In this document: in pieces, positions 1 to 64,000 of the stretch
How the letters are laid out: every line of letters starts with the position of its first letter
Position numbering within the stretch: position 1 is the first letter of the stretch
Assembly: GCA_043808365.1 (NCBI GenBank)
Contig: JAZDEZ010000007.1
Coordinates: 73,637-137,636 of the forward strand
Source: Patescibacteria group bacterium
GTDB taxonomy: Bacteria; Patescibacteriota; Patescibacteriia; UBA10025; JAHIVO01
Direction of reading: 5' to 3'
DNA length: 64,000 nt
The notes under the pieces: generated by a model
What the model saw: only the letters and a program-made list of their open reading frames with translations
What the model was told of the DNA's origin: nothing
Databases searched by the model: none
Made by a program: the position numbers and the translations under genes

Positions 1-2205
1 AAAGGTGCTATTGGCCGGAACAGTAAATGCATCCTCTGGCTTGGGATTTGATGCAACATACCCACTACCGCCACCGCGCACATTCACGCCGGCCATATAT
101 TTCTTCCCGCCGCGTACGGAAAACGTGAAGCTGCCATCCGGCTGAAGTCTGGTTCCGCGCCACTGCCAAGAGTCATCGTTTACGTACACTTCCGCATCTA
201 GATTCGTTACTAAAAAACCATTTTGGTCCTTTACAAATCCGGAAATAGTGGAGTCATTCGCCACAAGCGTTACCTTGACAATTTTCGTTTCCCCGACAGC
301 CACGGCTACCTCCACCTCTTCTCTCAAAGAATATCCGATTCCGGCATCCGACGGCAGATTCGCGCCAACGACAAACGTGGCGCCGCCGATCAGTCTGATT
401 GTCGCCGTACCCTGGTTGATGCCAGATCCAAATTCATTTCCCGGGCCAAATCCAGCCCCTTTCTTCCTGGCATACGCATATCCGAACATGTTTGAAATGG
501 CGTTGCCATTCACGTCAACCAATTTTACCTGTAACGTTGCATCGGCCAGCTTGACGACGATATTCCCCGCGCTGACCGTTTGGTTGTCGGCGACCGCGAC
601 ATCAACTGACTTATTGTCATTCGGAATATAATTCCCTGACTGTGGCCCGTTATCAATATTCAACTGCCAGTTTCCCGGTGACACATACATGGAAAACGTA
701 CCGTCAATCCCTGACGTCGTATTCCCCCAACCGCCGCCATTCATGATCCAGGCATTTATTCTGACCCCGGATACGCCAGTCCCATTGTCCAAAACAACCT
801 TGCCGGTGATCGTTGAATTTTTTTGAGCCATCGTTATAGTACCCAGGTCTTTTGTCTGATTATCGACAACGCCGACAGGGATCGTTGCAGAATAATATCG
901 CGCATATGCCGGATTATTCATATCAGGATTCACTGAAACATTATAGTTTCCGGCCGGCACATTAACAGAAAATGAACCGTCTGCGCTGAGGCCGGTACCC
1001 AAGCCCATACCTCCATCCTTCTGGATATTCACATTTCCATTTGGCAATGGGGAACCATTAGGCAATACAACCTTCCCTTTAATTACCGCCGTTGCCTTAA
1101 TGACGGTAAATGTCAAACTTTGCGTTTCAGTGACACTATTTTGCGCAAATTCAACTGAAACCGGCGGCTGGTTATAGGCCCAATCGCAATTACCCGGTGA
1201 GTTCGTCTGCTGGTTCCATGGACAATTCACTCCGACGTCCCAGGACCCGCCAGAAACGGTTAATGCTTTTACTCCGGATGAGTCCACTGTGCCACCTACA
1301 TTGCTCCCGCCGCCGCGCTTATTCGCCCAAACATTCGCATTCGTTACCACGCTTCCATTGTCATATTTTACGGTGATATTAATTGTTTTTGCCGCCACCA
1401 CGAACGAAAGATTCTTGGTGACTATCGCCCCATTATAAACAAACGAAGAAGCATCGGGAGGGACGATTCCGCTCGCTCCTTGTGGAGGGAAAAGTTCAGC
1501 AAAATATGTCTGGCCTGTCTGGAATGTGCCTCGATCAGTCACGACCGGAATTGCGTAATACCCGTTTGAATCAACGCCAGTGCCATAATTAAATGAAAAA
1601 TCCTGGGTCCGAACATTAATCCCGCCGCATTGCCTATTTGGTTCAGTCCCGACGCATGGCACGCTGCCGTCTGGATTGGTGATCTTTCCGACGACTGCCA
1701 AATTTCCGACAAACACGGGATTGGTGCTGACAATCTCATCGTCTGGCGTATACCCAACAGGATATTGGAGCATCAGCCGCAATGAATACGGCCCACTCAC
1801 GTTCGGATTCGTGACATTATTCATAGTAATGGATACGGTGCCAGAAATGTCGGCTGAGGTAACAAACGCATACGTATCAGGGTCATATGCCTCTTGGGAA
1901 ACGACCGATACGCCGCTCATACTGGCCCCGGTCACGCCGATAGAACATTGCAGCCCCTCACCACAGCCTGGACCGGTCAAATTGGAATTGAAAATTATCC
2001 TGGTACCAGTCGGTATCGTCTGGCTGGTAACGAGCGACAGCGTATACGATGTGGTCGCACTTAATACCGTTGAATAGCCGCTATCAACGGCCAATCCACT
2101 GACTCGATTATATGTCGTAGCTTGAGCCGGCTGGACGAGGAGCAGGCCGCCTAACAAGGCCACTCCCGCCAGCATGATAAATCGCCAACGCGCAATGATA
2201 TTCAT
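1..2205 (-). CDS. Large secreted surface protein (3' end lies outside the window) with a signal peptide and repeated carboxypeptidase-regulatory-like beta-sandwich modules
   Basis: Missing from the ORF track because it runs off the window. The minus-strand frame is open from the ATG (complement of 2203-2205) to base 1, 735 codons by manual translation. It starts MNIIARWRFIMLAGVALLGGLLLVQPAQA (signal peptide). Recurring modules include GKVVLPNGSPLPNGNVNI..DGSFSVNVPAGNYNV and ITGKVVLDNGTGVSGVRINAW..DGTFSMYVSPGNWQL. Confidence 0.75.
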   Translation of the reverse strand, partial: MNIIARWRFIMLAGVALLGGLLLVQPAQATTYNRVSGLAVDSGYSTVLSATTSYTLSLVTSQTIPTGTRIIFNSNLTGPGCGEGLQCSIGVTGASMSGVSVVSQEAYDPDTYAFVTSADISGTVSITMNNVTNPNVSGPYSLRLMLQYPVGYTPDDEIVSTNPVFVGNLAVVGKITNPDGSVPCVGTEPNRQCGGINVRTQDFSFNYGTGVDSNGYYAIPVVTDRGTFQTGQTYFAELFPPQGASGIVPPDASSFVYNGAIVTKNLSFVVAAKTINITVKYDNGSVVTNANVWANKRGGGSNVGGTVDSSGVKALTVSGGSWDVGVNCPWNQQTNSPGNCDWAYNQPPVSVEFAQNSVTETQSLTFTVIKATAVIKGKVVLPNGSPLPNGNVNIQKDGGMGLGTGLSADGSFSVNVPAGNYNVSVNPDMNNPAYARYYSATIPVGVVDNQTKDLGTITMAQKNSTITGKVVLDNGTGVSGVRINAWIMNGGGWGNTTSGIDGTFSMYVSPGNWQLNIDNGPQSGNYIPNDNKSVDVAVADNQTVSAGNIVVKLADATLQVKLVDVNGNAISNMFGYAYARKKGAGFGPGNEFGSGINQGTATIRLIGGATFVVGANLPSDAGIGYSLREEVEVAVAVGETKIVKVTLVANDSTISGFVKDQNGFLVTNLDAEVYVNDDSWQWRGTRLQPDGSFTFSVRGGKKYMAGVNVRGGGSGYVASNPKPEDAFTVPANSTF

Positions 2206-2256
2206 ATTATTTCCCTTATTACCCCCGAGGGGAATTAATTAATAAATTAATAATTA

Positions 2257-2280
2257 TCAAAAAAACCGCAAAAGCGGTTA
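2257..2280 (-). terminator. Intrinsic terminator downstream of gdh
   Basis: On the minus strand, AACCGC-TTTT-GCGGTT is followed by a T-run, about 160 nt after the gdh stop. Confidence 0.7.
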
Positions 2281-2442
2281 ATATTCGTTTTTATTGAAGC
2301 CAAGCTCATTTGTTATACCGAAAATTTCGGTCACCCCCATAAAATAAGCTTTATAGTTAACTTACCGGCCAAAATTGTTTATTTAACATCCTTATTATAC
2401 CAGACAATAAGCTAATGCGTCAATCACCCCACCTATTAACGA

Positions 2443-3708
2443 TTATTTGCGTTTTTTAATCGCTTCAATGATCCGACCAACCGCCAGATTATAAGTGGCT
2501 GACCGTAAATCAATCTTCTGCGATTGGGCAATGGCCCAGACATTGCCGAATTGCTTAACCATCTTTTCTTCTAACTTATTATTCACTTCCTGCTCTGACC
2601 AGTGTTCATGATCCAGGTTTTGGCGCCATTCGAAATAACTGACCGTAACTCCGCCGGCATTCGCCAAGACGTCCGGCACTACATAGACGCCTTTTTTGAA
2701 CAATATTAAGTCCGCTTCGGGCGTCATCGGGCCATTGGCCATTTCTAAAATTACTTTCGCTTTGATCTTATCGGCATTCTGGCCGGTAATCTGGTTTTCC
2801 AATGCAGCCGGAATCAGTACGTCGCCATCCGCTTCCAATAACTCTTCATTGCTCGCCTTATGATATTCTATTTCCTCACACGCCGATCCTTGGCAATACA
2901 CGCCGGCCAATTTGCCGCTGGCTTTTTTATGCACCATCACATGTTTGGGATCAACGCCGCCGGGCACGAGAATCGCGCCTTTTGAGTCTGACAATCCGAT
3001 GATTTTATAGCCATGTTCATGCAATATTCTGGCGGTATGAAACCCCACATTACCAAATCCCTGGACAATGACGCGCGTCTTGGCTGGACTTAAACCGATC
3101 TTCTTCAGCAATTCTCTAAGGACAAAAAAACCTCCCTGTGCGGTGGAATACTCTCGGCCAGCCGACCCGCCGATATCCAGCGGTTTGCCGGTAAATGAAG
3201 CGGGGGTATTTTTCCCGGCCAGCTTCGAATATTCATCCACCATCCATGACATAATTTTCGGGGTGGTATTAACGTCCGGCGCCGGGACATCCTTATCCGG
3301 ACCAATGGCATTAAAAAAAGCCTTCACCCAGCCCCGCGCCAGGCGCTCCAGTTCCGCTTCTGATAATTCCTTTGGATTCACGGTTATCCCGCCTTTGCCG
3401 CCGCCCATGGGGATGTCCACCGCCGCGCATTTTACGGCCATCAGGCAGGCCAGCGTCTTTACTTCATCCAAGTCAGCTTCAGGATGGAAACGAATACCAC
3501 CTTTATACGGCCCGCGGGCATTATTGAATTGTACTCGAAAACCGTTAAAATTTTTTGGTTCGCCAGTATCCATAATGATGCTTATCGGGCGCTCCAAAAC
3601 TGCGTCTGGCTGGCTTAGCTTATCTGCATAGGACGGCTCAGCGCCCAGGCGCTTTACCGTTTCATGAATCTTTTTCACGACATTATCAAACGAATGGATA
3701 GCATCCAT
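2443..3708 (-). CDS. gdhA: Glutamate dehydrogenase (Glu/Leu/Phe/Val dehydrogenase family)
   Basis: 421-aa ORF. It has the family catalytic motif region PMGGGKGG, KGGIRFHP and a GFGNVG Rossmann motif. Confidence 0.9.
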   Translation of the reverse strand: MDAIHSFDNVVKKIHETVKRLGAEPSYADKLSQPDAVLERPISIIMDTGEPKNFNGFRVQFNNARGPYKGGIRFHPEADLDEVKTLACLMAVKCAAVDIPMGGGKGGITVNPKELSEAELERLARGWVKAFFNAIGPDKDVPAPDVNTTPKIMSWMVDEYSKLAGKNTPASFTGKPLDIGGSAGREYSTAQGGFFVLRELLKKIGLSPAKTRVIVQGFGNVGFHTARILHEHGYKIIGLSDSKGAILVPGGVDPKHVMVHKKASGKLAGVYCQGSACEEIEYHKASNEELLEADGDVLIPAALENQITGQNADKIKAKVILEMANGPMTPEADLILFKKGVYVVPDVLANAGGVTVSYFEWRQNLDHEHWSEQEVNNKLEEKMVKQFGNVWAIAQSQKIDLRSATYNLAVGRIIEAIKKRK

Positions 3709-3740
3709 AATACAATTTTTATAAGTTAATCTAACTAAAT

Positions 3741-4700
3741 TTATTTCTTAACACTGGTCTTCCAGTCGATCATCACGGCCGTCTTGCCGCTCTTTTGTTG
3801 GAGGTATTTGTATGCCTGCAATGCGGCCTTGCAACCTTCACCGGCGGAAATAACGATCTGTTTATAGGTCACCGTTGTCACGTCTCCGGCCGCGAAAATG
3901 CCCGGCACCGAAGTTTCATTATTCGGAGAAATGATGATTTGGTTTTGCGGATCTACCTTAACCAGGCCCTTAATAAAATCAGACTTCACCGTATATCCAA
4001 TCTCCACAAATACCCCGTCAACGGCAAAGTTGCGTACTTTTGTGGAATCATCAACATCCGTGACAATCAACGACTCCACGCGTTCCTGGCCGGTAATTTC
4101 TTTCGCGGCAATACCCGTAAATATTTCGATATTCTTTTTCCCCGACAATTGATCGACGAGGACCGCCTCTCCCTTCAATTTACCGCCGCGGCTAAACAGG
4201 TATACCTGTCCGGCAATACCTGATAGATAAAGGGCTGTACTAACGCCAGAATTCCCGCCGCCAACGACAGCCACGCGTTTCCTCTTAAAAAGCGGACCGT
4301 CACAGGTGGCGCAGTATGTCACGCCCCGGCCGATCAATCGTTCCTCGCCTGGAACGCCAAGGTGCCGATGCGACAAACCAAAAGCTAAAATGATTGTTTT
4401 GGCAATATATTCCTGGCTGGCCGTTTTTACCAGGAATATATCCTTACTTTTCTCAATTTTTTTTACCTCGTCGAAAAGGAACTCCGCGCCAAATTGCTCG
4501 GCTTGCTTGTGGAATTTTGCCATCAAATCAGGACCAGCGATCGATTCATGGCCGGGGTAATTCTCAACTATGTCGGTAATCGATGCCTGGCCCCCGATGT
4601 CCTGAGAAATCACCAATGTTTTTATGGCCCGGCGACTGGCATAGATGGCGGCCGTTAATCCGGCCGAACCGCCGCCTACGATAATTACATCGTATTCCAT
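3741..4700 (-). CDS. trxB: Thioredoxin-disulfide reductase (low-Mr type)
   Basis: 319 aa. N-terminal FAD motif VIIVGGGSAGLTAA, redox-active CATCDG and second dinucleotide motif VVGGGNSG. Confidence 0.92.
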   Translation of the reverse strand: MEYDVIIVGGGSAGLTAAIYASRRAIKTLVISQDIGGQASITDIVENYPGHESIAGPDLMAKFHKQAEQFGAEFLFDEVKKIEKSKDIFLVKTASQEYIAKTIILAFGLSHRHLGVPGEERLIGRGVTYCATCDGPLFKRKRVAVVGGGNSGVSTALYLSGIAGQVYLFSRGGKLKGEAVLVDQLSGKKNIEIFTGIAAKEITGQERVESLIVTDVDDSTKVRNFAVDGVFVEIGYTVKSDFIKGLVKVDPQNQIIISPNNETSVPGIFAAGDVTTVTYKQIVISAGEGCKAALQAYKYLQQKSGKTAVMIDWKTSVKK

Positions 4701-4714
4701 AAGTAATAAATAAT

Positions 4715-5038
4715 TTAGGCTAAAACCTTTTTTAACTGTTCGGATAATTGCGCCTTCTGCTGTAATCCGATCCCCTGCCAGACAATTTTGCCTTGCTTAA
4801 AAATCGCCAGGGTGGGGATGCTCATTACCCCATATTGCTGGGCTTTTGCAGAATTCTGGTCAACTTCCAGCTTGCCGACTTTGGCCTTGCCCTCGAAATC
4901 TTTTGCGACTTGCTCAACAATCGGTCCCTGCATCTTGCACGGGCCGCACCACTCAGCCCAAAAATCGACGAGCACCGGTTGCTCTGACTTGATGACTTCT
5001 TGTTCGAAATTTTGATCGGTGAATGTAATTTCTGACAT
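4715..5038 (-). CDS. trxA: Thioredoxin
   Basis: WCGPC active site and a typical ~107-aa length if translation starts at MSEITFTD (ATG is the complement of 5036-5038). The ORF-track start at 5101 adds 21 Asn/Ile-rich residues and is probably too long. Confidence 0.9.
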   Translation of the reverse strand: MSEITFTDQNFEQEVIKSEQPVLVDFWAEWCGPCKMQGPIVEQVAKDFEGKAKVGKLEVDQNSAKAQQYGVMSIPTLAIFKQGKIVWQGIGLQQKAQLSEQLKKVLA

Positions 5039-5290
5039 AAAAATATTGTTATTAATAATCAATGCATTAACATTGTAAATGTTTATTACCAATTTGTCCA
5101 AACACGACTCGCTACTTGTTTTGATGGTGTGATTGACGTTGACTTTGGCCGTTTCGGAATAGACCCTAATCTCTAAACCCTTAATTTTGGACAGATTTAA
5201 AATCCCAATAATCGAAATTTAAAAACAGATAATATTTAAACCAGCTTGGAACACTATATTTTTGAACAAATGTCGTAAAACTGTCCAGCC

Positions 5291-5605
5291 TTAAGTTGCC
5301 TTGAAGAGCGCCTCCACGATTTTTTCTAAATCCCCGATTGACTTCCGGCCGGAAGCGTCCTTAAAACAACCCTGCGCCTCCTGCTGCAGAACAGCTATGG
5401 CGACCTTGCGCAAAGCTTCCCGGCAAGCCACCACCTGCTGCAGTACGGACAAACAGTCTTTTTTATTGGCGATCATCTTTTCAATGCCGCCGATCTGCCC
5501 CCGGACGCGATGCAAACGGGCTTGAATATTGGTAAAGTTGCACCCCTCTATACCCCCCTTCCTCGATACCCCGGAGTTACTACTTTTTGTTTTGCCTTTT
5601 GGCAT
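5291..5605 (-). CDS. CsoR/RcnR/CstR-family (DUF156) metal- or thiol-sensing transcriptional repressor
   Basis: 104 aa. The core ARLHRVRGQIGGIEKMI..DCLSVLQQVVACREALRKV..LQQEAQGC matches the family helix bundle. Cys is present at the X and Z ligand positions, but the usual His four residues before the last Cys is Glu. Confidence 0.8.
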   Translation of the reverse strand: MPKGKTKSSNSGVSRKGGIEGCNFTNIQARLHRVRGQIGGIEKMIANKKDCLSVLQQVVACREALRKVAIAVLQQEAQGCFKDASGRKSIGDLEKIVEALFKAT

Positions 5606-5634
5606 TAGAAATTAGTAATTAGTCATTTACCAGC

Positions 5635-5651
5635 ATACTCCCCCCCAGTAT
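5635..5651. promoter_or_regulatory. Candidate CsoR/RcnR-type operator (ATACT-C7-AGTAT)
   Basis: A perfect 5-bp inverted repeat flanks a C7 tract 30 nt upstream of the repressor start codon. Its form is the same as the TACT-G6-N-AGTA type-1 operators known for this family. Confidence 0.6.
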
Positions 5652-5926
5652 ACCCACCTGCCGATAAACTGTCAAGCAAACAAAAAAACCCGCCTCAGTA
5701 TATACAACTAAAACGGGCTTATCAACGACTTTTTATTATTGTCTGGAATTGAGAAAAGGAAGCTAGAATCATATCCAACTTCCTTTAATAATAGCGGACA
5801 CCGTTATTCCCCGCCGAGAATTGCTAACAGGAAACCCAAGACTGGAGAAAAGTAGACTACTAAACTGGTCAGTAAATCTATGACGAGAAACGGGGACATG
5901 ATGAGAAGCAAGCGCCTATAATCCTT

Positions 5927-6352
5927 TTACTTCTTTTGATTTTGTTGAAGACTAGCCTTCATTTGTGCTTCTTCGTCATCAATGTACGGTTCGTCCATTA
6001 TGGCTTTCAGCAGCTTTTCATCTTCGACATACTTTTCAAAAACTTTATCTGCCCCAGCGTCATGCGCTTTCCGCCTATAGGCAAACGCCAGTTTGGACCA
6101 GACAAAAATCGGATTTTTATATCCCCTTCCCCGTAACCACTTGATGCAGTTCAGGCCATCATCAGGACCGTTTTTCAAATACAGCCCAATTATAAATACT
6201 GCATTATCGTAAAACTTTTCTATCCCCAAACATAGCTCAATTTTCGAATAGACATGAAAAAGTTCGTATTGTCCGGGATATCTTTCATCCAACAATTTCT
6301 TTAAACGATTGCTGTCATAATCGTTGTCGCCAAAAAGAAACACCTTTTTCAT
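5927..6352 (-). CDS. Stand-alone receiver (CheY-like) domain protein lacking the phospho-acceptor Asp (pseudo-receiver), paralog 1
   Basis: 141 aa. Pattern is MKKVFLFGDND (acidic pocket) .. VFIIGLYLKNGPDDG (Tyr/Gly where Asp57 is expected) .. IFVWS (conserved Ser/Thr) .. GADKVFEK (conserved Lys). RBS is AGAGGTG. Confidence 0.6.
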   Translation of the reverse strand: MKKVFLFGDNDYDSNRLKKLLDERYPGQYELFHVYSKIELCLGIEKFYDNAVFIIGLYLKNGPDDGLNCIKWLRGRGYKNPIFVWSKLAFAYRRKAHDAGADKVFEKYVEDEKLLKAIMDEPYIDDEEAQMKASLQQNQKK

Positions 6353-6440
6353 CTTTCACCTCTTTTGTTAAAGTTCATTTTTTTCTCTTTTTCAGCCAAC
6401 AACCTTTGTCATTAGCTGGAATAGAAAGGGAAGTCTGAAA
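6337..6440. repeat. Copy A of a ~104-bp near-identical block (first codons, RBS leader and upstream terminator hairpin of the receiver paralogs)
   Basis: It differs at about 2 positions from 6852-6955, while the adjoining coding regions have diverged to about 55-60 percent amino-acid identity. Confidence 0.85.
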
Positions 6441-6468
6441 TATCCTGACTTCCCTAGCAATGGGCGAC

Positions 6469-6867
6469 TTAACTTTCAACCACGGGCGTGGACTTGATTC
6501 CATCAATCGCGGCCAGCAGCTTTTCATCTTCGACACACTTTTCGAAAACGTCGTCAGCGCCGGCGTCTAGCGCTTTTTGTCGGTATTCGTTTGCCCACTT
6601 GGACCAGACAAAAATTGGATTCTTGTATCCATCACGCCGTAAATACTTGACACACCTGATCCCATCTTCGGGTGATGCTTTCAGATAAAGTCCAATAATG
6701 AAAATCATTCCCCGCGTTCTTTCTCCAAGCTCCATGACACCGGCAGTAAACTCCGCCACGTTATAAGCTTGGTAAAAGTCATATTGCCCCGGGTATTTTT
6801 CATTTAACTGCTTCTTAAGATAATTTAGGGCAACATCCGTGTCGTCAAGAAGAAACACCTTTTTCAT
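6469..6867 (-). CDS. Stand-alone receiver (CheY-like) domain protein lacking the phospho-acceptor Asp, paralog 2
   Basis: 132 aa. It aligns along its full length with 5927-6352 (MKKVFLLDDTD .. IFIIGLYLKASPEDG .. IFVWSK .. GADDVFEK). Confidence 0.6.
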   Translation of the reverse strand: MKKVFLLDDTDVALNYLKKQLNEKYPGQYDFYQAYNVAEFTAGVMELGERTRGMIFIIGLYLKASPEDGIRCVKYLRRDGYKNPIFVWSKWANEYRQKALDAGADDVFEKCVEDEKLLAAIDGIKSTPVVES

Positions 6868-6955
6868 CTTTTACCTCTTTTGTTAAAGTTCATTTTTTTC
6901 TCTTTTTCAGCCAACAACCTTTGTCATTAGCTGGAATAGAGAGGGAAGTCTGAAA
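6852..6955. repeat. Copy B of the ~104-bp leader/terminator block
   Basis: See 6337-6440. It includes the hairpin GGGAAGT..ACTTCCC just downstream of the stop of the 6989-7555 gene. Confidence 0.85.
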
Positions 6956-6988
6956 TTTTTCAAACTTCCCCTGAATGTGCTGCGTGGT

Positions 6989-7555
6989 TTAACTATCCTG
7001 ATGCAGAAGATCGGGAAGACTGCGGCCCGAAAAAGTATAAGTGCCATTCCTGCTATCCGAACTTCCAAATGTTATTTCGGGCATTTCGCCTTTACGCCGG
7101 CAATAAACACTTATTGACCGGTCCAAATCATTATGTTTGGCATAAATGCTCTGGCCGAGCATGAGCACCACTAAAATTGAGGCGTTTTTCAGGTGAATGA
7201 GATTGTTAACATCGACTGTCTTGCTTTCATAGTCGAGAGCCACGATTCCGCCTTCGGTCATTACCATGAAAGAATCCCTGCCGGCAATATCCCACTTAAC
7301 CAGAATAGCTTCAGTTTCATGTTCTGGCTTTCTGAAATGTACCAAGCTGCGACCCAAAACATTACTATTGAGCGAGGCTTGCATAAAGCAAACCTGGGCA
7401 TTTTTAATGCGATCTTTTTCCCGCTCAACTTCTGGCCAAATATTGATTTTTAACTGGCCGACTGACACAGCGTCATAGGCACTATTTCCGCGTCCAAAAT
7501 GTTCAAAGCGAATGCCTTCTTTGCCTTTGTCATTGGTAATTTCATAGCATTTCAT
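6989..7555 (-). CDS. Hypothetical protein, first gene of the three-gene cassette array
   Basis: ORF of 188 aa from MKCYEITNDKG, preceded by GAGGTG 5 nt upstream. The leader shares the GAACTTTAA motif with the two receiver paralogs. No recognisable domain. Confidence 0.6.
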   Translation of the reverse strand: MKCYEITNDKGKEGIRFEHFGRGNSAYDAVSVGQLKINIWPEVEREKDRIKNAQVCFMQASLNSNVLGRSLVHFRKPEHETEAILVKWDIAGRDSFMVMTEGGIVALDYESKTVDVNNLIHLKNASILVVLMLGQSIYAKHNDLDRSISVYCRRKGEMPEITFGSSDSRNGTYTFSGRSLPDLLHQDS

Positions 7556-7760
7556 TTTGCACCTCATTTTTTTTAAAGTTTTAAAGTTCGTTTTTTGATT
7601 TTAAAAAGGCTTTCTGCCTATTTGGAAGAAAGCTTGTTTCAGGCTCCCTCCCAAAAACCTTTTATTAACAATAATATTTGATGTTTATTGTTAACAGGCC
7701 AGTATATACCCGCCTTATAATCTTGTCAATAGCCCTCGACAATATTTCTGTGGATAAGTA

Positions 7761-7789
7761 TTGACGAATAAAAATAGATAATATATACT
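7761..7789 (+). promoter_or_regulatory. Sigma70-like promoter of the TrmB-family gene
   Basis: TTGACG, 17 nt, TATACT. It is followed by the inverted repeat ATGTCG-N11-CGACAT (7794-7816) just before the start codon. Confidence 0.6.
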
Positions 7790-7818
7790 AATTATGTCGT
7801 CGAAGAATATCGACATTT

Positions 7819-8571
7819 ATGGAAATATCAAAAGAACTAGAAAAATTTGGACTAAACCAGAAACAAGCCGAGGTTTACTTAGCCTGCCTTGAGCTTGGCC
7901 AATCCTCTGTCCAAAGAATTGCCGATAAAACTGAGATAAAAAGAACCTCGGTCTATGACCTTTTACAAAACTTAATTGATAAAAGGCTGGTTACCCAGAC
8001 TATTAAGGGCAAAAAAAGGCTGTTCGTGCCCGAAGACCCGGAAACATTAAAAAAATCCATCCGCCAAAAAGAAATGGAGCTAGACGCTCTCTTGCCCCAG
8101 CTGAAATCTATGTTCTACGTACCCGGCGTCAAACCCCGGATGGAATATTATGAAGGCGTGGCCGGAGTAAAAACAGTTTTGGAAAAAACTCTTCAAAGCA
8201 AGGAAAAAACTTTAAGAAGCATTTTGCCCTTAAAAGATATTCTGGATTTGGTTGGTGAAGAATTTTTTGAGAATTTAACTCAAAACCGCATAAAAAATGG
8301 GTATTATTTACGCACGCTGAGGCCGGAAATCAAGGAAGTAGCCCAAACCGTAGAAAAATATAAATGGGGGACTAGCGTAAAAGATAAGCGTGAAGTCCGT
8401 CTGGCACCCACCGATTTCAAATTTTCCATGACTATGTATTTGTATGACGATATAGTATCCATTATTTCCTCAAGGAAAGAAAATTTTGGCATGATCATCA
8501 AATCAGAGGAATTAGCCTACAACCAGAAGGCGCTATTTGATGTGTTATGGAAAATTAGTAAATTGTTTTAA
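7819..8571 (+). CDS. TrmB-family transcriptional regulator
   Basis: 250 aa. The N-terminal winged HTH LEKFGLNQKQAEVYLACLELGQSSVQRIADKTEIKRTSVYDLLQNLIDKRLV is typical of TrmB-like regulators. Confidence 0.8.
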   Translation: MEISKELEKFGLNQKQAEVYLACLELGQSSVQRIADKTEIKRTSVYDLLQNLIDKRLVTQTIKGKKRLFVPEDPETLKKSIRQKEMELDALLPQLKSMFYVPGVKPRMEYYEGVAGVKTVLEKTLQSKEKTLRSILPLKDILDLVGEEFFENLTQNRIKNGYYLRTLRPEIKEVAQTVEKYKWGTSVKDKREVRLAPTDFKFSMTMYLYDDIVSIISSRKENFGMIIKSEELAYNQKALFDVLWKISKLF

Positions 8572-8580
8572 TTTTAAAAA

Positions 8581-8612
8581 AACAGCTCGTTTATCCAACT
8601 GCTGTTTTTTTT
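8581..8612 (+). terminator. Intrinsic terminator after the TrmB-family gene
   Basis: AACAGC-N14-GCTGTT followed by T8. Confidence 0.75.
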
Positions 8613-8661
8613 AGTGGACTCCAAGGGAGTCGTTATTCAACTACTTACCGCCTCATTCTTA

Positions 8662-8695
8662 TGGACCAAAGTGGACTTGAACCCCTGACCTCCTC
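8662..8695 (-). pseudogene. tRNA-Ala-like 3' fragment (variable loop, T arm and acceptor strand) abutting a GC-clamp cassette
   Basis: The minus strand reads GAGGAGGTC AGGGG TTCAAGT CCACT TTGGTCC A. It is nearly identical to the 3' end of the interrupted tRNA-Ala at 9149-9198. Confidence 0.6.
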
Positions 8696-8805
8696 CCCGC
8701 CTGCCGAAGCCATTGGACCGTACCGGAATCGAACCGGTAACCTCTTCCATGCCATGGAAGCGCGCTACCAATTGCGCCAACGGCCCACTGGTTTCAGCAG
8801 GCGGG
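8696..8805 (-). mobile_element. GC-clamp cassette carrying tRNA-Ala(GGC)
   Basis: CCCGCCTGCC (8696-8705) and GCAGGCGGG (8797-8805) are complementary. The inner 7-mers GAAACCA/TGGCTTC pair 6/7 and flank the tRNA. Confidence 0.5.
8714..8786 (-). tRNA. tRNA-Ala (anticodon GGC), no encoded CCA
   Basis: Manual cloverleaf: GGGCCGT TG GCGC AATTGGTA GCGC G CTTCC ATGGCAT GGAAG AGGTT ACCGG TTCGATT CCGGT ACGGTCC A. The G3:U70 Ala identity pair is present. Confidence 0.85.
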
Positions 8806-8869
8806 AATCAGCCTTTTGAGCCTGAGGCTCATAATTAACCTTATTTTATAACATTTTTCAAAATTGTTC

Positions 8870-8969
8870 CCCGCCTGCCATGCCTATTAGTAAATTTTCA
8901 TGATGTTCCACGTGGAACAGTTAGATTATATTATTGCCAATATTGATCAACTTAGCAATGGCGGGCAGG
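8870..8969. mobile_element. GC-clamp cassette with non-tRNA cargo, inserted precisely into a GTTCCACGTGGAAC palindrome
   Basis: It is bounded by CCCGCCTGCC (8870-8879) and GGCGGGCAGG (8960-8969). The flanks GTTC (8866-8869) and CACGTGGAAC (8970-8979) rejoin into the perfect 14-bp palindrome. The cargo itself holds an intact copy at 8905-8918 and TTGATCAA at 8943-8950. Confidence 0.6.
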
Positions 8970-9101
8970 CACGTGGAACATCCATTTCCTTTCTGGTCTG
9001 GTCTGGTGGACCTGGGGAGAATCTCTGCCAGAGGCAGACCTCGCCCTACCTTGATTAATTTTATTTATTGTGGCGGGGGAACTCCGATATATAGGTCACT
9101 T

Positions 9102-9138
9102 TGCATCGTGCCGGAATTGAACCGGCGATCTCTGTCGC
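9102..9138 (-). pseudogene. Orphan tRNA 3' fragment (T arm plus acceptor strand)
   Basis: The minus strand reads GCGACAGAGATC GCCGG TTCAATT CCGGC ACGATGC A. No matching 5' half was found. A further 20-nt tRNA 3'-end fragment with CCA lies at 9004-9023. Confidence 0.5.
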
Positions 9139-9148
9139 GTAATTTTTT

Positions 9149-9370
9149 TGGACCAAAGGGGAGTCGAACCCCTGACCTCTGCAATGCGAATGCAGCGCCC
9201 CGCCTGCCATCGCCAATGGACCTAGGGAGAATCGAACTCCCGTCTGAGCAATGCGAATGCCCTGTACTACCACTGTACGATAGGCCCAATGGCCATGGCG
9301 GGCAGGTAACCAATTCCGACGTTTCAGTCGGAATCCCGACCGCTTCGCGTCGGGACTGAGCTATTGGCCC
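9149..9370 (-). other. Interrupted tRNA-Ala(CGC) gene: 5' piece 9355-9370 (plus TGGTTA at 9307-9312) and 3' piece 9149-9198, split in the D-loop
   Basis: The outer pieces GGGCCAA TA GCTC AGT..TGGTTA and (GG)GC G CTGCA TTCGCAT TGCAG AGGTC AGGGG TTCGACT CCCCT TTGGTCC A give 7/7 acceptor pairs including G3:U70. The interruption consists of two small hairpins (9313-9354) plus cassette 9199-9306. Confidence 0.6.
9217..9287 (-). tRNA. tRNA-Ala (anticodon CGC), no encoded CCA, nested inside the interrupted tRNA-Ala
   Basis: GGGCCTA TC GTAC AGTGGTA GTAC A GGGCA TTCGCAT TGCTC AGAC GGGAG TTCGATT CTCCC TAGGTCC A. G3:U70 is present. It is flanked by ATGGCCA/TGGCGAT adaptors and the 10-mers at 9199-9208 and 9297-9306. 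Confidence 0.8.
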
Positions 9371-9448
9371 TTATGGAAAGGTGCGGGACGAATGCTCTAT
9401 AGCTTACTGTACTATAGGCTCGGATATTATGATATTTATACTAGGCTT

Positions 9449-9629
9449 TGCCCTCGAGAGGAATCGAACCTCTATCTATCCCTTAGGACGGGATTGTTCT
9501 ACCCGCCTGCCATTACCATTGCCCCCACCAGGAATTGAACCTGGATCTAAGGCTTAGGAGTCCTTTGTTCTATCCGTTGAACTATAGGGGCATGGGCAAC
9601 GGCGGGCAGGTCCATTGAACTATGAGGGC
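9449..9629 (-). other. Interrupted tRNA-Arg(CCU) gene: 5' piece 9611-9629 and 3' piece 9449-9501, split in the D-loop by a 109-bp cassette
   Basis: The joined pieces give GCCCTCA TA GTTC AATGGA|TA GAAC A ATCCC GTCCTAA GGGAT AGAT AGAGG TTCGATT CCTCT CGAGGGC A (72 nt, 6/7 acceptor pairs). The unusual G32 could indicate decay. Confidence 0.6.
9520..9591 (-). tRNA. tRNA-Arg (anticodon CCU), no encoded CCA, nested inside the interrupted tRNA-Arg
   Basis: GCCCCTA TA GTTC AACGGATA GAAC A AAGGA CTCCTAA GCCTT AGAT CCAGG TTCAATT CCTGG TGGGGGC A. There is one A31-G39 mismatch. It is flanked by the 10-mers at 9502-9511 and 9601-9610. Confidence 0.75.
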
Positions 9630-9895
9630 ATAATATCCATTGCCCGCCAGAGGCGGGTCCGCCTTGGGCAGAAACTATAGAGGCATCGACAAGGGCGGAT
9701 TAGTCCATTATCAGCCAAAGGCATGTCCCCGCCCACCTGCTATCCTGCCCGACATGCCGTCATGGCAGGCGGGCGCAGGCTACAGGCGCGGCGCCTTCGG
9801 CGAAAAGTATAAGGGATTGTAATATCCACAACAGCGTAGAGTTGGGGCTCCGACTAAAGCGTCGGGATTGCCATGCCCATATCCACGTGTATTTA

Positions 9896-9995
9896 AAGAA
9901 TGTTCCACGTGGAACGTATATATTTACGTTCCGTGGAACAATTTAACTATTCAATTGCTATTATTGATCAATTTGGCAATAGCGGACAGATACAT
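9896..9995. repeat. Degenerate second copy of the palindrome-cargo element at the right edge of the tRNA island
   Basis: It contains GTTCCACGTGGAAC (9902-9915), GTTCC-GTGGAAC (9927-9939), TTGATCAA (9964-9971) and a decayed terminus AGCGGACAG. It aligns with 8899-8969. Confidence 0.6.
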
Positions 9996-10009
9996 TGAAC
10001 ATTCTATAC

Positions 10010-10288
10010 TTATCGAATTACAAGGGAGGTGACTTTCTCTGCTAAATACTGGATATTATTGGTTTTTTTATCAACAAAATAGAGTCCAATGATGATTAGG
10101 AGTAGGAACGAAACTAATACTATTACTCTATTCAGGTCTTTTCTGACATATTTATGCTGTAATAAATCGATTGAATCGACATTAATTGCGATGGGAGCCA
10201 CTTGTGATCCTGGGCTTGCAGGCGAACTTGGCTGAGTCAAATGCTCCATCCCTTGGAAGAATTTACGTTTTCTTTTATCTTTTGACAT
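10010..10288 (-). CDS. Small membrane-anchored hypothetical protein
   Basis: 92-aa ORF with a single hydrophobic segment, VIVLVSFLLLIIIGLYFV. Confidence 0.5.
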   Translation of the reverse strand: MSKDKRKRKFFQGMEHLTQPSSPASPGSQVAPIAINVDSIDLLQHKYVRKDLNRVIVLVSFLLLIIIGLYFVDKKTNNIQYLAEKVTSLVIR

Positions 10289-10409
10289 ATCTACCTTATT
10301 AATAATCAGTAAATAGAGTTTATACTATTTTTTTTAAAAATACAATTATTGACTAATCTTGAAATAAAGCTTAAAATTACCGCACAATTTTACTATTAAC
10401 TTCAAGTCT

Positions 10410-10802
10410 ATGGCGTTATTTAATTCAGGAGATGATATCCAAAATAAGGAGATAGAAACAATTATCGGGCCGTCCGTAAAAGTCGAGGGGAATTTTAAAG
10501 GTGACGGGAACGTTACTGTTGAAGGCGTTGTCCAAGGAAGCCTTAAAACAAACCATACTTTAAAAATTGGCAATAGCGCGAGGGTAAAAGCAGAAGTTGA
10601 AGCGGCAAACCTTTTATTGTCCGGCGAAATCCGCGGAAATGTAAAAATTTCAGAAAAAGCGACGCTTTTGCGATCAGCGAAAATATTCGGCAATTTGGAT
10701 ACTAAAATCCTCAGCGTGGAAGAAGGAGCGATCATTAACGGCAAATGCACGATGGTAAAGGATGAAATCACGGTGAATCCAGAAATAAAAAAAATTAAAT
10801 AA
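10410..10802 (+). CDS. Bactofilin-family cytoskeletal protein
   Basis: 130 aa. Repetitive beta-helix pattern VKVEGNFKGDGNVTVEGVVQGSLKTNHTLKIGNSARVKAEVEAANLLLSGEIRGNV..IFGNL is typical of DUF583/bactofilin. Confidence 0.8.
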   Translation: MALFNSGDDIQNKEIETIIGPSVKVEGNFKGDGNVTVEGVVQGSLKTNHTLKIGNSARVKAEVEAANLLLSGEIRGNVKISEKATLLRSAKIFGNLDTKILSVEEGAIINGKCTMVKDEITVNPEIKKIK

Positions 10803-10818
10803 AAAATTCGGAAGGTAA

Positions 10819-11592
10819 ATGTACTATTATATTTACGACTCATTTTTATCTGACCAAAAGTATTCAACGGCACTCGAACATGTTGAATCACGTTTGATGT
10901 CTCTAGGCATAAACGGGCGCATTGAAAAAATGACCTTGCTAAAAAGCTTTCGAGAAATTGTTACAGACGCAATAAAAAAAGGCGCGACCACCATAATCGC
11001 GGTCGGCAATGATGAAACGGTCAGTAAAATAGTCAATTTTTTGCCTAACCTTAGCATAACTTTAGGCATTATTCCATTCGGGAACAATAACGCGATTGCC
11101 GCTTCCTTAGGCATCCCTGCTGGGGATAAGGCATGCGACGTCTTGTCATCGCGCATAATTGAGCATATCGACGTTGGCAAGGCAAACGACTGTTATTTTA
11201 TTTCATCATTGAGCGTTCCTGCCCAAAAAGAAGTGGTTTTTGATTGGGGAGCGTACCAGGTTCGGCCGATTGATGAACAGAATCAAATTACAATTTGCAA
11301 TTTCAGTACCAGTACCGATCTTTACAATAATATTATGCGTAAAAGCTGCAACCCTCATGACGGAATTTTGGAAGCGGTATTCAAACCCCCTAAAAAGCAT
11401 AGATGGTTTTCATTTTCTAAAAAACAATATTCATCGGCCAGCGTGTTTCCATTTACAAAAATAAAAATAAAATGTTCCGCGGAATGCTTGCCCATCATAG
11501 CCGACGGCCAAACCACTATCAAAACCCCAGTCACCGTTGAAGTTATCCCCAAAAAGCTAAAACTGATCGTTGGGAAAAACCGCATGTTTTAA
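10819..11592 (+). CDS. Diacylglycerol/lipid kinase catalytic-domain family protein (YegS/BmrU-like)
   Basis: 257 aa. ATTIIAVGNDETVSKIVNFL and GIIPFGNNNAIAASLGIP resemble DAGK_cat motifs, with GGDGT degenerated to GNDET. Confidence 0.55.
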   Translation: MYYYIYDSFLSDQKYSTALEHVESRLMSLGINGRIEKMTLLKSFREIVTDAIKKGATTIIAVGNDETVSKIVNFLPNLSITLGIIPFGNNNAIAASLGIPAGDKACDVLSSRIIEHIDVGKANDCYFISSLSVPAQKEVVFDWGAYQVRPIDEQNQITICNFSTSTDLYNNIMRKSCNPHDGILEAVFKPPKKHRWFSFSKKQYSSASVFPFTKIKIKCSAECLPIIADGQTTIKTPVTVEVIPKKLKLIVGKNRMF

Positions 11593-11711
11593 AAACTTTT
11601 TTTAATCAAGAAATGATTAAAAAAAACGGTCAGTCAATTGATCGTTTTTTCATCGCCTGCATGGACAAAATGCCCTAAAAACGGTAATATATACGGCATA
11701 ACAAACGCCCT

Positions 11712-13775
11712 ATGAATGTCACTGAACTGGCCAGAAAACTCAACATCCCGACTAATGAGCTGAAAGTATTATTACCCAAGCTGGGATTTGATATTGGCCG
11801 AAAAGCGATAAAAGTGAACGACAATATCGCCGAACGGATTATGAAAAGGTTCCAAACTGAATCTAAGCTGATCGAGGAACTGAGGCGGCCCAAGCAGGAA
11901 ATTGTAGATACGCCTGCGGTCAGCATGACGAATCAAACGATAACCATCCCCCCGGTAATTACTGTCCGTGATTTCGCGGACTTAATCGGCAAACCAGTAT
12001 CAATCGTGATGCAAGAACTCATGAAAAACGGAATCCTGGTAAACTTGAATGAAAATATTGATTATGATACCGCAAATATTATTGCGCAAGATTTTGGGTT
12101 CAGTACAACAATAAAAGTAGAAAAAAGTAATGAAGAAACCCTAAGTGATGGCCTGGATACCTTACTGCTTGATGATGAAAAAAACCTCGTTAATCGACCG
12201 CCCGTAGTGATAGTCATGGGCCATGTCGACCATGGAAAAACACAGTTATTAGATACAATCCGAAAAACTAATGTAATAGCCGGTGAGGCAGGAGGCATTA
12301 CTCAGCATATCGGCGCCTACCAAGTGATGGTTCCGACGAAGGAGGTACCATCATCCCGACCTCGTATTGACGAGGGAGGGGTTCCTCGCAGTGCTCGGGA
12401 TGATCACGCTGGTCGCGCGATCACATTCATCGATACTCCTGGACATGAGGCATTTATGACCATGCGTTCCCGCGGGGCCAGGGTAGCTGACATTGCCATC
12501 GTGGTGATTGCGGCAGACGACGGGATAAAGCCACAAACAGAAGAAGTGTTCCAAATAATTGATAACGCCAAACTGCCATATATCGTGGCTATCAATAAGA
12601 TTGACAAGTCAGACGCACAACTGGAAAAAGTAAAACAACAATTAGCCAATGCCAATCGCCTGCCCGAAGATTGGGGCGGCAAAGTGATCTGCGTGCCAGT
12701 GTCAGCAAAAACAGGGCAGGGCATCGATGACTTGCTTGAACACCTGCTGCTTTTGGCAGAGGTGGAGAAAGACCGCATCCAAGCCAACCCAAGCAGGCCG
12801 GCTATCGGCACGATCATCGAATCGCATGTCGACAAAGGCGAGGGCATCATCGCCACGGCCATCATACTCACCGGCACCCTCCACACCACTGACGTCGTGC
12901 AGGTCGGTCAGGTGGTCGGTAAAATCCGATTATTAAAAGACGATCGAGGAAAACCGATAAAAGAAGCGGGTCCGTCCACCCCCGTACGACTGCAAGGATT
13001 GAAAAATTTGCCAGAAGTAGGCGATATACTGCAGGCAATCCGTAATCCGGAATCGCTTAAAAAAATCATGAAACAAATGGATTCGCGCCAAAAGACGTAC
13101 CGCGACCAACAGAGCTGGCGCATGGTCAAGACAAAATCCGAACAGGAGAGAAAGGACGAAAAAGTCGTTGACATCATCCTTAAAACTGACGTCCTTGGTT
13201 CCCAAGAGGCGATCGTGCAAGCCCTGGAGGCGCTCAGCACTCCGAAAATAAAAGTAAACGTAGTCAAAAAAGGCCTCGGCAATATCATGGACATGGACGT
13301 CCTGCGGGCAGAGGGGACGGAGCTGCATATTTACGGATTCAATGTCGACGCAAACGCGCGGGCCGCCGACCTGGCCAGGGACAAAGGCATAATCATCAAG
13401 ACTTACCGCATCATCTACGACCTCCTGAATGACGTAAAAAAAGAGGTGGAAAAAATGGTCGGGTACAAGAAAGAAATCGTGGAATTGGGCCGAGTGAAAA
13501 TCCTAGCAATATTCCGTTCGGAAAAAGGCCAGATGATAATCGGCGGGCAGGTGACAAAAGGAAAAATTGAGACTGGGGGCAAATGCCGAGTCATGCGCGC
13601 CGAGGGGGAAATCGGTAGCGGCCTGCTCACGCAATTACAGCAGGCCAAGCAGCCGGTCAGCAGCGTCCCGTCCGGATCCGAATGCGGCATGGAAATAAAA
13701 ACAAGCCAGATTCTTCAGGTCGGTGATTTCCTGGAAACATACCGCGAAGAAATGACTAAAGATACAAGCGCCTAA
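11712..13775 (+). CDS. infB: Translation initiation factor IF-2
   Basis: 687 aa. G domain VVIVMGHVDHGKTQLLD, GGITQHIGAY, DTPGHEAF, NKID. The C-terminal domains are collinear with bacterial IF-2. It carries a ~25-aa insertion between G2 and G3 (see findings). Confidence 0.95.
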   Translation: MNVTELARKLNIPTNELKVLLPKLGFDIGRKAIKVNDNIAERIMKRFQTESKLIEELRRPKQEIVDTPAVSMTNQTITIPPVITVRDFADLIGKPVSIVMQELMKNGILVNLNENIDYDTANIIAQDFGFSTTIKVEKSNEETLSDGLDTLLLDDEKNLVNRPPVVIVMGHVDHGKTQLLDTIRKTNVIAGEAGGITQHIGAYQVMVPTKEVPSSRPRIDEGGVPRSARDDHAGRAITFIDTPGHEAFMTMRSRGARVADIAIVVIAADDGIKPQTEEVFQIIDNAKLPYIVAINKIDKSDAQLEKVKQQLANANRLPEDWGGKVICVPVSAKTGQGIDDLLEHLLLLAEVEKDRIQANPSRPAIGTIIESHVDKGEGIIATAIILTGTLHTTDVVQVGQVVGKIRLLKDDRGKPIKEAGPSTPVRLQGLKNLPEVGDILQAIRNPESLKKIMKQMDSRQKTYRDQQSWRMVKTKSEQERKDEKVVDIILKTDVLGSQEAIVQALEALSTPKIKVNVVKKGLGNIMDMDVLRAEGTELHIYGFNVDANARAADLARDKGIIIKTYRIIYDLLNDVKKEVEKMVGYKKEIVELGRVKILAIFRSEKGQMIIGGQVTKGKIETGGKCRVMRAEGEIGSGLLTQLQQAKQPVSSVPSGSECGMEIKTSQILQVGDFLETYREEMTKDTSA

Positions 13776-13786
13776 AAATAATCCCG

Positions 13787-14131
13787 GTGTCTACCTTCCG
13801 CATCCAACAGCTTAACAAGCTCATTCTCCAACTGTTGAATGAGCATATCCTGCGGGATATCAATATGCCGGACGGATGCTTTGTCACAATCACAAAAGTG
13901 GATACTACGCGGGACCTGTCACTGGCCCGTGTCACCATTAGTGTTATTCCGACGGGCAGACAGGATTCTATTCTGGCGTACATGAACAGGCAGGCCGGCT
14001 ATTCCCAACACGCGATTGGGGGTAAATTAAAAGTGTATAAGGTGCCGAAGCTGATGTTCTATCTGGATACGGGCGGCTCCCATGTAGAGCGCGTAGACGA
14101 GCTTATTGACAAAATCCATAACGAGAAGTAA
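13787..14131 (+). CDS. rbfA: Ribosome-binding factor A
   Basis: 114 aa, GTG start, located directly after infB. Motifs ARVTISV and KVPKLMFYLD are typical of RbfA. Confidence 0.85.
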   Translation: MSTFRIQQLNKLILQLLNEHILRDINMPDGCFVTITKVDTTRDLSLARVTISVIPTGRQDSILAYMNRQAGYSQHAIGGKLKVYKVPKLMFYLDTGGSHVERVDELIDKIHNEK

Positions 14132-14185
14132 GATGGGTGGTTGGTAAAATTTCACTTTAACCAGCCTGAAAAAAGGCATTGTATC

Positions 14186-15157
14186 ATGAACGAACTCCAC
14201 CCAATCTTCAATAAAATCCAGGAGGAAATCACCAAGGCTGCCTCCATCCTGGTTATCAGCCACCAGAATCCTGACGGGGATGCCGTCGGCTCACTCATGG
14301 GCATCAGCCATTATCTCCAGTACCGGCAAAAAGTCCACGTGCTTTTTTGCTTGACGGGCGTTCCTGAATACCTGCAATTCATAAAAGGCACTGAAAAAAT
14401 CCAAACCGAGGAACTGATCCTCAAAAAAAAGGAATACGACCTGGTCATCCTGCTTGACTCAGGTGATTTGAAATATGCTGGCGTGGCCGAACATTTCCGC
14501 ACGCTCAAAGGCATGCCGGTGGTCATCAACATCGACCATCATCCCACCAACCAGCGCTATGGGCATATCAACCTTGTCCACCCGGCCGCATCTTCTACCG
14601 CGGAAATAATTTACCATTTTATTGATTATCACCGCGTACCATTCAATAAAGAAGTGGCGACCGCCCTGCTGACTGGCATCATGACGGACACCGGCAACTT
14701 CACCAACATGGCCACGACGCCGTTATCCATGGAAGCGTCGTCCCGCCTCATGGCCCATGGCGCGCGCGTAAAAGATATCAATGCCAATACCATGCGCAAT
14801 AAATCGTTAAACCAGCTCCAGCTCTGGGGACGGGCGCTGTCCCGCCTGAAGCTCAATGCGCAGACCGGCATCGTCACCACCGTCCTGACCCAGAAGGATT
14901 TCAAGGAACTCCAGATGGATGAGGACTCAAGCGAAGGGATTTCAAATTTCCTAAATTCTGTCGGCGAAGCAAAAGCAATCATCGTCTTACGGGAAAAATC
15001 CGACGGCACGATCAAGGCCAGTCTCCGCACCACCCAGCCCAGCGTAGACGTGTCCAAGATCGCCAAATATTTCGGCGGCGGCGGGCACAAGAAAGCGGCC
15101 GGCTTCACCATCAAAGGCACCCTAACCGAAACCGACGACGGCTGGCGGGTGGTTTGA
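14186..15157 (+). CDS. nrnA: DHH/DHHA1 phosphoesterase (NrnA-like oligoribonuclease/pAp phosphatase)
   Basis: Motifs ISHQNPDGDAVGS, LLDSGD, NIDHHPTN and GGGGHKKAAGF. The start was chosen at MNELHPIF; the ORF-track start at 14141 is an alternative. Confidence 0.8.
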   Translation: MNELHPIFNKIQEEITKAASILVISHQNPDGDAVGSLMGISHYLQYRQKVHVLFCLTGVPEYLQFIKGTEKIQTEELILKKKEYDLVILLDSGDLKYAGVAEHFRTLKGMPVVINIDHHPTNQRYGHINLVHPAASSTAEIIYHFIDYHRVPFNKEVATALLTGIMTDTGNFTNMATTPLSMEASSRLMAHGARVKDINANTMRNKSLNQLQLWGRALSRLKLNAQTGIVTTVLTQKDFKELQMDEDSSEGISNFLNSVGEAKAIIVLREKSDGTIKASLRTTQPSVDVSKIAKYFGGGGHKKAAGFTIKGTLTETDDGWRVV

Positions 15158-15336
15158 TTGAACCGGACTGAAGTCCATTTGAATCACTTAAAAGCGTCAG
15201 GAAAACTGTCCACCAACTGCCGCCCATTGCGGAGTAAGCTCCAGAAAATTACCGCCTGTCCCCTTGACAACAGATTAAAAAAACAATAGCATTGCTTTAA
15301 TTGCATTTATAATGTTCTTTGATAAAGGAGTATGAA

Positions 15337-16005
15337 ATGGGCCTTTGGCCTTGGAAAAAAAAGAATAAACCAGAACCGGAACTGGAACCGGAAAAAAGCC
15401 TGCCTGAGCTCATAAATGAGTATAAAACGCAAATCGGGCTGCTCAGCCTGCTTAACGCCGGCAAAACCAAGCCCTTGCCTGATCATTTTTACGACCGTTT
15501 CAAAAAAATTGAGCAGCAGATAATCGCCCATCTGCCGGATAAGTTCCAGCAAGAGGTCTTCCAAATACTGGCCAGGCATAAATTCGACATCACTGAATTT
15601 CTGAGAGACGAGGACTGGCAAACTTCATTTAAAATAATAGCGCGAAAAACCACGCATTATCTGCATTACGGCGCTCCTTATCCGGAAAAACCCGAATGGC
15701 CTCCCTTGCCCTGTCCAGGCAACGAATTTTATTACTGGATGATCCAGCAGTCAAAATCAGATGACCCGTCAAAGCGCGTGGAAAACATTCTGGTTGCCCT
15801 AGAGGTAATGTTTGGCAAAGGTGAAATTCTTGGCCATTCTCTCGGCAAATCAGAACTGGGATATATTAACATGTGCTGTCTGGCCATAATCGGAGGCGAA
15901 TGGCGCAAGCATTCCGCGGTATTGATCGACATTTATTGCGAGCTGGACCAAGGCGATGAATTTCTAAAAACGCTTCTGGGACTTCCCAATGCCCCTGCTG
16001 AATGA
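15337..16005 (+). CDS. Hypothetical protein
   Basis: ORF with AAAGGAG RBS before the ATG at 15337 (the track start at 15319 is a TTG). No recognisable domain. Confidence 0.55.
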   Translation: MGLWPWKKKNKPEPELEPEKSLPELINEYKTQIGLLSLLNAGKTKPLPDHFYDRFKKIEQQIIAHLPDKFQQEVFQILARHKFDITEFLRDEDWQTSFKIIARKTTHYLHYGAPYPEKPEWPPLPCPGNEFYYWMIQQSKSDDPSKRVENILVALEVMFGKGEILGHSLGKSELGYINMCCLAIIGGEWRKHSAVLIDIYCELDQGDEFLKTLLGLPNAPAE

Positions 16006-16215
16006 ACTACCTCGCAGTAAACTGACGAGGTATCGTCAGCCAAGAGATATGTTCATTCTCCGTAGCTAGCTATCCTCCTTCGCTTGCGCTTCGGAGGATT
16101 CTCCTCATTTGTTTCCCCGCAGTCCAGCCTTCGTAGCCGAAGCTACTTCGGCGGAGTAGGCCAAGCTGCGGAGTATTAATGCGGAGGAGAATAAAAAATT
16201 CAGCAAAGATCAACC

Positions 16216-16249
16216 AACTCCACTCTGATTTCTCGGGTGGAGTCTTTTT
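16216..16249 (+). terminator. Intrinsic terminator
   Basis: AACTCCAC-N13-GTGGAGT followed by a T-run. It directly abuts the repeat at 16251. Confidence 0.7.
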
Positions 16250-16250
16250 A

Positions 16251-16427
16251 TTAGCTTAGCAAAATTTTCGAGCCGATCATAATTCCTTAGTTAAAAAAGA
16301 GGCGATGAAAATTTGGCTAAGCTAATAATCCCGAGTAACCCGAAGGGAGCGAGGGATCTGACTAAATTTTCAAGCCGACCATAATTCCTTAGTTAAAAAA
16401 GAGGCGATGAAAATTTGGCTAAGATAA
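16251..16427. repeat. Tandem pair of ~75-bp MITE-like units with ~19-bp terminal inverted repeats (TTAGCTTAGCAAAATTTTC / GAAAATTTGGCTAAGCTAA), separated by an ATCCCGAG..CGAGGGATC hairpin
   Basis: Units lie at 16251-16325 and 16359-16427. The same family occurs at 50488-50673, with identical termini and a different interior. Confidence 0.8.
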
Positions 16428-16576
16428 CAATCCCGAAAAGGCCGGCAGGTAGCATAATTGGAGCGAATATCAAGTTTCGGCTAACCGAATGTTGACTGAA
16501 AATTCGAAAAATGCTAATAATTAACCATATAATATGATAGTTTTTGTCCTTTAACATTTTTTAATTGGAGGATCTC

Positions 16577-17032
16577 ATGTCCATAACTGCCAAGGAAAAG
16601 CTGATCTTTTGTTTAATTCAATTCGCCTTCATTGGCGGATTGATGTGCGTATCGTTCGTCCCGAAAAATTCGCCGTGGACCGCAATGTTTTGTCTGTTAG
16701 GTTTTGAATTGGCGTGTGGCGGAATGTTATTGAGTATTTTCTGGCGCAATAAAAACCTGATGAAATGTACAACATCATGTAAATCTTATCTTTATATCAG
16801 CGATGTTATAACATTATTTACCGGGCTATATATCATCTGGCTGACTAACTGGTATGATATTAAAAGTTTTTTCTTTCAAACCCCCGGGGAGGTTGGCCTG
16901 CAAATTCTCTTAATCCTCTGGCTCTGCTCATTGATATTAGCATGGAAATACTACGCTATCGAGCAAATCCTGCCGGCTGAAAAAAAGCAGGCCGTAAACA
17001 CCTATTGTTGTGGCGGATGCCATACTGGATGA
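16577..17032 (+). CDS. Polytopic membrane hypothetical protein with a Cys-rich C-terminus (CCGGCHTG)
   Basis: TGGAGGA RBS before the ATG at 16577. There are four hydrophobic segments. Confidence 0.6.
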   Translation: MSITAKEKLIFCLIQFAFIGGLMCVSFVPKNSPWTAMFCLLGFELACGGMLLSIFWRNKNLMKCTTSCKSYLYISDVITLFTGLYIIWLTNWYDIKSFFFQTPGEVGLQILLILWLCSLILAWKYYAIEQILPAEKKQAVNTYCCGGCHTG

Positions 17033-17078
17033 TGACCATATTCGCAACTGCCAAGGGCGTTAACAAAAACCACAAACA

Positions 17079-17111
17079 CCCTCGTTTCACTAAGACGAGG
17101 GTTATTTTTTT
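17079..17111 (+). terminator. Intrinsic terminator
   Basis: CCCTCG-N11-CGAGGG followed by a T-run. Confidence 0.75.
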
Positions 17112-17421
17112 GTTTTAATCTCGAGAATCCCGGGCATAGCCGAGGGGGATAAAAGATTTATTTTACGCCATCCTAAGCTAACTAAGATTATTTAAGTTAT
17201 TTGTCGCATTTCTAATGGGAATTATGGGGCCTCTGTCCTAGACGGACTGGGTTGACACATATTAATTGCCCGTGATATATTGGATTACTGCTCTTTACCA
17301 TTTTCGCTGGCTGCATGTCCGTAATAAAACGGGTGAATGCAGGGCGAATCAATATTAAACCCTTAAAAAACTACACTGGCTGCGGCACGGAAGTGGATCG
17401 CGGAGTGAATAGGAGGAAGCC

Positions 17422-17973
17422 ATGCCAGACAAACGATGTTTGCCAGTCGTGCTGTCAAATGAATGCAATTTCTATGCTTTCTTTAATGACAATTCGGATC
17501 GAATAATCATCGGGCCTCACTACCAAGAAACCATCCAGGATAAATTCCGACTCACGGAAAGATGTCCAGGACCGCTGGTTATAACAGTTACTAAACGTGA
17601 TAGCTGTGATAGGTTTGATAAACTTATCAAAATCGAACTCTGCTGCGCCTATTGCGGATACCAGGTCACCACAGATGAATACTTTTGGTTTGATGGTTAT
17701 CAGGAGATGTTATTCGCCTTCAGCCGTTGGTTTGCCATGACTGAATCGCCGTACCCACTCCCTCTAGGTAAAATGCCGGAAATCCCTTATAAAAGATCAC
17801 CGAGCGGCAAACTGTTCTGTCTTTATACGCACACGCGTAACCTCTATCTGGTACTGCTGCCCAATAGAGCACTTCAACCTTTTGCCTGGCAAGGAACCTC
17901 GATCATCCTAAATAATCTAGCAGAGGCTGATGGAGAATGCCGCACAAAAAAGAAAAAAGGCCTCGGGTTTTAA
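17422..17973 (+). CDS. Hypothetical Cys-rich protein
   Basis: 183-aa ORF with AGGAGGA RBS, preceded by a ~130-nt structured leader and followed by a hairpin terminator (17985-18015). Confidence 0.6.
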   Translation: MPDKRCLPVVLSNECNFYAFFNDNSDRIIIGPHYQETIQDKFRLTERCPGPLVITVTKRDSCDRFDKLIKIELCCAYCGYQVTTDEYFWFDGYQEMLFAFSRWFAMTESPYPLPLGKMPEIPYKRSPSGKLFCLYTHTRNLYLVLLPNRALQPFAWQGTSIILNNLAEADGECRTKKKKGLGF

Positions 17974-18070
17974 AAAAGACGCCGCCTTGCGTAATGTAAG
18001 GCGGCTTTATTTCACTATTGCTGAATTTAATAATATCATCTAACATTAAAAAAACAACCAAGGAGGAATT

Positions 18071-18271
18071 TTGGCAAAAAGAAAAAAGCCTTGTCCCAGT
18101 GGCAATCATACCAGCTCCAAAGAACAGATTGTCGTTCGATATTGCATCCTATGCGGTGGTGAGGTCAATAAAAATGCCGAAGCGGCGCCTAATTGCTCGC
18201 AATACCACTTGGAAAGAAGAAATAGAGGTTACAATTATTGCCCTGATTGCGGGAAAAATATCAGCTCATAA
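18071..18271 (+). CDS. Small zinc-ribbon protein
   Basis: 66 aa with two CxxC pairs (CILCGG .. CPDCGK). AGGAGG lies 4 nt before a TTG start, and a terminator hairpin follows. Preferred over the overlapping 18018-18356 ORF. Confidence 0.55.
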   Translation: MAKRKKPCPSGNHTSSKEQIVVRYCILCGGEVNKNAEAAPNCSQYHLERRNRGYNYCPDCGKNISS

Positions 18272-18409
18272 GGAATCGACGGGTAGCACTAAAATAATGC
18301 TCCCGTTTTTTTATCAGCAGGCGGAGCAGGCTAAAAGGCCATGCGATGTAAAATAAAAAAAGCCCAGGTATGACATTTTAACTTCTCATTGACACAGAAA
18401 TCCCTAAAA

Positions 18410-18438
18410 TTGACAAAACAATGCCCGCATAGTATACT
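18410..18438 (+). promoter_or_regulatory. Sigma70-like promoter of clpP
   Basis: TTGACA, 17 nt, TATACT. Confidence 0.65.
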
Positions 18439-18469
18439 GCAAAACACGTTTTAACCAACTAAATAAGTT

Positions 18470-19042
18470 ATGTATCTCATCCCGACGGTTATAGAAAAAT
18501 CCAATTTCGGTGAACGAGCTTACGACATTTACTCTCGGCTACTTAAAGATAGGATTATATTCCTGGGCAACCCCATTTCGGACGATGTGGCCAATACGGT
18601 CATAGCGCAGCTTTTATTTTTGGATTCCGAGGACAAGGCCAAGGATATAAAACTTTACATCAACACACCGGGCGGCTCGGTCACTGCGGGTATGGCGATC
18701 TACGATACGATGCAATATGTGAAGCCGGACGTGGCCACGATTTGCGTGGGCATGGCCGCTTCCATGGGCGCGGTTCTGTTAGCCTCCGGCAAAAAGGGCA
18801 AACGTTTTGTCCTGCCGAATTCCGAAATCCTCCTGCACCAGATCATGGGCGGCGCCGAAGGCCAAGCCATCGACGTCCAGATCCGGGCGGAGCACATCCT
18901 GCGCATCCGCGATCGGCTCAATGACATGATCGCCAAACACACCGGACAGACCCTGGATCGGATCAAGAAAGACACGGACCGCGATTTCTTCATGAACGCG
19001 GAACAAGCTAAGAAATACGGCGTCGTAGACAAGATCATCTAG
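18470..19042 (+). CDS. clpP: ATP-dependent Clp protease proteolytic subunit
   Basis: 190 aa. Motifs [27 protein letters not shown] (catalytic Ser) and [10 protein letters not shown] (catalytic His). Confidence 0.95.
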
Positions 19043-19174
19043 CCCTAAGCCCACAACATCTTTAAGTAGCTGAGAGGACTCCCGACGATACGTCGGGAAA
19101 GCCGAAGATTTTTTATGGCCAATATCAGCACTTTATCACGCATTAATTAACAATTATCAATAGGATACTTTCGT

Positions 19175-20707
19175 ATGAATGATGCAAGCTTAATTTGGAT
19201 CATCCTGACCTGCGTCGGCCTGCCTGGCGGTATAATTACCGGCTGGTGGGGACGCAAATTTTGGGCGACCAAGCAAATCAATACCGCCGAAGCTAAGCTC
19301 AACCAGCTTATCCAAGAAACTAAAAACAAACAGAAAGAACTGCTGATCCAGGCCAAGGACAGGGCCATGCAGGTGATAGAAGACGCCAAACGCGAGGCGG
19401 ACAGCCGACGGCGCGAAGTCATGCATCTGCAGGATCGCATGGAAAAACGCGAAAGCCTGTTTGACCAAAAACTCCTTGACCTCGAAGGAAAACAACAGCA
19501 GTTACTGGACAAGGCCAATCGTCTAGAAGCGGCTAAACAGGAAATCCTCAAGATCAAAGACCAGCAGATGAAAAAACTGGAACAGATCGCTAACCTGACC
19601 CAGGAAGATGCCAAACGGGTATTGCTCGAAAATACCGAAAGCGGGATGAAGGAGGAACTGGTCCAGAGAATAAGCAAACTCCAGCATGAATCAAATGAAA
19701 CTGTGGAAAAAGAGGCGAAAAACATGCTCTCCCGCGTGATCCAACGGTGCGCCGCCCCGCATACTGCCGAGACGACTACAACCGTGGTCAACCTGCCGTC
19801 CGACGAAATGAAGGGCCGGATCATCGGCCGCGAGGGCCGGAACATCAAAACTCTTGAACAGCTCACCGGCGTGGAAATAATCGTCGACGACACGCCAGAA
19901 GCCATTGTCATTTCCGGCTTCTCGCCCATCCGCCGCCACCTGGCCAAGCGGGCATTAGAAAAATTGATCCAGGACGGCCGCATCCATCCGGGCCGGATCG
20001 AGGAAACTATTGAAATCGCAAAAAAGGAACTAGCCGCTGACATCAGAAAAGCCGGCGATGAAGCGTGTTATGAAGTCGGCATTGCCGGCATGGACAATAA
20101 ACTTATACAAATCGTCGGCCGTCTGAAATACCGCACCAGCTATGGGCAAAACATCCTGCGCCATTCAATTGAAGTGGCCCACCTGTCCGCGCTCCTCGCC
20201 GAAGAATTAGGCGCTGACGTGGCTGTGGCTAAAAAAGGCGGATTCCTCCATGATATCGGCAAAGCTGTTGACCATGAAGTCCAGGGCACCCATCCGGAAA
20301 TCGGACAGGATATCGGACGTAAATTCAAACTCCCCCAGTCAATCATCAACTGTATTGCCTATCACCATGAAGATGCGCCTCCGTCATTGGAAGCGGTGAT
20401 CGTCAAGGTAGCTGACGCCATTTCCGGCGCCCGGCCTGGCGCGCGCAAAGACACCTACGAGCAATATATCCAGCGATTAGACGAACTCGAAGGGCTGGCA
20501 AAGTCATTCGAGGGCGTGGAGAAATCCTATGCCATCCAGGCCGGCCGGGAAGTGCGGGTCTTTGTCGTTCCGGACAAGATTGATGATCTGGCTGCGGTCA
20601 AATTGGCAAAAGATATCGCCAAACGCATAGAAGAAGAGCTGAAATACCCCGGTGAAATCAAAGTGAATGTTATCCGGGAAAAACGCATCATCGAATATGC
20701 CAGGTAA
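19175..20707 (+). CDS. rny: Ribonuclease Y
   Basis: 510 aa with an N-terminal TM helix, a coiled coil, a KH domain (MKGRIIGREGRNIKTLE) and an HD domain (HSIEVAHLSA..GFLHDIGK). Confidence 0.93.
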   Translation: MNDASLIWIILTCVGLPGGIITGWWGRKFWATKQINTAEAKLNQLIQETKNKQKELLIQAKDRAMQVIEDAKREADSRRREVMHLQDRMEKRESLFDQKLLDLEGKQQQLLDKANRLEAAKQEILKIKDQQMKKLEQIANLTQEDAKRVLLENTESGMKEELVQRISKLQHESNETVEKEAKNMLSRVIQRCAAPHTAETTTTVVNLPSDEMKGRIIGREGRNIKTLEQLTGVEIIVDDTPEAIVISGFSPIRRHLAKRALEKLIQDGRIHPGRIEETIEIAKKELAADIRKAGDEACYEVGIAGMDNKLIQIVGRLKYRTSYGQNILRHSIEVAHLSALLAEELGADVAVAKKGGFLHDIGKAVDHEVQGTHPEIGQDIGRKFKLPQSIINCIAYHHEDAPPSLEAVIVKVADAISGARPGARKDTYEQYIQRLDELEGLAKSFEGVEKSYAIQAGREVRVFVVPDKIDDLAAVKLAKDIAKRIEEELKYPGEIKVNVIREKRIIEYAR

Positions 20708-21506
20708 AACGCTTTCCATCCTATTTTTTGGCGATATAGTCGGCAAACCAGGCCGCAAAGCCCTGGCTGCCGTATTGCCTGGCATAAAGAAAGAGTTGCA
20801 ACCAGACCTGGTCATCGCCAATGCCGAAAATATCGCGCATGGCATCGGCATCACCTCCAAAACCCTGAATGAATGCCGGCAAGCCGGCGTGGATTTCTTC
20901 ACGTCAGGCAACCACGCCTTCAAGAAACCCGACGTCCTGAATATTTTCGCTGATCCGGACGCGCCGCTCATCCGACCGGCCAACTTCCTGGAACAAGAGT
21001 CAGGCGCGGGGTTTCGTGCTATCACGATTGGCAAAATGTCGCTTCTCGTGGTAAACTTAAACGGCCAGGTATTCATTGAAGAAAAATTTTCCTCCCCCTT
21101 CGCCGCCATTGACCAGATTTTGGCCCAGCGCCACGACACTGAACTTGCGGGAGTTTTCGTCGACCTGCACGCCGAGGCGACGTCCGAAAAAGTGGCGTTT
21201 GGCTGGCACGTTGACGGCCGCGTATCAGCGGTGATCGGCACTCATACCCATATACCGACGGCGGATGAAAAAATATTGCCAAAAGGCACGGCCTATATCA
21301 CTGATGCGGGAATGGTTGGGCTGAAAGAATCGGTCATTGGGGTGGATAAGGACATTATCCTCAATAACTTCACCAATACCGAAACGACAGCGCATGACAT
21401 ACCGGACTATGGGGCATGCGTAGTAAATGCAGTGCTTGTCACTATTGATCCAGCTACCCGCAAAGCGACTGATATCCGCCGTATCCACCGTGAAATCTCT
21501 ATTTAA
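20697..21506 (+). CDS. ymdB: YmdB-like metallophosphoesterase (2',3'-cyclic-nucleotide phosphodiesterase family)
   Basis: LFFGDIVGKPGR, ANAENIAHGIGIT, GNHAF and GTHTHIPTAD. The ATG at 20697 overlaps the rny stop by 11 nt. The rny-ymdB pairing is conserved in Firmicutes-like genomes. Confidence 0.85.
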   Translation: MPGKTLSILFFGDIVGKPGRKALAAVLPGIKKELQPDLVIANAENIAHGIGITSKTLNECRQAGVDFFTSGNHAFKKPDVLNIFADPDAPLIRPANFLEQESGAGFRAITIGKMSLLVVNLNGQVFIEEKFSSPFAAIDQILAQRHDTELAGVFVDLHAEATSEKVAFGWHVDGRVSAVIGTHTHIPTADEKILPKGTAYITDAGMVGLKESVIGVDKDIILNNFTNTETTAHDIPDYGACVVNAVLVTIDPATRKATDIRRIHREISI

Positions 21507-21592
21507 AAGCAAAATTAACACCCTAAAAGGTCGAGGAATACTAACCATCAGCTTGGCCCGGAGGAGCGAGCTAAACTAACGATTTATTACCC

Positions 21593-21877
21593 ATGAACAA
21601 AGCTGAACTCATTGAAAAGATCGCCGAAAAAGTCGGCGTCACTAAAAAACAGTCAGAGGACATGCTCGAAGCTTTTGAGGACATCACCACCGACACCCTG
21701 AAAGGCGGCGGTGAAGTAACTCTCACCGGCTTTGGCACGTTCATGGCCAAACACCGGTCAGCCCGCGGCGGCGTCAATCCGCAGAACCCGACAGAACGCA
21801 TCCAGGTACCGGCCGTAACCGTCCCGAAATTCAAGGCCGGCAAAGCCCTGAAAGACGCATTAAAAGGCAAAGCATAA
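21593..21877 (+). CDS. hup: HU-family DNA-binding protein
   Basis: 94 aa. MNKAELIEKIAEK.. GFGTF..R.ARGGVNPQNPTERIQVPA..VPKFKAGKALKDA. Confidence 0.92.
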   Translation: MNKAELIEKIAEKVGVTKKQSEDMLEAFEDITTDTLKGGGEVTLTGFGTFMAKHRSARGGVNPQNPTERIQVPAVTVPKFKAGKALKDALKGKA

Positions 21878-22008
21878 CTTCCGTATTGTACGGATAAAAA
21901 AACTCCCTGGTTGTCTCAGGGGGTTTTTGTTTTGGGATTGACAAGCACCCCAGCATGAACTAAGCTTCACTAATACAAAAATCGTAAACCGTTCACGTGG
22001 AGGTAAGT

Positions 22009-22365
22009 ATGTATATAAAAAACGTAGAGCTCAGGTGTCTGGTACTGGAATTTAACAAAGCGCGCGGCGGTTTGATTCTAACAGTGTTATCTAACACGCT
22101 TCTTCCATACCCATCCGGGTATCCCGTGCTCATTGTTGTTCCCTGTGAACAGAGAGTTGGACATACCTATCACGGCCAGGGACTGCTCTGGATCCCCTTC
22201 GCACAAGCGCTGGCAGAAAGTGGCGTAAACCAACCATTTGTAGTGCACGTCACCGGTGAAATCGAACTGGTCAAATCACTGGCTCTCTATCCGCAACAGC
22301 CGAAAGAACAGTGGCCGACCAAGCCGACGCTAATAATTAAAGCCAGCTACCTGAACATCGAGTAA
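22009..22365 (+). CDS. Hypothetical protein
   Basis: TGGAGGT RBS before the ATG at 22009. Its last 10 codons plus the terminator are duplicated at 23461-23556. Confidence 0.55.
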   Translation: MYIKNVELRCLVLEFNKARGGLILTVLSNTLLPYPSGYPVLIVVPCEQRVGHTYHGQGLLWIPFAQALAESGVNQPFVVHVTGEIELVKSLALYPQQPKEQWPTKPTLIIKASYLNIE

Positions 22366-22714
22366 TCCAGGCAGCAACCGTAACGAAAATACCACACAAA
22401 AACCCGACGTCACCAGGCGCCGGGTTCTTTTATTACCAGAAAAACTCCCTGGTTGTCTCGGGGGTTTTTGTTTAGTAAAAACAATATTTCGCCCAATGAC
22501 CAAAACCCGGCGCGATGATCGGACATGCAAAACTTAGTAGTAAGACATTTTAACTTCCCGTTGGCAATCTCCAAATTTTTGTTGACAACCTATTGTGCTC
22601 AATGCGATAATAAATCAAAGAAAAATGGTTTTTTGTAAGTCACGACAGAACAGAACCTTAGGAAACCTATGTCCATTGGAGAGTCTGTATTGTTTGGGTC
22701 ATAATGGAGGATTG

Positions 22715-22927
22715 ATGAATATGTACACGTTATCAGAACAAGAAAGTAAAGAGTTGTGGAGCGTTATAGACAACACGTTCCCAGTTGAGATGAGTCCCAT
22801 TACACCTCAGGGAGCTCTAAGAGAATGGTGGAGTATGGTACAGGGGCCATTGTGGGATGCATTGACTGAAATTGACCGAGATCAAATGCGGTCAGCTTCA
22901 GAAGCGCACGAAATCTGGATCCGGTAA
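22715..22927 (+). CDS. Small hypothetical protein
   Basis: GGAGG RBS before MNMYTLSEQESKELW. A TTGACA-N17-GATAAT promoter lies at about 22584. The terminator is at 22964-22989. Confidence 0.5.
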   Translation: MNMYTLSEQESKELWSVIDNTFPVEMSPITPQGALREWWSMVQGPLWDALTEIDRDQMRSASEAHEIWIR

Positions 22928-22963
22928 TGGCTTCGTTTTGGACTTCAATTTAAAACGTAAAAA

Positions 22964-22989
22964 GTGGCGATAGGTCCGCCACTTTTTTT
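22964..22989 (+). terminator. Intrinsic terminator
   Basis: GTGGCG-N7-CGCCAC followed by T7. It overlaps the ORF-track start of the next ORF, which argues for a later start. Confidence 0.75.
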
Positions 22990-22996
22990 GTGCATC

Positions 22997-23380
22997 ATGA
23001 CAGTGATCCAATATACAGTCTTTGATCCTCAATCCCAGGAGTTTGGCAAGCATATAGAAGAATTGCTTACTCCGTCTACGTTGACTGACCGCCACAACTA
23101 CTCTCTCGCCAGCATTCTCAACATCTTGATTGATCGCTTAGGGGCAAAAGCCGTGGTGAACGAGCCGAGATATATCGATGCTGACTACGCCAATATGTAT
23201 GCCCATTGGTATGCTACCGCGTTGCATAAGCACGACAATCTCTGTACTCGACTACACTTCTTCAAGACTAAGGTGTCACTTGAAGACTTACGGTCGTTCG
23301 ACGTAAACTCGATAGACTACCTCGGCGATATGATTTTTAACTTCTATGATACGTGGACGAGTTGGAAAAACGGCGGTTGA
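22997..23380 (+). CDS. Hypothetical protein
   Basis: ORF from MTVIQYTVFDPQ. No clear RBS and no recognisable domain. Confidence 0.45.
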   Translation: MTVIQYTVFDPQSQEFGKHIEELLTPSTLTDRHNYSLASILNILIDRLGAKAVVNEPRYIDADYANMYAHWYATALHKHDNLCTRLHFFKTKVSLEDLRSFDVNSIDYLGDMIFNFYDTWTSWKNGG

Positions 23381-23578
23381 GGTGTTTTATTTGAGCGAAG
23401 AATTACTTCTAGGGGCTTCCAACAACTTTCTTCCGAATAGACTATGACGCCAGAGCTGGTAATTAAAGCCAGCTACCTGAACATCGAGTAATCCAAGCGG
23501 TTGCCATACTGAAAATACCACATAAAAACCCGATGCTATCACACGCCGGGTTTTTAATTTCGGGAAGATATCAACCGC

Positions 23579-23653
23579 TGGTGGGTGCACCAGGATTCGA
23601 ACCTGGAACCACCACTTTATAAGAGTGGCGCTCTACCATTGAGCTATGCACCC
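23579..23653 (-). tRNA. tRNA-Ile (anticodon UAU) with encoded CCA
   Basis: GGGTGCA TA GCTC AATGGTA GAGC G CCACT CTTATAA AGTGG TGGTT CCAGG TTCGAAT CCTGG TGCACCC A CCA. All stems are perfect. Confidence 0.9.
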
Positions 23654-23739
23654 ATAATAATTTCGCAAATCTTTTTTAACATCAACCCCCACGGCACCTG
23701 TCCCCCGAAGTCCCGAACGAAGTGAGGGAACGAAGGGGG

Positions 23740-23883
23740 ATAAGAGTGGTGCTCCCTGCCCCGTAAAAACGAACGTAGTGAGTTTTGTACGGGGTAACCA
23801 ACTGCCTGCCCCGATAGAAATCGAAGATTTCGTACGGGGCCTGCCCGCCGCAGCGTACTCACGAAGGCGGGAGCTATGCACCC
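23740..23883 (-). pseudogene. Duplicated tRNA-Ile(UAU) 5' half broken into three pieces by GC-rich hairpin insertions
   Basis: The pieces GGGTGCATAGCTC (23883-23871), AGTTGGTTA (23803-23795) and GAGCACCACTCTTAT (23754-23740) concatenate to acceptor strand, D arm and anticodon stem/loop up to UAU. The gaps are CCTG-prefixed hairpins. Confidence 0.65.
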
Positions 23884-23914
23884 ACGCATTATCATCCTAA
23901 TATAAATTATAACA

Positions 23915-24022
23915 AATTACCAATATCCAATTACAAATATCCAATCAATTCTCAAAATCCCAATAAAGCAATTGAACATTGGTCATTCATTGGATATTGG
24001 CTATTATAAAATTGGATATTAG
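23915..24022. repeat. AT-rich CCAAT/ATTGG long palindromic element
   Basis: Arms CCAATATCCAAT (23920-23931) and ATTGGATATTGG (23989-24000) are exact reverse complements. It is homologous to 32070-32188. Confidence 0.75.
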
Positions 24023-24076
24023 TCCCCGGTAACCGAAAACAAACATGAATTACCTGCATAATCATATTACCGGCGC

Positions 24077-25102
24077 TTAAAGCGGCTTCACTAGCGGCAG
24101 CTTAGAAAACCAGCGCATCAGCTTGCTTGGCGCCTTGTCTTCTACCAGTTTGAGGAACAGAAGCGTCCAGGCAGAATATTGATAGCTGACGAATATGCCT
24201 CCCAAAATTCCCACCGCCAGAAACCAGGCAATGCCGCCAAGAGTGATTGCCACAATCAGGCCGGTACCGCTGCCGAAAAACATAGCCGCAATCCCAATCA
24301 AGGCGAACGGTACGGCAATGAGGCCGAGCACGAGGATAATGGCTAATCCATATACTATGCCTAATACGAGAATTACAATCGCCATTTCAACGCTCACCAG
24401 CCAGTTTTTCTTGAATAGCGCCCAGGCCAACCGCATCGCTTCACCGGCCCGCTTTCCCTGGATGACGATATATGCGACAGCGAATTTTACGATAAAGGCC
24501 GCCATGGCAGTCAGCGGGATATAAATGAAAAACAATAAAAAGACGAATATGAAACCGCCCCACAAGTTATCACGGATAAGCAGCCAGGAGATCAATGGCA
24601 GGCCCACTACCACTAATATGCCGTAAAGTATCACTTTTACAATCACGTTCAATGCCAGGACGGGCATAAAAAAACGATTCCCGACGACAAACCCTTCTCG
24701 ATGGGACGCTGGCTGATTTTTGTTGATTTTATTTACCCCGTCAAAAAGGGCGATTTGCGCGACTATCGCCAGCCACAGCATCACTAGGCCAACCACCACA
24801 ACCATCAGGATGAAGAAAAAGGCCTGCACCGGCTGGGTGCTGAAAGCATCCCTGATATTCGCCAGGATCGTCCAGATCACGCCGCCTTCCATCAAGCTGC
24901 GCATGTCCAGGATCCGGCTCGAAGTCTGGCCGATGCTGGTATAATCCCGAGTCAATGTTTCAAACTCGCCTCCGATGCCCAAAAAAGACGCAAAAAATCC
25001 GAATATCCATAAAAATTTATTAGCTTTAATGATATTAAACGCCCGTTTCAGGACGTCGCGGAAAACACTGCCGGGCACGGTCACCACTTTTGAATTAGCC
25101 AT
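24077..25102 (-). CDS. Polytopic integral membrane hypothetical protein
   Basis: 341 aa with at least 7 hydrophobic segments. No catalytic motif was recognised. Confidence 0.65.
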   Translation of the reverse strand: MANSKVVTVPGSVFRDVLKRAFNIIKANKFLWIFGFFASFLGIGGEFETLTRDYTSIGQTSSRILDMRSLMEGGVIWTILANIRDAFSTQPVQAFFFILMVVVVGLVMLWLAIVAQIALFDGVNKINKNQPASHREGFVVGNRFFMPVLALNVIVKVILYGILVVVGLPLISWLLIRDNLWGGFIFVFLLFFIYIPLTAMAAFIVKFAVAYIVIQGKRAGEAMRLAWALFKKNWLVSVEMAIVILVLGIVYGLAIILVLGLIAVPFALIGIAAMFFGSGTGLIVAITLGGIAWFLAVGILGGIFVSYQYSAWTLLFLKLVEDKAPSKLMRWFSKLPLVKPL

Positions 25103-25132
25103 AAAGCCTCCTTGGTTATTTTATTGAATTTT

Positions 25133-26974
<1,842 letters not shown>

Positions 26975-27131
26975 GAAATTGCAGAAAATATTAATTATTA
27001 TTGAAACCAAGAAAACCGTAAAATCCAGTACTATTATACCGGAAAATCGCGATTTCCGCAAATAAACCAGCTGGAAACGAAACGCGTCCCGGATTTTTGC
27101 CCGAGACGCGCTGAAAATACGATTTAACCTC

Positions 27132-28325
27132 TTACTCCTTGGCCGGAGGCTCTGCGGGCTTCTGTTCAGGGGTATCGGTAGGTACTTGGCCGCTGGCCGG
27201 TTCGGCTTCCGTCTTTATCGGCGGCGCTTTTTCGGTCAGCGCCTTGAGCGACAAGCCTAACCGGTGATGTTCCGGCTCAATCGAGAGGATCTTGAATTTA
27301 TAGCGCTCGCCGGGCTTTACGATTTTGCTCGGATCAGCGATCCGGTCAGAAGATAATTCCGAGATGTGCGCCAACCCGTGAATCTGTTCGTCCAGCTCGA
27401 CAAACGCGCCGAACGGGTTTATCTTCAGCACCTGGCCCTCGACGACCTGGCCGACTTTGTACCGTTTGGTCGCCTCTTGCCATGGGTCCAGGACCATCGA
27501 TTTCATGGATAATGAAATCCTGGATCCCTCGATATTAATGATCTTTGCCTTTACCTTATCGCCTACCTTTACATAATCAGACGGATTATCAATGCGCTGC
27601 CAAGCCAGCTCGGAGATATGGACCAAACCTTCCAGATTATCGCCAAACTCTATAAACGCCCCGAAGTCCACTACGCCCGTCACGGCTCCATCGACGACAT
27701 CGCCAACTTTATATTTTGAAATCACGTGCTGCTGCTGTTCTTCCCAGGCCGCTTTTTCCGAGACGATCAGCTTGCTGTCCATTTCCATGACGTCGATGAC
27801 TTTTACCTTCAGCTCCTGGCCGATAAATTTATTCAACAGTTCGAGGATGCGGTTCTTGTCGCCGCCTTCTACCCGGGGATAATGCTCGACAGTCAATTGG
27901 GAAACTGGCAAGAAGCCCTCAATCCGGCCGACTTTCACCATGAGACCGCCTTTATTCGCTTCGGTAACCGGGACGCTGATGACGTCAGCGCGGTGCATCA
28001 GATCGATCAGGTCGTTCCAGGCCTTTTGGTGGCCGGCCTGGCGGAAGGACAATTCCATCTGGCCGTTTTCGTTCTCCAACTCCAAAACTGTCGCCTGCAC
28101 CTTGTCGCCGACTTTTAAATTCGTATACAATCCGGATTCGTCAATCAGCTCCTTGCCGCGTACCACGCCAGTCGTAAGCCCGTCTATATCGACATGCGCC
28201 TCATTGCTGGAAACGGTCAGGATGGTGCCGTCGGCCACTTGGCCGACTTTCGGCAATACCGGCTGGTCCGCGCTTTCTAAAAGCTCGGCCATCTTTGATT
28301 TTGGCTGGATCGTTTTGTCTGTCAT
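27132..28325 (-). CDS. rpsA: 30S ribosomal protein S1 (four S1 domains)
   Basis: 397 aa with repeated S1/OB motifs (GxVxxVxxFGAFVEL/IEF ..GLVHISEL). Confidence 0.88.
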   Translation of the reverse strand: MTDKTIQPKSKMAELLESADQPVLPKVGQVADGTILTVSSNEAHVDIDGLTTGVVRGKELIDESGLYTNLKVGDKVQATVLELENENGQMELSFRQAGHQKAWNDLIDLMHRADVISVPVTEANKGGLMVKVGRIEGFLPVSQLTVEHYPRVEGGDKNRILELLNKFIGQELKVKVIDVMEMDSKLIVSEKAAWEEQQQHVISKYKVGDVVDGAVTGVVDFGAFIEFGDNLEGLVHISELAWQRIDNPSDYVKVGDKVKAKIINIEGSRISLSMKSMVLDPWQEATKRYKVGQVVEGQVLKINPFGAFVELDEQIHGLAHISELSSDRIADPSKIVKPGERYKFKILSIEPEHHRLGLSLKALTEKAPPIKTEAEPASGQVPTDTPEQKPAEPPAKE

Positions 28326-28598
28326 AAATAAAAAAATTGCCTTAACCCGCGCAGATTTTTTCCACCGCCGCGAGCCCCATGTCCTTAGCCATCAAATGCC
28401 AAGCGAACACGAGATTGATTAAGTATTAAGTTATTAATGGTTAGCCGGCTAAGTGTAGCGTATACAGCGTTTTTTGGCAAGGACTGGCTATTAACAACTC
28501 CTACATTATGTTATTTGTCACGTTTTTATTGGAAATTTTTACGGGATTAAAAAGGAACCCCCGACTATATCGCTAGGGTTCCCAAGCAAACAAAGTAC

Positions 28599-30008
28599 TT
28601 ATAGATGCATGATATCAACTCCGTAATTGAGAAGTCTCTCATGCCTAACCTCGGTTAATAATCTGAATCGATCCTGGCCAAGCTGATATTGACGAAAACG
28701 CATTTGCTCACTAAAAGCTGATGAACTGTAGTAATCACAGAACAACCGACGCTTTGCTTCAATAAGCTCTTGGTCTGTCACATACGGATCATTAACCACC
28801 ATTGGCCGTAAAAAGTGAAATTCAGAAAAGTCACTTGTCCTAAGCTGTCCCGCAAAACGGTCATCGGCAAATCCAGGAAATGGCGTAAAGAAGGTCGCCA
28901 CCAATTCATCCGGTCGCAGTTCCTGGACTGCCTTGAGAATCGCCGGGAACATTTCCAATGTATCGCCAGGGCACCACAACATGACATTAGCGATAATGAA
29001 AATACCAGCCTCTCGGACGACCTGGAAAGCCTCGACCGTCTGTGGCCAGCTCTGGACTCGCCCGAGTCGAGCACGCCCCTCCACGGTCACATGCTCAACG
29101 CCCATGTTAAAGCCAATGACTCCTGCCTTGGCCATCAGATTGATCAAATGCACATGTTTTTTGACCAATCGGACGTCGCCAAAACACTGAAACATAACCT
29201 TCCCTGACAAATCACTATTAAGTATTTGTTCGCAGACTTCGGTAAGGAGTCCTGGATAAAGCAAAGGATTTTCATCACGGATAAAGATAAAATTCACATC
29301 TTTCTTAACCAGCCCTTCTATTTCGTCCACAATTTCATCTGCTGATCTTCCTGGCGCCAATCCTCTGCCGGACGGACAATACTTGCACGAAAACGTGCAT
29401 CCGCCACGCATAACGATCGAAGCTGTCCGTTGATTATGGGACATGCCAATGAAGGTTAAATACGGGCGAATGGCCGGTTCGATTGTTACATTGAATGGGT
29501 ACCGATGTGGCAAAATTGAAACTACATCCCCATCAATAACAAGGCCGGCATACTTACCAGGTGTCAGCAAGACGTGGCTCACTCCTTCTCCGCGTCCTGT
29601 TACTATGACACTGCCAGGATAACGTCGTAGGATAGCTGAACGAAGTGCTTCGCCGCACATTGATACGTGCCAACCGCCGAAGATAAAAGGGATGTCTGAA
29701 AGGAGTAATCGTATGCGTTCGGCAATGCGTTCGGTGCGCGGCCAGCCAGCCGTGAAACTAGAGAAGCCTATACATGACGACGAAAAACTCATTATGGCGT
29801 CAATCAGCTCATCATCTGACAATAAATCACCATTGAGCACCTTCACCACAGCCTGACGATGTAAAGCCTCTGCCACCCAGGCCACCCCAGGCTCCAGATA
29901 ACTGAAACTAAAGCGCTGATCAATAAGTTCCTGCCGCTGCTGGCTGTTTGGTTCTGAGCTGATAGTAAGCTGTACAAAAAGTAACCGTTGCATCATGTTC
30001 TCCTTCAA
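28599..30008 (-). CDS. B12-binding-domain radical SAM enzyme (class B-like)
   Basis: 469 aa. The N-terminal region has an IFGGWHVS cobalamin-domain-like motif, followed by a CxxxCxxC cluster motif (GGCTFSCKYCPSG). It starts 6 nt downstream of the PKS-like gene. Confidence 0.75.
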   Translation of the reverse strand: MKENMMQRLLFVQLTISSEPNSQQRQELIDQRFSFSYLEPGVAWVAEALHRQAVVKVLNGDLLSDDELIDAIMSFSSSCIGFSSFTAGWPRTERIAERIRLLLSDIPFIFGGWHVSMCGEALRSAILRRYPGSVIVTGRGEGVSHVLLTPGKYAGLVIDGDVVSILPHRYPFNVTIEPAIRPYLTFIGMSHNQRTASIVMRGGCTFSCKYCPSGRGLAPGRSADEIVDEIEGLVKKDVNFIFIRDENPLLYPGLLTEVCEQILNSDLSGKVMFQCFGDVRLVKKHVHLINLMAKAGVIGFNMGVEHVTVEGRARLGRVQSWPQTVEAFQVVREAGIFIIANVMLWCPGDTLEMFPAILKAVQELRPDELVATFFTPFPGFADDRFAGQLRTSDFSEFHFLRPMVVNDPYVTDQELIEAKRRLFCDYYSSSAFSEQMRFRQYQLGQDRFRLLTEVRHERLLNYGVDIMHL

Positions 30009-30014
30009 TTACAA

Positions 30015-30947
30015 TTATTTCCAGCGCAATATGCAAGCGGCAGCTATCAATTCATTTGTTTCTTGCCCCGGGCCAAACGTTACTATTACACCATATGATC
30101 CAGGCTTCGGCTGCTCTTCCTGCACTTTTTTCAAGACAAAGAATACAGACGAACCGCTAATATTCCCATGTTCGCGAAGCGTCTCCTTAGAAAAATGCAA
30201 TGCCTCTTTTGGCAGTGAAAGCGACTGCTCAATCTGATTTAGAATACGGATGCCTCCAGGGTGGACGATCCAGTAGGATATTTGCTTTTGGCCAACGCTA
30301 AGCTGATTCTGTAGTGCATCGAGGCAACCCTCGACAAGCAGAGGAATCTGGGCTGGTAGCTTTGCATCAAGATGAAATTTTCCGTCGACCATGCCAACGA
30401 GCTTGCTCTGTTCTTTCTGATACACGCACCCAAGAATCTCTGGACACCCTTTCGGCACGTTACCCCCACATTCAACTAAGACTACCGACATTGCATCACC
30501 CATAATACTATAATTCACGACATCACTGCTGTTCGTGAAATCTGGTGACCAGCGTAGATAAGACTGGAGGTTGCATGCGACAATTAAGGTTCGCCCAGGA
30601 TCATTCTTGGCGTAGTCGAGCGCGAAAACCGAACCGGGGCACCAACCATAATGCGCATAACGCTTACCAGAAATCGCGTAGGCAGTTGTTAAATTCGACA
30701 CTTCGACTACCGAATCGACGTCGGGTACCTCTGGAATAATTTCGTCTAGCCGCGGGAAAAACCGTTCTTCTCTGCATGGGCCAAGCAGAACCTCTGCCGG
30801 TACACTAAAGTAACGTCGATCTACCTGGGCACGCCTGAATATAACCTTCGCGGCCCGGTTATTGCCAAGGCCGAATTTATCAACCAATTCTGCCTGCGTG
30901 TAACTGTAAGGCGGAAGCCACGTTGCTATCTGTGAAATGAATGGCAT
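30015..30947 (-). CDS. Type III polyketide synthase-like condensing enzyme (chalcone/stilbene synthase / FabH superfamily)
   Basis: 310 aa with a Cys-His-Asn triad context: YGWCPGSVFAL, WIVHPGGIRIL, EHGNISGSSVFFVL and FGPGQE. The N-terminus MPFISQIATWLPPY resembles bacterial type III PKSs. Confidence 0.7.
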   Translation of the reverse strand: MPFISQIATWLPPYSYTQAELVDKFGLGNNRAAKVIFRRAQVDRRYFSVPAEVLLGPCREERFFPRLDEIIPEVPDVDSVVEVSNLTTAYAISGKRYAHYGWCPGSVFALDYAKNDPGRTLIVACNLQSYLRWSPDFTNSSDVVNYSIMGDAMSVVLVECGGNVPKGCPEILGCVYQKEQSKLVGMVDGKFHLDAKLPAQIPLLVEGCLDALQNQLSVGQKQISYWIVHPGGIRILNQIEQSLSLPKEALHFSKETLREHGNISGSSVFFVLKKVQEEQPKPGSYGVIVTFGPGQETNELIAAACILRWK

Positions 30948-31127
30948 ATTTCCTCCGAGTATTTTATTTTTAAGGTTCTTTGTTTAACTAGAAATTTTAT
31001 ATGACAAATACAATATTGTCAATAGGAATAGACTATCTATCAATAATCTATTAATCATAACTAAATATTGACTAAAACTAGCAAAATATGATACAATTAT
31101 TATTGTCAGCGACTATTGACAAAATAT

Positions 31128-31883
31128 ATGAATATATTAGAAAAAATTGGGCTATCAGCAAATGAGGCCTCTCTATACGAAGCTTTATTAAAGCTGGGGT
31201 CGGCTAATGTTCGCCAAATATTCAGAACAACTAACATAAAGCGGCCGACAATTTACTTTTGCCTGGAAAGGCTCATTAAAATAGGCGTGGTTAACGAAAA
31301 AATCACCAAAGGCAAAAATGTCTACTCGGCGGTAGACCCGGATGAGCTTCTTAAAATTACCAGGAACCAAAAAGCTGATCTGGAAGCCAGAGAAAAAGGA
31401 CTATTAGAAGCCATTCCAAAGCTGAAAAATATGGCTAAAGCAAAAGAAGCAGCAGTAGAGGTTAGGATTTATGAGGGGCCAGAGTCTATTTGGAAGCTGA
31501 GTGACGAGCTTTTACATGACCATAACGATTTTCTATTCGTCTACTCCGGCCAAACTACACTGAAGCATGTTTCCACTGAACAATTGCTATTAAAATTTAC
31601 AAAAAGGCGGCGGCAGATCGGTGGGTCAAAAGTCTATGCCATCAGTGATATTAATCCCATCAGCGAAAAACGTCTGACCGAAGGGGACACCGACTTTCGG
31701 GAAATTCGTATCCTGAAAAAACCTATCACTTTTAATTCGATCTTTTGTTTATGCGGCAAAAAAATTATCCTCATTTCCTTACAAGGTAATCCTAAAGCAA
31801 TTGTTATCGAAAACGAGCCGATTGCCGGCATTCTTGGTTTCCTTTTTTGGACACTATGGGAGTCGCTGGATACACCACGATAA
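31128..31883 (+). CDS. TrmB-family transcriptional regulator
   Basis: MNILEKIGLSANEASLYEALLKLGSANVRQIFRTTNIKRPTIYFCLERLIKIGVV. A TTGACT-N17-ATACAA promoter and the palindrome TTGTCA-N8-TGACAA (31103-31122) lie upstream. It is divergent from the PKS/rSAM operon. Confidence 0.8.
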   Translation: MNILEKIGLSANEASLYEALLKLGSANVRQIFRTTNIKRPTIYFCLERLIKIGVVNEKITKGKNVYSAVDPDELLKITRNQKADLEAREKGLLEAIPKLKNMAKAKEAAVEVRIYEGPESIWKLSDELLHDHNDFLFVYSGQTTLKHVSTEQLLLKFTKRRRQIGGSKVYAISDINPISEKRLTEGDTDFREIRILKKPITFNSIFCLCGKKIILISLQGNPKAIVIENEPIAGILGFLFWTLWESLDTPR

Positions 31884-32069
31884 TCGTACGGCAACGGCTT
31901 TAACCTAACTGTTTATGTGGCTCGGGTAGTCCGAAGAATCAAATTGCTTAAAAATACCTAAACTTCTTTACTACCCTAAGCTACTCATCCTTGGTTGAAT
32001 TTTTGTTTATCGCATACGGTATAATGATTGAAAAAACTCCAAAAAAAAGATATACTAGGCATACAAATG

Positions 32070-32188
32070 ACTAATAACCAATATCCAATTTCCAATAAAA
32101 TCCCAATTCCCAAATGCCCAATTAATCATTGTGAAATTGGTCATTGGACATTCATTGGATATTGGAAATTGGTAATTGGAAATTGTTA
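32070..32188. repeat. AT-rich CCAAT/ATTGG long palindromic element
   Basis: Arms CCAATATCCAAT (32078-32089) and ATTGGATATTGG (32154-32165). It shares AAAATCCCAAT, ATTGGTCATT and CATTCATTGGATATTGG with 23915-24022. Confidence 0.75.
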
Positions 32189-32193
32189 AACAT

Positions 32194-33294
32194 ATGGCTC
32201 TCCCCCCGAAATACCTCCCGAAAATCAAAATGAGCACGGCCAAGACTATGGCCAAAAGCCTGGTTGCCAACCGGGTTGGCCAGAAAATCAGCGACTCCAA
32301 ATTCAAGCAGATCCTGAAAAAAGAAGATGGGCTGAAAACATACTACTACAAACCGAAAGATGCGAAAATCTCCAAGCTGCAGGCGAAAAAATTCTTCAAC
32401 CAGGTCGTTTCGACGGCCAAAAACACTCCCGGCCTGAAGATCAGCCGGCTGGCCCAAAAAATCGGCATCAAACCGAAAACAAATTTTACGCCGTCAAATA
32501 TCGCCCTGAATAAACTGTACCAAAAAGCGACTGACACCCAGCTCCAGGCCCAAGCCCCGACTGGACCGTCTCCGGAAGAAGTCCGCAAGCAACACCGGCA
32601 TGACGAGATGATGAAAACTATGCGCAAGCACGAACGGGCAGATGAAAACACCCGCAACAAATTAGCCCAGCCAGTCAGCCAGCCAAAACCAGCCAGTCAG
32701 CGTATTGCGCCCCCGACCATGCAAGGGTCGGTCAGTGGGGCAACCATCAAGCCAGTTGGCCAATCCACCGGCACACCGGCTGACCAGGCCCAACCGGCAG
32801 TAAAAAAAACCAAAGAGCCTGACCGGCCAACTTTAGCCATCATTCCGTTAATAAATTTATCTCCAGCCGCTGACCGCACCGCGTGGCTGTGCGAACGTAT
32901 CGACAAGCAAATCCGGCAAACATTGCATAATGAAAACATGTTCAACCTAGTCTCAGATCCGGCCATGCATGACGCCATCCGCCGGTATCCCCTGTCCGTG
33001 CCGGCTGACCATGGGACGCTGCACCTGATCGCGAAGGATGCGCATGCTCAGCTGATAGCCTATGGCCATCTGAAAAAAATCGGCCCTCTGGTTGAAATCA
33101 GCGTCAATCTGGCAAATACCCAGAATGACCGGCAGCTGACCCTGGCCTCCATCCGGCAGGAAACTGACGATGTTTTTGACCTGGAACGGCGGCTGGCCTG
33201 GCAGGTCTCAAATGCCCTGTCAGCCGATGAAATCGGGCCGGCGCAAAAACCGCCCGCTCCAGGAAGCAGCGAGGCGATTGACATGCCGATATAA
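32194..33294 (+). CDS. Hypothetical protein with a Lys/Pro/Gln-rich low-complexity N-terminal half
   Basis: ATG at 32194 (the track start at 32176 is a TTG inside the palindromic repeat). The C-terminal ~130 aa (TLAIIPLINLSPAADRTAWLCERIDKQIRQTL..) weakly resembles LpoB/FlgO-type alpha/beta domains. Confidence 0.55.
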   Translation: MALPPKYLPKIKMSTAKTMAKSLVANRVGQKISDSKFKQILKKEDGLKTYYYKPKDAKISKLQAKKFFNQVVSTAKNTPGLKISRLAQKIGIKPKTNFTPSNIALNKLYQKATDTQLQAQAPTGPSPEEVRKQHRHDEMMKTMRKHERADENTRNKLAQPVSQPKPASQRIAPPTMQGSVSGATIKPVGQSTGTPADQAQPAVKKTKEPDRPTLAIIPLINLSPAADRTAWLCERIDKQIRQTLHNENMFNLVSDPAMHDAIRRYPLSVPADHGTLHLIAKDAHAQLIAYGHLKKIGPLVEISVNLANTQNDRQLTLASIRQETDDVFDLERRLAWQVSNALSADEIGPAQKPPAPGSSEAIDMPI

Positions 33295-33456
33295 ATTTTC
33301 CAAACGCTGTCGAGGATGTTTCGAAGAAAAATACCAAAAAACAGGGTTTACTCCTAACCCGAAATGTGTTAATATTCCCTTACAAATATATCCAAACTTA
33401 CGTACCACCGGTTTCCGAAAACACAAAAAAACTAAGGAACTAACTCATCTCAAAAA

Positions 33457-34095
33457 ATGCAAATCACTTGGCTTGGACAATCATGTTTTAAAATACAGGG
33501 CAAGGACGTGACGGTCATCACCGACCCGTATAAAAATGACATCGGGCTGAAGCTTCCTCGACTGAACGCGGACATCGTCACTATCAGCCATGACCATCAT
33601 GACCACAATAATATTGATGCCGTCAATGGCGCCCCTTTTGTCATTGACAAGGCCGGTGAATATGAGGTAAAAAATGTTTTTATCCAGGGCATCCCCTCAT
33701 TCCATGACGGCGCGTCAGGGACCGAACGGGGGAATAACATCATCTATTTCATCCAGATGGAAGAGTTGAAGATCGCCCACCTCGGCGATCTCGGGACGAA
33801 ATTATCAGACGAACAGCTGGAAAAACTTGAGGGAGTTGACATCATCTTTATCCCGGTCGGCGGCGTGTTTACCATTGACGGCAAGCAGGCGGCTGAGGTG
33901 GTCAACCAGATGGAGCCCCGCATCGCCATCCCCATGCATTATAAAATTCCCGGACTGAACATAAAACTCCAGTCTGTCGATAAATTCTGCGATGAAATGG
34001 GCGTGAAGCAGAATGGCGCAGAAGACAAACTCAAGATAACCAAGAAGGAACTGCCGGCAGAAGAAACTCGCGTCATTATCCTCAAACCAAGCTAA
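33457..34095 (+). CDS. Metallo-beta-lactamase-fold hydrolase (UPF0173/YtkL-like)
   Basis: MQITWLGQSCFKIQGKDVTVITDPY and the SHDHHDH metal motif. Confidence 0.8.
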   Translation: MQITWLGQSCFKIQGKDVTVITDPYKNDIGLKLPRLNADIVTISHDHHDHNNIDAVNGAPFVIDKAGEYEVKNVFIQGIPSFHDGASGTERGNNIIYFIQMEELKIAHLGDLGTKLSDEQLEKLEGVDIIFIPVGGVFTIDGKQAAEVVNQMEPRIAIPMHYKIPGLNIKLQSVDKFCDEMGVKQNGAEDKLKITKKELPAEETRVIILKPS

Positions 34096-34099
34096 TACT

Positions 34100-34549
34100 A
34101 TGTCACCAGTCGATTCTATCCGCCCGCCCAGTCGGGCAAAAAAAATCACCCCGCCGCCCAGTGCCCCCGCACCGCGGGAAACCGTCCCAGCTGAAAAAAA
34201 TATAACTATGCCTGACGAATCTCCCAAAAACTTTGAGGCCAGCCTGTCACCCGCCACGACGTCACGGAAGCAAAAGACTATCGTCATGATCGTAGTGGTC
34301 ATTATGGCCCTGATCTTCATCAGCTGGGTAGCGTTATTTATGGGCGGGAAATTAACGCGTTCCAGTGCTTCAAATTTCGGATCAGTCATATCCAGCCAAT
34401 TGAAAAACCTCTGGCAAACCATCAAGACTGACATCCTAAAAATTAAAAATACGGACCTGAATGCCAATAGCGCCAATGTCAACGATGAACAGATCAAAAA
34501 ATTAGAGAACGCCGTTTTCCCGCAATTTAACGACCCGACAAAACAATAG
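34100..34549 (+). CDS. Membrane-anchored hypothetical protein
   Basis: 149 aa with a Pro-rich N-terminus and one TM segment ([23 protein letters not shown]). Confidence 0.5.
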
Positions 34550-34551
34550 CT

Positions 34552-37050
34552 ATGCCAAAACCGACCGACACCCCAAAAAAAGAACCGAAACAGGCCAAAC
34601 TGCCGTCCGCGAACCTCGGCGCCATTGAACCGCGGCCGATCGTCCAGGAAATGCAGGAATCATACCTGGACTACGCCATGTCAGTGATCATCTCGCGCGC
34701 CCTGCCTGACGTGCGCGACGGGTTGAAACCTGTCCATCGCCGCATCTTGTACGCCATGTGGTCAATCGGCCTGCGAGCCAACGTAAAATTCAGAAAATCT
34801 GCCACCGTCGTCGGTGAAGTGTTGGGCAAATACCATCCGCACGGCGATACCGCAGTATATGACTCAATGGTCCGCATGGCCCAGGACTTTTCCATGCGAT
34901 ACATGCTGGTGAATGGGCAGGGGAACTTCGGCTCAATGGACGGGGATACCGCGGCCGCCATGCGCTATACCGAAGCAAAGCTTTCCCGCGTTTCAGAAGA
35001 GCTCCTGTTCGACATCGACCGCAACACTGTTGATTTCATCCCGAACTACGACGGATCGCATCAGGAACCGACCGTCCTGCCGGCCAAGCTGCCCAACCTG
35101 CTTTTGAACGGCACGATGGGCATCGCCGTCGGCATGGCCACCTCAATCCCGCCGCATAACCTGACTGAAATCATAGACGGCATCAATTACCTCATCAACA
35201 AGCCAGAGGCTTCTGTCGCCGAGCTGATGCAATTCGTGAAAGGTCCCGATTTCCCGACCGGCGGCATCATCTACAACAAGAAAGATATCGAGCAGGCCTA
35301 CGGCACCGGCAAAGGCTCCATTGTCATGCGCGGCAAAGCGGAAATCATCGAGACAAAAACGGGATATTTCAACATTATCATCACGGAAATCCCTTTCCAG
35401 GTGAACAAGGCCGGCATGATCGAGCACATCGCCCAGCTCGTCACGGATAAAAAGCTTGAGGGCATCAAGGATCTTCGCGACGAATCGAATAAAGACGGCG
35501 TCCGCATTGTCGTGGAACTGAAAAAGGAAGCCTACCCTAAAAAAGTCCTGAACAAGCTGTACAACATGACCGACCTCCAGACGTCATTCCACGTGAACAT
35601 GCTGGCGCTGGTCGACGGCATCCAGCCGCGCGTCCTGAATCTGAAAAACGTGCTGGAAGAATACATCAAGCATCGCGAAATCGTGGTCAAGCGCCGCACG
35701 CAATATGACCTGGACAAAGCGAAAGACCGGGCGCATATCCTGGAGGGTCTGAAAAAAGCCGTAGATAAAATCGACGCGGTTATTAGGGTCATCAAAGCGT
35801 CCAAGGATAAAGAGCAGGCCAAAGTAAACTTAATGAAGCAGTTCAAGTTTACCGAACGGCAGACATTGGCCATATTAGAAATGAAATTATCGCAACTGGC
35901 TAACCTGGAACGCCTGAAAATCCAGGAGGAGCTGAAAGAGAAATTAGCTTTGATAAAAGAACTTGAATCCATCCTGTCCTCGCGCAAAAGGATCCTGTCC
36001 GTCATTACCAAAGAACTCGACGAAATCAAGGAGAAATTCGGCGACGCCCGCAAGACTGACATTAACGTATCCGCCATCGGCGAATTCAAGCAGGAAGACC
36101 TCATCCCAAACGAACCGACGGTCGTCATGGTGACCCGCGACGGCTATATCAAGCGCGTCCCGCCGGAAACATTCAAGGCGCAGAAACGCGGCGGCAAAGG
36201 CGTTATCGGGTTGACGACAAAAGAAGAAGATACCGTGGAACACCTCATTACCACGACCACCCATGCCGACCTCCTGTCTTTCACCACCCGCGGCCGCGTG
36301 TTCCAGCTGAAAGCCTACGACGTTCCGGTGGCATCCCGCACCGCCAAAGGACAGGCGATTGTCAATTTCCTTCAGCTCTCGCCAAATGAGAGCGTCGCCG
36401 CCATCATGTCTCTTGAGGAGCTGGGTGATTTTAAATATATCGTCACTGTCACCGAACACGGCATCATCAAGAAAGTTGATATTGACGACTTCAAACAGGT
36501 CCGCCGGTCGGGGCTCATCGCCGCAAAACTGAAACCGAACGATGTCCTGCGCTGGGTCAAGCCGTCGACCGGCAAGGATGACATCATTATCGTCACGGCC
36601 AACGGCCAATCCATCCGCTTCCACGAAAAACAGGTCCGTCCGATGGGCCGCAACGCTTCCGGCGTGCGGGGCATGAAACTGAAAGGATCCGACAAGATCG
36701 CCGGCATGGACATGATCAATGAAGGCAAGGCCGAACAGCACGAACAACTGTGCGTGGTGATGGAAAACGGTTTCGGCAAACGGACGGCACTCCGCAGCTA
36801 CCGCGTCCAGGGCCGTGGCGGATCAGGGGTAAAGACGGCCAAGATCACCCCGAAAACGGGAAAGATCGTCTCCGGCTTTATCGTTAATGCCAAACTGGAG
36901 GGGGAAGACGTCATTATCATGTCAGGAAAAGGCCAGGTCATCCGCCTGCCGCTGAAAACAATATCCGTACTGGGCCGCGCTACCCAGGGCGTCCGCCTGA
37001 TGCGCTTCTCTGAGGCGAATGACAAAGCATCAACCGTGACGTTTGTGTAA
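34552..37050 (+). CDS. gyrA: DNA gyrase subunit A
   Basis: 832 aa. Motifs [17 protein letters not shown] and AAMRYTE (catalytic Tyr), plus C-terminal beta-pinwheel repeats. Confidence 0.96.
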
Positions 37051-37076
37051 ACAATTCAATCTTTATAAAGTAAAAA

Positions 37077-37101
37077 CCTTCCCCAAACTCGGAAGGTTTT
37101 T
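37077..37101 (+). terminator. Intrinsic terminator after gyrA
   Basis: CCTTCC-N8-GGAAGG followed by T5. It ends immediately before the ATG of the GIY-YIG gene. Confidence 0.75.
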
Positions 37102-37389
37102 ATGTACACATACTACGTCTACATCATGACAAATAAATTCAATCGTGTCTTATATACCGGCGTTACTAATAATTTAATACGCCGAGTTCTTGAACATAAG
37201 ACAAAAGTTTCGTCTGGTTTTACCAGCCGATATAATGCCACAAAACTTTTATACTACGAAGAAACAAACGATATTGGAGTAGCTATAGGTCGCGAGAAAC
37301 AGATTAAAGGCTGGATTCGGAAAAAGAAGGTTGTGTTGATAAAAACCATAAACCCCACTTGGCAAGATTTAAGCGAATACTTTTTCTAA
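37102..37389 (+). CDS. GIY-YIG nuclease family protein (UPF0213-like)
   Basis: 95 aa. YYVYIMTNKFNRVLYTGVTNNLIRRVLEHK .. REKQIKGW. Confidence 0.85.
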   Translation: MYTYYVYIMTNKFNRVLYTGVTNNLIRRVLEHKTKVSSGFTSRYNATKLLYYEETNDIGVAIGREKQIKGWIRKKKVVLIKTINPTWQDLSEYFF

Positions 37390-37644
37390 TTGTCATTCTG
37401 AAGCCGAGCGTCAGCGAGGATGATGAATCTCCTGACCGCAGGTCAGGAGACGCTTCGCTTCACTCAGCGTGACAATAAAGGGGATGGGACTTGCCGAATT
37501 TGTTACAGCATCCATAACTATAACGGAGGATGGTTTTTTTATCTCCCGAGCGCACCTCTCCGCGGGTGCGCGTCTATCCAAAAAAAGGGGGGTTGCTTCA
37601 TTGTTCCACTCCTCACTATGACAAACTATAAGCGCTTCCTCATA

Positions 37645-37677
37645 AATAAAAAAGGCAGCCAGAACATTCTTGCTGCC
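37645..37677 (-). terminator. Intrinsic terminator of the small Cys-rich ORF
   Basis: On the minus strand, GGCAGC-N12-GCTGCC is followed by a T-run directly after the stop. Confidence 0.7.
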
Positions 37678-37700
37678 TTATCCAATAAAAGGACCGCTCT

Positions 37701-37925
37701 CTAGAGCTGCGGAAAATCGTACAGGCGCACTGCCCTGCTGGTGCCGCAGGCCTTGCAATTATGCAAATCGAATGGGAGTACGGAAGTGCCTCTCGTATCC
37801 CAGTGGCCGACGCAAGGGCCATAAATCTTGTTCTGGCAGTTCTTGTTGGCCGGCCGGAGTTGATCTTGCCCCGCGGCCAGTATCTCCTCCCGCAGCTGGG
37901 GATCATCACCGATGGTTCCAGGCAT
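37701..37925 (-). CDS. Small Cys-rich hypothetical protein
   Basis: 74 aa from MPGTIGDD. Cys/His cluster is CQNKIYGPCVGHW..HNCKACG. It has its own terminator and is locally more GC-rich than its surroundings. Confidence 0.45.
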   Translation of the reverse strand: MPGTIGDDPQLREEILAAGQDQLRPANKNCQNKIYGPCVGHWDTRGTSVLPFDLHNCKACGTSRAVRLYDFPQL

Positions 37926-38062
37926 AATATACAAACCTACCTTTCTGGATTGACATGATCAAAAGAACCATTTACAATGTCCCCACATCTTAGTGCAATG
38001 GACGCAACTTGTCAACGAAGCGCCAAATAGGTATAATTTACTCAATCTAAACTAAAAATTTT

Positions 38063-38296
38063 ATGGGATTACCAGCAAAACGCCGGACAAAACAGTCAAA
38101 ACGAGAACGCGCTGCGCACTTTGCGCTCACGGTACAGCAATTGGCCAGCTGCCCAAAATGCAAAAAACCGATCCGGCCGCACCACGTGTGTGATTTTTGC
38201 GGTTTTTACAAGGGCAAGGACGTGCTGATGCTGGATACGAAAGCTGACCGCAAAAAAAAGAAAGCCAAGAAAAAAGAGGCTAAGGCAAAGAAATAA
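38063..38296 (+). CDS. rpmF: 50S ribosomal protein L32 with a Lys-rich C-terminal extension
   Basis: MGLPAKRRTKQSKRERAAH.. CPKCKKPIRPHHVCDFCGFYKGKDV. Confidence 0.9.
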   Translation: MGLPAKRRTKQSKRERAAHFALTVQQLASCPKCKKPIRPHHVCDFCGFYKGKDVLMLDTKADRKKKKAKKKEAKAKK

Positions 38297-38298
38297 AT

Positions 38299-38447
38299 AG
38301 CCAATTCCTAATTACTAATTTCCCCGCCTGCTTCGCCTTTGCGAAGCAAATGGCGGGCAGGTAATCAATCCCCAATGATTTAATGACTAATTGAACATTT
38401 AGGAATTAATCATTGATTAAATATTAGAAATTGAGTATTAGAAATTC
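38299..38447. repeat. AT-rich palindromic element with a nested GC-clamp hairpin (38322-38361)
   Basis: The outer arms are AATTCCTAATTACTAATTTC and GAAATTGAGTATTAGAAATT. The nested part is CCCCGCCTGC-TTCGCCTTTGCGAAGCAAAT-GGCGGGCAGG. The 15-mer CTAATTACTAATTTC is the reverse complement of 5608-5622. Confidence 0.7.
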
Positions 38448-38511
38448 AGGCACAGCATCTCCATAACACATAAACCATCCACGCGTACATATTCCGCTTT
38501 TCGAAAAAACT

Positions 38512-39018
38512 ATGTCAAACCGCCATCTCTCCCGGACCATCGCCATGCAATCCCTGTACGAATGGGATTTCAACAAGCTGGACGAACGCGTGCTCCCGGC
38601 TCTCATTGGGCGAAACTTAAAAGAGTTTGCGCCGGCGTTTGAAGACAACGGCTTCAGCATGCGGCTGGTCAAAGGCGTCATCCATAATCTCGCTGACATC
38701 AACCGGCTCATTACCTCGTTTGCGCCAGAGTGGCCGCTGGAGCAAATCACCGTTGTCGACCGGAACGTCCTGCGCATCGGCATCTGCGAGCTGAAATTTT
38801 CCAAAGGAGAAATCCCGCCCAAGGTGGCGATTAACGAAGCCATCGAACTGGCTAAAAGCTTCGGCGGGGAATCGTCCGGTAAATTCATCAACGGCGTCCT
38901 TGGTTCCATTTACAAAGAAATGGTCAAGGCCGGCGAAGTCGCCATTTCCGAAACTGGGCCCAAGCATCCGGCGCCAAACGACCAGCCCATCCAACCAACT
39001 AACCAGCCATCAGTTTAA
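38512..39018 (+). CDS. nusB: Transcription antitermination factor NusB
   Basis: 168 aa. [13 protein letters not shown] .. [13 protein letters not shown] .. [22 protein letters not shown]. Confidence 0.9.
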
Positions 39019-39069
39019 ACGAGCGTTCGGTGTTCCGCGAACTTTCGTTTAAGCTCGTGCATACGCATC

Positions 39070-39759
39070 ATGAAAGAAATCAACGAGCTAGAAAAAAACA
39101 TCAAAATCACCTTCAAGAGCCAGGACCTCCTGCGGCAGGCCATGGTCCATCGTTCGTATCTCAATGAGCATCCGGAGTTCCCCCTGCCCCACAACGAGCG
39201 GCTGGAATTTTTAGGCGACGCGGTGCTGGAGCTGGTCGTGACGGAATACCTCTACGCTAAATATCCGAACCCGGAGGGCGACCTGACCAACTGGCGCGCC
39301 AGCCTGGTCAACTCAAAAATGCTGGCGCAGATTGCCCAGGCCTGCGACCTCAACGGCTACCTCTACTTATCGAAAGGCGAATCAAAGGACGCAAACTCGA
39401 AAGCCAGGCAGTTCATCATGGCCAACGCTTTCGAAGCCCTTATCGGCGCCATCTACCTGGACCAAGGCTGGGAATCGGCGAAAAAATTCATCCATGAACA
39501 GATCCTTTTCCATCTGGAAGGCATCATCGCCAATAAAGCCTATCAGGACCCGAAAAGCCGGTTCCAGGAATTGAGCCAGGAAAATTACGGAATCACGCCG
39601 TCTTACCAAGTATTGTCCGAGAACGGTCCGGACCACGCGAAAAATTTCGTCATCGGTTTGTTCTTGGGCAAAGAGCGAATCGCCACCGGCGAAGGCTTGT
39701 CAAAACAGGAAGCGCAGGTCGCCGCCGCCGAGGCCGGGCTGAAAGTAAAAAACTGGTAG
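39070..39759 (+). CDS. rnc: Ribonuclease III
   Basis: 229 aa. Signature NERLEFLGDAVLELVV, followed by a dsRBD (KSRFQELSQ...GEGLSKQEAQVAAAEAGL). Confidence 0.95.
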   Translation: MKEINELEKNIKITFKSQDLLRQAMVHRSYLNEHPEFPLPHNERLEFLGDAVLELVVTEYLYAKYPNPEGDLTNWRASLVNSKMLAQIAQACDLNGYLYLSKGESKDANSKARQFIMANAFEALIGAIYLDQGWESAKKFIHEQILFHLEGIIANKAYQDPKSRFQELSQENYGITPSYQVLSENGPDHAKNFVIGLFLGKERIATGEGLSKQEAQVAAAEAGLKVKNW

Positions 39760-39837
39760 TGACAGGCAATAAAAAATATTCCATACTCCCCTGCGTATTA
39801 AGGTAACGACACGATAATTATTAATAAGAAGAATTTT

Positions 39838-40971
39838 ATGCGAAAAATGACCACTCTCATTGGCAGTTCGGCCATTCTTTTTGCGCTACTCATGGCCCTG
39901 CCGGCTCACGCTGAAAGCGTTTCAACCAGCGCGATCAACGTCACAGGCACCCTCACCGCCATGAGCGGCACCAGCGTCCCAGCGACAATTACGTTAACCG
40001 CCGGCGCCACGGTCTACACGGTGAATGTCGACTCGGCCACAGTCCTGGTCAGAAAATATAATAGTTTGGCTGACCTCTCGGAATTCCTGATCGGTGACAT
40101 ACTCCTGATACGTGGCACCCTGTCGAAAGACGCTGTGAATACCATCACGCCGAAAACAATCAAAGACCTTTCCGTCCAGCGCGCGGGCGGCACCTTCATT
40201 GGCAATATCGTAACAACAAACTGCGCCGCTAATTCTTTCACCTACAAGCCAAAAGATCGGGAGCAGCAAACCGTAACCATTACCACCAATACAAAAATCA
40301 TCCGCGGTGGAGAAAAAATTACATGCACCGACCTGAAAAACGGTGAACTGACACGGGTCATCGGACTCTGGCGGCCAGCGACCAAACAGATAGAAGCTGA
40401 CCGTATCATTGTCTATATGAAAACCCTATCCGGAACAATCTCGGCAATTGAACTCACTGATGGCGGACTGCCGGCAACCTTTACCGTTGACCTGGCCAAT
40501 AAACAACAATGGACGGTAAATATTACCTCCACGACGAAGCTTTTCCGCAAACACATGCTCGCGGCTACAATCGATGAGTTTTCCGTGGGGGACAAGATAG
40601 AGGCCCGCGGCACGCTGGGCACCGGCAAGACGCTCAATGCGAAAATAGTCAGGAACAATACGGTCGTCGCAAAGTACCGCGACATGAAAGGCACGATCAA
40701 GTCCATTGACGCCGCTGCCCGCACGTTCGTCCTCCAGATGGGCAATTCGAAAAAAATGGCAGAGGTGACGGTCACCACTTCAAGCTCGACAAAATACCTG
40801 TACCTGGAAAAACCGGTAGCGAGCACCGGATTCGTGAAAGCCGCCTGCAATACCACTGTCAATAAGACATTTGACGACCTGACTGTCGGCGAAAAGGTCA
40901 AAGTGGTCGGAGACTACGCCTCTGCCACGAGAATATTGGCCGCCTCGCGGGTCATCTGGGACAACAAATAA
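39838..40971 (+). CDS. Secreted repeat protein (four tandem beta-rich modules)
   Basis: Signal peptide MRKMTTLIGSSAILFALLMALPAHA. Modules recur, each ending ..F.VGD.I..RGTL / ..L.NGE.TRVIG. Confidence 0.6.
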   Translation: MRKMTTLIGSSAILFALLMALPAHAESVSTSAINVTGTLTAMSGTSVPATITLTAGATVYTVNVDSATVLVRKYNSLADLSEFLIGDILLIRGTLSKDAVNTITPKTIKDLSVQRAGGTFIGNIVTTNCAANSFTYKPKDREQQTVTITTNTKIIRGGEKITCTDLKNGELTRVIGLWRPATKQIEADRIIVYMKTLSGTISAIELTDGGLPATFTVDLANKQQWTVNITSTTKLFRKHMLAATIDEFSVGDKIEARGTLGTGKTLNAKIVRNNTVVAKYRDMKGTIKSIDAAARTFVLQMGNSKKMAEVTVTTSSSTKYLYLEKPVASTGFVKAACNTTVNKTFDDLTVGEKVKVVGDYASATRILAASRVIWDNK

Positions 40972-41026
40972 TTTCACTCTTTATAAAAAATCAAAACAGT
41001 AACCTTTAAAAAACAAGGGAGGAAAA

Positions 41027-42058
41027 ATGCCTATCAGAATCGGCATTAACGGTTTCGGCAGAATCGGCCGGATTTTCCTGCGGCAAGCATTTGAAGATTC
41101 AGGAATTGAGGTAGTCGGTATCAACGACCTGATGACGGCGGGAAACATGGCCTATCTTCTACAAAACGACACAACCTATGGCCGGCTGGATCGCCATGTA
41201 GAGACAGCTGATGGTAAAAACATTGAAACAACTAATAGTAAAACCATTGATCTGGGCCAATCGGTGATTCCAACTTTCAGCTGCAAAGATCCCGGTGAAC
41301 TGCCCTGGGGCGACCTGAAAGCCGATATTGTCATTGAATCAACCGGCAAGTTCCGCAAACGGCCAGACATTGCCAAACATCTGACTGGAGGCGCTAAGAA
41401 AGTCCTGCTGACAGTCCCGTCTGAAAAACCGGAAGATGTTGACGCTACTATCGTTATGGGAGTGAACGACGACCAACTCGTTCCAGAAATGCAGATTATT
41501 TCCAACGCTTCCTGCACCACCAACTGCCTGGCGCCCCTGGCTAAGGTGATTCATAAAAACTTCGGGATTGTTTCCGGCCTGATGACCACCATCCATAGCT
41601 ACACCAATGACCAGGTGCTGCTCGACTTTCCGCATAACGACTTCCGGCGCGGCAGAAGCGCGGCCGCCAATATCATACCGACCAGCACCGGCGCGGCCAA
41701 GGCCATCGGTCTGGTCATTCCCGAGCTGGCCGGCAAGATGAACGGGCTGGCAGTGCGCGTGCCAACTATCACCGGTTCAATGGTAGACCTGGTGGTTAGC
41801 CTCTCCCAAACGCCGACAGCCGAAAAAATCAACCAAGCTGTCGCCCTGGCCGCTGATAATGAGTTAGAGGGAATACTGGAATATTCAGACGAACCTCTGG
41901 TTTCGAGCGATATCATCCGCAACCCAGCCAGCTGTATTTTTGACTCCTTGCTGACCATGCGGGTCGGTAATCGACAGTACAAGCTGATCGCCTGGTATGA
42001 CAACGAGTGGGCCTACTGCAGCCGGCTAATCGATCTGGTTCATAGAATGTCCCAATAA
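41027..42058 (+). CDS. gap: Type I glyceraldehyde-3-phosphate dehydrogenase
   Basis: 343 aa. INGFGRIGR, active site SNASCTTNCLAP and WYDNEWAY. Confidence 0.95.
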   Translation: MPIRIGINGFGRIGRIFLRQAFEDSGIEVVGINDLMTAGNMAYLLQNDTTYGRLDRHVETADGKNIETTNSKTIDLGQSVIPTFSCKDPGELPWGDLKADIVIESTGKFRKRPDIAKHLTGGAKKVLLTVPSEKPEDVDATIVMGVNDDQLVPEMQIISNASCTTNCLAPLAKVIHKNFGIVSGLMTTIHSYTNDQVLLDFPHNDFRRGRSAAANIIPTSTGAAKAIGLVIPELAGKMNGLAVRVPTITGSMVDLVVSLSQTPTAEKINQAVALAADNELEGILEYSDEPLVSSDIIRNPASCIFDSLLTMRVGNRQYKLIAWYDNEWAYCSRLIDLVHRMSQ

Positions 42059-42074
42059 TGTTCATTTCCAAAAA

Positions 42075-42099
42075 CCACAGAATTATCTGTGGTTTTTTT
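42075..42099 (+). terminator. Intrinsic terminator after gap
   Basis: CCACAG-N6-CTGTGG followed by T7. Confidence 0.8.
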
Positions 42100-42228
42100 C
42101 TATTATAAATAAGGGGCGCACCATGTCAGACAAGCAGTTTTTTATTATTTTTTTTAATTAACGAGGAGGCTTGACAAAAAACTCTCCAGAGGATAAACTC
42201 CTCAGAAAGCCAAAAAATAGGAGAGAAT

Positions 42229-42966
42229 ATGGTACCTTTAAAACTTATCAATTCGGTAGCCAGAAACCAGCTGCCCTCTGGCCAATTTCCCACCCTCATG
42301 AGAAATGTGGAGGAAAACTGGCAAAGACAGGTGGGGACCCTCACCCCGACATATCTGGTCTGCCTGTTGCTGTCCCTGTACCGGGAACGGCATCAATCGC
42401 ACGCGATAATTGATCGAATTATTTCACGATGCCTAGATTACGTCGAATCTCGGTGCTACTACGATCCGATCGAGGGCTATCGCGTCTGGCACTTCAATTG
42501 CTTCTACCCGCCGGATTGGGAAGAAATCTGCTGGTGCACCTGGATGCTCTGCGAAGCCAAACGGATAAACCGCCGGGAGCTCGAGGCTCTGTACCGCCTG
42601 ATACGGGAAAACGAAACCGAAGAAAACGGCATCGGCGTCTGGATCCGCCACCCCTACAGCGAAGAAAGCAAATACAAGAATGCGTTCGACGGCTTCGTTG
42701 ACCTGTCCATCACCTTTTGGCTGAAAAATGTCTTTCGGACCTGCTCAGCACCGACGGACGCGCTCCTGACCCGTTCAATCGCGGCCAACAATCTTTCGAG
42801 ATACTATTTCCCCGACTTTGCCAGATTTTTCTTCTCGCTTTTCGGGCATTTTGACCCGCCGGCGCAGCTGCCTTCGCCAGACGCGCCGCTTTTCCATCAA
42901 GGCAGCCGCCGGCAGGTGCAGTATTTCTCGCCTGACGTGTGGCTAGCCGCCAAATTGTTCGTCTAA
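42229..42966 (+). CDS. Hypothetical Trp/Cys-rich protein
   Basis: 245-aa ORF with GGAGAG RBS. No confident domain assignment. Confidence 0.55.
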   Translation: MVPLKLINSVARNQLPSGQFPTLMRNVEENWQRQVGTLTPTYLVCLLLSLYRERHQSHAIIDRIISRCLDYVESRCYYDPIEGYRVWHFNCFYPPDWEEICWCTWMLCEAKRINRRELEALYRLIRENETEENGIGVWIRHPYSEESKYKNAFDGFVDLSITFWLKNVFRTCSAPTDALLTRSIAANNLSRYYFPDFARFFFSLFGHFDPPAQLPSPDAPLFHQGSRRQVQYFSPDVWLAAKLFV

Positions 42967-43606
42967 TAATGCTATCGACTGCTTTTTTTTAAAAACTCCT
43001 GGAAAAATTTCGGGAGTTTTTTATTTTTTACAGAGTAAAAAAAACTCTGCTGCCGCTGACTGTGGCTGTAAGCGTACAGACACTGACCGCGGGAAACAAA
43101 ACCGCTAAGCTCATTATCCGGCACTACTGGCGGATCGTGGTATATCAAACGACCACGGCCCATCACTGTCAACAAGGAGGCGCGCACACCACTCCTCTTT
43201 TTTTATTAAAATATGTAAAACAAACTATAAAATCAGGCGCCGTCTAATATAGACAGCGCCTTCTGTTGTACTTAGAGCGGCTTTTTTAAATATAATTTAT
43301 AAAAGCCTAAAGTTCGTTTTCACCACGTGCTTCTTGGGTTAAACGAGCAGACCCTGATGACGTTTCAGCATAATAATGCTCCGCGTCCACGTTAATTGTT
43401 ATTAATTGCCTGCAGAGACTGCAGTGTTAATAAAGTGCTGTAAAAATCTAAGAGGCAGTTCCTAGTGGATATCATATCAACGATTTATGAAACTTTCAAG
43501 CCTAGCGGCACCGTATGGTCGATAACTAATTGACAGGCAGTCTAATTTCAGGTAATTTACTGACAGTACCGAACCTAGAACACTCTCAAGCATAAAGGAG
43601 GATACA

Positions 43607-43966
43607 GTGGATAGCGTACCTTTGCTCAAACGGGGGGAAGCAGCAATTCCCGCCGGTACAGTCATTCGGGGCTTCCCTCGCATCAGAGTGGCTGCCGTCA
43701 ATCCAAGCATCGGATTCGCTCCAGGGGTGACGCTTATTTTTACGCCGAAAAAATCCAGAAGCAGCCACCGCCCCTGCCGAATCACCGTGAGATCTATGCA
43801 GATCAACCACCAACCAGTAGATGCGGTCCAGCCTGGCCAGGCCTGCGGCATAGAACTGGACTGCCCCAACAATAAAATGCCAGAACGCGGCGATACTGTC
43901 TGGCTGGTCACGCCGGAGGGTGGGGAAGTAGACTTTCCGCCTCCGGGACTCAGCTTCCCCACGTAA
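43607..43966 (+). CDS. Small hypothetical protein resembling a stand-alone translation-factor beta-barrel (EF-Tu domain 2-like)
   Basis: AGGAGGA RBS and a GTG start. The pattern RITVRSMQINHQPVDAVQPGQACGIELD..ERGDTVWLV resembles the domain-2 consensus. Confidence 0.5.
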   Translation: MDSVPLLKRGEAAIPAGTVIRGFPRIRVAAVNPSIGFAPGVTLIFTPKKSRSSHRPCRITVRSMQINHQPVDAVQPGQACGIELDCPNNKMPERGDTVWLVTPEGGEVDFPPPGLSFPT

Positions 43967-44233
43967 CATGTGGCGAGGAGGAAAAACACCGTTCATTTTT
44001 AAAATGAAAACGACGGCGCTTGTTAAAAGATCAGCTAAAGACAGCGGTAAAATCCTGCCCCTAAAAAAGGCAGGATTTTTTTATTCACCTCCGCTAATCC
44101 CTCTGAGCTTGGCCTGCTCCGCCGAAATAACTTCAGCTATGAAGGCTGGACTGTGGGGTGGTTCATTTGACTTTTGCCTGATATTTATATAGGGTAAATT
44201 CAACGGATGTTCCTGAAAAACAAGGAGGAAAAA

Positions 44234-44452
44234 ATGGATAAAACTGGAGCTGGGATGATAATAGGGCCCTTTGAGCCGAAAATTCTGGTTTGCGTTGAAT
44301 GCGGCAAAGAATTTGTCTTTACCGCAAGTGCTCAACAGTACTTTGCTGAGCTAGGTTACATTGAAGATCCTAAATGGTGCAAGCACTGTTATGTGTCGCG
44401 TAAACGCCAGCGAAAGAACAATGAGCCGCCGCCGGCAAAAACACAGGGCTAA
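44234..44452 (+). CDS. Zinc-ribbon domain protein (CxxCG..F.FTA..Q.YF...G...P..C..C type)
   Basis: AAGGAGG RBS before MDKTGAG. The motif is CVECGKEFVFTASAQQYFAELGYIEDPKWCKHCY. Confidence 0.65.
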   Translation: MDKTGAGMIIGPFEPKILVCVECGKEFVFTASAQQYFAELGYIEDPKWCKHCYVSRKRQRKNNEPPPAKTQG

Positions 44453-44495
44453 GGTAATATAATGAAAAGCACTTTAACATGTCAGGTGAGAAAAA

Positions 44496-44762
44496 ATGGC
44501 TAAAATAGGCAAAAGGGACGTATTCAGGATGACATTAGATTTGCCCTTAAGCGACATGGGTCGTATTGAAAAATTGCAAGAACTAACCGGCTCGAGCACT
44601 CACAAATCTATCTTTGACATGGCGCTTGCCGTTACAATGTATGTAGTTGAGTGTTTACAGAATGGCGAAAGATTTAATGTTGTCACGCCTGGAGGTGAAA
44701 TTAAAGAAATCATTTTTCCTTTAAGGGTGAATAGATTAAAAAAAAGGAAAAAAATTTCTTAA
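44496..44762 (+). CDS. Small hypothetical protein, possibly ribbon-helix-helix-like
   Basis: 88 aa. The N-terminal FRMTLDLPLSDMGRIEKLQELTG resembles RHH strand-helix segments. No partner toxin gene is adjacent. Confidence 0.45.
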   Translation: MAKIGKRDVFRMTLDLPLSDMGRIEKLQELTGSSTHKSIFDMALAVTMYVVECLQNGERFNVVTPGGEIKEIIFPLRVNRLKKRKKIS

Positions 44763-45077
44763 GAAAAAACCGACAAACCGCCGAGACAAAAATCCGGTGG
44801 TTTTTTATTTATTTAAAAGAACGCCGTTTTATAAAAATTGGTAATAAATAATACAATGGCGATTTTTACCAGACAAAGTCAAATTAAATAAATCTCCGCG
44901 CTGAGAACACGAAATACACGCATGGAAACCGTGCGGCTCACAAATCCCGTACATGAACTTTTTTAGAATTTTAGATTGGGTAATCTCCGCGATTAAATAT
45001 TGACAAATCATACGCTATTTTATAAAATGGCGTCACTCAAGTAAAAGATTGAACATTTTTCAATAGGAGGTCGTTTC

Positions 45078-45482
45078 ATGGCAAACGCGAAAGAGCTAAT
45101 CCCCGTTGGCCAAGTTTTCGGAACTTTTAAAACTAATGACGAAGGAAATGTCATTATCGGAATCCAGGTGACTGACCATCCTTTCGGCACTGGGAACAGC
45201 CTTTTCCTCCGTCCGGCCGATAAACCGGAGAAACTGATGGAAATAAAAGTCAGCACTCTGGAATTAAATCGCACCAGGACAAATGTCGCCCTACCGGGAG
45301 GATCGTATGGAGTAAAGCCCTTTCTCAGCAACGGCACGGCGCTATCCGCCATTCCTGAGCCCGGCTGGCAAGTGCTGGTGCGCGCCAACCAGTCAGATGG
45401 AGCCGCCAAACGCCAGCCCAAGACCTGGCCGCGGCCGCCGCGCTACGAGGTAAAAAAATTGCTTCTTGGGCAGATTAGATAG
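45078..45482 (+). CDS. Small hypothetical protein, second beta-barrel-like orphan
   Basis: TAGGAGG RBS with a TTGACA-N17-TAAAAT promoter at about 45001. The architecture resembles 43607-43966 (weak). Confidence 0.5.
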   Translation: MANAKELIPVGQVFGTFKTNDEGNVIIGIQVTDHPFGTGNSLFLRPADKPEKLMEIKVSTLELNRTRTNVALPGGSYGVKPFLSNGTALSAIPEPGWQVLVRANQSDGAAKRQPKTWPRPPRYEVKKLLLGQIR

Positions 45483-45896
45483 CCATTCGTTCTTATGTAC
45501 GCGCTCAACGGAATTTCCGGCGCGTACTTTTTTTGCTTAAACACGGCGCGGGGGCTTGACGCCACCGTTTACCGGTGTTAAGTTAATGTAATTAAAAAGT
45601 GCTTTAACGCATCGAATAAGAAAACCACGCGCTTTGATGTGGAAAAGAACTTGGTAATATTAGCCGTGTTACCAGCATCTTCTTCAGATCATCCAGAAGA
45701 GGCGCGCCAGAGCGCGAAAAAAGCCTTGCCGCAAAGAGCGACAAAAAACACTGCCAGAGCAGTGGGCTTACAGGAAGTACCCCGGATGAAGCGCAAGAGC
45801 GCGGGGATCCGCTACGCCGCTATTTGGTCAACAGCAGCGTGCCTTCAAGAGAAGATATAGCGGTAATTCCAACCCGACCACGGAGGATATATTACA

Positions 45897-46697
45897 ATGG
45901 AACCTTTACAATTTGGAGTCGAGTGGCCGAAGCAGTTCGGCTTCTTGGAGCAATTTGGCATGAGGAATCAATTTCTCCTCATCCTGGCTTCGGCGCGAAG
46001 CGCGAGGGATTTACGGCATCTTCATTCTTTGCTGCCGGCAAACTGCCAGTTGCCCCAAAAAGACTTTGAAAAACTTTGCGAGTTCTGGCAAGGACTCTGG
46101 GGCGATAAGAAGCCGATAATAGGATGTCGCCTTGGCGACAGCGTAATGCAAGCGATACTGAATTATATGTGTCCAGAGGCAGGTTTGCGCGCTTACTACC
46201 GAAGCCTCTTAATGAAAAGAGTGGAACAAAAAATATGCGGCATACACGATGCGGACAAAGTGTATAGTCCACAGTATGATACCCGTGGTCAATCGCTTTT
46301 TATCGTATGCCTCGATGCGTCTGACGATGCATCTGACGAGCTCAAAATCGGCTTAAATCTCTTCCGATCACATGATATGGAATTTTTCGGAATCCGATTG
46401 CATGTGTGCAATCGGGACTTAACCGAAAAGGTGACGCATCAGCTCCTGCAATTACCCCCCTCGGGAATGACATATTGGATGGGCAAGGGCATTTATTGTT
46501 CGGATCCCGAGACTATCACTGATTTCTGGTATTTTGTCCCACTTTTAAAACTGGAACACGCTATAACAAATTGCAAAAATGAAGACACCTGGACTGGGCC
46601 AAAAATGGTAGCTATAAGCGTGTTGACACAAACCTTACTAACAGTGTTAAAGGAAGATGTCGGACTGAAAGTCAGATCTCTTCAGCCGTGCTGGTAG
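45897..46697 (+). CDS. Hypothetical protein
   Basis: 266-aa ORF with CGGAGGA RBS. It is preceded by a ~300-nt leader from a TTGACG-N17-TTAAGT promoter at about 45555. Confidence 0.55.
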   Translation: MEPLQFGVEWPKQFGFLEQFGMRNQFLLILASARSARDLRHLHSLLPANCQLPQKDFEKLCEFWQGLWGDKKPIIGCRLGDSVMQAILNYMCPEAGLRAYYRSLLMKRVEQKICGIHDADKVYSPQYDTRGQSLFIVCLDASDDASDELKIGLNLFRSHDMEFFGIRLHVCNRDLTEKVTHQLLQLPPSGMTYWMGKGIYCSDPETITDFWYFVPLLKLEHAITNCKNEDTWTGPKMVAISVLTQTLLTVLKEDVGLKVRSLQPCW

Positions 46698-46857
46698 CGC
46701 TCATTTCTGCTAATAAAACAAAAGCTGTTCTACCCAGAACGGCTTTTTTTATACACAAAAAATCCAGTGATTTTTTATTTGACATTAAAAAGTACTGATG
46801 GTAAAGTATTGAAAATTAAATTGCACATTAAAAACCATAAAAAAACAGGAGGTTTCC

Positions 46858-48087
46858 TTGAAAACTAAATACCAGCAATGGGTGATAGACACCTTCATGG
46901 ATTTAGCGCGCATTTATGGCCCGTCTGGCCAAGAAGGCGCTGTTGCCCAGAAAGTACTCGCTCTGATCGGTAAAATGGGCTATGAGAACTTGGTGCAGAT
47001 TGATAACGCCGGACCGCGTTTCACCGAACTTGGTTTGGCGCCTGGCGAAACCGGCAATCATTATTTCTACATTCCCGCATCACCAGGCGTGACTGGACCG
47101 TGTATCGGACTGAATGCCCATCTCGACACAGTCGAACCGGCCGCCGGCAACGAACCAAAAATAGTTGAGGTGGACGGCCGATCCAGGATTATCACCAATG
47201 GCCGTTCGATTCTTGGAGCGGACTGCCGGGCAGGGATAAATATCATCCTCTATGTCCTGAAGGTCTTGAAGGAGGAAAACAAACCCCACCTGCCGATCCA
47301 GGTGATCCTGACCGTCGGAGAAGATTCCCATCTCATCGGTTCCCGGCTTATGGATCCAGATAAAATTAAAGCTGACATGATCTTTTCCTTCGATGGCGAC
47401 GAGCCCGGCGAGTTAGTGCTCGGGACCTGCTCCTGCGATATGTTCAAGATTATGATCACCGGTAAAAATGCCCACGCTGGCGTAAATCCGCATAAAGGCA
47501 TCAACGCCGGGTTAATCGCCAGCCACGCCCTGTCCAAACTTGATAATATTGGCTTGTTTGGCCGCTTGGTAAATGCTCGCGGCTTACCTTCAGAAAAACA
47601 TATTGGCTCTATCAACATCAACTACGCCGAGAGCCAGGCAGCTGGGCCTGGCGCTGTCGGGACCAACAGCGTCCTCGGCTGGGTTAAACTGATAGGCGAG
47701 GCGCGGGAAATTGACCAAGAGCGTCTAGCTTACTTAACAGCCGCGATTAAGCAGGAATTTGAAAACGCTCTCAAGCTGGTGCCTGACCACGAAGGCAATC
47801 TGGGTTCAGTAGAATTTAAAGTTGACCGGGTTTATAATTCCTTTGCCATTGACCCCGGCAGCCTGATTGCCATGCGCGCCCTGGCTGCCATGCGCGCCAA
47901 CAATGTCGAGCCTCATCCTTATCCGCAGATAATGGGCGGATTGGATGCCTGCTGGTTCAATGACTACGGCATCCCCACGGTCGGCCTGGGCATGGGGGCC
48001 CGCGAATATCACACTGTCAATGAATATCTCGATCTCGAGGAGCATTTCCAGTGCTGTGATATCGGACTAACTCTGGTCCAACCATAA
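46858..48087 (+). CDS. M20-family metallopeptidase (peptidase T-like)
   Basis: 409 aa with AGGAGG RBS and a TTG start. Motifs NAHLDTV and GADCRAGI (compare GADDKAG of PepT). Confidence 0.65.
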   Translation: MKTKYQQWVIDTFMDLARIYGPSGQEGAVAQKVLALIGKMGYENLVQIDNAGPRFTELGLAPGETGNHYFYIPASPGVTGPCIGLNAHLDTVEPAAGNEPKIVEVDGRSRIITNGRSILGADCRAGINIILYVLKVLKEENKPHLPIQVILTVGEDSHLIGSRLMDPDKIKADMIFSFDGDEPGELVLGTCSCDMFKIMITGKNAHAGVNPHKGINAGLIASHALSKLDNIGLFGRLVNARGLPSEKHIGSININYAESQAAGPGAVGTNSVLGWVKLIGEAREIDQERLAYLTAAIKQEFENALKLVPDHEGNLGSVEFKVDRVYNSFAIDPGSLIAMRALAAMRANNVEPHPYPQIMGGLDACWFNDYGIPTVGLGMGAREYHTVNEYLDLEEHFQCCDIGLTLVQP

Positions 48088-48230
48088 ATAATTGGTCTTT
48101 TATCTATCAAGGCGTCCGCAATTCAAGCGGGCGCTTTTTTATTTACCCCCACCATTCCTACTATTTACTTACGTACCATATTCAAGTATTATCTTACTAT
48201 TTTGAATTTGTAGGAATGGCGTGAGGGGAT

Positions 48231-48259
48231 TTGACACCCCTGTTTCCCAGTGCTAAGAT
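48231..48259 (+). promoter_or_regulatory. Sigma70-like promoter of pyrF
   Basis: TTGACA, 17 nt, TAAGAT. Confidence 0.65.
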
Positions 48260-48320
48260 AACGCAGATATGAAATAGAAACAGATGTTTGAAAACCTATA
48301 GAAACCAATGGAGGTGTATC

Positions 48321-49157
48321 ATGGCACTTATCGAGAAACTGCGCTCAGCGCAAAAAAAAACCGGCAGCATGCTCTGCGTCGGATTGGATCCAGACCTGGA
48401 CAAACTGCCCCCAAAAATGGTCGCGGCGTTCGATGGCAGGCTGCAGCCCATGTTTTACGAATATCTCACGCGGGTTATCAGGATGACGGCGCCACACGCG
48501 TGTGCCTTTAAGCCTAATATGGCTTTTTATGAGGCATTGGGCCCCAACGGAATATCGGTCCTGGAAACTATTTGCGCATTAATCAAAAATGAACACCCGG
48601 ACCACGTCCTGATCGTGGATGGCAAGCGCGGGGACATCGGCAATTCTGCCGAGAAGTATGCTGCCGCTCTGAAAAACCTCGGCGCTGACGCGGTCACGGT
48701 CAATCCCTACCTCGGCCCTGGAACCCTGAAACCCTTTCTCGACGCTGGACTCGGCATCATCGCCCTTTGCGTCACGTCCAATACAGATGCCGCTGCCTTC
48801 CAAGGACTAATCTGCGACGGCAAACCGGTTTATCGGCACGTAGCTGAAATCCTGACCAAGGAATACGGCTCTACCGGCAACCTCGGCCTGGTCACTGGGG
48901 CCACCCATCCCAAAGAACTCGGAGAAATCCGCAAAGCTGTCGGCGACGAAGTCGTCCTCCTTATCCCCGGGATCGGCAAGCAGGAGGGCAACCTGGAAGC
49001 CACCGTCCATAACAACGGCCACGGCCTAGCGGTCATCAACGTTTCCTCCAATATATGTCACGCCAGTTCTGGCGATGACTACGCTATGGCGGCAGGGAGC
49101 GCTGCGGAAGCATACAACCAACAGATCAACAACTTGCGCGCCCTACCCAAAGAGTAA
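48321..49157 (+). CDS. pyrF: Orotidine 5'-phosphate decarboxylase (type 2)
   Basis: GGAGGTG RBS before MALIEKLRSAQKKTGSMLCVGLDPDLDKLP. It also has FKPNMAFYE and VDGKRGDIGNS. Confidence 0.88.
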   Translation: MALIEKLRSAQKKTGSMLCVGLDPDLDKLPPKMVAAFDGRLQPMFYEYLTRVIRMTAPHACAFKPNMAFYEALGPNGISVLETICALIKNEHPDHVLIVDGKRGDIGNSAEKYAAALKNLGADAVTVNPYLGPGTLKPFLDAGLGIIALCVTSNTDAAAFQGLICDGKPVYRHVAEILTKEYGSTGNLGLVTGATHPKELGEIRKAVGDEVVLLIPGIGKQEGNLEATVHNNGHGLAVINVSSNICHASSGDDYAMAAGSAAEAYNQQINNLRALPKE

Positions 49158-49160
49158 ACC

Positions 49161-49538
49161 ATGGCACAAAAGAAAAAAAACCAGATTCACCAATTAACGG
49201 ACGGACTCAGCCGCGAGTTAGTAGATGGAATTGCCATCTACCGCTTTTCCGGACAAACGGTGAGCGGAACGGCAATCATCAAATTCGGTGCTTCCCTGCG
49301 CGACTCGCTAAGCCAAGGCCGCCAGAAATTCGTCGTCAGCTTTATAGAACTTGATTTGCTCGACCTCGACGGCTGCAGTATGGCCGTCAGCGCCCGCCGA
49401 GCCGTCCAAAGAGCCGGAGGTAAAATAGTGCTCTGCAACATTGAAAAGGCTGAAGATGAATATCTGATTTCACGGCTCTCCCAGCTCTTTGACCATTTTC
49501 CTATGGAAGAAAAGGCTATCGCCTTTATCTCCAAATGA
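49161..49538 (+). CDS. STAS-domain protein (anti-sigma-factor antagonist-like)
   Basis: 125 aa. The pattern ..FVVSFIELDLLDLDGCSMAVSARRAVQRAGGKIVLCNI resembles SpoIIAA/STAS. It starts 3 nt after pyrF. Confidence 0.5.
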   Translation: MAQKKKNQIHQLTDGLSRELVDGIAIYRFSGQTVSGTAIIKFGASLRDSLSQGRQKFVVSFIELDLLDLDGCSMAVSARRAVQRAGGKIVLCNIEKAEDEYLISRLSQLFDHFPMEEKAIAFISK

Positions 49539-49546
49539 ATCCAATA

Positions 49547-49571
49547 GGCCACAGCCACTGTGGCCTTTTTT
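49547..49571 (+). terminator. Intrinsic terminator
   Basis: GGCCACAG-CCA-CTGTGGCC followed by T6. Confidence 0.85.
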
Positions 49572-49660
49572 ATTGCAATTCATATGCATTCAATTCGTAT
49601 GTGTATGTGGAATGAAGGTGTGGGATATGTGGGGGGAGGAGAATCTAAAGCGGAGGGGGT

Positions 49661-49689
49661 TTGACAAAGCAAAGTTAAATTGATAAGAT
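49661..49689 (+). promoter_or_regulatory. Sigma70-like promoter of pyrE
   Basis: TTGACA, 17 nt, TAAGAT. Confidence 0.65.
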
Positions 49690-49747
49690 AGCTTAATTAT
49701 TCGTTCATTAAAAAACAACCCAAATCTTTTTAAAAGGAGAGGTATCC

Positions 49748-50419
49748 ATGGAAACTCTGAATTCTAAGAAATACTTGGATTTCCTGACAAGGCTGTTCAA
49801 GGAGGAAATTATTATCATCGGCCCGAAGACCAAGCTCAAGGACAGCAGCCTGTCGCCGATTTATATCGACCTGCGCGACCGGATGTGGGCCAGCTACGGA
49901 CTGCTGCCAACTTTCGGCCGGCTTTTTGCCACACTAATCTCTGAGCTCATCCCGGAGCGCCACCGGTTCCCACACCTTGTTTGCGGCATTCCAGAAGCAG
50001 CCAATCCGTTGGCCACTGCCGCGGTGATCGCCGGCCAGGAATTGGGCATGGACCTCCAGCTTGTAGCTTTGCGCCAGCAGCCTAAGGCCCACGGTACTGG
50101 CAGCCAATCGTTCGTCATCGGTAAGTACGAAAAAAATGGCCACCTCTATCTGATCGACGATGTCGTGACGACATCACAGAGCAAGCGCGATGCGATAGAT
50201 AAGCTGGTGCAAAGCGGCTTCCCCAAGGAAGAAATCACCGTGATAGTTGCCTTCGACCGGCAGCAGGGCGGCCTGGAGTCCCTGAAGCGCGACGGTATCC
50301 GCACCGCTTCGCTCTTCAAAATCCTTGATGTCGCTCAGACGTTCGCCGACGAAAAAATCATCACCTCTAAGCAGCACAGAGACGTCCGGAAGTTTATTGC
50401 TAATAATCAGCATTGCTGA
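49748..50419 (+). CDS. pyrE: Orotate phosphoribosyltransferase
   Basis: 223 aa with the PRPP-binding loop LYLIDDVVTTSQSK. The N-terminal region is typical of OPRTases. Confidence 0.8.
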   Translation: METLNSKKYLDFLTRLFKEEIIIIGPKTKLKDSSLSPIYIDLRDRMWASYGLLPTFGRLFATLISELIPERHRFPHLVCGIPEAANPLATAAVIAGQELGMDLQLVALRQQPKAHGTGSQSFVIGKYEKNGHLYLIDDVVTTSQSKRDAIDKLVQSGFPKEEITVIVAFDRQQGGLESLKRDGIRTASLFKILDVAQTFADEKIITSKQHRDVRKFIANNQHC

Positions 50420-50455
50420 CCAGCGCAAAACATCACAACAGTCTGTACGTTACCA

Positions 50456-50486
50456 ACGAGGCGTGTGACTCATGCCTCGTTTTTTT
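50456..50486 (+). terminator. Intrinsic terminator after pyrE
   Basis: ACGAGGC-N11-GCCTCGT followed by T6. It directly abuts the repeat at 50488. Confidence 0.8.
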
Positions 50487-50487
50487 G

Positions 50488-50673
50488 TTAGCTTAGCAAA
50501 ATTTTCGAGCCAAACTAACTTCCTTAAACTGAAATAATTGGCGATGAGAATTTGGCTAAGCTAACAATCCCGACCCCGAGCATAGTCGAGGGGAGGGATC
50601 TATGGCAAAATTTTCGAGCCAAACTAACTTCCTTAAACTGAAATAATTGGCGATGAGAATTTGGCTAAGCTAA
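50488..50673. repeat. Second tandem pair of the TTAGCTTAGCAAAATTTTC-TIR MITE-like family
   Basis: Units lie at 50488-50564 and 50601-50673, separated by an ATCCCGACC..GGGAGGGATC hairpin. The termini match 16251-16427. Confidence 0.8.
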
Positions 50674-50805
50674 CAATCGGCGCGAAGCGGTAAATCTGAA
50701 TACACAAGGGCTTCTTTATTTGTATATTAAACGCCAATATGCTAGTTTTTACTCATCGTAAAACAGCACTTTATACAATTATAACTATAATACGGAGGAG
50801 GAGGC

Positions 50806-51390
50806 ATGAATTTCGAATCTATGTCCGGTCCGGAAGTATTGCGGGCGGTTCTGGACGCGCTGTCAAAAGGCGGGCAATCCTTTGACATCGCCTTGTCGCC
50901 CAAAGAACTAGATGAAGGCGGAGTTGTCCAGAAAATTTCCAGCTCGACGGGAGACGTGCATAACCCCATATCAATGGGTTTGATAACGTATCGTTCTTAC
51001 GTCATCAAAACGTACAGCGATCAGGCGTGGATTTTCAGCCTGGGCCAGGGCCCGGTACATCCGGTTTACAGCCTGCAAAGCAATTTAATCGGCGCCCGAT
51101 TGAACAATCAGCCGTCCAGCCAAACGGAAGAGTCTGTTCGAACAATGATTGGGTATGAATTGACCTTTACCCTGCTGACTGCGTCAGACCAGGGTTTGAT
51201 CGCCACGATCAATGAATTCGACCAGCGGTTCGAAAAATATCAAGCCCTGCGTGAACGCCTTTCCGTCTCTCTGAAGAATCGGCTGAGTGAATTCATTATA
51301 AAACTTCCCGCATCGGTGCCTGTCAGTTATTCTCCAGCTATCGTCCCATGGCTCACCCAGCTTATGGAAAAAGAAATCGCATTCTTTTAA
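50806..51390 (+). CDS. Hypothetical protein
   Basis: 194-aa ORF with GGAGGAGGAGG RBS and a strong terminator at about 51425-51455. Confidence 0.6.
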   Translation: MNFESMSGPEVLRAVLDALSKGGQSFDIALSPKELDEGGVVQKISSSTGDVHNPISMGLITYRSYVIKTYSDQAWIFSLGQGPVHPVYSLQSNLIGARLNNQPSSQTEESVRTMIGYELTFTLLTASDQGLIATINEFDQRFEKYQALRERLSVSLKNRLSEFIIKLPASVPVSYSPAIVPWLTQLMEKEIAFF

Positions 51391-51622
51391 ATCGTTAGGC
51401 TGGGAATTTCCGGCCGGCCGGTCAGGCTGTCCAATCATCATTGGACAGCCTTTTTTATGGTAAAAAATCCCCGCAACAGTCTGCCTGCCCGGGGACAAAT
51501 TCAGCGTACAATGGGGTAAGAAGCGCTCGGGTATTGACACCTCTAAACGCTTAATTTAAAATGAGCTTCTGAAAGTAGAATAACTGAAGAATCTCAACTT
51601 ACATGCAAGCAAGGAGGAATTC

Positions 51623-51838
51623 ATGCCAGGATTCACGCCTCGTCCAATAAGACAGTTAACCTGCAAAGAAGCGTTAACTCTCCAAAGCGTTGTTCTCCGG
51701 ACCCAGCAGAGCGGCACAATAAACACCATTACCATTAATAATCCGACAATCCTGCTGAAACCCGGCGGGCAGCAGGTCCATATCATCGGCGGCGGCCAGT
51801 CATTCGGAGAAGGCACCTACGTCATCGACATAGCATAG
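51623..51838 (+). CDS. Small hypothetical protein
   Basis: 71 aa with AAGGAGG RBS and a TTGACA-N17-TAAAAT promoter at 51534-51562. Confidence 0.55.
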   Translation: MPGFTPRPIRQLTCKEALTLQSVVLRTQQSGTINTITINNPTILLKPGGQQVHIIGGGQSFGEGTYVIDIA

Positions 51839-52053
51839 GATCATTACCTAAACCGGTCAAACCTCGTTCTTTTTCCAACCAGCATATCACCAGAGCCACT
51901 AACCATGGCTCTTTTTTTATCCTTGACTCATAAAGCGCGCCGTGATAGCATGGTCTGAACTTAATAGTACCTTTTAAAAAATTGGAGTATCCCTCAAGCC
52001 ACCGCCCATCGGACGGCAAACCGCGATCAGTACCGCGCTCAGGAGGCAATAGA

Positions 52054-52269
52054 ATGAAACTTTCTGTCAAAACCGTCACTCGAATCGTGATAATCGGGAT
52101 TGCCGCGCTGCTCGTTGCGGCCATCTGTATCCTGCCGTTCAACCGAGGCATCGGCAACTTGCTCATTTGCTTGGGCATACTACTCTGTTTCGTCTGGATC
52201 TTTGGCCTTCAGCTCAGCCTCGTGTTGATTTTCCGGCGGCGGAAACGGGTACGCAGACAGGATTATTGA
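52054..52269 (+). CDS. Small two-TM membrane protein
   Basis: AGGAGG RBS before MKLSVKTVTRIVIIGIAALLVAAICILPF. It has a basic C-terminus. Confidence 0.55.
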   Translation: MKLSVKTVTRIVIIGIAALLVAAICILPFNRGIGNLLICLGILLCFVWIFGLQLSLVLIFRRRKRVRRQDY

Positions 52270-52391
52270 TTTCCGCTTCATCCAGTTTGACCAGTCAGGC
52301 CGCGCATCTGCCCGGCCTTTTTTATTTTCTTCATTTTTTAATATGGAGTATACTGGATGGAGAAATAAGTTCCTTGCGACAGGGAGGGTTG

Positions 52392-52538
52392 ATGGGAACC
52401 ATAACTCCGCCTCAATCTATATGGATTTGCCCAAATTGCCAGCTCGTTTGCACCGACCCCAAACAATGCCAGCGCTGCGGCACTATCAAGCCAGGCTACT
52501 CTCTTGATGACCAGCCGCCGGCGCTTCCCAATTCCTGA
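52392..52538 (+). CDS. Mini zinc-ribbon protein (48 aa)
   Basis: GGGAGGG RBS before MGTITPPQSIWICPNCQLVCTDPKQCQRCGTIKPG. A terminator follows. Confidence 0.5.
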   Translation: MGTITPPQSIWICPNCQLVCTDPKQCQRCGTIKPGYSLDDQPPALPNS

Positions 52539-52675
52539 CGGAGCCACTCATACTGGCTCCGATTTTTTACCTTGACGCTCTTTTGCCGCTGTGGTAAGGT
52601 ATTTGAAATAAAAGGAAACTAACAGAGCAATTTAACATACAAACCGTCCCAGATGGAGGGACAGGAGGTTTTGTC

Positions 52676-53782
52676 ATGGAAACACGTGATGATGACAGCT
52701 TGGATAATGGAGAATTTAGACATCTTGTTAGATGCAAATTCCTAACTCCCGATCTGATTACCCAAATCCTAAACGAAGCGACGCTTATGGCGCGAGTTCT
52801 GAATTTCCGAAACGATCCGGGAATTGTCGACTACCGTCTGGCACTCAGGCAGGAATTCATGGACCAAGGTATCACCATGGCCAGCCTGTTTTACGAGGAA
52901 AGCCTGCGAACCCGCTGGTCCCATGAACGCGCCGCTCATGCCCTCGGCGCAGAAGTTATTTCAACTGAAAACGCGGCAAAATTCTCTTCCGCCGCCAAAG
53001 GCGAGAGCTTGGAACATGCTATTCAGGTCATCAGCGGCTTTCGCTGTCCGTCAGAACGGTATGCGGATATCGTTGTCATGCGCCATCCAATAGAAGGATC
53101 GGCCAAACGGGCAATGAAGTTCTGCGGTGTTCCCCTGATCAACGCCGGCGATGGCATTGGCGAACATCCAACCCAAGCCCTTCTCGACATCTTCGCGATC
53201 CAGAGACGATTGGGAAGAATTCGGGATTTCAAGATTGGAATGTTCGGTGATTTGCTCAACAGCCGCGTGATCCATTCAGATGTCTATTTGGTGTCAAAAT
53301 TTCCCGGCGTGCACATCTATCTGGTTTCTGATCCGCGGTTTGCCATCAAGCCTGATTTGCGCCAATACCTCGTCAAGCATAACATCTGGTTCACCGAGTG
53401 TACGCGGCCTGAGGGCTTCCCTGAAGTCTTTACAAAAGTGGACGTGGCAGTCATGACCCGTGTCCAAAAAAACCGCTTCAATATGGACGATCCAGCTGAA
53501 GCCGCCCTCTTCCGCAGCATTCGGGGCCAACAAATCGTCAACCGGGAGCTGGCCGATGATATGAAACCAGGCGCCTTCATTCTTCACCCGATGCCAATTG
53601 AAACTGACAGTGCCGACGGCTTCCCGCCGGAAATTATGACCGAAGTGGATAACCATCCGAATTCATTCTTCTTCCAGCAAGCAGGTGGCGGCATTCCCAG
53701 CCGCATGGCTGTCATCAAGATTCTCCTCGAGAACTGGGGACTAATAAAACGCATCGCGCCGCCTGAAAAAATAACTGCGTAA
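52676..53782 (+). CDS. pyrB: Aspartate carbamoyltransferase catalytic-chain-like protein (ATCase/OTCase family), divergent
   Basis: 368 aa collinear with PyrB: SLRTR (canonical STRTR), VMRHP, HPTQALLD, MTRVQKNRF, HPMP and FQQAGGG. It has an extra ~50-aa N-terminal segment. Confidence 0.7.
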   Translation: METRDDDSLDNGEFRHLVRCKFLTPDLITQILNEATLMARVLNFRNDPGIVDYRLALRQEFMDQGITMASLFYEESLRTRWSHERAAHALGAEVISTENAAKFSSAAKGESLEHAIQVISGFRCPSERYADIVVMRHPIEGSAKRAMKFCGVPLINAGDGIGEHPTQALLDIFAIQRRLGRIRDFKIGMFGDLLNSRVIHSDVYLVSKFPGVHIYLVSDPRFAIKPDLRQYLVKHNIWFTECTRPEGFPEVFTKVDVAVMTRVQKNRFNMDDPAEAALFRSIRGQQIVNRELADDMKPGAFILHPMPIETDSADGFPPEIMTEVDNHPNSFFFQQAGGGIPSRMAVIKILLENWGLIKRIAPPEKITA

Positions 53783-54055
53783 TGCTCCTAACATTGATCT
53801 TTTTTCCATTACCCCCTAACGCCGTGTTGCTTATGCGACACGGCCTTTTTTATTCTCGAGGCCTTGACGCACAATTAAAATGACGGTATGCTTGGATAAT
53901 TTGAGATTGTTGAATTATTCAACAATCTCATCCCGAATGGAATGAGGGATCTCCAATATTAGCCAAAAGGATCCCTTGCTACCGCTCGGGATGAGAACGT
54001 TTCATAATTATTCAACGGTCTCATTTAACAAATCGTTCCTTACAAGGAGTGCAAG

Positions 54056-54355
54056 ATGTCATTTAAAGAGTCGATATCCGATAACCTTTTTGCCCTAGTC
54101 TGTATCATCCTTTATCCGGCAGGCAGTATCTGGTGGCTGATGGAGCACCGCTTGAAGAATAACCGGCGTTTCCTCGTGCTATGCATGTATGGCTGCATCA
54201 CAGCCTTAACAGCGATTAACACGGGCTTAAACGGCTGTTTGATCAACAAGAACCCGGAAAGTTGGACCATGTTTCTGATTAGCGCCGTTTCATATGGTAT
54301 CGGCCTCATCGCCTTTATCATTATGAGCTGGCATAAAAGCAAAAAGATTGGTTAG
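54056..54355 (+). CDS. Small polytopic membrane hypothetical protein
   Basis: 99 aa with three hydrophobic segments and AAGGAG RBS. Confidence 0.55.
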   Translation: MSFKESISDNLFALVCIILYPAGSIWWLMEHRLKNNRRFLVLCMYGCITALTAINTGLNGCLINKNPESWTMFLISAVSYGIGLIAFIIMSWHKSKKIG

Positions 54356-54670
54356 ATAAACTGACGCCAACCTTCCAAAACATCATATAGCAAATAGTGC
54401 TGCGGCCTGATTTATGCAGAATTGGGCCGTTTTATTTTGAAAAGTTAGCAAATTATGTTAAAATACCTTCATCAAGAGGGTGCCAGACCTCTTTCGTTTT
54501 TACCGAATTTCAAGTCAATTACCCAATTCCAGCTTCCAACCTCTAATCTAACTTCCAGCATCCCGTCAAACTTCTAACAAACAACACCTAATTTCCAAAC
54601 TCCAGAAACCAACCTCTCTCCCTCTTCGCCTTCTTTAGCCATCTCGCTCCTCTATTCCTATAAAAAAGAC

Positions 54671-57337
54671 ATGTATCTCCAACAACTAGTCATCCAGGGT
54701 TTTAAATCATTTGCCAGCAAATCCGTCCTAGAATTCAAGCGGGGCATTACGGCTATTGTCGGCCCGAATGGCTCCGGCAAGTCAAACACCGCTGATGCGG
54801 TGCGCTGGGTCCTGGGCGAACAAAGCCTGAAGACGCTCCGCGGCAAGAAATCCGAGGATGTTATTTTTGCGGGATCGGACAAGAAATCACGCCTCGGTTT
54901 CTGCCAGGTGGACATGCACCTGAATAACGAGGACCGCCAGGCACCGATTGATTACGGTGAAATCATCATCACCAGGAAAATCTACCGGGACGGCGAGGGG
55001 GAATATTTCATAAACAAAAACAAGGTTAGGCTCCAGGACATCCTGCTCCTGTTGGCCAAATCAAATTTCGGCCAGCGGTCATACAGCATCATCAGCCAGG
55101 GCATGGTGGACCTGTTCCTGGCCGCCACGCCGTCGCAAAGGAAGGAATTTTTTGACGAAGCGGCAGGCGTACGCCAATACCAATTGAAAAAGGAACAGGC
55201 CGAGCACAAACTCAACCTAACCAAGGAAAACCTCAATCAGGCTCAGCTGCTCATCCAGGAAATCGAACCGCGTCTCCGGTCTCTGACCCGGCAGGTGCAC
55301 CGCCTGGAAAAACGGGAAGAAGTACAGGCAGAATTGAAAGACGTCCAGCACGCCTATTACACCGGCCAATGGCATGACCTGGATAAACAGCATGGGATAG
55401 AAGAAAAAAAATTCAACGAGACTGACAAGAAACGCGAATCAATCACCAAAGAATTGGCCGCCATCCAGGCCCACATGCGCGAATTGGCCATGGGCACGAC
55501 CCGGCAAGAAGAATACGACAAGCTCCAGCGGGAATACAACTGGCTCACTGTGGAAAAAAATTCTTTACTGCGCGACCAGGCCGTCATCAAAGGGAAAATT
55601 ACGGTCAATCGTGAACAACAGGGCCAATATGATCTGGTCTGGCTCGAGCGCCGCCAGGAACAATTACAAACGGCTATCAGCGGGCTTGATAAATCCAGCG
55701 CCGACCATTCCGCCCAAGCGGAAAAATTTTCCGGCCATTTGGTTGAAAAGGAAAAAGCATTCCTGGCCATCTCCTCAGAAATTCAGACGCTGAACCAAAA
55801 CCTCCAAGCGTCGCGCAGCCGGATGGCCAACCAAAAAACAATTGCCATCCCGGAAATCGCCCAATCCATTGACCAGCTTCTGACCGGGCAACAGGAATTA
55901 TTGAATAAGATCGAACAGGCCCAGACATTGGACGAGCTCCAGGCGGTCAAGACCACGGCTCGGGCCATCACCAGCCAACTGCGCCACCTGGCGCAGAAAT
56001 TGCGCGAATCAGGCTCTGGCGATCCGCACGAGGTCATCAGTATCCAGGACCAAATCGCCAAACTGCTCGGGCACAAGGAAACGATCGCCACTGAAATTAA
56101 TTCCTTGCAGATCCGTCTCCAAGTCCACCAGGAAAAGGAATCCTTGCATCGGGCCCAATTGAAAAGCCTGACAGATGAATTGGCCAAAATTTCCCGCGAC
56201 CTGTCCCGTGCTTCTTCGTCAAAAACCGCTTCGGAATTGTCCCAGGACATTGCCGATGACGAGAAGGAAATCAGCCAGAAAATAACGGCTATTGAGGCTC
56301 AATTGTCAAAAATTACCGAACAGATATCGTCGTTCAACCAGACTGAGCAGAAGAAAAAAGAGGAAGTCTTCAAACAGCAGAATATTTTCTCAATAAAACA
56401 GCAGGCGCTCAATGCCATTACCGCGGAGCTGAACGGCGTCCAGATCGCCATTGCCAAGATCGAAACGCACCAGGAGGATTTGGCCAAAGAAATGACGGAT
56501 GAGCTGACAGACGAAGAACGCGCCAAAGTGAAGGCGGGTCCGGCCGCACCGCCGGAGCCGCAACTGTTCGAACAGATACAGCATCTGAAAAAACAGATTG
56601 AGCTGATCGGCGGCATTGACCCTCAGGTGGCGGAAGAGTACAAGTCAACAAAAGAGCGCTTTGATTTTCTGGCCAAAGAGACCGAGGACCTGAACCAAGC
56701 CATGGCTGACCTGGAATCAGCCATCGCCAACCTGAACGAAACTATCAAAGAGCAATTCAGTAAGGCGTTTGAGCAGATCAATGAGCAGTTTGGTGAATAT
56801 TTCAAAATTCTTTTCAACGGCGGCCGCGCCAATTTGTCATTGATCAAGGAAGAGCCGAAAAGCCCGGAAGAAGAGCTGGCTGAAATGGGGGAAGAAGATA
56901 ATGAAGAAGGGGAGGACGATGCGGAGGAGGAAGAAAAGAAAAAAAATCCGCTCTATGCCAAAAAAACCGAAAAAATAATTACCGGCATTGATATCCACGC
57001 CACTCCGCCCGGTAAGAAGCTCCGCGGCATCAGCATGCTGTCCGGCGGTGAACGGGCCCTGACCTCCATTGCCCTGATCTGCGCCATTATCCACAATAAC
57101 CCGTCGCCATTCGTCATCCTGGACGAAGTAGATGCCGCATTGGACGAGACCAATTCAATCCGATTCGCCTCAATCGTCGAAAGGCTGTCAAAAAAAACCC
57201 AGTTCATCGTCATTACCCACAACCGCGCGACCATGAACAAGGCGAATATCATTTACGGCGTGACCATGAGCGATGACGGCGCCTCAAAGCTCCTGTCCAT
57301 TGACATGGCCGAGGCGGAGAAGATCGTGAATAGATAA
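54671..57337 (+). CDS. smc: Chromosome segregation protein SMC (short form)
   Basis: 888 aa. Walker A GPNGSGKSN, long coiled coils, signature LSGGERALT and Walker B FVILDEVDAALD. Confidence 0.9.
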   Translation: MYLQQLVIQGFKSFASKSVLEFKRGITAIVGPNGSGKSNTADAVRWVLGEQSLKTLRGKKSEDVIFAGSDKKSRLGFCQVDMHLNNEDRQAPIDYGEIIITRKIYRDGEGEYFINKNKVRLQDILLLLAKSNFGQRSYSIISQGMVDLFLAATPSQRKEFFDEAAGVRQYQLKKEQAEHKLNLTKENLNQAQLLIQEIEPRLRSLTRQVHRLEKREEVQAELKDVQHAYYTGQWHDLDKQHGIEEKKFNETDKKRESITKELAAIQAHMRELAMGTTRQEEYDKLQREYNWLTVEKNSLLRDQAVIKGKITVNREQQGQYDLVWLERRQEQLQTAISGLDKSSADHSAQAEKFSGHLVEKEKAFLAISSEIQTLNQNLQASRSRMANQKTIAIPEIAQSIDQLLTGQQELLNKIEQAQTLDELQAVKTTARAITSQLRHLAQKLRESGSGDPHEVISIQDQIAKLLGHKETIATEINSLQIRLQVHQEKESLHRAQLKSLTDELAKISRDLSRASSSKTASELSQDIADDEKEISQKITAIEAQLSKITEQISSFNQTEQKKKEEVFKQQNIFSIKQQALNAITAELNGVQIAIAKIETHQEDLAKEMTDELTDEERAKVKAGPAAPPEPQLFEQIQHLKKQIELIGGIDPQVAEEYKSTKERFDFLAKETEDLNQAMADLESAIANLNETIKEQFSKAFEQINEQFGEYFKILFNGGRANLSLIKEEPKSPEEELAEMGEEDNEEGEDDAEEEEKKKNPLYAKKTEKIITGIDIHATPPGKKLRGISMLSGGERALTSIALICAIIHNNPSPFVILDEVDAALDETNSIRFASIVERLSKKTQFIVITHNRATMNKANIIYGVTMSDDGASKLLSIDMAEAEKIVNR

Positions 57338-57422
57338 CCGGCCAATATCATGCCTCCCTTCTCCCTTCCAGGCCCGCTTCGCCGCGAGGCGAGGAGAAGG
57401 GCTTGGGGGATGAGGGGGGGCC

Positions 57423-57451
57423 TTGACGGGAAACCGCTTTTACCCTAAAAT
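57423..57451 (+). promoter_or_regulatory. Sigma70-like promoter of rpsP
   Basis: TTGACG, 17 nt, TAAAAT. The -10 element ends 9 nt before the ATG. Confidence 0.6.
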
Positions 57452-57460
57452 ACTTATACT

Positions 57461-57856
57461 ATGCTAACCATAAGACTTTCAAGGTTCGGCAAAAAGAAAC
57501 ATCCGGTTTTCCGGGTAATCGTTTCGGAAAAAACCAAAGACACGGTTGGCGACTATTTGGAATTGCTCGGGACATATGATCCGCACACCAAAAAAGTTGA
57601 GTTAAAAACGGAACGCGTCCACTACTGGCTGACCAAGGGCGCCACTGCCTCGGGCGTGGTCCATAACCTGCTGATCGACCAGAAACTTATCACTGGCGAG
57701 AAAATCAAGGTGGCGAATATCAAGAAAAAAGAAGAGGTGAAGCCTACTGCGGAAGCGCCCCAGCCAAAGGCTAGTCCCCGCCCACCTGCTTCCCCGCAGG
57801 AAGCGGGCGCGGCGCCTCAGGCGGAAAAAACGGAAGTAATCAAGCCAGCCGCATAA
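57461..57856 (+). CDS. rpsP: 30S ribosomal protein S16 with a Pro/Ala-rich C-terminal extension
   Basis: MLTIRLSRFGKKKHPVFRVIVSEKTKDTVGDYLELLGTYDP. Confidence 0.92.
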   Translation: MLTIRLSRFGKKKHPVFRVIVSEKTKDTVGDYLELLGTYDPHTKKVELKTERVHYWLTKGATASGVVHNLLIDQKLITGEKIKVANIKKKEEVKPTAEAPQPKASPRPPASPQEAGAAPQAEKTEVIKPAA

Positions 57857-57987
57857 AAATTATTAAAATAAAAACTGTCCCATAAACAGTGTTTCTTTAT
57901 AAGGAGTTTCACTGGAGGGATGCCCCGCACTCAAGTATCGAGCGTACTGGAGCAACTTTTTGGTATTTTATTACTTAATATAATAAT

Positions 57988-59997
57988 ATGAAAAAAACAA
58001 CAGTAATCCTCACGTTGTCAGCCGGACTGCTCCTCGGAGGGCTTTTGGTTTCTCATCCAGCCCATGCGGCTACTGCTCCCTACCTTTTACCCAGCATGGA
58101 CAGCGAAACCATTGCCACGCCGACTACGATCATTAATTTGAAACCTGTTTTGATACAGCCGACCGGCGTTCCGTCAAATATACTGCGCGCTCCACTGCAA
58201 ATCGCTCCTGATAACAAAACCCCAACGAGGGACTGTATTGACCCGGACACCTACACAGACGGGTACTTCTACTATAATGACCCAACAAACACGCCAATTA
58301 CCCTGACCCTGTGCAATAAGACATACACCCGGACTACCGCTATATATAAAATCGTCGGCATTAACTCGGCTAACGTGACGCTCGACTGCAACGGCGCGAT
58401 CATGGTCGGCAACTACGATTTCAGCGCTCCGGCCCCGAACCCAGCGTACTATAAAATCGCCATCTATGCCCTGGTCGCGAATAATTTAACGATCAAGAAC
58501 TGCACCATCGGCGGGTTCGGCTACGGCATGTATGTCGGCGGGGGGTATGACTCATGGTTCCACTTGCCCAACCCGCCGATGCAAGTGACTCTCTTTAATA
58601 ACACTTTCACCCAAAGTTCTTACATCGACATGGTCGTCAGCTCGGCGATCAACAGCGATATTTATAACAACACCCGAGCCGCGGGCACCGACAACCGCAG
58701 TGTGCTGCCTACCATAGACCTGGAGTTCGTATCAGACAGTTCCATTCACGACAACACCCTGCTGTCCAACGGCGGCATCAACCTGGCGTTCAATTCGAAT
58801 AACAACCAGGTGTACGGCAACACCCTCGGCCAATTTACCGCCGGGGCAGCCACGCCGTATGCCATCTTCCTGAACCACGGCTCGGCAAACAATAACGTGT
58901 ACAATAACGCCATCACCGGCGCCGCTGGGCAGGGAATCCGCTTCGATGGCGAACGCGATACCGATACCTTCTTAAACAGTGGCGGCGCGAAATTCAACGA
59001 CGTCCATAACAATTCGATCACCGATACAACCAGCGCCCTGTACTTCACCGGTGGCGCCCACTCCAATACCGCACACGACAACACCATCGCCAACGCCGCA
59101 GACGGGGTGCTTATGGAAGGCTTTTATGTACATGGCAATTGGGCGTACTCCCACGACAACACCATCCACACTAACTTAATAGAATCATGCTCCAGCACTG
59201 GCCTGTATCTCACGAACGGCAACACCGGCAATATTATTTATAATAATAGCTTCGTCAATAATTTCATCCAAGCGGCAGAGATGGCGGCTGGCAATTTTTT
59301 TGACAGCAATGGCCAGGGCAACAACTGGAGCGATTATGACGAGGAAATAGAAGGGTGCCTGGATACCAATACTGACGGCGTCTGCGACGCCTCATATACT
59401 ACCGGCGGTATGAGCGGCGCTGTTGACCATTACCCCCTGACTGATATGACCATTTGGGCCGAGAATGCGCCGCCGACGCTCGCTCCTCTCGCTGAGGTAA
59501 ATGTCAATGAAGGCCAAAAAATCACCATCCAGCTGGCAGGCAGCGATCCGGACAGCCAGATTACATACTACACCAATGCTGGCGAGGTAATTTATGACGG
59601 CTTTGCTTTTGACCCGGCTACGGGCTTATTTGAATGGACGCCGGCCTATCATCAATCAGGAGTTTACCACATCAATTTCGGGGTAACCGACGGCCAGTAC
59701 CGGGATTCTGACCTGGTGACCGTCACGGTTAATGATGTTTACCTCGTCTGCGGGGACAGCAATTGGGACAGCACTATTAATATTCTGGATATTGTTTACC
59801 TTATCAATTATATTTATAAAAGCGGACCCTTGCCTATGCCGTACAAATACATTGCCGATGTCAATGGTGAAGGCGCCGTTAATATTCTGGATATCGTTTT
59901 TCTGATCAACTACATTTACAAGCATGGCCCTCAGATAGTCGAACAACCCGGCGTCTGCCACAGTCCCACTAACGTAAACACGGAATTCGCCAACTAG
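57988..59997 (+). CDS. Secreted parallel beta-helix (pectate-lyase/NosD-like) protein with an Ig/cadherin-like module and a C-terminal dockerin
   Basis: Signal peptide MKKTTVILTLSAGLLLGGLLVSHPAHA. Repeated N.I..N / H.N turns. The C-terminus has duplicated DSNWDSTINILDIVYLINYIYKSGP / DVNGEGAVNILDIVFLINYIYKHGP, a type I dockerin-like pair. Confidence 0.75.
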   Translation: MKKTTVILTLSAGLLLGGLLVSHPAHAATAPYLLPSMDSETIATPTTIINLKPVLIQPTGVPSNILRAPLQIAPDNKTPTRDCIDPDTYTDGYFYYNDPTNTPITLTLCNKTYTRTTAIYKIVGINSANVTLDCNGAIMVGNYDFSAPAPNPAYYKIAIYALVANNLTIKNCTIGGFGYGMYVGGGYDSWFHLPNPPMQVTLFNNTFTQSSYIDMVVSSAINSDIYNNTRAAGTDNRSVLPTIDLEFVSDSSIHDNTLLSNGGINLAFNSNNNQVYGNTLGQFTAGAATPYAIFLNHGSANNNVYNNAITGAAGQGIRFDGERDTDTFLNSGGAKFNDVHNNSITDTTSALYFTGGAHSNTAHDNTIANAADGVLMEGFYVHGNWAYSHDNTIHTNLIESCSSTGLYLTNGNTGNIIYNNSFVNNFIQAAEMAAGNFFDSNGQGNNWSDYDEEIEGCLDTNTDGVCDASYTTGGMSGAVDHYPLTDMTIWAENAPPTLAPLAEVNVNEGQKITIQLAGSDPDSQITYYTNAGEVIYDGFAFDPATGLFEWTPAYHQSGVYHINFGVTDGQYRDSDLVTVTVNDVYLVCGDSNWDSTINILDIVYLINYIYKSGPLPMPYKYIADVNGEGAVNILDIVFLINYIYKHGPQIVEQPGVCHSPTNVNTEFAN

Positions 59998-60212
59998 ACA
60001 ATTACCCTGCATATCTGGAAACTCTTAATTTGAGATTGTTAAATTATTCAACGCTCTCGAATTATTCACGGGCTTCTTGATTGAGAATAATGAATACCCC
60101 AAAAACATCTCCCAGCCGGTCAGTGTCACCGTCCGCGATAACTGCCGTATTACCAAGTTTGAGAAGAGATCCTGCGCCTGGCCAGTGGAGGCGGTTGGGG
60201 GTAACTAAACAT

Positions 60213-60242
60213 TTGACAGATTCATCATGAAACTGCTAGCAT
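60213..60242 (+). promoter_or_regulatory. Sigma70-like promoter of the KH-domain gene
   Basis: TTGACA, 18 nt, TAGCAT. Confidence 0.55.
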
Positions 60243-60319
60243 AACTACAGGAAATCCAGTTCTGATCAGGTCGACAGTACTGGCACCTTAATAGATTAAA
60301 CTGAAGAACCACAATAATT

Positions 60320-60643
60320 ATGGCAAAAGAACACGACCAGGAATTCGTAGAGTACGTGGTCAAATCGCTTGTCGACAAGCCGGATGACGTTTCAACGGAC
60401 CGGACCGTCGATGAGATGGGCGTCCTGCTCACCCTCAAGGTCAATCCAGCCGATCTCGGCCAGGTTATCGGCCGCCAGGGACAGACCGCCAAGGCTATCC
60501 GCACCCTATTGCGGGTTGTCGGCGCAAAAAACCACGCCCGGGTCAATTTGAAGATCTACGAGCCGGAAGGCTACCGCAAAGGTCCTCGCCCGACGCAAGG
60601 CGAACCGGTAGACACCTCAGCGGTTGACGATCTGAAGATCTAA
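60320..60643 (+). CDS. KH-domain RNA-binding protein (YlqC/UPF0109-like)
   Basis: VVKSLVDKPDDV .. LTLKVNPADLGQVIGRQGQTAKAIRTLLRVVG. Confidence 0.85.
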   Translation: MAKEHDQEFVEYVVKSLVDKPDDVSTDRTVDEMGVLLTLKVNPADLGQVIGRQGQTAKAIRTLLRVVGAKNHARVNLKIYEPEGYRKGPRPTQGEPVDTSAVDDLKI

Positions 60644-60840
60644 ATTTCACAATCAAAACATTATAAACAAAAGCTGCTCAAACGAGCGGCTTTTGTGTTT
60701 CTGCAAGCGCCCCCCTCTTGCTCCTTATACTGTCATTGCGAAGAGTGGAGCGACGAAGCAATCTCATATTGACAATCATAATAATATACTTTAGGATAAG
60801 AAACTAACGTACATTAACAATAAAAAACAGGAGTCAATGA

Positions 60841-61476
60841 ATGTCTTCGGAAAAAACCACACCACAGCATTCTGATAAAAAAGCAAGGAACGTAAGGCGG
60901 GAATATCTGATAATAATCGTCATTACTGTGATGATCACTCTAGGTATTCAGATTTTTCTGATAATACCATTACGCGTTGGCTCAGGCTCAATGGAAGATT
61001 CGCTGCTGGTTGGAGATTACGTTTTGATCAATAGAATGGCTTACCAGCTGGTACAGCCTGAGTTGGGTGATATTATCGTTTTCAAAAACCCGTTCAATCC
61101 CAAATCTGACGATTATATCAAAAGGGTGATCGCCTTGCCGAACCAGGAAGTTAAAATTATTGACCGGACGGTCTATGCCGACAATCAACCAATAATTGAT
61201 TTTCCGCATGTTAAGCATACCGCTTCCCGCATCCAGGCGGATTCGTCGTCAACAGGAGATAATTTTGGACCAGTTATTGTGCCAGTCGGACACTATTTCG
61301 TCCTGGGCGATAACCGTGATAACAGCAACGACAGCCGCTCCTGGGGATTTGTCCCAGCCGGTGATATCAAAGGAGAGGCCGTGTTCATTTATTGGTCAAG
61401 CCGAAGTGACGGGGAAAATCGTCTTGGCAATTTTTTTACTGGCATCAGATGGGACAGGATATTCACGGTTTTATGA
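60841..61476 (+). CDS. lepB: Signal peptidase I
   Basis: 211 aa. A TM segment is followed by GSGSMEDSL (catalytic Ser), YIKRVIALP (catalytic Lys) and GDNRDNSNDSR. Confidence 0.9.
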   Translation: MSSEKTTPQHSDKKARNVRREYLIIIVITVMITLGIQIFLIIPLRVGSGSMEDSLLVGDYVLINRMAYQLVQPELGDIIVFKNPFNPKSDDYIKRVIALPNQEVKIIDRTVYADNQPIIDFPHVKHTASRIQADSSSTGDNFGPVIVPVGHYFVLGDNRDNSNDSRSWGFVPAGDIKGEAVFIYWSSRSDGENRLGNFFTGIRWDRIFTVL

Positions 61477-61654
61477 AATATAAAAGTGTCATGCCCTTTC
61501 AATGAACCGGTGATAAAGCTGTCCTAATTGACCTTTAATAACCGCTTCGTTGGTCAGAACGAAGCAATAATCCAAAACCAACCCTAAACCACAACGGGTT
61601 TAGGGCAAGAAACCATAGCCGATGGACATTGAGCCTAGGCGATTGGAGGAAATC

Positions 61655-62266
61655 ATGAGTAAAGAAGTATTAACCGTCGATGAACTCTTAGCACTGTTGT
61701 CCAAACAGGTGCTCGTTAGAGCCACGATTCACGCTGGCTTGATCCGCTATGAAACAAAGGAGGATATTCCTCGTACGTGTCGCATCGATAAATTACCCTC
61801 ATCAGAGAAACCGCCTATTACCATTATCCATATCATTGGCTTGTATAAAGATCATGAGGAGAACATAGTATCAATAGGGAAGATACTATACGATGATATT
61901 GGAGGAGACTGGCACAATGCTAATTTCCTGCCGACTCAATACCCGATCCAGAATAACAACGTGCGACAAGCGTACGATAAAGTACTAGATACTCTCAAAT
62001 TTCCCGGCTGGGATAAACCGCAGCCAGCCTGCGCCAATTGGGAATTCCAGCCATTAGTGATAAGCGAATTGCTCAACCCGGAGAAACGAGGAAGGACCCA
62101 TTGCATCACCCTCGACCCCCACGACTCCCGACTGATGGTACACTATGCGTATATTTCAGGGAGACTGAAGGAATACATGATTCAAACAAAACAATATTGC
62201 TGGGCAACCATAAACGATCGGTTCAACGGTTTCATCCGTGCCGGTCTGCCAAAGCTCATTAAATAA
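61655..62266 (+). CDS. Hypothetical protein, paralog A of a duplicated cassette
   Basis: TGGAGGA RBS before MSKEVLTVDELL. Its C-terminal part aligns with 62725-63243 (HCITLDPHDSRLMVHYAYISGRLKEY versus HCVECSPFSPHLLICYTYLLKELQRI). Confidence 0.55.
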   Translation: MSKEVLTVDELLALLSKQVLVRATIHAGLIRYETKEDIPRTCRIDKLPSSEKPPITIIHIIGLYKDHEENIVSIGKILYDDIGGDWHNANFLPTQYPIQNNNVRQAYDKVLDTLKFPGWDKPQPACANWEFQPLVISELLNPEKRGRTHCITLDPHDSRLMVHYAYISGRLKEYMIQTKQYCWATINDRFNGFIRAGLPKLIK

Positions 62267-62289
62267 CCAACTTCGCAACCACCGTCTGT

Positions 62290-62324
62290 CCCCGCCTGCC
62301 GTGCCTATAGCACTGGCGGGCAGG
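62290..62324. repeat. Minimal GC-clamp hairpin element (14-nt cargo)
   Basis: CCCCGCCTGCC-GTGCCTATAGCACT-GGCGGGCAGG, with the same termini as the tRNA-carrying cassettes. Confidence 0.7.
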
Positions 62325-62724
62325 CACGGTGTAAATTATAAGGACAGTCCCTGCTTAGACTGTCCTTTTTATATTGCTTGAAAAAATTCAAATGTCCGCC
62401 CCTCCCCTTCAGGGGAGGGGTCGGGGGTGGCTAGGCTGGTTCATGCACAATATGTGCTTACAATAATAGGGACTGGAGGTGAAGGAATCGATTCACATCG
62501 CCGCCCCCTCGTTGTCATCCTGAACTTGATTCAGGATCTCGGCTATCATAACTAACTAAGATCCCGGGTCAAGTCTGAAATGACAAAAAGAGTGATACTT
62601 GACGTCTCGCCTTCCTTGCGATAGGCTATCCTAATTGACCTTTAACAACCGTCCTGCTGGGCAGAGTAGGATACAACCACAAACCATAGCCGACGATGCG
62701 TAATCTAGGCGACTGGAGGAAAAT

Positions 62725-63243
62725 ATGAACGAACAAACTATCGGCCCGCTCATTGAGCTTGCCAGAAGCGGGAAAATTATTGTCCGGTCTGGGACACATT
62801 TCCTGAATCGAGACTGGATTCGGACATCTGTTTTAGCGCTGATAGTTGACGGGGAAGAGTATTGCACCGTGGACATGCAGTTCTGGTTTCATGGAGAAAC
62901 ATTAGAATGTCAACATACGCCGCCTCATGCCCCGGCGAATAAACTGGAGTACGACGAAAAAAGCCTGGCCGATCGGCTGCGTTTCATATGCCATCCAGAC
63001 ATCGCTCTTGAAAAAAGGCAAGTGGCAGCCTCACTAAATAACGGCCGCCATTGCGTTGAATGTTCGCCGTTTAGTCCACATCTCTTGATATGCTACACCT
63101 ATCTTCTCAAGGAATTGCAGCGCATCAGTCATCAGCCTGAAGAAGGCCATGGAGCGGTAACTCTCTATCGACGCTTTGACGCCTTCGTTGGTGAGCAAAT
63201 CAGTAATGCCCGCAAACAAGGGGCTTTCGTCCAGTTTGCATAG
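62725..63243 (+). CDS. Hypothetical protein, paralog B of a duplicated cassette
   Basis: TGGAGGA RBS. The upstream block CCTAATTGACCTTTAA..AACCATAGCCGA..CTAGGCGAYTGGAGGAAA is shared with paralog A. Confidence 0.55.
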   Translation: MNEQTIGPLIELARSGKIIVRSGTHFLNRDWIRTSVLALIVDGEEYCTVDMQFWFHGETLECQHTPPHAPANKLEYDEKSLADRLRFICHPDIALEKRQVAASLNNGRHCVECSPFSPHLLICYTYLLKELQRISHQPEEGHGAVTLYRRFDAFVGEQISNARKQGAFVQFA

Positions 63244-63506
63244 CGAGTTGTTTCTAAACACCTTTCATCATCCTCAAAAAGCAGCCCTGCCCGGCTGTTT
63301 TTTTATATTGCTTGAAAAAATGCAAGTACCCCCTCCCGAAAGGAAGGGCTGGGAGTGGGGAGGTAATGGAACATTCCACCAAGCGCACCTCTCCGTGGGT
63401 GCGCGATCATACATACACACGCGCGGGCAGAGACGCCCGCGCTCGGAGGAGGATTATTTCCTCAATAAAGAGAAAACTATGATATACTTACTTAGTAATA
63501 AATTTT

Positions 63507-64000
63507 ATGCAATTCGACCTCATCACCATCTTCCCGGACATCTTCAACTCTTACATCAACGAGAGTATTTTGAAACGGGCGCAAAGAAAGAAGGCGGTCA
63601 CCATTAAAATCCACAATCTCCGGGATTATACGAACGACAAACACAACACGGTTGACGACCGTCCCTACGGCGGCGGTCCCGGCATGGTCATGAAAGTCGA
63701 ACCATTATACCGCTGTCTGAAATCAATCAAGCGGATGAAAAAATCAAAAGTACTCCTCATGTCGCCGAGAGGAAAAATGTTCACCCAGGATGTGGCCAAA
63801 CAATACACCAAACTTGACCAACTAATCTTTATCTGCGGGCATTACGAAGGCATCGACGAACGGATCAACAAATACATTGATGCGGAAATTTCCACCGGCC
63901 AGTACATACTGACCGGGGGCGAATTGCCGGCCATGACCATCATTGACGCGGTCTCAAGACTGCTCCCCGGCGTACTTGGCCACGCAGATTCTCCAAAAGA
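63507..64000 (+). CDS. trmD: tRNA (guanine37-N1)-methyltransferase, 3' end outside the window
   Basis: Not in the ORF track because it runs off the window. Translation from the ATG at 63507 reads [58 protein letters not shown]. Confidence 0.9.

Follow-up and report, generated by a model that had tools for sequence, protein, structure and literature searches.

Patescibacteria have tiny genomes and usually one gene per tRNA. Insertion sequences of the IS200/IS605 type move by "peel and paste" single-strand transposition, have subterminal hairpins that differ between the two ends and integrate 3' of a fixed word of 4-5 nt, and the classical DDE MITE combines terminal inverted repeats with a target-site duplication of fixed length. 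REPINs, which are mobilized by RAYT (HUH Y1), are non-coding units of about 100 nt in which a less conserved spacer separates two conserved ends in inverted orientation, and they are predicted to form a long hairpin (Bertels & Rainey 2011, PMC3116915). REP sequences have been described as carrying a conserved tetranucleotide, GTAG or CGTC, at one palindrome end (PMC3733652). Group I introns are found in tRNA genes of Patescibacteria, including at position 35/36; they are at least 200 nt long and self-splicing, and the host tRNA is functional (Nakagawa et al. 2026, PMC13011429).

Here we describe short units with hairpin-forming ends, termed clamps, in a 64,000-nt stretch of a Patescibacteria group bacterium genome (hereafter the window) and in metagenome contigs. 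Our search of the literature on nested or interrupted tRNA genes and MITE/REP elements in Patescibacteria found no description of such cassettes.

Results

The clamp ends define a family

A sequence-only reading of the window had proposed a family of elements bounded by two shared 10-mers, to be checked by whether the pair exceeds chance. It does: CCCGCCTGCC has six matches where 0.18 are expected and GGCGGGCAGG seven where 0.17 are expected, an enrichment of more than 30-fold, and the two are paired at 60-90 nt three times against an expectation of 0.00. The 10-mers are the tips of an imperfect terminal inverted repeat of 16-17 nt, and the extended ends, read on the tRNA (minus) strand, are CCTGCCCGCC-AWNGCC ... 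GGCNWT-GGCAGGCGGG. The ends pair with each other into a GC-rich stem of 16-18 bp that contains a conserved C.A mismatch and a T.G wobble. The units are 30-120 nt in size and contain no ORF, and their loop is empty in minis of 30-40 nt, holds some 70 unconstrained nucleotides in units of ~102 nt and takes in a complete tRNA gene in those of 105-118 nt. Most copies are intergenic, and many lie directly after stop codons or between genes. Together the copies are supported as one family of ORF-less units with common hairpin-forming ends and differing interiors. The units at 8870-8969, 9199-9306, 9502-9610 and 62291-62324 carry the shared 10-mers as the earlier reading had claimed.

Each window tRNA is nested in a split tRNA gene

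The window tRNAs are on the minus strand, and each is nested inside a second, split tRNA gene:

9502-9610, minus strand: tRNA-Arg(CCT) clamp cassette; clamp arms 9610-9601 and 9511-9502, adaptors of 9 and 8 nt, inner tRNA 9592-9519
9449-9629, minus strand: outer (resident) tRNA-Arg(CCT); D loop split AATGGA^TA, 5' part 9629-9611, 3' part 9501-9449
9199-9306, minus strand: tRNA-Ala(CGC) clamp cassette; inner tRNA 9288-9216 (60.8 bits)
9149-9370, minus strand: outer (resident) tRNA-Ala(CGC), split at the D loop / 3' D stem; also contains two small GC hairpins, 9355-9335 and 9334-9315
8696-8805, minus strand: tRNA-Ala(GGC) clamp cassette; perfect-stem variant CCCGCCTGC...GCAGGCGGG, inner tRNA 8787-8713 (64.3 bits)
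8662-8695, minus strand: 3' remnant of an older tRNA-Ala(GGC), from the 3' strand of the anticodon stem to the acceptor end; matches the 3' part of the intact tRNA-Ala(GGC) of contig L084
9634-9684, minus strand: 5' fragment of an apparent third layer, a still older tRNA-Arg-like gene; GCCTCTATAGTT, a GC hairpin, then AATGGATA

The sequence-only reading had recognized whole tRNAs as an unusual cargo, which is correct, but it missed the main point, that each lies within a split resident gene of the same anticodon. Its 7-bp adaptors are in fact 8-10 nt long and mutually paired, lengthening the clamp to a stem of 17-18 bp beneath the cloverleaf. As single-stranded DNA, the tRNA-bearing units are predicted to present a cloverleaf atop this long stem, as in the tRNA-Arg(CCT) cassette (65.6 bits; cloverleaf on a predicted 17-18 bp stem). 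The tRNA cargo claimed for 8696-8805 is also there, and the fold of that cassette has z = -7.95; its right end, however, is GCAGGCGGG, a perfect inverted repeat of the left end, and not GGCGGGCAGG.

When the cassette is deleted from 9449-9629, ARAGORN finds a tRNA-Arg(cct) whose junction follows base 20, and removal of the cassette and both GC hairpins from 9149-9370 likewise yields tRNA-Ala(cgc). The ARAGORN/Rfam "tRNA" at 9149-9222 was rejected as a separate gene, being the 3' part of the split tRNA-Ala(CGC). By eye, 8830-8806 is possibly the 5' remnant of the older tRNA-Ala(GGC), and the third layer at 9634-9684 is assigned, with caution, on its similarity to the Arg genes.

A split palindrome and tRNA-less copies

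Clamps in the window also occur without a tRNA:

8870-8969, minus strand: 100-nt clamp cassette without tRNA; intact GTTCCACGTGGAAC in its interior (8905-8918)
8866-8979, no strand assigned: target palindrome GTTC / CACGTGGAAC split by the 100-nt cassette; promoter-associated site, 35 nt upstream of the old tRNA 5' end
~9868-9990, minus strand: decayed paralogue of the 100-nt cassette, upstream of the tRNA array; clamps degenerate, intact palindrome 9902-9915
9744-9773, plus strand: 30-nt "empty" clamp hairpin, CCTGCCCGAC-ATGCCGTCAT-GGCAGGCGGG
62291-62324, minus strand: 34-nt "empty" clamp hairpin, 25 nt 3' of an ORF
38322-38361, minus strand: 40-nt clamp hairpin, centred in an AT-rich palindrome that spans 38292-38418
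23840-23871: partial clamp copy

The flanks GTTC (8866-8869) and CACGTGGAAC (8970-8979) rejoin exactly into GTTCCACGTGGAAC, just as the earlier reading had described, and the intact palindrome is otherwise present only at 8905-8918 and 9902-9915 (two matches against 0.01 expected). The limits of the decayed paralogue are approximate and were set by comparison with 8870-8969 and with L081 14706-14592. The copy at 38322-38361 is a hairpin within an AT-rich palindrome, as had been noted, although its left end agrees with the 10-mer at only 9 of 10 bases.

Empty sites and ancestry in related genomes

Related loci were reached via homologues of the window genes, the exact-protein look-up having given no match. 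At the same locus, L081 and L205 have an uninterrupted tRNA-Arg(CCT) and L084 an uninterrupted tRNA-Ala(CGC) plus intact palindromes; L084 and L205 have an unbroken GTTCCACGTGGAAC at positions equivalent to the split palindrome of the window, and orthologues of the 100-nt cassette are present in L081. These empty sites are direct proof of insertion. The Arg insert is found in the window and L084 and is absent from L081 and L205, and the Ala(CGC) insert is found in the window, L205 and L081, where its clamps are unrecognizable, and is absent from L084. Both the uninterrupted homologous sites and the presence/absence variation that the sequence-only reading had called for therefore exist, and its claim that target-site duplication is lacking holds too, with deletion restoring the tRNAs and the palindrome exactly.

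The outer tRNA-Arg of the window is 88-89% identical to the uninterrupted L081/L205 genes and only 75% identical to the inner gene, which in turn shares 94% identity with the inner gene in L084. The Arg-locus identities are pairwise, a MAFFT alignment having matched the intact genes to the inner copy. The same ancestry pattern is seen for tRNA-Ala(CGC), where the outer gene is 87% identical to the uninterrupted L084 gene. Judged by these identities, inner and outer tRNA genes are of different lineages. In-situ duplication of the host tRNA in the window was rejected, because inner and outer genes are only 71-75% identical and each has relatives of 86-94% identity elsewhere. Outer tRNA genes have decayed in L084, L205, L192 and L089, Russian-doll structures are found in L177, and serial replacement is seen at Ala(GGC).

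The family across metagenomes

A metagenome scan found at least 70 distinct low-GC elements that have the extended ends, and the family recurs in many low-GC contigs that resemble Patescibacteria. In all 70 elements among the matches listed, the ends are CCTG.../CCCG... and ...CGGG/...CAGG; among these matches, lengths peak at 100-103 nt, or at 105-118 nt with tRNA cargo. All 19 exact-clamp tRNA cargos among the matches listed are in a cognate context, with the same anticodon and the same orientation. Eighteen of the 19 align forward over their joined flanks (z = 3.7 to 76), and for the L110 cargo (z = 1.3) the anticodon arm of an outer Gly(CCC) was identified by eye. Deletion of the element restored a tRNA in 11 cases, ten of which have the anticodon of the cargo; the apparent exception, L140, is by eye a Val(CAC) plus an extra hairpin. 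The host sequence is restored to the base, with neither duplication nor loss.

Insertion sites, assigned by eye, are in the D arm (positions 20-26, n = 11), the anticodon loop (34-38, n = 8) and the T loop (n = 1), and in five cassettes the junction falls between anticodon positions 35 and 36. Compared with random sites, the rejoined flanks form better folds (p = 0.004 and p = 0.0002). The earlier reading had suggested looking for a conserved nucleotide 5' of the insertion points, and a purine is at -1, 5' of the left end, in 65 of the 70 elements among the matches listed, while the opposite side differs; across the same 70 elements there is no conserved target word of 4-5 nt beyond this purine and a preference for T/G at -2. 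The one-sided purine preference is a polarity of the kind seen in single-strand insertion.

The interiors of the 102-nt units gave no overlapping match to Rfam or tRNA models even at E up to 10, and they were accordingly rejected as decayed tRNAs or known RNAs. Nor are they copies of their targets, having no similarity to the joined flanks except in the palindrome cassettes. Among 2.9 million viral contigs, the clamp pattern gave no tRNA-bearing copy; besides chance matches to GC-rich contigs there were a few minis (L217, L230) and a single 100-nt unit (L216), and a phage vehicle was rejected on this result.

Search for a mobilizing enzyme

The absence of a transposase from the window, noted earlier from its letters, stands for the 50 larger ORFs that were scanned, which cover most of those with 120 aa or more in the 64 kb of genome and have no transposase or HUH/Y1_Tnp domain and no integrase domain. 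Where clamps are paired at a distance of 250-5000 nt, none of the pairs has a plausible gene between its members, and what the clamp-rich contigs L132 and L177 encode is housekeeping functions. Two RAYT-like Y1_Tnp genes came out of a motif scan that took in 1,751 ORFs on the approximately 70 element-bearing contigs among the matches listed: that of L172 is flanked by its own, different palindrome/REP, and that of L130 is a pseudogene invaded by clamps, with no flanking clamp around two close relatives (of more than 8,000 in the database). A RAYT link was therefore rejected as support, neither gene being flanked by this clamp.

Discussion

What might explain tRNA genes that lie inside split genes of the same anticodon? 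The clamp units are probably small, non-autonomous foldback insertion elements of Patescibacteria that split cognate tRNA genes and replace them, a reading built on what was observed directly: precise insertion, nesting in cognate genes, separate lineages of inner and outer tRNAs, outer genes in decay and targets that are preferentially hairpins. The whole element enters as a unit, without target duplication or loss. Its target is a hairpin where it is single-stranded, in most cases within the loop or at the edge of loop and 3' stem, and usually just 3' of a purine. Insertion into a tRNA gene breaks the resident gene, and the copies seen there all bring an intact tRNA that matches it in anticodon and orientation. 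The resident promoter would drive the inner tRNA, which would take over while the split outer gene decays, and repeated rounds would generate Russian-doll loci and a turnover of tRNA lineages at one locus. With the cognate tRNA carried inside the split resident gene, the units are thus probably self-complementing cassettes that replace tRNA genes. The mobile form may be a folded single strand, acted on by an HUH-like or GIY-YIG-like nuclease/ligase that is supplied in trans and recognizes both structure and sequence.

Several observations count against this favoured reading: the scans identified no mobilizing enzyme, no genome was seen to have the same copy at two sites, excision junctions were not seen either, and the spare loop length beside the tRNA cargo is only 2-9 nt, which bears on the route of tRNA capture. 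The cognate-only pattern may reflect selection for rescue, cargo-aided targeting, or both. Random insertion followed by selection predicts intergenic tRNA-bearing copies, of which there are none among the 19, so a further restriction to cognate genes is needed, for which homology, homing and origin in situ are candidates.

A bolder version, tentative but possible, would make the clamps a distinct class of selfish, gene-overwriting, protein-less hairpin cassettes that destroy an essential gene and carry a functional copy of it as cargo. Likeness of cargo and target (tRNA arm with tRNA arm, palindrome with palindrome) would guide the cassette to the cognate gene, and the mobilizer would be a structure-specific nuclease, possibly an Slx1-like GIY-YIG enzyme, cutting stem-closed DNA at its base and pasting it into loops. 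If such a class exists, it would imply continual horizontal tRNA gene turnover across Patescibacteria, and the same base-cutting activity would account for tRNA capture into the clamp loop.

Homing rather than transposition is an unlikely alternative. A nuclease encoded elsewhere, such as a small GIY-YIG protein near tRNAs, would cut the uninterrupted tRNA gene, and repair from a clamp-plus-tRNA allele would follow, the resident tRNA halves serving as homology arms; the insert would abolish the cut site and supply a resistant tRNA, with spread confined to cognate genes. This accounts for the cognate, same-orientation nesting in 19 of 19 cases among the matches listed, and for the reuse of positions within a cargo lineage (Val 37/38 twice, Gly(CCC) 35/36 twice, Arg GGA^TA in the window and L084). 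GIY-YIG ORFs are present on seven of the approximately 70 element-bearing contigs among the matches listed, plus one in the window at 37102-37389, and on none of the other loci (~1.5 Mb), an enrichment that may be a lineage effect, as the comparison loci are mostly not Patescibacteria. Six of the eight small GIY-YIG ORFs adjoin tRNA genes; in L110 and L131 the order is a tRNA 5' fragment, the GIY-YIG ORF and the full cognate tRNA, and in L262 a GIY-YIG ORF, a clamp-like hairpin and tRNA-Lys are in a row. In L130 and L255-L261, the HUH motif of RAYT genes is the site of a GIY-YIG ORF accompanied by inverted repeats that resemble the clamp; these are related to it but differ in sequence. Clamp-like motifs are, however, near only three of nine independent GIY-YIG lineages. 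A clamp-bounded GIY-YIG element was rejected on these grounds, the repeats being different and most of the ORFs having no clamp nearby, and the tie between clamps and the GIY-YIG nuclease genes near tRNAs is retained only as a lead. Homing leaves unexplained the clamps in non-tRNA hairpins, the minis and the copies nested in one another; at the palindrome cassette the homology arms would be just 10 and 4 nt, the cutting specificity of the GIY-YIG proteins is putative, and homing gives no reason for the strong conservation of the ends.

It is quite improbable that the clamp is an RNA processing or stability stem, comparable with RNase III-cut rRNA intervening sequences and rRNA leader-trailer stems, that is kept for that role, with an outer tRNA that might work split or spliced. 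At orthologous sites of L087 and L173 the clamp ends are conserved and the interiors have drifted and are scrambled, which also counts against the favoured reading and could instead mean a host function of the stem. Many copies follow stop codons or are intergenic, RNase III is encoded in the window (39070-39759), and the inner tRNA sits atop a long leader-trailer helix. Against this, the outer genes have decayed in several genomes and so are not maintained, a working split tRNA is impossible after insertion into the anticodon loop, bulge-helix-bulge geometry is absent, the sole Rfam family matched is tRNA, and both clamp orientations relative to the tRNA occur (14 versus 5). A DNA-level insertion mechanism, proven by the empty sites, would still be required.

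Scars of ordinary tRNA-gene events (integrase islands with partial tRNA duplication that were later deleted, local tandem duplication, or assembly artefacts) are hardly credible: tRNA fragments beside full genes are common in these genomes, a serine-recombinase island abuts tRNA-Arg in L081, 5' and 3' fragments lie ~80 nt from tRNA-Ala in L003 like att duplications, and L177 shows tandem amplification, but the outer halves border directly on the clamp and add up to a single complete tRNA without overlap or gap, inner and outer genes differ in lineage, inserts from many independently assembled samples are bounded by the same 20 terminal bases, and identical structures recur in the independent assemblies L081/L082/L083 and L087/L114.

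For the favoured reading, replacement by an inserted cassette, the consequences are several. An element that splits a single tRNA gene and yet brings the replacement alters tRNA annotation in Patescibacteria; nested and fragmented genes mislead tRNA finders, as in the false call at 9149-9222, and tRNA sequences at one locus may not track the phylogeny of the organism. The clamp cassette would be a natural, minimal self-complementing insertion, and its conserved 16-nt hairpin end should have a protein partner. It offers a handle on how insertions build up in the structural RNA genes of these bacteria and on how protein-less hairpin repeats move.

Comparison with known systems

The clamps have the terminal inverted repeats of a MITE, and duplication is absent at all reconstructed sites. 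Archaeal-type tRNA introns are spliced at two 3-nt bulges on either side of a 4-bp helix and their host tRNA is maintained, whereas the clamp junctions are opposed at the base of a 10-bp helix and the outer genes decay. Integron attC sites have RYYYAAC / GTTRRRY cores and a nearby integron integrase, unlike the clamp ends, which are off this consensus in a window without an integrase domain in 50 ORFs. The group I introns, which have a conserved catalytic core fold of some 200 nt or more, are found in the same phylum and the same kind of host gene, and share position 35/36 with five cassettes, but the cassettes are 105-118 nt long, comprise a clamp and a replacement tRNA, reside in a host gene that decays, and gave no Rfam intron match at E up to 5-10.

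The islands and phages that target tRNA genes, such as tycheposons, are kilobases long and integrase-bearing, restore the gene with a partial tRNA copy and duplicate an att core at its 3' or 5' end. Like them, the clamp cassettes enter a tRNA gene, repair it with the tRNA sequence they bring and leave tRNA fragments; unlike them, the unit is 105-118 nt, encodes no protein and nests a whole tRNA in the loop of the old one. In rRNA intervening sequences and Rickettsia palindromic elements the host product keeps working, no spare gene is known, and the ends are not known to be conserved across many genomes. Clamps are similar in being sporadic, stem-closed inserts with variable interiors and no known transposase, in structural RNA loops or inside genes, but they carry a spare tRNA, disable the host gene and have widely conserved ends. 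SegB of phage T4 is a free-standing GIY-YIG homing endonuclease in a tRNA gene cluster that is not known to have nested tRNAs or clamp repeats; small GIY-YIG genes beside tRNAs and the replacement of local tRNA alleles are reminiscent of it, although the GIY-YIG/clamp link here is only circumstantial.

The closest known kinds are REPIN/REP-type foldback elements and single-stranded DNA (HUH-type) transposition into hairpins. The sequence-only reading had pointed to REP/RAYT and IS200/IS605, and the general likeness stands, whereas membership in either does not. With IS200/IS605 the clamps share the lack of target duplication (tRNA and palindrome are exact after deletion), a polar insertion site, imperfect hairpins and a preference for potentially single-stranded DNA; they differ in that their ends pair mutually and that the target preference is for one base only, in place of a word and two hairpins. 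With REPINs they share inverted conserved ends around a spacer, a predicted long hairpin in single-stranded DNA or RNA, a non-coding and non-autonomous nature and a mostly extragenic location. The GTAG/CGTC head is missing from the ends of all 70 elements among the matches listed, and no clamp-flanked RAYT was found in the 50 window ORFs or on the approximately 70 contigs among the matches listed. Unlike the REPIN spacer, that of the clamp can be a complete, predicted functional tRNA gene, and we know of no description of REPIN copies inside genes that they replace, as clamp copies do.

A family of protein-less, hairpin-ended insertions

The window encodes IF-2, FtsH, GyrA, SMC and RNase Y and is a bacterial chromosome segment. 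The source lineage is a divergent one within Patescibacteria (CPR): no match in 185,579 species genomes exceeds 45% identity to the window's IF-2, the top matches being Patescibacteria/Parcubacteria MAGs. A neighbouring TrmB-like protein has an identical counterpart in an NCBI 'Patescibacteria group bacterium' MAG. The two GC-rich terminal 10-mers that form the clamp of these short, ORF-less elements, which the sequence-only reading had singled out, are enriched: CCCGCCTGCC occurs six times in the window against 0.18 expected, GGCGGGCAGG seven times against 0.17, and the pair at 60-90 nt spacing three times against zero. The proposal that the flanks of the copy at 8870-8969 rejoin into a 14-bp palindrome is also correct; joining 8866-8869 to 8970-8979 rebuilds GTTCCACGTGGAAC exactly, and the two intact copies already located at 8905-8918 and 9902-9915 are the only ones in the window (0.01 expected). 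Small corrections aside, that earlier observation of a clamp family stands.

A single search of 241 million metagenome records, with the two 10-mers set at a spacing of 47-107 nt, returned at least 120 stretches. Among the matches listed, about half of the elements come from GC-rich contigs (at least 53% G+C) and resemble chance hits. Those in low-GC contigs (34-52% G+C) have common features far beyond the search pattern: extended ends of the form CCTGCCCGCC-A-W-N-G-C-C ... G-G-C-N-W-T-GGCAGGCGGG, lengths clustering at 100-103 nt without a tRNA and 105-118 nt with one, 30-40 nt 'empty' clamp hairpins (minis), and copies nested within copies. That a conserved, protein-less, hairpin-ended insertion family exists is firmly shown. 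Two contigs classified as viral, L217 (1610-1642) and L230 (three sites), also contain 33-nt empty clamp hairpins that are identical (CCTGCCCGCCAGTGCCAGGCGATGGCAGGCGGG) and have similar flanks.

The tRNA-free interiors matched no Rfam family and, in the elements compared, are unrelated to one another and, palindrome cassettes excepted, to their flanks; at orthologous sites of tRNA-free elements, the ends are conserved and the interior is not. Only the ends of REPINs matter for propagation (PMC3116915), and by analogy conserved ends with free interiors look like an old, REPIN-like foldback repeat family. Alternatively, the ends could be conserved through usefulness of the clamp stem to the host.

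Insertion sites

A purine precedes the CCTGCCCGCC end on its 5' side in 65 of 70 elements (A 42, G 23; matches listed), and the base after the other (GGCAGGCGGG) end is, in the same 70, any except A; a purine on one side and a different rule on the other give the insertion site a polarity. Compared with random positions in their contigs, the joined flanks make better hairpins, both in elements without a tRNA (p = 0.004) and in tRNA-bearing ones (p = 0.0002), and the junction is often in the hairpin loop or at its edge. Copies are mostly intergenic, some directly 3' of a stop codon, and the window mini at 38322 sits at the centre of an AT-rich palindrome. Entry into hairpin loops is firmly shown to proceed without target duplication, as had been claimed from the window. 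Two further kinds of repeat were seen there:

23915-24005 and 32066-32184, intergenic AT-rich palindromic arrays with CCAAT/ATTGG-type words
38292-38418, a third such array, with the 38322 hairpin at its centre
16248-16328 and 16350-16430, tandem copies of a separate ~80 nt repeat with 22-nt inverted ends TTATTAGCTTAGCAAAATTTTC ... GAAAATTTGGCTAAGCTAATAA
50485-50567, third copy of that repeat, 34 kb off

Many metagenomic clamp elements are flanked by short AT-rich repeats similar to those of the arrays.

tRNA genes nested in cognate tRNA genes

Some cassettes (clamp plus interior) carry a tRNA, in the window always on the minus strand. The sequence-only reading was right about this cargo and wrong about 7-bp adaptors, those of the Arg unit being 9 and 8 nt: on the minus strand it runs CCTGCCCGCC, 9-nt adaptor, tRNA-Arg(CCT), 8-nt adaptor, GGCAGGCGGG, flanked by GCCCTCATAGTTCAATGGA on one side and TAGAAC...CGAGGGCA on the other. 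With these 109 nt deleted, ARAGORN calls an outer (resident, split) tRNA-Arg(CCT), the junction falling after base 20 in the D loop. The Ala(CGC) unit splits a second tRNA-Ala(CGC) at the D loop/3' D stem, and the outer gene is restored once the unit and two small GC hairpins are taken out; after the Ala(GGC) unit comes the 3' third of an earlier tRNA-Ala(GGC). The 'tRNA' called by ARAGORN/Rfam at 9149-9222 was rejected as a gene of its own, being the 3' portion of the outer Ala gene that the unit splits. Folded as single strands, the tRNA units are predicted to form a cloverleaf on a 17-18 bp stem of clamp and adaptors. A 'fragment plus full gene' layout without a canonical clamp was observed elsewhere in the window:

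23579-23895, minus strand, tRNA-Ile(TAT) with a copy of its acceptor, D arm and anticodon region lying 5' of it, the copy broken up by several unrelated GC-rich hairpins
23890-23878, GGGTGCATAGCTC, and 23760-23746, GAGCACCACTCTTAT, words of that copy

Nineteen tRNA-bearing elements were compared, 17 from metagenomes (matches listed) and two exact-pattern window units, with Arg(CCT), Arg(TCG), Ala(CGC), Thr(CGT), Thr(TGT), Pro(TGG), Gly(CCC), Trp(CCA), Gln(CTG), Leu(CAG), Val(GAC) and Val(CAC) as cargos. All 19 cargos lie inside a split tRNA of the same anticodon and orientation (matches listed plus window). ARAGORN re-created the outer gene in 11 cases, with the cargo's anticodon in 10; L140, the apparent exception, can be read by eye as Val(CAC) plus one extra hairpin. 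Across the joined flanks, the cargo gives a forward alignment in 18/19 (z = 3.7 to 76), and in the remaining one, L110 (z = 1.3), the outer Gly(CCC) anticodon arm was seen by eye. Clamp orientation relative to the tRNA is 14 versus 5 and consistent within cargo type. Read by eye from the junctions of the 19 elements, plus a mini in L190 counted separately, the insertions fall in the D arm at positions 20-26 (11), the anticodon loop (8: five at 35/36, two at 37/38, one at 34/35) and the T loop (1). L177 is a Russian doll, an Arg cassette within a copy of itself; at 2360-2980 its left unit, made up of clamp, adaptor and the 5' part of the tRNA with two additional hairpins in the D loop, occurs four to five times in tandem, and the right unit only twice. 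Replacement of the cognate resident gene by tRNA-bearing members is firmly shown.

Empty and filled sites in relatives

Syntenic regions were fetched through homologues of a TrmB-like protein (L081-L083, 84% identity; L084, 65%; L205, 63%), and all retain the three tRNAs in unchanged order.

State of three insertion sites in the window and its relatives
tRNA-Arg(CCT): window, nested; L081, uninterrupted; L084, nested, GGA^TA position shared with the window, outer gene decayed; L205, uninterrupted
tRNA-Ala(CGC): window, nested; L081, invader-type gene between outer fragments, without recognisable clamps; L084, uninterrupted; L205, nested, clamps degenerate, outer decayed
GTTCCACGTGGAAC: window, split by cassette; L081, split by two cassettes; L084 and L205, uninterrupted

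Uninterrupted homologous sites and presence/absence variation between relatives, both suggested by the sequence-only reading as checks, were found, the former for Arg (L081, L205), Ala(CGC) (L084) and GTTCCACGTGGAAC (L084, L205), the latter at all three sites. Insertion of clamp units is proven by these genomes. The window outer Arg gene shares 88-89% identity with its uninterrupted counterparts in L081 and L205, to which the window inner gene is only 71-72% identical; that inner gene is 94% identical to the inner gene of L084; for Ala(CGC), the uninterrupted gene of L084 is 87% identical to the window outer gene, and the inner genes of L205 and window share 86%. It is firmly shown that inner and outer genes differ in ancestry, and equally that the outer gene decays. 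Ala(GGC) in L205 has an outer gene of L081 type and an inner gene of L084 type, and in the window a third type lies within what remains of earlier ones, a mixture that indicates serial replacement. The Arg and Ala inserts are distributed incongruently across the four genomes, so several independent gains or losses are needed. At L081 15152-18340, genes for an HTH protein and a serine recombinase (recombinase ORF uncalled in L082) form an island that abuts the intact tRNA-Arg(CCT) of this closest relative and is absent from the window.

Intact palindromes in L084 and L205 lie ~35 nt upstream of tRNA 5' ends and also ~30 nt upstream of a TATAAT preceding a protein gene:

L084 4695-4708 and 5207-5220, GTTCCACGTGGAAC
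L205 11860-11873 and 12473-12486, GTTCCACGTGGAAC
window 8905-8918 and 9902-9915, GTTCCACGTGGAAC

This is a conserved promoter-associated palindrome in the clade and probably a regulator binding site. The cassettes enter it one base into the 3' arm and are the sole tRNA-free case with an interior repeating the target; perhaps this follows the same 'bring a spare' logic as the tRNA cargos.

Mechanism and the search for a mobiliser

What might explain the cognate-only pattern? Insertion into a single-copy tRNA gene is lethal unless the cassette brings a spare. Selection accounts for only half of the pattern: intergenic hairpins contain 48 tRNA-free copies and none of the 19 that bear a tRNA (matches listed plus window), so either the cargo helps choose the target or nested alleles spread otherwise, by recombination or by homing, in which a nuclease would cut the uninterrupted tRNA gene and repair would copy the nested allele with the tRNA halves as arms. 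Such nesting is unlikely to stem from true introns, integrase scars or artefacts. For the clamp itself, the best mechanistic reading is a trans-acting enzyme on a folded single strand, the element being REPIN-like and non-autonomous. Conserved C.A and T.G stem positions and the one-sided purine preference fit folded-strand recognition. HUH enzymes recognise folded strands.

A Pfam scan of the 50 larger window ORFs, which include most of those with 120 aa or more, found no transposase, HUH or integrase domain, in agreement, for these ORFs, with the earlier statement that the window has no transposase. Its comparison with REP/RAYT and IS200/IS605 systems survives in part, as a REPIN-like hairpin; a RAYT flanked by the clamp was not found among the genes checked. 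A motif scan of 1,751 ORFs of element-bearing contigs gave two RAYT-like Y1 genes. The one at L172 4940-5830 is intact and flanked, once interrupted, by its own palindrome TGGGAAGATCATCTTCCCA, a classical REP-RAYT arrangement in a Patescibacteria-like contig, unrelated to the clamp. The other, in L130, is a pseudogene with several clamp insertions and belongs to a huge RAYT+DnaA_C family, two further members of which, when fetched, had no clamp flanking. These RAYT genes were rejected as support for a link to the clamp on account of the different palindrome, the pseudogene and the two relatives.

Small GIY-YIG nuclease ORFs occur on 7 of about 70 element-bearing contigs and in the window, and none in ~1.5 Mb of other fetched loci, mostly non-Patescibacteria; 6/8 adjoin tRNA genes. 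In L110, L131 and L262 such an ORF lies immediately upstream of a complete tRNA (Asp, Trp and Lys).

window 37102-37389, GIY-YIG ORF (95 aa) directly after gyrA, then an ~85 nt imperfect palindrome at 37392-37476
L110 3700-4210 and L131 240-650, 5' fragment of the resident tRNA, GIY-YIG ORF, full cognate tRNA
L154, GIY-YIG ORF downstream of nested tRNA-Trp
L262 (Ca. Woykebacteria) 1500-1890, clamp-like hairpin between GIY-YIG ORF and tRNA-Lys
L130 4040-4460 and L255-L261, GIY-YIG ORF with clamp-like, GC-rich inverted repeats GCCCGTCCGCC ... GGCGGACGGGC, inserted in RAYT+DnaA_C genes at the HUH motif (in L130 exactly before the HUH-motif codons); cassette found on 12 contigs

Judged from gene order, the layout with a 5' fragment is another route to tRNA gene replacement, one that carries a nuclease. 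Clamp-like words are more frequent around GIY-YIG ORFs (5.7 versus 0.49 per kb), an excess with only three independent lineages behind it, and the link to the clamps is a lead, not a result.

Comparison with known systems

A full-text literature search returned nothing on tRNA genes nested within tRNA genes and no description of the clamp words or of MITE/REP-type repeats in Patescibacteria; as far as can be told, a 100-nt unit that replaces an essential gene and itself complements the loss is undescribed. In type, the elements are a variant of foldback repeats already known, with which, as with REPINs, the tRNA-free clamp elements share conserved ends and a free interior. Patescibacteria tRNAs also carry group I introns, the 35/36 site included (PMC13011429), and this site is common to those introns and five of the clamp insertions.

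Follow-up and report, generated by a model that had tools for sequence, protein, structure and literature searches.

Hairpin-ended cassettes with a tRNA gene, lying inside a tRNA gene of the same anticodon in Patescibacteria: probable mobile replacements of resident genes

The window analysed here is a stretch of 64,000 nucleotides from the genome of a Patescibacteria group bacterium (contig JAZDEZ010000007.1), with genes for IF-2, RNase Y, FtsH, GyrA and SMC among others and also one for RNase III. Between positions 9149 and 9629, two complete tRNA genes (the guests) are each enclosed by the separated pieces of a second tRNA gene (the host; Table 1). The coordinates and sequence strings in the initial annotation are all correct on direct reading of the sequence. 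Both guests, which it had proposed to be complete tRNA-Arg(CCU) and tRNA-Ala(CGC) genes, are called as such in the native sequence by ARAGORN and Rfam. Joined in silico, the outer pieces give two 72-nt sequences, which ARAGORN calls tRNA-Arg(cct) and tRNA-Ala(cgc), the anticodons of host and guest being identical in both nests. The guests do not encode CCA. ARAGORN also calls a spurious Ala gene, which overlaps the nest, at 9149-9222.

The joined Arg host forms the 72-nt cloverleaf that had been described for it, with 20 of its 21 stem pairs: six of seven in the acceptor stem (A7.C66 is a mismatch), four of four in the D stem and five of five in both the anticodon and T stems. It differs from its guest at diagnostic stem positions. 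The Ala host had been regarded as canonical, which holds for the acceptor stem (7/7 pairs, including G3:U70) and for the ARAGORN call, but the D stem has only three pairs and the junction TGGTTA/GCG is one base short compared with TGGTAGAGCG, its uninterrupted orthologue at a related locus (L122). It can only be rebuilt by removing two inserts, cassette 2 and a 42-nt double hairpin (9354-9313), the latter hidden by two dots in the original description.

The region contains more than the two nests first noticed. There is a third cassette, with a tRNA-Ala(GGC) guest, a promoter-carrying cassette and older tRNA stubs. The 34-nt stub beside cassette 3 is all that survives of the native Ala(GGC) gene of the window; its T stem now contains a mismatch, and its T arm, CAGGGGTTCAAGTCC, matches that of the intact Ala(GGC) gene of L122. 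Cassette 4 interrupts a copy of its own palindrome (GTTCCACGTG / GAACA). Three elements of the window have promoter cargo or nearly no cargo. The best explanation is that the interval 9149-9629 holds two cassettes and its neighbourhood two more.

Table 1. Features of the tRNA cassettes and related elements in the window. For the joined hosts, Arg is 9629-9611 plus 9501-9449 and Ala is 9370-9355 plus 9312-9307 plus 9198-9149, minus strand.
Feature	Position	Strand	Basis or remark
Host tRNA-Arg(CCT), 5' piece, nt 1-19	9611-9629	-	ARAGORN call once joined to 9501-9449
Cassette 1, 109 bp	9502-9610	-	
Cassette 1, left terminus CCTGCCCGCC	9610-9601	-	followed by 9-nt adaptor
Cassette 1, guest tRNA-Arg(CCT)	9591-9520	-	ARAGORN and Rfam, 65.6 bits
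Cassette 1, right terminus GGCAGGCGGG	9511-9502	-	preceded by 8-nt adaptor
Host tRNA-Arg(CCT), 3' piece, nt 20-72	9449-9501	-	rejoins 5' piece exactly, without target duplication
Host tRNA-Ala(CGC), 5' piece a, nt 1-16	9355-9370	-	ARAGORN once joined; matches uninterrupted Ala(CGC) of L122
GC-rich double-hairpin insertion, 42 nt	9313-9354	-	separate from cassette 2; interrupts the D loop of the Ala host
Host tRNA-Ala(CGC), piece b, TGGTTA	9307-9312	-	ARAGORN once joined; comparison with L122
Cassette 2, 108 bp	9199-9306	-	left terminus 9306-9297, right terminus 9208-9199
Cassette 2, guest tRNA-Ala(CGC)	9287-9217	-	ARAGORN and Rfam, 60.8 bits
Host tRNA-Ala(CGC), 3' piece	9149-9198	-	ARAGORN once joined; comparison with L122
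Cassette 3	8696-8805	-	fold z = -7.8
Cassette 3, guest tRNA-Ala(GGC)	8786-8714	-	ARAGORN and Rfam, 64.3 bits
Cassette 3, right terminus	8705-8696	-	consensus
Cassette 3, variant left terminus CCCGCCTGCT	8805-8796	-	fully complementary to right terminus
3' stub of native tRNA-Ala(GGC) replaced by cassette 3	8662-8695	-	variable loop to acceptor end
Cassette 4 (8969-8870) and surroundings	8865-8979	-	consensus termini; promoter-like cargo and palindrome GTTCCACGTGGAACA
Older, outermost 5' stub of tRNA-Arg (GCCTCTATAGTT)	9673-9684	-	collinear with L122 stub GCCCCTATAGTT
Decayed promoter-type cassette heading the tRNA cluster	9861-9989	-	left end CTGTCCGCTATTGCC
'Empty' 34-nt element, two termini and 14-nt loop	62291-62324	-	between stop codon and terminator
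'Empty' 39-nt element	38323-38361	-	one mismatch in right terminus

The first insert is built up of exactly 10 + 9 + 72 + 8 + 10 nt. Its outer 10-mers, proposed earlier to be a GC clamp, are real and over-represented: allowing at most one mismatch, the two have 14 and 17 matches in the window, against 4.3 and 4.5 expected, and none of 100 shuffled sequences reaches these counts. They are not, however, an adaptor specific to tRNA, but the ends of a conserved, asymmetric pair of termini of about 16 nt (consensus CCTGCCCGCC-aTtGCC on the left, GGCgaT-GGCAGGCGGG on the right), present in at least seven copies in the window and also bounding non-tRNA cargo or nothing at all. Aligned in register, the termini form a helix of 16 positions with one C.A mismatch and two G.T wobbles. 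These imperfect inverted termini are kept in all copies, and fully complementary pairs are essentially absent. What lies between them ranges from a 14-nt loop to around 100 nt of cargo.

In the predicted fold of the tRNA-bearing inserts, clamp, adaptor and acceptor helix follow each other, the guest acceptor stem stacking on the terminal helix and the cloverleaf sitting on top, in agreement with the long helical extension that had been suggested for the guest. Helices of termini and adaptors tolerate G.U pairs. The calculated energies are -54 kcal/mol for cassette 1 and -59 kcal/mol for cassette 2 (z = -4.6 and -6.5, respectively), with none of 200 shuffled sequences folding as well. There is no target-site duplication; host tRNAs and the palindrome rejoin exactly. 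The only regularity in the flanks is a purine on the left and a G on the right, the left flanks being otherwise variable (TAGA, GATA, TGGA, TCTG, TTTG and others). By eye, the variable inner trinucleotide of the termini does not covary with the flank, and its consideration as a guide for flank choice was dropped for that reason.

A scan of one genome per species located consensus termini around a complete tRNA at 22 loci, nearly all labelled Patescibacteria; the MAG labels include Saccharibacteria, Uhr-, Kerfeld-, Pacei-, Moranii-, Shapiro- and Doudnabacteria. Together with the two in the window, this gives 24 tRNA cassettes with exact termini, all 24 located within a tRNA gene, or its remnant, of matching anticodon (Thr CGT/GGT, Arg CCT/CCG/TCG/TCT, Cys, Trp, Val, Gly, Pro and Ala), and in all of them the host rejoins exactly. 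A chimeric assembly or binning artefact has a negligible probability. The source is probably a metagenome assembly, in which repeats can be mis-joined, but more than 20 assemblies, made independently in different studies, have the same nesting, and they include hosts that are intact and specific to their lineage as well as collinear relatives.

Insertion points are concentrated in the D loop and the anticodon loop. The D-loop location first reported is correct for both window nests, but across the family insertion into the anticodon loop is equally common, with many cuts within the anticodon itself. Each guest family shares a single insertion site. With respect to the asymmetric termini, 17 guests point one way and 7 the other. 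Many individual insertions are at the boundary between a loop and its 3' stem; in a crude minimum free energy test, insertion points were not enriched in predicted hairpin loops (0.24 versus 0.25). Element orientation shows a weak bias with respect to GC skew, and a preference for one replication strand was abandoned as an explanation, the ratio being merely 40:21.

In Patescibacteria, Desulfobacterales and further phyla, consensus termini also bound short loops or cargo of unrelated kinds, and such sister elements are present in AT-rich intergenic DNA as well. In Desulfobacterales, they form arrays between ordinary genes, and these arrays have the appearance of a 21-nt end multiplied by slippage. 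All tRNA cargos and the promoter cargo resemble their target; most non-tRNA cargos do not, and a general rule that cargo resembles target fails for them. The distribution is patchy: within 277 kb, comprising the window and 31 loci with relatives of a neighbouring gene, the window and L121, its closest relative, are the only places with consensus termini. Termini still match the consensus in cassettes with cargo that has diverged to about 50%, which hints at a local function or homogenisation, outside the model proposed below.

Relatives provide uninterrupted versions of these loci. In L122, where the neighbouring protein is 65% identical, the genes follow the same order, Arg-Ala(CGC)-Ala(GGC). 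There, the Ala(CGC) gene is the uninterrupted version of the window's Ala host and the promoter palindromes are uninterrupted too, while L121 contains two filled copies. The window Ala host is close to the L122 orthologue and the guest is far from it. The same pattern is seen between lineages: for Thr(CGT) in three Patescibacteria groups, guests are 82-85% identical and hosts 66-68%, and in a second pair the values are 87% and 65%. Chimeras of guest and host exist. Lineages also turn over: the 5' half of the window Arg guest is identical to the host 5' half in a Shapirobacteria MAG (L044), and the anticodon arm of the window Arg host equals that of the L044 guest, except for the last base. These data show that guest lineages are common to distant Patescibacteria and that each genome has its own, native hosts.

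Nested genes could also arise with no dedicated mobility, if a tRNA cluster with many REP-like GC hairpins underwent local duplication, unequal recombination and gene conversion and the hairpins only marked the breakpoints of recombination. The region is indeed full of tRNA stubs and partial copies, some structures have a lone 5' or 3' stub (Ala-GGC and an Ile pseudo-copy), the chimeras show recombination between guest and host, and the Desulfobacterales arrays have the slippage-like appearance mentioned above. We nevertheless consider this explanation unlikely. The guests are not copies of the resident gene, as the comparison of Ala guest and host with L122 makes clear; identical termini and architecture surround different tRNAs in unrelated genomes; the junctions are exact, with nothing lost or gained; guests cluster across lineages; and alleles with and without an insert are both found in clean form.

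All 24 guests are intact. ARAGORN still recognises 14 of the 22 scorable hosts (among them the window Ala host, provided that its second insert is removed), and in 8 of 22 nests the host is decayed or has received further insertions. In the Arg nest of L122, the host lacks its anticodon arm; the collinear window host is near-perfect. This near-perfection fits a recent, independent insertion at a hot spot, and would equally fit selection on the host. Overall, hosts are shown to decay, to take further insertions and to be re-invaded, resulting in layered stubs.

The condition of the hosts bears on an alternative raised by the initial annotation, that of a functional intron or split tRNA, in which the insert would be removed, or RNase P and RNase Z would free the guest with the host halves annealed through the clamp, yielding two tRNAs per locus. 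Intact hosts in 14 of 22 nests agree with this, as do the near-perfect Arg cloverleaf of the window (although its collinear L122 host is degraded), insertion into loops that tolerate breaks, the predicted fold, in which the termini bring the two host ends together, and the RNase III gene in the window. We judge it quite improbable nonetheless. No bulge-helix-bulge can be drawn, since both junctions are at the foot of one continuous helix, and two 3-nt bulges separated by 4 bp cannot be obtained in any register of the termini. Many insertions cut the anticodon itself, 8 of 22 hosts are decayed or further inserted while every guest is intact, and the window Ala host has its damaged D stem, its one-base junction defect and a second insert. 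The two orientations of the guest relative to the termini would be awkward for a recognition signal at the RNA level. At the gathering threshold, Rfam reports only tRNAs, and no intron or ribozyme family, in the window and 18 carrier loci, and neither a splicing endonuclease nor a ligase was found in the window ORFs scanned. The outer halves are best read as relics, not as a spliced gene. Inert debris, the third reading put forward initially, is an apt description of these outer pieces and the older stubs, and of nothing beyond them.

Enzymes that might move or process the cassettes were searched for with Pfam in 36 window ORFs, of which 26 belong to the 43 with a length of 180 aa or more and the other 10 are shorter. 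There was no hit for transposase, recombinase, reverse transcriptase, the splicing endonuclease EndA or RtcB ligase, and a crude tblastn probe of the loci analysed revealed no IS200-type (Y1) transposase; the RtcB, splicing endonuclease and HUH/RAYT genes that had been suggested as candidates were not found there. No such enzyme gene accompanies element arrays elsewhere, the genes between the Desulfobacterales arrays being ordinary, and no autonomous copy with the same ends and a transposase gene was found in the window or in about 1.2 Mb of loci. Unpaired termini, considered as a possible autonomous copy, turned out to be short hairpin variants. A phage origin was rejected because the window is bacterial chromosome; a phage collection gave only generic tRNA hits, and a scan of viral contigs chance GC-rich matches and a few empty elements.

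Insertion might also have occurred at the RNA level, by ligation of a hairpin RNA, released by excision or processing, into the cleaved loop of a tRNA or another structured transcript, followed by reverse transcription and recombination into the gene. The clustering of sites in the D and anticodon loops, where tRNA nucleases cut, the absence of target duplication and the tolerance of the terminal and adaptor helices for G.U pairs are compatible with such a route, which we still regard as having a low probability. It would take three rare steps, and no reverse transcriptase was found in the window ORFs scanned. The guests lack an encoded CCA and so are not copies of mature tRNA, the element is found in both orientations relative to its cargo, and the sister elements in AT-rich intergenic DNA have no sign of transcription.

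We favour, with a probability of roughly 0.7, a hairpin-ended, non-autonomous mobile cassette that knocks out a tRNA gene and at the same time supplies the replacement. This corresponds to the first of the readings in the initial annotation and is supported by the empty sites, the shared termini, the likeness of guests between lineages and the decay of hosts. What is shown is the precise position of each cassette within a resident tRNA gene of its own anticodon, which is destroyed by it. The first insertion would be performed in trans by a putative structure-specific enzyme acting on folded single-stranded DNA, with unpaired positions at or near the D-loop/stem boundary, in the anticodon loop or in other hairpins as probable targets. 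Insertions outside a matching gene would not survive. Homing-type recombination through conserved tRNA sequences may then move a guest family to the same site of the cognate gene in further genomes, and gene conversion between guest and host would generate chimeras. The guest is probably transcribed from the host promoter, or from that of a promoter-carrying sister cassette, within a long precursor, in which the terminal helix may separate it from the host remnants; the window encodes RNase III. Maturation would require RNase P, trimming of the 3' end and addition of CCA. After decay of the host, the cell could no longer lose the cassette, an addiction-like outcome.

Survival of complementing insertions is not sufficient on its own to account for 24 matches out of 24; sister elements evidently use neutral intergenic sites. 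A tentative and, in our estimation, rather doubtful extension is that the cassette, needing no site-specific nuclease of its own, obtains its address from the homology of its cargo to the resident tRNA gene and inserts at a loop. Homology of the carried tRNA, or of the tRNA pieces flanking it in the donor allele, would guide the folded cassette, closed by its clamp, to the matching gene, and the conserved asymmetric termini would be read by a putative, widely distributed enzyme. Self-targeting fits the matching in all 24 cassettes, the single site per guest family, the chimeras and the promoter cassette inside its own palindrome. If true, tRNA lineages and promoters would compete and replace each other horizontally across Patescibacteria.

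The recurrence of replacement cassettes in many Patescibacteria genomes points to tRNA genes spreading by replacing their counterparts. If this is correct, some tRNA genes of these tiny-genome bacteria are not merely vertically inherited housekeeping genes but passengers of cassettes of around 100 bp, which invade the matching resident gene and take its place. This would be a minimal selfish strategy, executed by an element without toxin, nuclease or transposase genes, and a concrete path for horizontal turnover of the translation machinery. The cassettes account for puzzling tRNA fragments and duplicate calls in Patescibacteria annotation. A repeat family with exact asymmetric ends in several phyla offers a handle for finding the mobilising enzyme, and the cassette could offer a natural scaffold for the insertion of promoters or small RNA genes.

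No bacterial system with one tRNA inside another was known to the initial annotation, and the literature searched, including for the 10-mers themselves, yields no description of nested tRNA cassettes. Homing group I introns interrupt bacterial tRNA genes in cyanobacteria and in Patescibacteria (PMC13011429). Like the cassettes, they are foreign segments whose place in a given tRNA gene is fixed and frequently falls within the anticodon loop (35/36 is also used by cassettes), and they occupy the same site of the same tRNA in different lineages with a patchy distribution. Unlike them, the cassettes are only about 108 nt long with no ribozyme core (no Rfam match), also use D-arm sites, have no known homing endonuclease and replace the host by a second, carried tRNA instead of restoring it by splicing.

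In the split tRNAs of Nanoarchaeum, GC-rich leaders pair with each other. Archaea also have permuted and multi-intron tRNAs besides split ones, and mobile tRNA introns are present in Thermoproteales (PMC3978253, PMC4090602). Interruption at non-canonical positions including the D arm, and a GC-rich helix that juxtaposes the halves, are common to these and the cassettes; the cassettes, however, lack a bulge-helix-bulge, reside in a bacterium (IF-2, RNase Y, FtsH), have decaying hosts and carry a complete tRNA in the insert.

Palindromic miniature elements include REP/REPIN sequences, Rickettsia palindromic elements, mitochondrial GC clusters and double-hairpin elements. The cassettes share with them the short GC-rich imperfect hairpins, the multi-copy, extragenic, non-coding nature, the ability to land in genes or RNA genes and the conserved mismatches that tell the strands apart. 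They differ in having termini conserved across phyla and not per species, loop cargo of up to about 100 nt including tRNA genes and promoters, and no GTAG-type flanking motif; no RAYT was found in the loci analysed. Cassette termini CCTGCCCGCC and GGCAGGCGGG are distinct from the R''/R' core sites of integron attC (RYYYAAC / GTTRRRY). Classical MITEs, derived from DDE transposons, have similar terminal inverted repeats, but the target-site duplication is absent here.

IS200/IS605 elements are single-strand 'peel and paste' transposons with miniature derivatives. Lack of target duplication, precise empty sites, folded single-stranded ends and imperfect hairpins are shared features. In IS200/IS605 elements, each end has a separate subterminal hairpin and a fixed target of 4-5 nt adjoins the left end on its 5' side, whereas the two termini of the cassette pair with one another and only a purine preference is seen in the left flank. 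Finally, tRNA genes are integration sites for prophages and genomic islands, which bring along a tRNA fragment that restores the gene; as with the cassettes, a mobile element aims at a tRNA gene and brings sequence that keeps the tRNA function. Prophages and islands are kilobase-sized, encode an integrase, use the 3' part of the tRNA as att and leave direct repeats, whereas the cassette, at 108 bp and with neither ORF nor direct repeats, brings a whole alternative tRNA into the D or anticodon arm.

The initial annotation's observation of a tRNA gene inside a tRNA gene is real. Direct reading of the minus strand, together with ARAGORN and Rfam calls on the inner genes, shows complete tRNA genes (guests) lying within outer genes of the same anticodon (hosts), and after in-silico joining of the outer pieces ARAGORN calls tRNA-Arg(cct) as well as tRNA-Ala(cgc), whose stems are those listed in the initial annotation. 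Two points had been passed over for the Ala host: it contains a second insert, a 42-nt double hairpin, and at the junction its D stem lacks one base relative to the uninterrupted orthologue. The inserts fold as proposed, with GC clamp, adaptor (the spacer between guest and terminus) and acceptor stem forming one extended helix topped by the cloverleaf (folding z-scores of −4.6 for the Arg and −6.5 for the Ala insert). Both terminal 10-mers are 3–4 times commoner in the window than in shuffles. ARAGORN and Rfam also report a spurious tRNA-Ala(CGC) (29.6 bits, barely above threshold), in which the right terminus is joined to the 3′ piece of the host and which overlaps the guest 3′ end, an example of nests corrupting routine tRNA annotation.

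Features of the nested tRNA region and related elements (window coordinates)
Feature	Position	Strand	Remarks
Arg nest	9629-9449	minus	GCCCTCATAGTTCAATGGA / CCTGCCCGCC GTTGCCCAT (72-nt tRNA) ATGGTAAT GGCAGGCGGG / TAGAAC...GAGGGCA
Inner tRNA-Arg(CCT)	9591-9520	minus	ARAGORN and Rfam, 65.6 bits
Inner tRNA-Ala(CGC)	9287-9217	minus	ARAGORN and Rfam, 60.8 bits
Third tRNA gene, Ala(GGC)	8786-8714	minus	ARAGORN and Rfam; cassette 3
Promoter-like cargo	8969-8870	minus	80 nt between same 10-mers; cassette 4
Bare hairpin	62324-62291	minus	same termini
Bare hairpin	38361-38323	minus	same termini
Terminus variants	9773-9727, 9989-9861	minus
Third Ala fragment	9421-9389	minus
T-arm fragment	9130-9102	minus
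Ala 3′ end with CCA	9046-9004	minus
Older outermost stub	9684-9673
Double hairpin	9354-9313		42 nt
Ala(GGC) T-arm stub	8695-8662		34 nt
Spurious tRNA-Ala(CGC)	9149-9222
tRNA-Ile(TAT) pseudo-copy	23883-23690	minus
tRNA-Ile(TAT)	23653-23579		native-looking
Palindrome GTTCCACGTGGAACA	9915-9901, 8918-8904		perfect
Palindrome GTTCCACGTGGAACA, split	8979-8970/8869-8865
RNase III	39070-39759
RNase Y	19175-20707
YmdB	20667-21506
TrmB-family regulators	7819-8571, 31116-31883

Related loci were retrieved through the neighbouring TrmB-like gene. One of them, L122 (65% protein identity), has the gene order Arg(CCT)-Ala(CGC)-Ala(GGC), as in the window, and provides the uninterrupted orthologue: its Ala(CGC) gene (4827-4752) is intact and aligns with the Ala host of the window, the differences being compensatory stem changes. 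The Ala(CGC) guest is far more distant from this gene than the host is. Both GTTCCACGTGGAACA palindromes of L122 (5211-5197, 4699-4685) are uninterrupted; one in the window is split by cassette 4, and two are split in L121, a closer relative (10695-10596, 9994-9896). Of the T arm of the native L122 Ala(GGC), the window keeps no more than a stub, which lies downstream of cassette 3. The nests arose by insertion, the guest being the later arrival. Among MAGs of Saccharibacteria, Paceibacterota and Moraniibacteriota, Thr(CGT) guests share 82–85% identity, their hosts 66–68%. The 5′ half of the window Arg guest is identical to the host 5′ half in a Shapirobacteria MAG, and the anticodon arm of the window Arg host is that of the guest in this MAG except for the last base; tRNA lineages thus replace each other.

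The clamp is not a tRNA adaptor but the end of a repeat family that also surrounds other cargo in the window. A scan for CCTGCCCGCC-N70-100-GGCAGGCGGG, using one genome per species, matched at least 120 loci; chance matches are attributed to high-GC genomes. In low-GC loci each conserved end is about 16 nt long, CCTGCCCGCC-aTtGCC on the left and GGCgaT-GGCAGGCGGG on the right. The two ends are inexact complements (as YGCC units, T,C,T on the left and C,T,C in the complement of the right), so that in-register pairing contains one C·A and two G·T at fixed positions; virtually no pair is fully complementary, whether in the scanned loci among the matches listed or in an unbiased set. Cargo length ranges from about 13 nt (in a 33-nt element) to about 100 nt, with 14 nt in the 34-nt copy of the window. 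Most non-tRNA cargos among the matches listed lie in AT-rich intergenic DNA, and an Rfam search recognised none of them. Across 277 kb, made up of the window and 31 neighbour-gene-related loci, consensus termini occur in the window and L121 alone. Termini remain consensus even around cargo diverged to about 50%, and therefore perhaps also have a local role, or are homogenised.

A non-tRNA cargo of about 75 nt (gccagagcgg..gttaatcaagt..caccaccgc..ttcaggc), adjoined by a cttctaacggg motif, is conserved between the same termini in three Saccharibacteria MAGs (L053, L057, L110); it has no Rfam match and could be an undescribed small RNA. Desulfobacterales MAGs (L006, L017, L020, L049, L065, L112) contain arrays in which the 21-nt left end CCTGCCCGCCATTGCCAGAGA is repeated two to four times before stacked right ends, flanked by ordinary chromosomal genes (LuxI/LuxR, GlnRS/GluRS, ABC transporter).

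Complete tRNAs lie between the termini in 22 loci among the matches listed, nearly all in MAGs labelled Patescibacteria; adding the two exact-terminus copies of the window gives a set of 24 tRNA cassettes. In 24/24, a same-anticodon tRNA gene or remnant supplies both flanks, one half on each side, and host and guest are co-oriented. The host pieces rejoin to the base, without target duplication. Cuts fall in the D arm (after nucleotides 19–24) or the anticodon loop (nucleotides 33–39, often within the anticodon itself), purine|G being the sole flank preference. Each guest family has one site: Thr(CGT) guests of five lineages cut after nucleotide 23, and Arg guests of five lineages after nucleotide 21. 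Guests occur in both orientations relative to the asymmetric termini (17 versus 7), which speaks for termini that operate on DNA, whatever the direction of transcription. In five nests the guest is a chimera, with the host's anticodon arm and its own acceptor and T stems. The 3′ CCA is encoded by native-looking genes (the window Ile and both L122 Ala genes, 4827-4752 and 4650-4575) and absent from the three window guests.

All guests are intact, and 14 of the 22 scorable hosts (matches listed plus window) are still recognisable, the window Ala host only once its second insert is removed; in the remainder, arms are missing or extra hairpins have been inserted. Hosts are relics. The L122 Arg nest is collinear with that of the window, older outermost stub included; its host lacks the anticodon arm, and its termini, though drifted, still pair. 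The layered stubs fit repeated invasion of whichever copy functions at the time. The window Arg host is nearly perfect, whereas that of L122 is wrecked. Selection may have preserved the former; since same-site recurrence is the rule, we read it instead as a recent independent insertion at a hot spot. Upstream of tRNA-Ile(TAT) lies a pseudo-copy of its 5′ two-thirds (GGGTGCATAGCTC...TGGTTA...GGAGCACCACTCTTAT...), into which at least three GC-rich hairpins have inserted, one of them ending in GGCGGGCAGG; it is a 5′-stub-only form of the nest phenomenon. Other small GC-rich hairpin families insert into dead host tRNAs (in the window at 9354-9313 and about 9870-9850): one is the double hairpin of the window, and another is a perfect 20-nt palindrome, CCTGCCTGCCGGCAGGCAGG, present in the hosts of L091 and L104.

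Foreign, terminus-bounded cassettes have been inserted precisely into matching genes, with host loss, horizontal sharing of guests and guest/host chimeras. The match in 24/24 cassettes (matches listed plus window) is beyond selection alone, because sister elements plainly have neutral intergenic sites. An enzyme may act in trans on the folded cassette ends. No mobilising enzyme was found among the 36 window ORFs scanned, the genes around element arrays or the retrieved loci. Homing-type recombination via conserved tRNA sequences would account for the fixed site per guest family and for the chimeras. Hairpin-loop targeting and strand-bias tests had a weak outcome.

The guest would be read through from the host promoter or a promoter cassette (cassette 4 has a weak sigma-70-like match) and probably released by ordinary processing. 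The window encodes RNase Y, YmdB and RNase III, the last a candidate for cleavage of the long terminal helix in cassette transcripts. The GTTCCACGTGGAACA palindrome lies directly downstream of promoter-like sequence before tRNA genes, is conserved in L122 and L121, and is a possible operator; the window also encodes two TrmB-family regulators.

A full-text literature search found no account of bacterial tRNA genes nested within others of the same anticodon; the nearest published work concerns group I introns in tRNAs of Patescibacteria (PMC13011429). The window nests are a local case of a widespread and apparently undescribed family. The cassettes lack the target duplication of a classical MITE, differ from an IS200/IS605 derivative in the structure of their ends and in target motif, and fail the defining tests for bulge-helix-bulge introns, for group I/II introns and for integron attC sites. 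The cassettes resemble homing introns in site and gene specificity but have no ribozyme and are unspliced. They look like REP-like or miniature palindromic elements, but with functional cargo and without target duplication. They recall islands that repair the tRNA gene into which they integrate, but are 100 bp long and have no integrase. We class them with small non-autonomous palindromic mobile elements, among which their cargo and targeting behaviour are unprecedented; should insertion prove to be directed by the cargo itself, the cassette would count as a new kind of element.

Follow-up and report, generated by a model that had tools for sequence, protein, structure and literature searches.

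The infB gene and its extended G2-G3 spacer

The stretch of DNA analyzed here (the window: 64,000 nucleotides of contig JAZDEZ010000007.1 from a Patescibacteria group bacterium) encodes on its forward strand, at positions 11712..13775, translation initiation factor IF-2, the product of infB, a protein of 687 aa that contains the Pfam domains IF2_N, GTP_EFTU, EF-G_D2 and IF-2 and is 100% identical to the annotated IF-2 from a Patescibacteria MAG at NCBI. The order of the surrounding genes, bactofilin-DAGK-infB-rbfA-DHH, is shared by relatives. Within the G domain, the translated sequence reads GGITQHIGAYQV-MVPTKEVPSSRPRIDEGGVPRSARDDHAGRA-ITFIDTPGH, where MVPTKEVPSSRPRIDEGGVPRSARDDHAGRA, a cassette of 31 codons (12327..12419, forward strand), makes up the whole spacer between the G2 and G3 motifs in place of the usual 6 codons. 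Since the homologous spacer consists of 6 residues in 90 of 117 IF-2 homologues, the IF-2 of the window possesses 25 extra residues, in agreement with the earlier note that drew attention to the region. At the spacer position, the insert-less relative L121 has GTT AAT AAT GGG AAA AGC. The GC content is elevated across 12280-12520, that is, beyond the limits of the insert, and the flanks in L121 are GC-rich as well, so that composition alone says little about the insert.

In an AlphaFold model of the protein, strands beta2 (residues 201-206) and beta3 (236-241) are connected by a coil (207-235, pLDDT 57-67), so that the insert is predicted to cap the beta2-beta3 hairpin in the segment that separates G2 (switch I) from G3; this bears out the suggestion that it sits as a loop. 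Solved IF-2 structures lack the insert; T. thermophilus IF2 has 2 residues against 27 here. Conservation of the reading frame suggests that the insert is translated. The splicing blocks of inteins (N-terminal Cys/Ser; C-terminal His-Asn followed by Cys/Ser/Thr) are absent at the boundaries of the 25-aa segment MVPTKE...HAGRA, and inteins are at least about 130 aa in size.

Palindromic architecture and probable nucleotide-level constraint

The center of the cassette is an inverted repeat in which ATCATCCCGA (12350-12359) and TCGGGATGAT (12395-12404) are 100% complementary; these arms, read as SSR and (A)RDD, enclose the motifs CCTCG (12360-64) and CGAGG (12371-75), and both the perfect pairing and the nested CCTCG-TATTGA-CGAGG are thus present as the earlier note had described them. 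The whole spacer together with the two abutting codons can fold as a four-way junction that consists of a closing stem, P1, and three hairpins. The 5' half of P1 is GTGA (12324..12327, forward strand), that is, the Val codon GTG and the first base of the cassette, and the 3' half is TCAC (12421..12424, forward strand), supplied by the Ile-Thr codons ATC ACA; the pair is invariant in alignment A2. Hairpin h1 (12328..12350, forward strand; TGGTT...TACCA), which is also recovered in per-sequence folds, encodes VPTKEVP. Hairpin h2 (12351..12403, no strand assigned) is the core common to the repeat family discussed below, with the termini TCATCCCGA (12351-59, codons SSR) and TCGGGATGA (12395-403, within codons ARDD). 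Its left arm holds the inner hairpin CCTCG-TATTGA-CGAGG (12360..12375, forward strand), which recurs as CCTCG...CGAGG in L130, L123 and L136, and its tip is the hairpin GAGG-GGTT-CCTC (12376..12387, forward strand), a degenerate form of the family center GAGGGATCCCTC in which columns 56-59 of A2 pair with columns 64-67. The GAGG/CCTC tip stem is kept in 12-13 of the 14 carriers, and GAGGGATCCCTC with the inner GAGGGATC...GATCCCTC stem likewise occurs in 12-13 of the 14 IF-2 cassettes, the window copy having the degenerate GAGGGGTTCCTC. Hairpin h3 (12405..12419, forward strand; CACGC-TGGTC-GCGCG, codons HAGRA) contains one A-C mismatch in the window genome. Shuffled sequences fold less well than the insert region (z = -3.45 for RNA, -3.0 for DNA). 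A Shine-Dalgarno-like AAGGAGG in h1 was considered as a signal and set aside, being unconserved in the other carriers. Thus, the palindrome first noticed here is genuine but its extent had been drawn too narrowly, because the unit in IF-2 comprises the 31-codon spacer, the two abutting codons and covarying flanking hairpins.

Several observations suggest that the conserved entity is the nucleic acid, with stems that covary and termini that are invariant at synonymous sites. The codon triplet TCA TCC CGA is the same in 13 of the 14 carriers, a measure of terminus conservation that is inflated by L130-L136, which were found by a DNA pattern and hence selected for intact termini; among the carriers found via proteins, the termini are conserved in 8 of 9. 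Synonymous variation is seen at 20 of the 22 conserved flanking codons, and ATC, which provides the 3' half of P1, is one of only two that are fixed. This codon abuts the cassette in 14/14 carriers versus 0/4 insert-less genes (Fisher p about 3.3e-4), and GTG does so in 13/14 versus 0/4 (p about 1.6e-3; both by our own arithmetic). When the carriers are laid out on the four-way junction, paired cells amount to 92.3%, compared with 29-45% when the partners are slid; across the 14 carriers, compensatory double changes are found at ten pairs (5/5 in h1 and 4/5 in h3), and 0 of 500 shuffles match the observed score. The covariation of the flanking hairpins is visible even in the protein, where residues, as in h3, are coupled as reverse-complement codons (S-T, D-I, F-K, R-A, G-T, L-Q, N-I) in 24 of 33 cassettes versus 11.9 expected (p<=1e-4). 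Because no preference for G-U pairs over A-C mismatches is evident (12 versus 15; with the decayed copies left out, 9 versus 4), the sense-strand RNA is not singled out, and the constraint may act on the mRNA or on the DNA, or may reflect gene conversion from other copies.

Related copies in the window and in other phyla

In the window, TCATCCCGA occurs 6 times versus 0.57 expected, and the pattern TCATCCCGA-N20-50-TCGGGATGA twice (12351-12403 and 53928-53994) versus 0.00 in 100 shuffles; an inverted terminus pair 25-55 nt apart is exact at 12351-12359 / 12395-12403. The claim that the insert has its termini in common with the intergenic element at 53928-53994 is therefore upheld by the paired pattern. 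The single TCATCCCGA matches at 18477 and 35036 were rejected as elements, since they encode conserved motifs in ClpP (LIPT) and GyrA (FIPN). To search for further members we used R1, a covariance model built from 40 copies, all from other phyla (alignment A1). Besides the IF-2 insert, the window appears to hold at least two to three more copies of the family. The intergenic copy with the core 53928-53994 (53924..53998, no strand assigned; repeats I8, I10 and I25) folds, scores 39.7 bits (E=2e-8) and is bordered by hairpins of its own (53902-53930 and about 53988-54024). A diverged intergenic copy, GTTGTCATCCTGA...AAATGACAAA (62511..62587, no strand assigned; 24.7 bits, E=2.6e-4), lies between the ORFs 61622-62266 and 62725-63243. 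A probable further variant, TTGTCATTCTGAAGCCGAGCGTCAGCGAGG...GTGACAA (37389..37476, no strand assigned; 16.6 bits, E=0.043; fold z = -3.2), is located between an ORF that ends at 37389 and one that starts at 37420.

The IF-2 core appears to belong to a palindromic family, TGTCATCCCGAGCGNAGCGAGGGATC...GATCCCTCGCTNCGCTCGGGATGACA, that is present in many phyla and is apparently undescribed. The copies follow the consensus TGTCATCCCGAGCG-N-AGCGAGGGATC...loop...GATCCCTCGCT-N-CGCTCGGGATGACA, and canonical ones have arms of about 26 nt and a total length of 60-73 nt. Contigs were scanned with only the 18 terminal bases as query, and about 50 further conserved positions emerged among the matches. The raw number of matches is not evidence, given that about 270 are expected by chance (18 bases, 31 spacings, 596 Gb; our own arithmetic), and only a shared internal consensus and multi-copy genomes were counted in favor of the family. 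The matches that share these positions come from Alphaproteobacteria, Acidobacteriota, Gemmatimonadota, Lysobacterales, Bacteroidota, Chlorobi, Planctomycetota, Verrucomicrobiota, Saccharibacteria and others. In these many phyla the repeat is chiefly intergenic, and viral contigs also carry copies. Own flanking hairpins accompany 2 of 71 canonical copies outside IF-2.

R1 recognizes the IF-2 inserts of relatives, in particular L125 (1.6e-9), L135 (1e-6) and L126 (6e-5), and further L132, L127 and L130 (range to 7e-3). Its match to the window insert (12347-12407, 17.4 bits, E=0.025) is marginal, and the assignment of this insert to the family thus probably rests partly on orthology with the better-preserved inserts. 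In P0122, the insert SSRAKRGI...RDD is the exact translation of the family consensus. The notion of a repeat element accordingly stands, inasmuch as a model derived from other phyla matches the intergenic copy of the window and the inserts of relatives, and the family is not restricted to one genome. In the MutS of L091, the core is likewise in frame, in a reading frame different from that used in IF-2. Other stop-free frames through copies in GC-rich genomes proved to be mostly non-genes or to have the copy outside the domain, which leaves this MutS as the sole clean coding case of that survey.

Searches of existing collections returned no named family. Rfam at the gathering threshold yielded only tRNAs in the window, and permissive scans of the canonical copies and of 53700-54200 gave only sub-threshold, generic matches to miRNA-precursor-like hairpins; blastn against PLSDB plasmids gave no match. 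Literature searches by sequence string retrieved only unrelated primers, and those by keyword only background on RPE and MITE. The possibility of a DNA uptake sequence was dismissed on account of a far too low density and of the spread across phyla.

Distribution and history of the cassette among IF-2 proteins

A homologous insert is present at the same site in 27 of the 117 related IF-2s and in 17 further cluster representatives (the short-peptide search for representatives also returned spurious ankyrin and low-complexity repeat proteins). Every named carrier belongs to Patescibacteria and the insert is in frame in all carriers, whereas none is found in three sequenced genomes that are closely related to carriers (81-89% identity). 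Thus, the idea of an in-frame landing is retained and that of a private, recent one is not: the orthologues that the earlier note had wished to see aligned include many carriers, and their loops do possess the palindrome, loops devoid of palindromic DNA being the outcome it had named as adverse. The carriers have a common, IF-2-specific architecture (h1, h3 and P1) that is absent from copies elsewhere, and the type of cassette tracks the host clade. Some cassettes are decayed (L128 and L123) or shortened (15 aa in P0095 and 19 aa in P0100).

Because the host-identity tree, (L130,(window,(L121,L156))), nests an insert-less pair among the carriers L130 and the window, one loss can be placed in this clade. 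Over the neighbor-joining tree as a whole, presence and absence require 20 changes compared with a random mean of 24.4, which is nearly random, and host distance and cassette distance are weakly correlated (Mantel r=0.26, p about 0.06). Insert-less proteins have short spacers (xKNGKx) that no single, simple deletion within the cassette would produce, so that a 'loss' needs either allele replacement or several steps. Deletion between TGAT or ATCA direct repeats was discarded as a route, since it removes 76 or 70 nt and is out of frame; import of the window cassette by recombination likewise found no support, the flanks being lineage-specific and their identity showing no dip. In the history that we consider most likely, the cassette would have entered infB once, in an old insertion early in a Patescibacteria lineage, would then have descended mainly vertically, and would repeatedly have been lost, partially deleted or degraded among the descendants, possibly with additional exchange of cassette-plus and cassette-minus alleles among relatives.

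Discussion

We consider it probable that the 25 additional residues of this IF-2 result from reading, in frame, one copy of a small palindromic repeat that was acquired in an old insertion, inherited vertically with losses, and kept under constraint at the level of the nucleic acid. The peptide, under this interpretation, would be a by-product tolerated by the loop. Mere tolerance does not explain the invariant termini across hosts that are only 40-50% identical. We tentatively entertain, as a rather doubtful extension, that the cassette is a selected nucleic-acid device, a four-way junction maintained within an essential gene, whose invariant arms form the putative recognition site of a conserved factor, which would explain the near-identity of the repeat across phyla, and that alleles with and without the cassette are exchanged among Patescibacteria.

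The same constraint could instead be exerted by a functional structured RNA in the infB mRNA, such as a pause, a signal for stability or processing, or a protein-binding site, with the peptide being incidental. The strong covariation of h1 and h3, the completion of the closing stem by synonymous codon choice, the termini that do not vary at synonymous sites, and a fold stabler than that of shuffles are all compatible with such an RNA, but relatives of 81-89% identity manage without the cassette, some carriers (L128, L123) have let it decay, G-U pairs have no advantage over A-C mismatches, the core of the family is symmetric and, in other phyla, lies largely between genes, and Rfam holds no matching family; we regard this alternative as possible but rather unlikely. 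That the loop arose as an adaptation of the Patescibacteria IF-2 protein itself, for instance for contact with their unusual ribosomes, and the palindrome is a coincidence of codon choice, appears very improbable. The pattern SSR...GGIPR...RDD is indeed conserved in many carriers, at a site between the two switch regions. Nevertheless, SSR and RDD are written with one fixed set of codons while neighboring codons vary, residues covary as reverse-complement codons without any protein logic, the same sequence is found between genes and in other phyla, the peptide drifts where the palindrome decays (L128), and the segment is modeled as coil with low confidence.

The patchy distribution raises the question of whether a site-specific mobile cassette repeatedly reached this one infB site, by insertion or by copying, through 'homing' as in inteins or introns or through allele conversion. 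The 20 parsimony changes for 27 carriers, the differences in presence among relatives that are 82-89% identical, flanks that are lineage-specific right up to the spacer without a co-conversion tract, two core variants among the inserts (...ARDD and ...ILRSAQDD) and the copies on viral contigs would all fit this scenario. We nonetheless hold it to be distinctly unlikely, considering that all carriers possess h1, h3 and P1, which free copies lack, that the 5' arm is invariably the long one, that cassette types go with host clades and one clade clearly represents loss, and that there is neither a target-site duplication among 71 canonical copies nor an associated enzyme in a spot check of L035 and L153. 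As a metagenome-assembled genome is the source of the window, an error of assembly or binning also has to be considered; the presence of the cassette in independent NCBI, JGI, ENA and Logan assemblies and of identical cassettes in separate records (L126=L133, L124=L134) makes its probability negligible.

Returning to the translated repeat as the preferred explanation, its closest parallel is with the Rickettsia palindromic elements (RPE; Ogata et al., 2000, 2002), which, as summarized in PMC10969869, were described as peculiar to Rickettsia, are about 100-150 bp long, and are multi-copy short palindromes that lie in frame in conserved or essential genes and are read as a tolerated hydrophilic segment. 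The likeness consists in a repeated palindrome in frame within protein-coding genes, here those for IF-2 and the MutS of L091. The IF-2 element differs in having a 53-nt core (45-75 bp in the family) within a 93-nt cassette, a Patescibacteria host and relatives in many phyla, and in being part of a conserved four-way junction at one site in many lineages and lost in others. Because size and host differ, we do not file it as an RPE: it resembles these elements but probably represents a different family, set apart by size and host and probably by its consensus, so that the analogy drawn originally appears to hold for the phenomenon and not for the family.

Family copies also share features with MITE, REP/BIME, REPIN, ERIC and Correia elements, which are small, non-coding, hairpin-forming palindromes, mostly intergenic and occasionally intragenic. 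Terminal inverted repeats and small size are MITE-like, but the 71 canonical copies lack a target-site duplication, their flanks extending the palindrome, mostly by 2-5 nt, and in a spot check for a parent IS, neighboring copies in L035 and L153 were separated by genes for a DEAD-box helicase and for terminase/portal proteins rather than by transposases. REP and REPIN have a GTAG-like head 5' of a palindrome of 20-40 nt and a RAYT gene in the genome, whereas the head of the present family is (C/T)TGTCAT, without GTAG; furthermore, REP families are species-specific, in contrast to the present consensus, which hardly differs between phyla. A similarly sporadic occurrence at one site of a conserved essential gene is typical of inteins and homing introns, but the 25 codons described here carry no splicing motifs, endonuclease or Rfam ribozyme match and would stay in the product. 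Finally, as in lineage-specific loop insertions of translational GTPases, the beta2-beta3 turn is extended and the G1-G5 motifs are intact, the difference being the apparent origin from a repeat element and the constraints at the nucleotide level.

In-frame coding palindromes, so far treated as a peculiarity of Rickettsia, are now seen in the G domain of the essential IF-2 in Patescibacteria. Constraints on the protein and on the nucleic acid can here be told apart, which makes the case particularly instructive; since residues covary as reverse-complement codons, base pairing appears to dictate part of the protein sequence. In practical terms, the cassette segment should be masked in alignments and phylogenies of Patescibacteria IF-2, and SSRAKRGI, VIPSEARDL, IPRFARDD and SLASLGMT in predicted proteins can serve as markers of the translated repeat. 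If the interpretation of the cassette as a selected device is true, the repeat would represent an undescribed cross-phylum class of elements, and selection at the DNA or RNA level would be what the 'protein insert' reflects.

A probable repeat-derived cassette in the reading frame of IF-2

The infB gene of the window (11712-13775, plus strand; domains IF2_N, GTP_EFTU, EF-G_D2 and IF-2) encodes a protein identical to the annotated IF-2 of a Patescibacteria MAG, and in its translation G2 (GGITQHIGAYQV) and G3 (ITFIDTPGH) are separated by 31 residues, compared with 6 in 90 of the 117 parsable IF-2 homologues. As the earlier note had described, this long spacer is encoded by a nested palindrome, in which the perfectly complementary arms ATCATCCCGA (12350-12359) and TCGGGATGAT (12395-12404) enclose CCTCG-TATTGA-CGAGG, and the paired termini recur at 53928-53994 (two paired matches in the window vs 0.00 in shuffles). 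Two other, single matches to TCATCCCGA in the window are plain codons of ClpP and GyrA.

R1, a covariance model built from 40 repeat copies, all outside Patescibacteria, matches the IF-2 insert of the window marginally (12347-12407, E=0.025), and also matches the IF-2 inserts of relatives (E=1.6e-9 to 7e-3), the intergenic copy at 53924-53998 (E=2e-8), a third window copy, of CCTGA type, at 62511-62587 (E=2.6e-4) and a candidate variant at 37389-37476 (E=0.043); of the copies in the 64-kb window, one is therefore coding and two to three are intergenic. The arms of the family consensus translate in the IF-2 frame as SSRAKRGI and IPRFARDD, in agreement with the insert pattern ...SSR..(R)GGIPR..ARDD..., and exact SSRAKRGI occurs in one representative. 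These matches and this translation bear out the proposal that a repeat element lies in frame within IF-2, and we consider it probable that the insert is a repeat-derived, translated cassette. Moreover, a 46-nt family core is in frame in domain III of the MutS encoded by contig L091 (JAZDEU010000028.1, ~1325-1378), in a reading frame different from that of IF-2 (...PVIPSVAEGSLHCDRDDN...) and devoid of flanking hairpins. In four IF-2 proteins (P0103, P0129, P0131 and P0135), the spacer contains a right arm, ...ILRSAQDD (CTCAGGATGAC), that belongs to a sister variant of the CCTGA type, like the window copy at 62511-62587. The left arm of this variant, TCATCCTGA, would give a stop codon in the IF-2 frame and is missing or altered in these cassettes.

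The AlphaFold2 model (mean pLDDT 84) contains a strand at 201-206, a coil at 207-235 (pLDDT ~57-67) and a strand at 236-241; thus, the insert is predicted to be a loop, as had been surmised, lying between the switch regions at the tip of the beta2-beta3 hairpin. Solved IF-2 structures have 2 residues here vs 27 in the window protein.

The repeat family and its spread

The 18 terminal bases alone, searched against 185,579 species genomes, matched at least 120 loci, a number that by itself is about the chance level (~270 matches expected by our own arithmetic). Most of the listed matches share a long consensus, 60-73 nt in length, that was not part of the query: (C/T)TG-TCATCCCGAGCG-N-AGCGAGGGATC-[variable loop, often self-paired]-GATCCCTCGCT-N-CGCTCGGGATGA-CA(G/A). 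The N positions of the two arms are frequently non-complementary; GCGNAGC is a very stable DNA mini-hairpin motif. The family is present in Alphaproteobacteria (Reyranella-like genomes have several copies per 8 kb), as well as in Acidobacteriota, Gemmatimonadota, Lysobacterales, Bacteroidota, Chlorobi, Planctomycetota, Verrucomicrobiota, Legionellales, Saccharibacteria and others. An Rfam search with the window, canonical copies and the intergenic copy recovered no matching family, and a literature search with sequence strings did not find the repeat.

Canonical copies are also present on 16 IMG/VR viral contigs (L138-L153), and in L153 those at 4049, 5448 and 7587 lie between HTH, terminase large-subunit and portal genes; transfer of the repeat from host to host by phages is conceivable. 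The genes between neighbouring copies in L035 and L153 included no identifiable mobilising enzyme. Nested or partly duplicated copies, with a terminus and its flank directly repeated (L040 6857-6925, L045 37-98), hint at insertion of one copy in another or at slippage.

The relatives L124 and L127 possess intergenic variant copies with TTCC or CTGC replacing TCCC. Because the changes in the four bases that follow TGTCA (TTCC, CTGC and TTCT in L124:18431-18536, L127:21074-21190 and window 37389-37476) are matched in the partner arm, these sequences suggest a superfamily of the form TGTCA-NNNN-GAG...CTC-NNNN-TGACA.

The window also contains a second, unrelated hairpin family of two to three AT-rich copies (16247-16329, 16409-16430, 50484-50568) with 22-nt arms TTATTAGCTTAGCAAAATTTTC / GAAAATTTGGCTAAGCTAATAA, where R1 matches are only weak. 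Two intergenic sites, 23915-24005 and 32066-32184 (the latter directly upstream of the ORF at 32176-33294 and near gyrA, 34552-37050), carry clusters of CCAAT/ATTGG-rich inverted repeats such as AATAACCAATATCCAATTTCCAATA, which could be operator or origin-like sites. Four tRNA genes are clustered on the minus strand at 8714-9591, and one further tRNA lies at 23582-23653.

Anatomy of the junction

DNA was compared for 14 distinct carriers of the cassette and 4 insert-less relatives. In all 14 carriers, the whole spacer forms three hairpins: h1 (codons xVPxKxE), h2 (the repeat core) and h3 (from after RDD through the last spacer codon). Immediately 5' of the spacer, 13 of 14 carriers have the codon GTG (GTC, GTA, GTT and GTA in the insert-less genes), and immediately 3' of it all 14 have ATC (ATA, ATT, ATA and ATA); therefore, as judged from sequence, GTGA and TCAC could form the closing stem of a four-way junction. 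The structure preferred by RNAalifold is an isomer that pairs GTGA-TCAT and TGAT-ATCA. In the four-way structure, 92.3% of cells are paired vs 29-45% with slid partners, and ten pairs show compensatory changes (h1 5/5, h3 4/5), a covariation reached by none of 500 shuffles. Of 22 flanking codons with an amino acid invariant in all carriers, none but the two next to the spacer is fixed; the codons TCA TCC CGA are fixed in 13/14 carriers.

The stem pairing is visible even at the protein level: the residue that follows RDD and the one that ends the spacer have reverse-complement codons in 24 of 33 distinct cassettes (11.9 expected; maximum of 22 in 10,000 shuffles), yielding the residue pairs S-T, D-I, F-K, R-A, G-T, L-Q and N-I. 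Flanking hairpins accompany only 2 of 71 canonical copies elsewhere; the window intergenic copy (53902-54024) has its own.

The loop and 3' side of h1 include a perfect Shine-Dalgarno-like string, GAAGGAGG (12340-12347, within infB), which is probably a by-product of GGAAC/GTTCC pairing because other carriers have only purine-rich variants.

Distribution and history of the cassette

In the comparison with orthologues that the earlier note proposed, a homologous spacer of the same pattern (15-42 residues) is present in 27 of 117 IF-2s and is absent from the closest relatives of the window, P0002 and P0003 (81%). Another 17 carriers came from a search of 1.84 billion cluster representatives; all named carriers are Patescibacteria (Buchananbacteria, Kerfeldbacteria or Parcubacteria), and conserved infB gene order indicates that they are orthologues.

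With the insert masked, the 27 carriers are scattered on a neighbor-joining tree (20 parsimony changes; random mean 24.4). Our preferred history is a single old insertion with repeated losses afterwards; recurrent lateral spread of the cassette is less probable. All carriers share the IF-2-specific architecture, the longer arm is always 5', and cassette types track host clades: the 31-aa class is that of the window clade, and L125, L126 and L129, with hosts sharing 68-72% identity, have a short SSRPKGGIPR class. Identity to the window is 80% for L130, whose cassette has 84% nucleotide identity, and 85% for the insert-less L121 and L156, which share 87% identity with each other; the tree (L130,(window,(L121,L156))) therefore implies one loss. 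Erosion is represented by decayed copies in L128 and L123 and by spacers shortened to 15-22 aa. The A-rich, 6-codon spacers of insert-less relatives (xKNGKx) are not obtainable from the cassette in one step, which argues against simple deletion; under the favoured history, loss would require multi-step shrinkage, or else replacement by the allele of an insert-less close relative. The flanks show no conversion tract.

Comparison with Rickettsia palindromic elements and the puzzle of constraint

The closest known system is the Rickettsia palindromic element (RPE), a palindromic repeat likewise read in frame in conserved genes (PMC10969869). The analogy drawn in the earlier note holds to this extent, but we treat the repeat in IF-2 as a member of a different family: it is shorter, spans many phyla, lacks target-site duplication in the flanks of canonical copies, and within IF-2 contributes to a conserved junction with covarying stems, which some close relatives have and others lack.

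Drift would be expected of an insert that is merely tolerated, yet synonymous sites in the termini do not vary among hosts that share only 40-50% identity, and the consensus of the family is near-constant across phyla. Comparison of G-U with A-C pairs in the cassette stems singled out neither RNA nor DNA. This constancy may stem from selection on a structure, in RNA or DNA, from binding of a conserved factor, or from conversion by other family copies.
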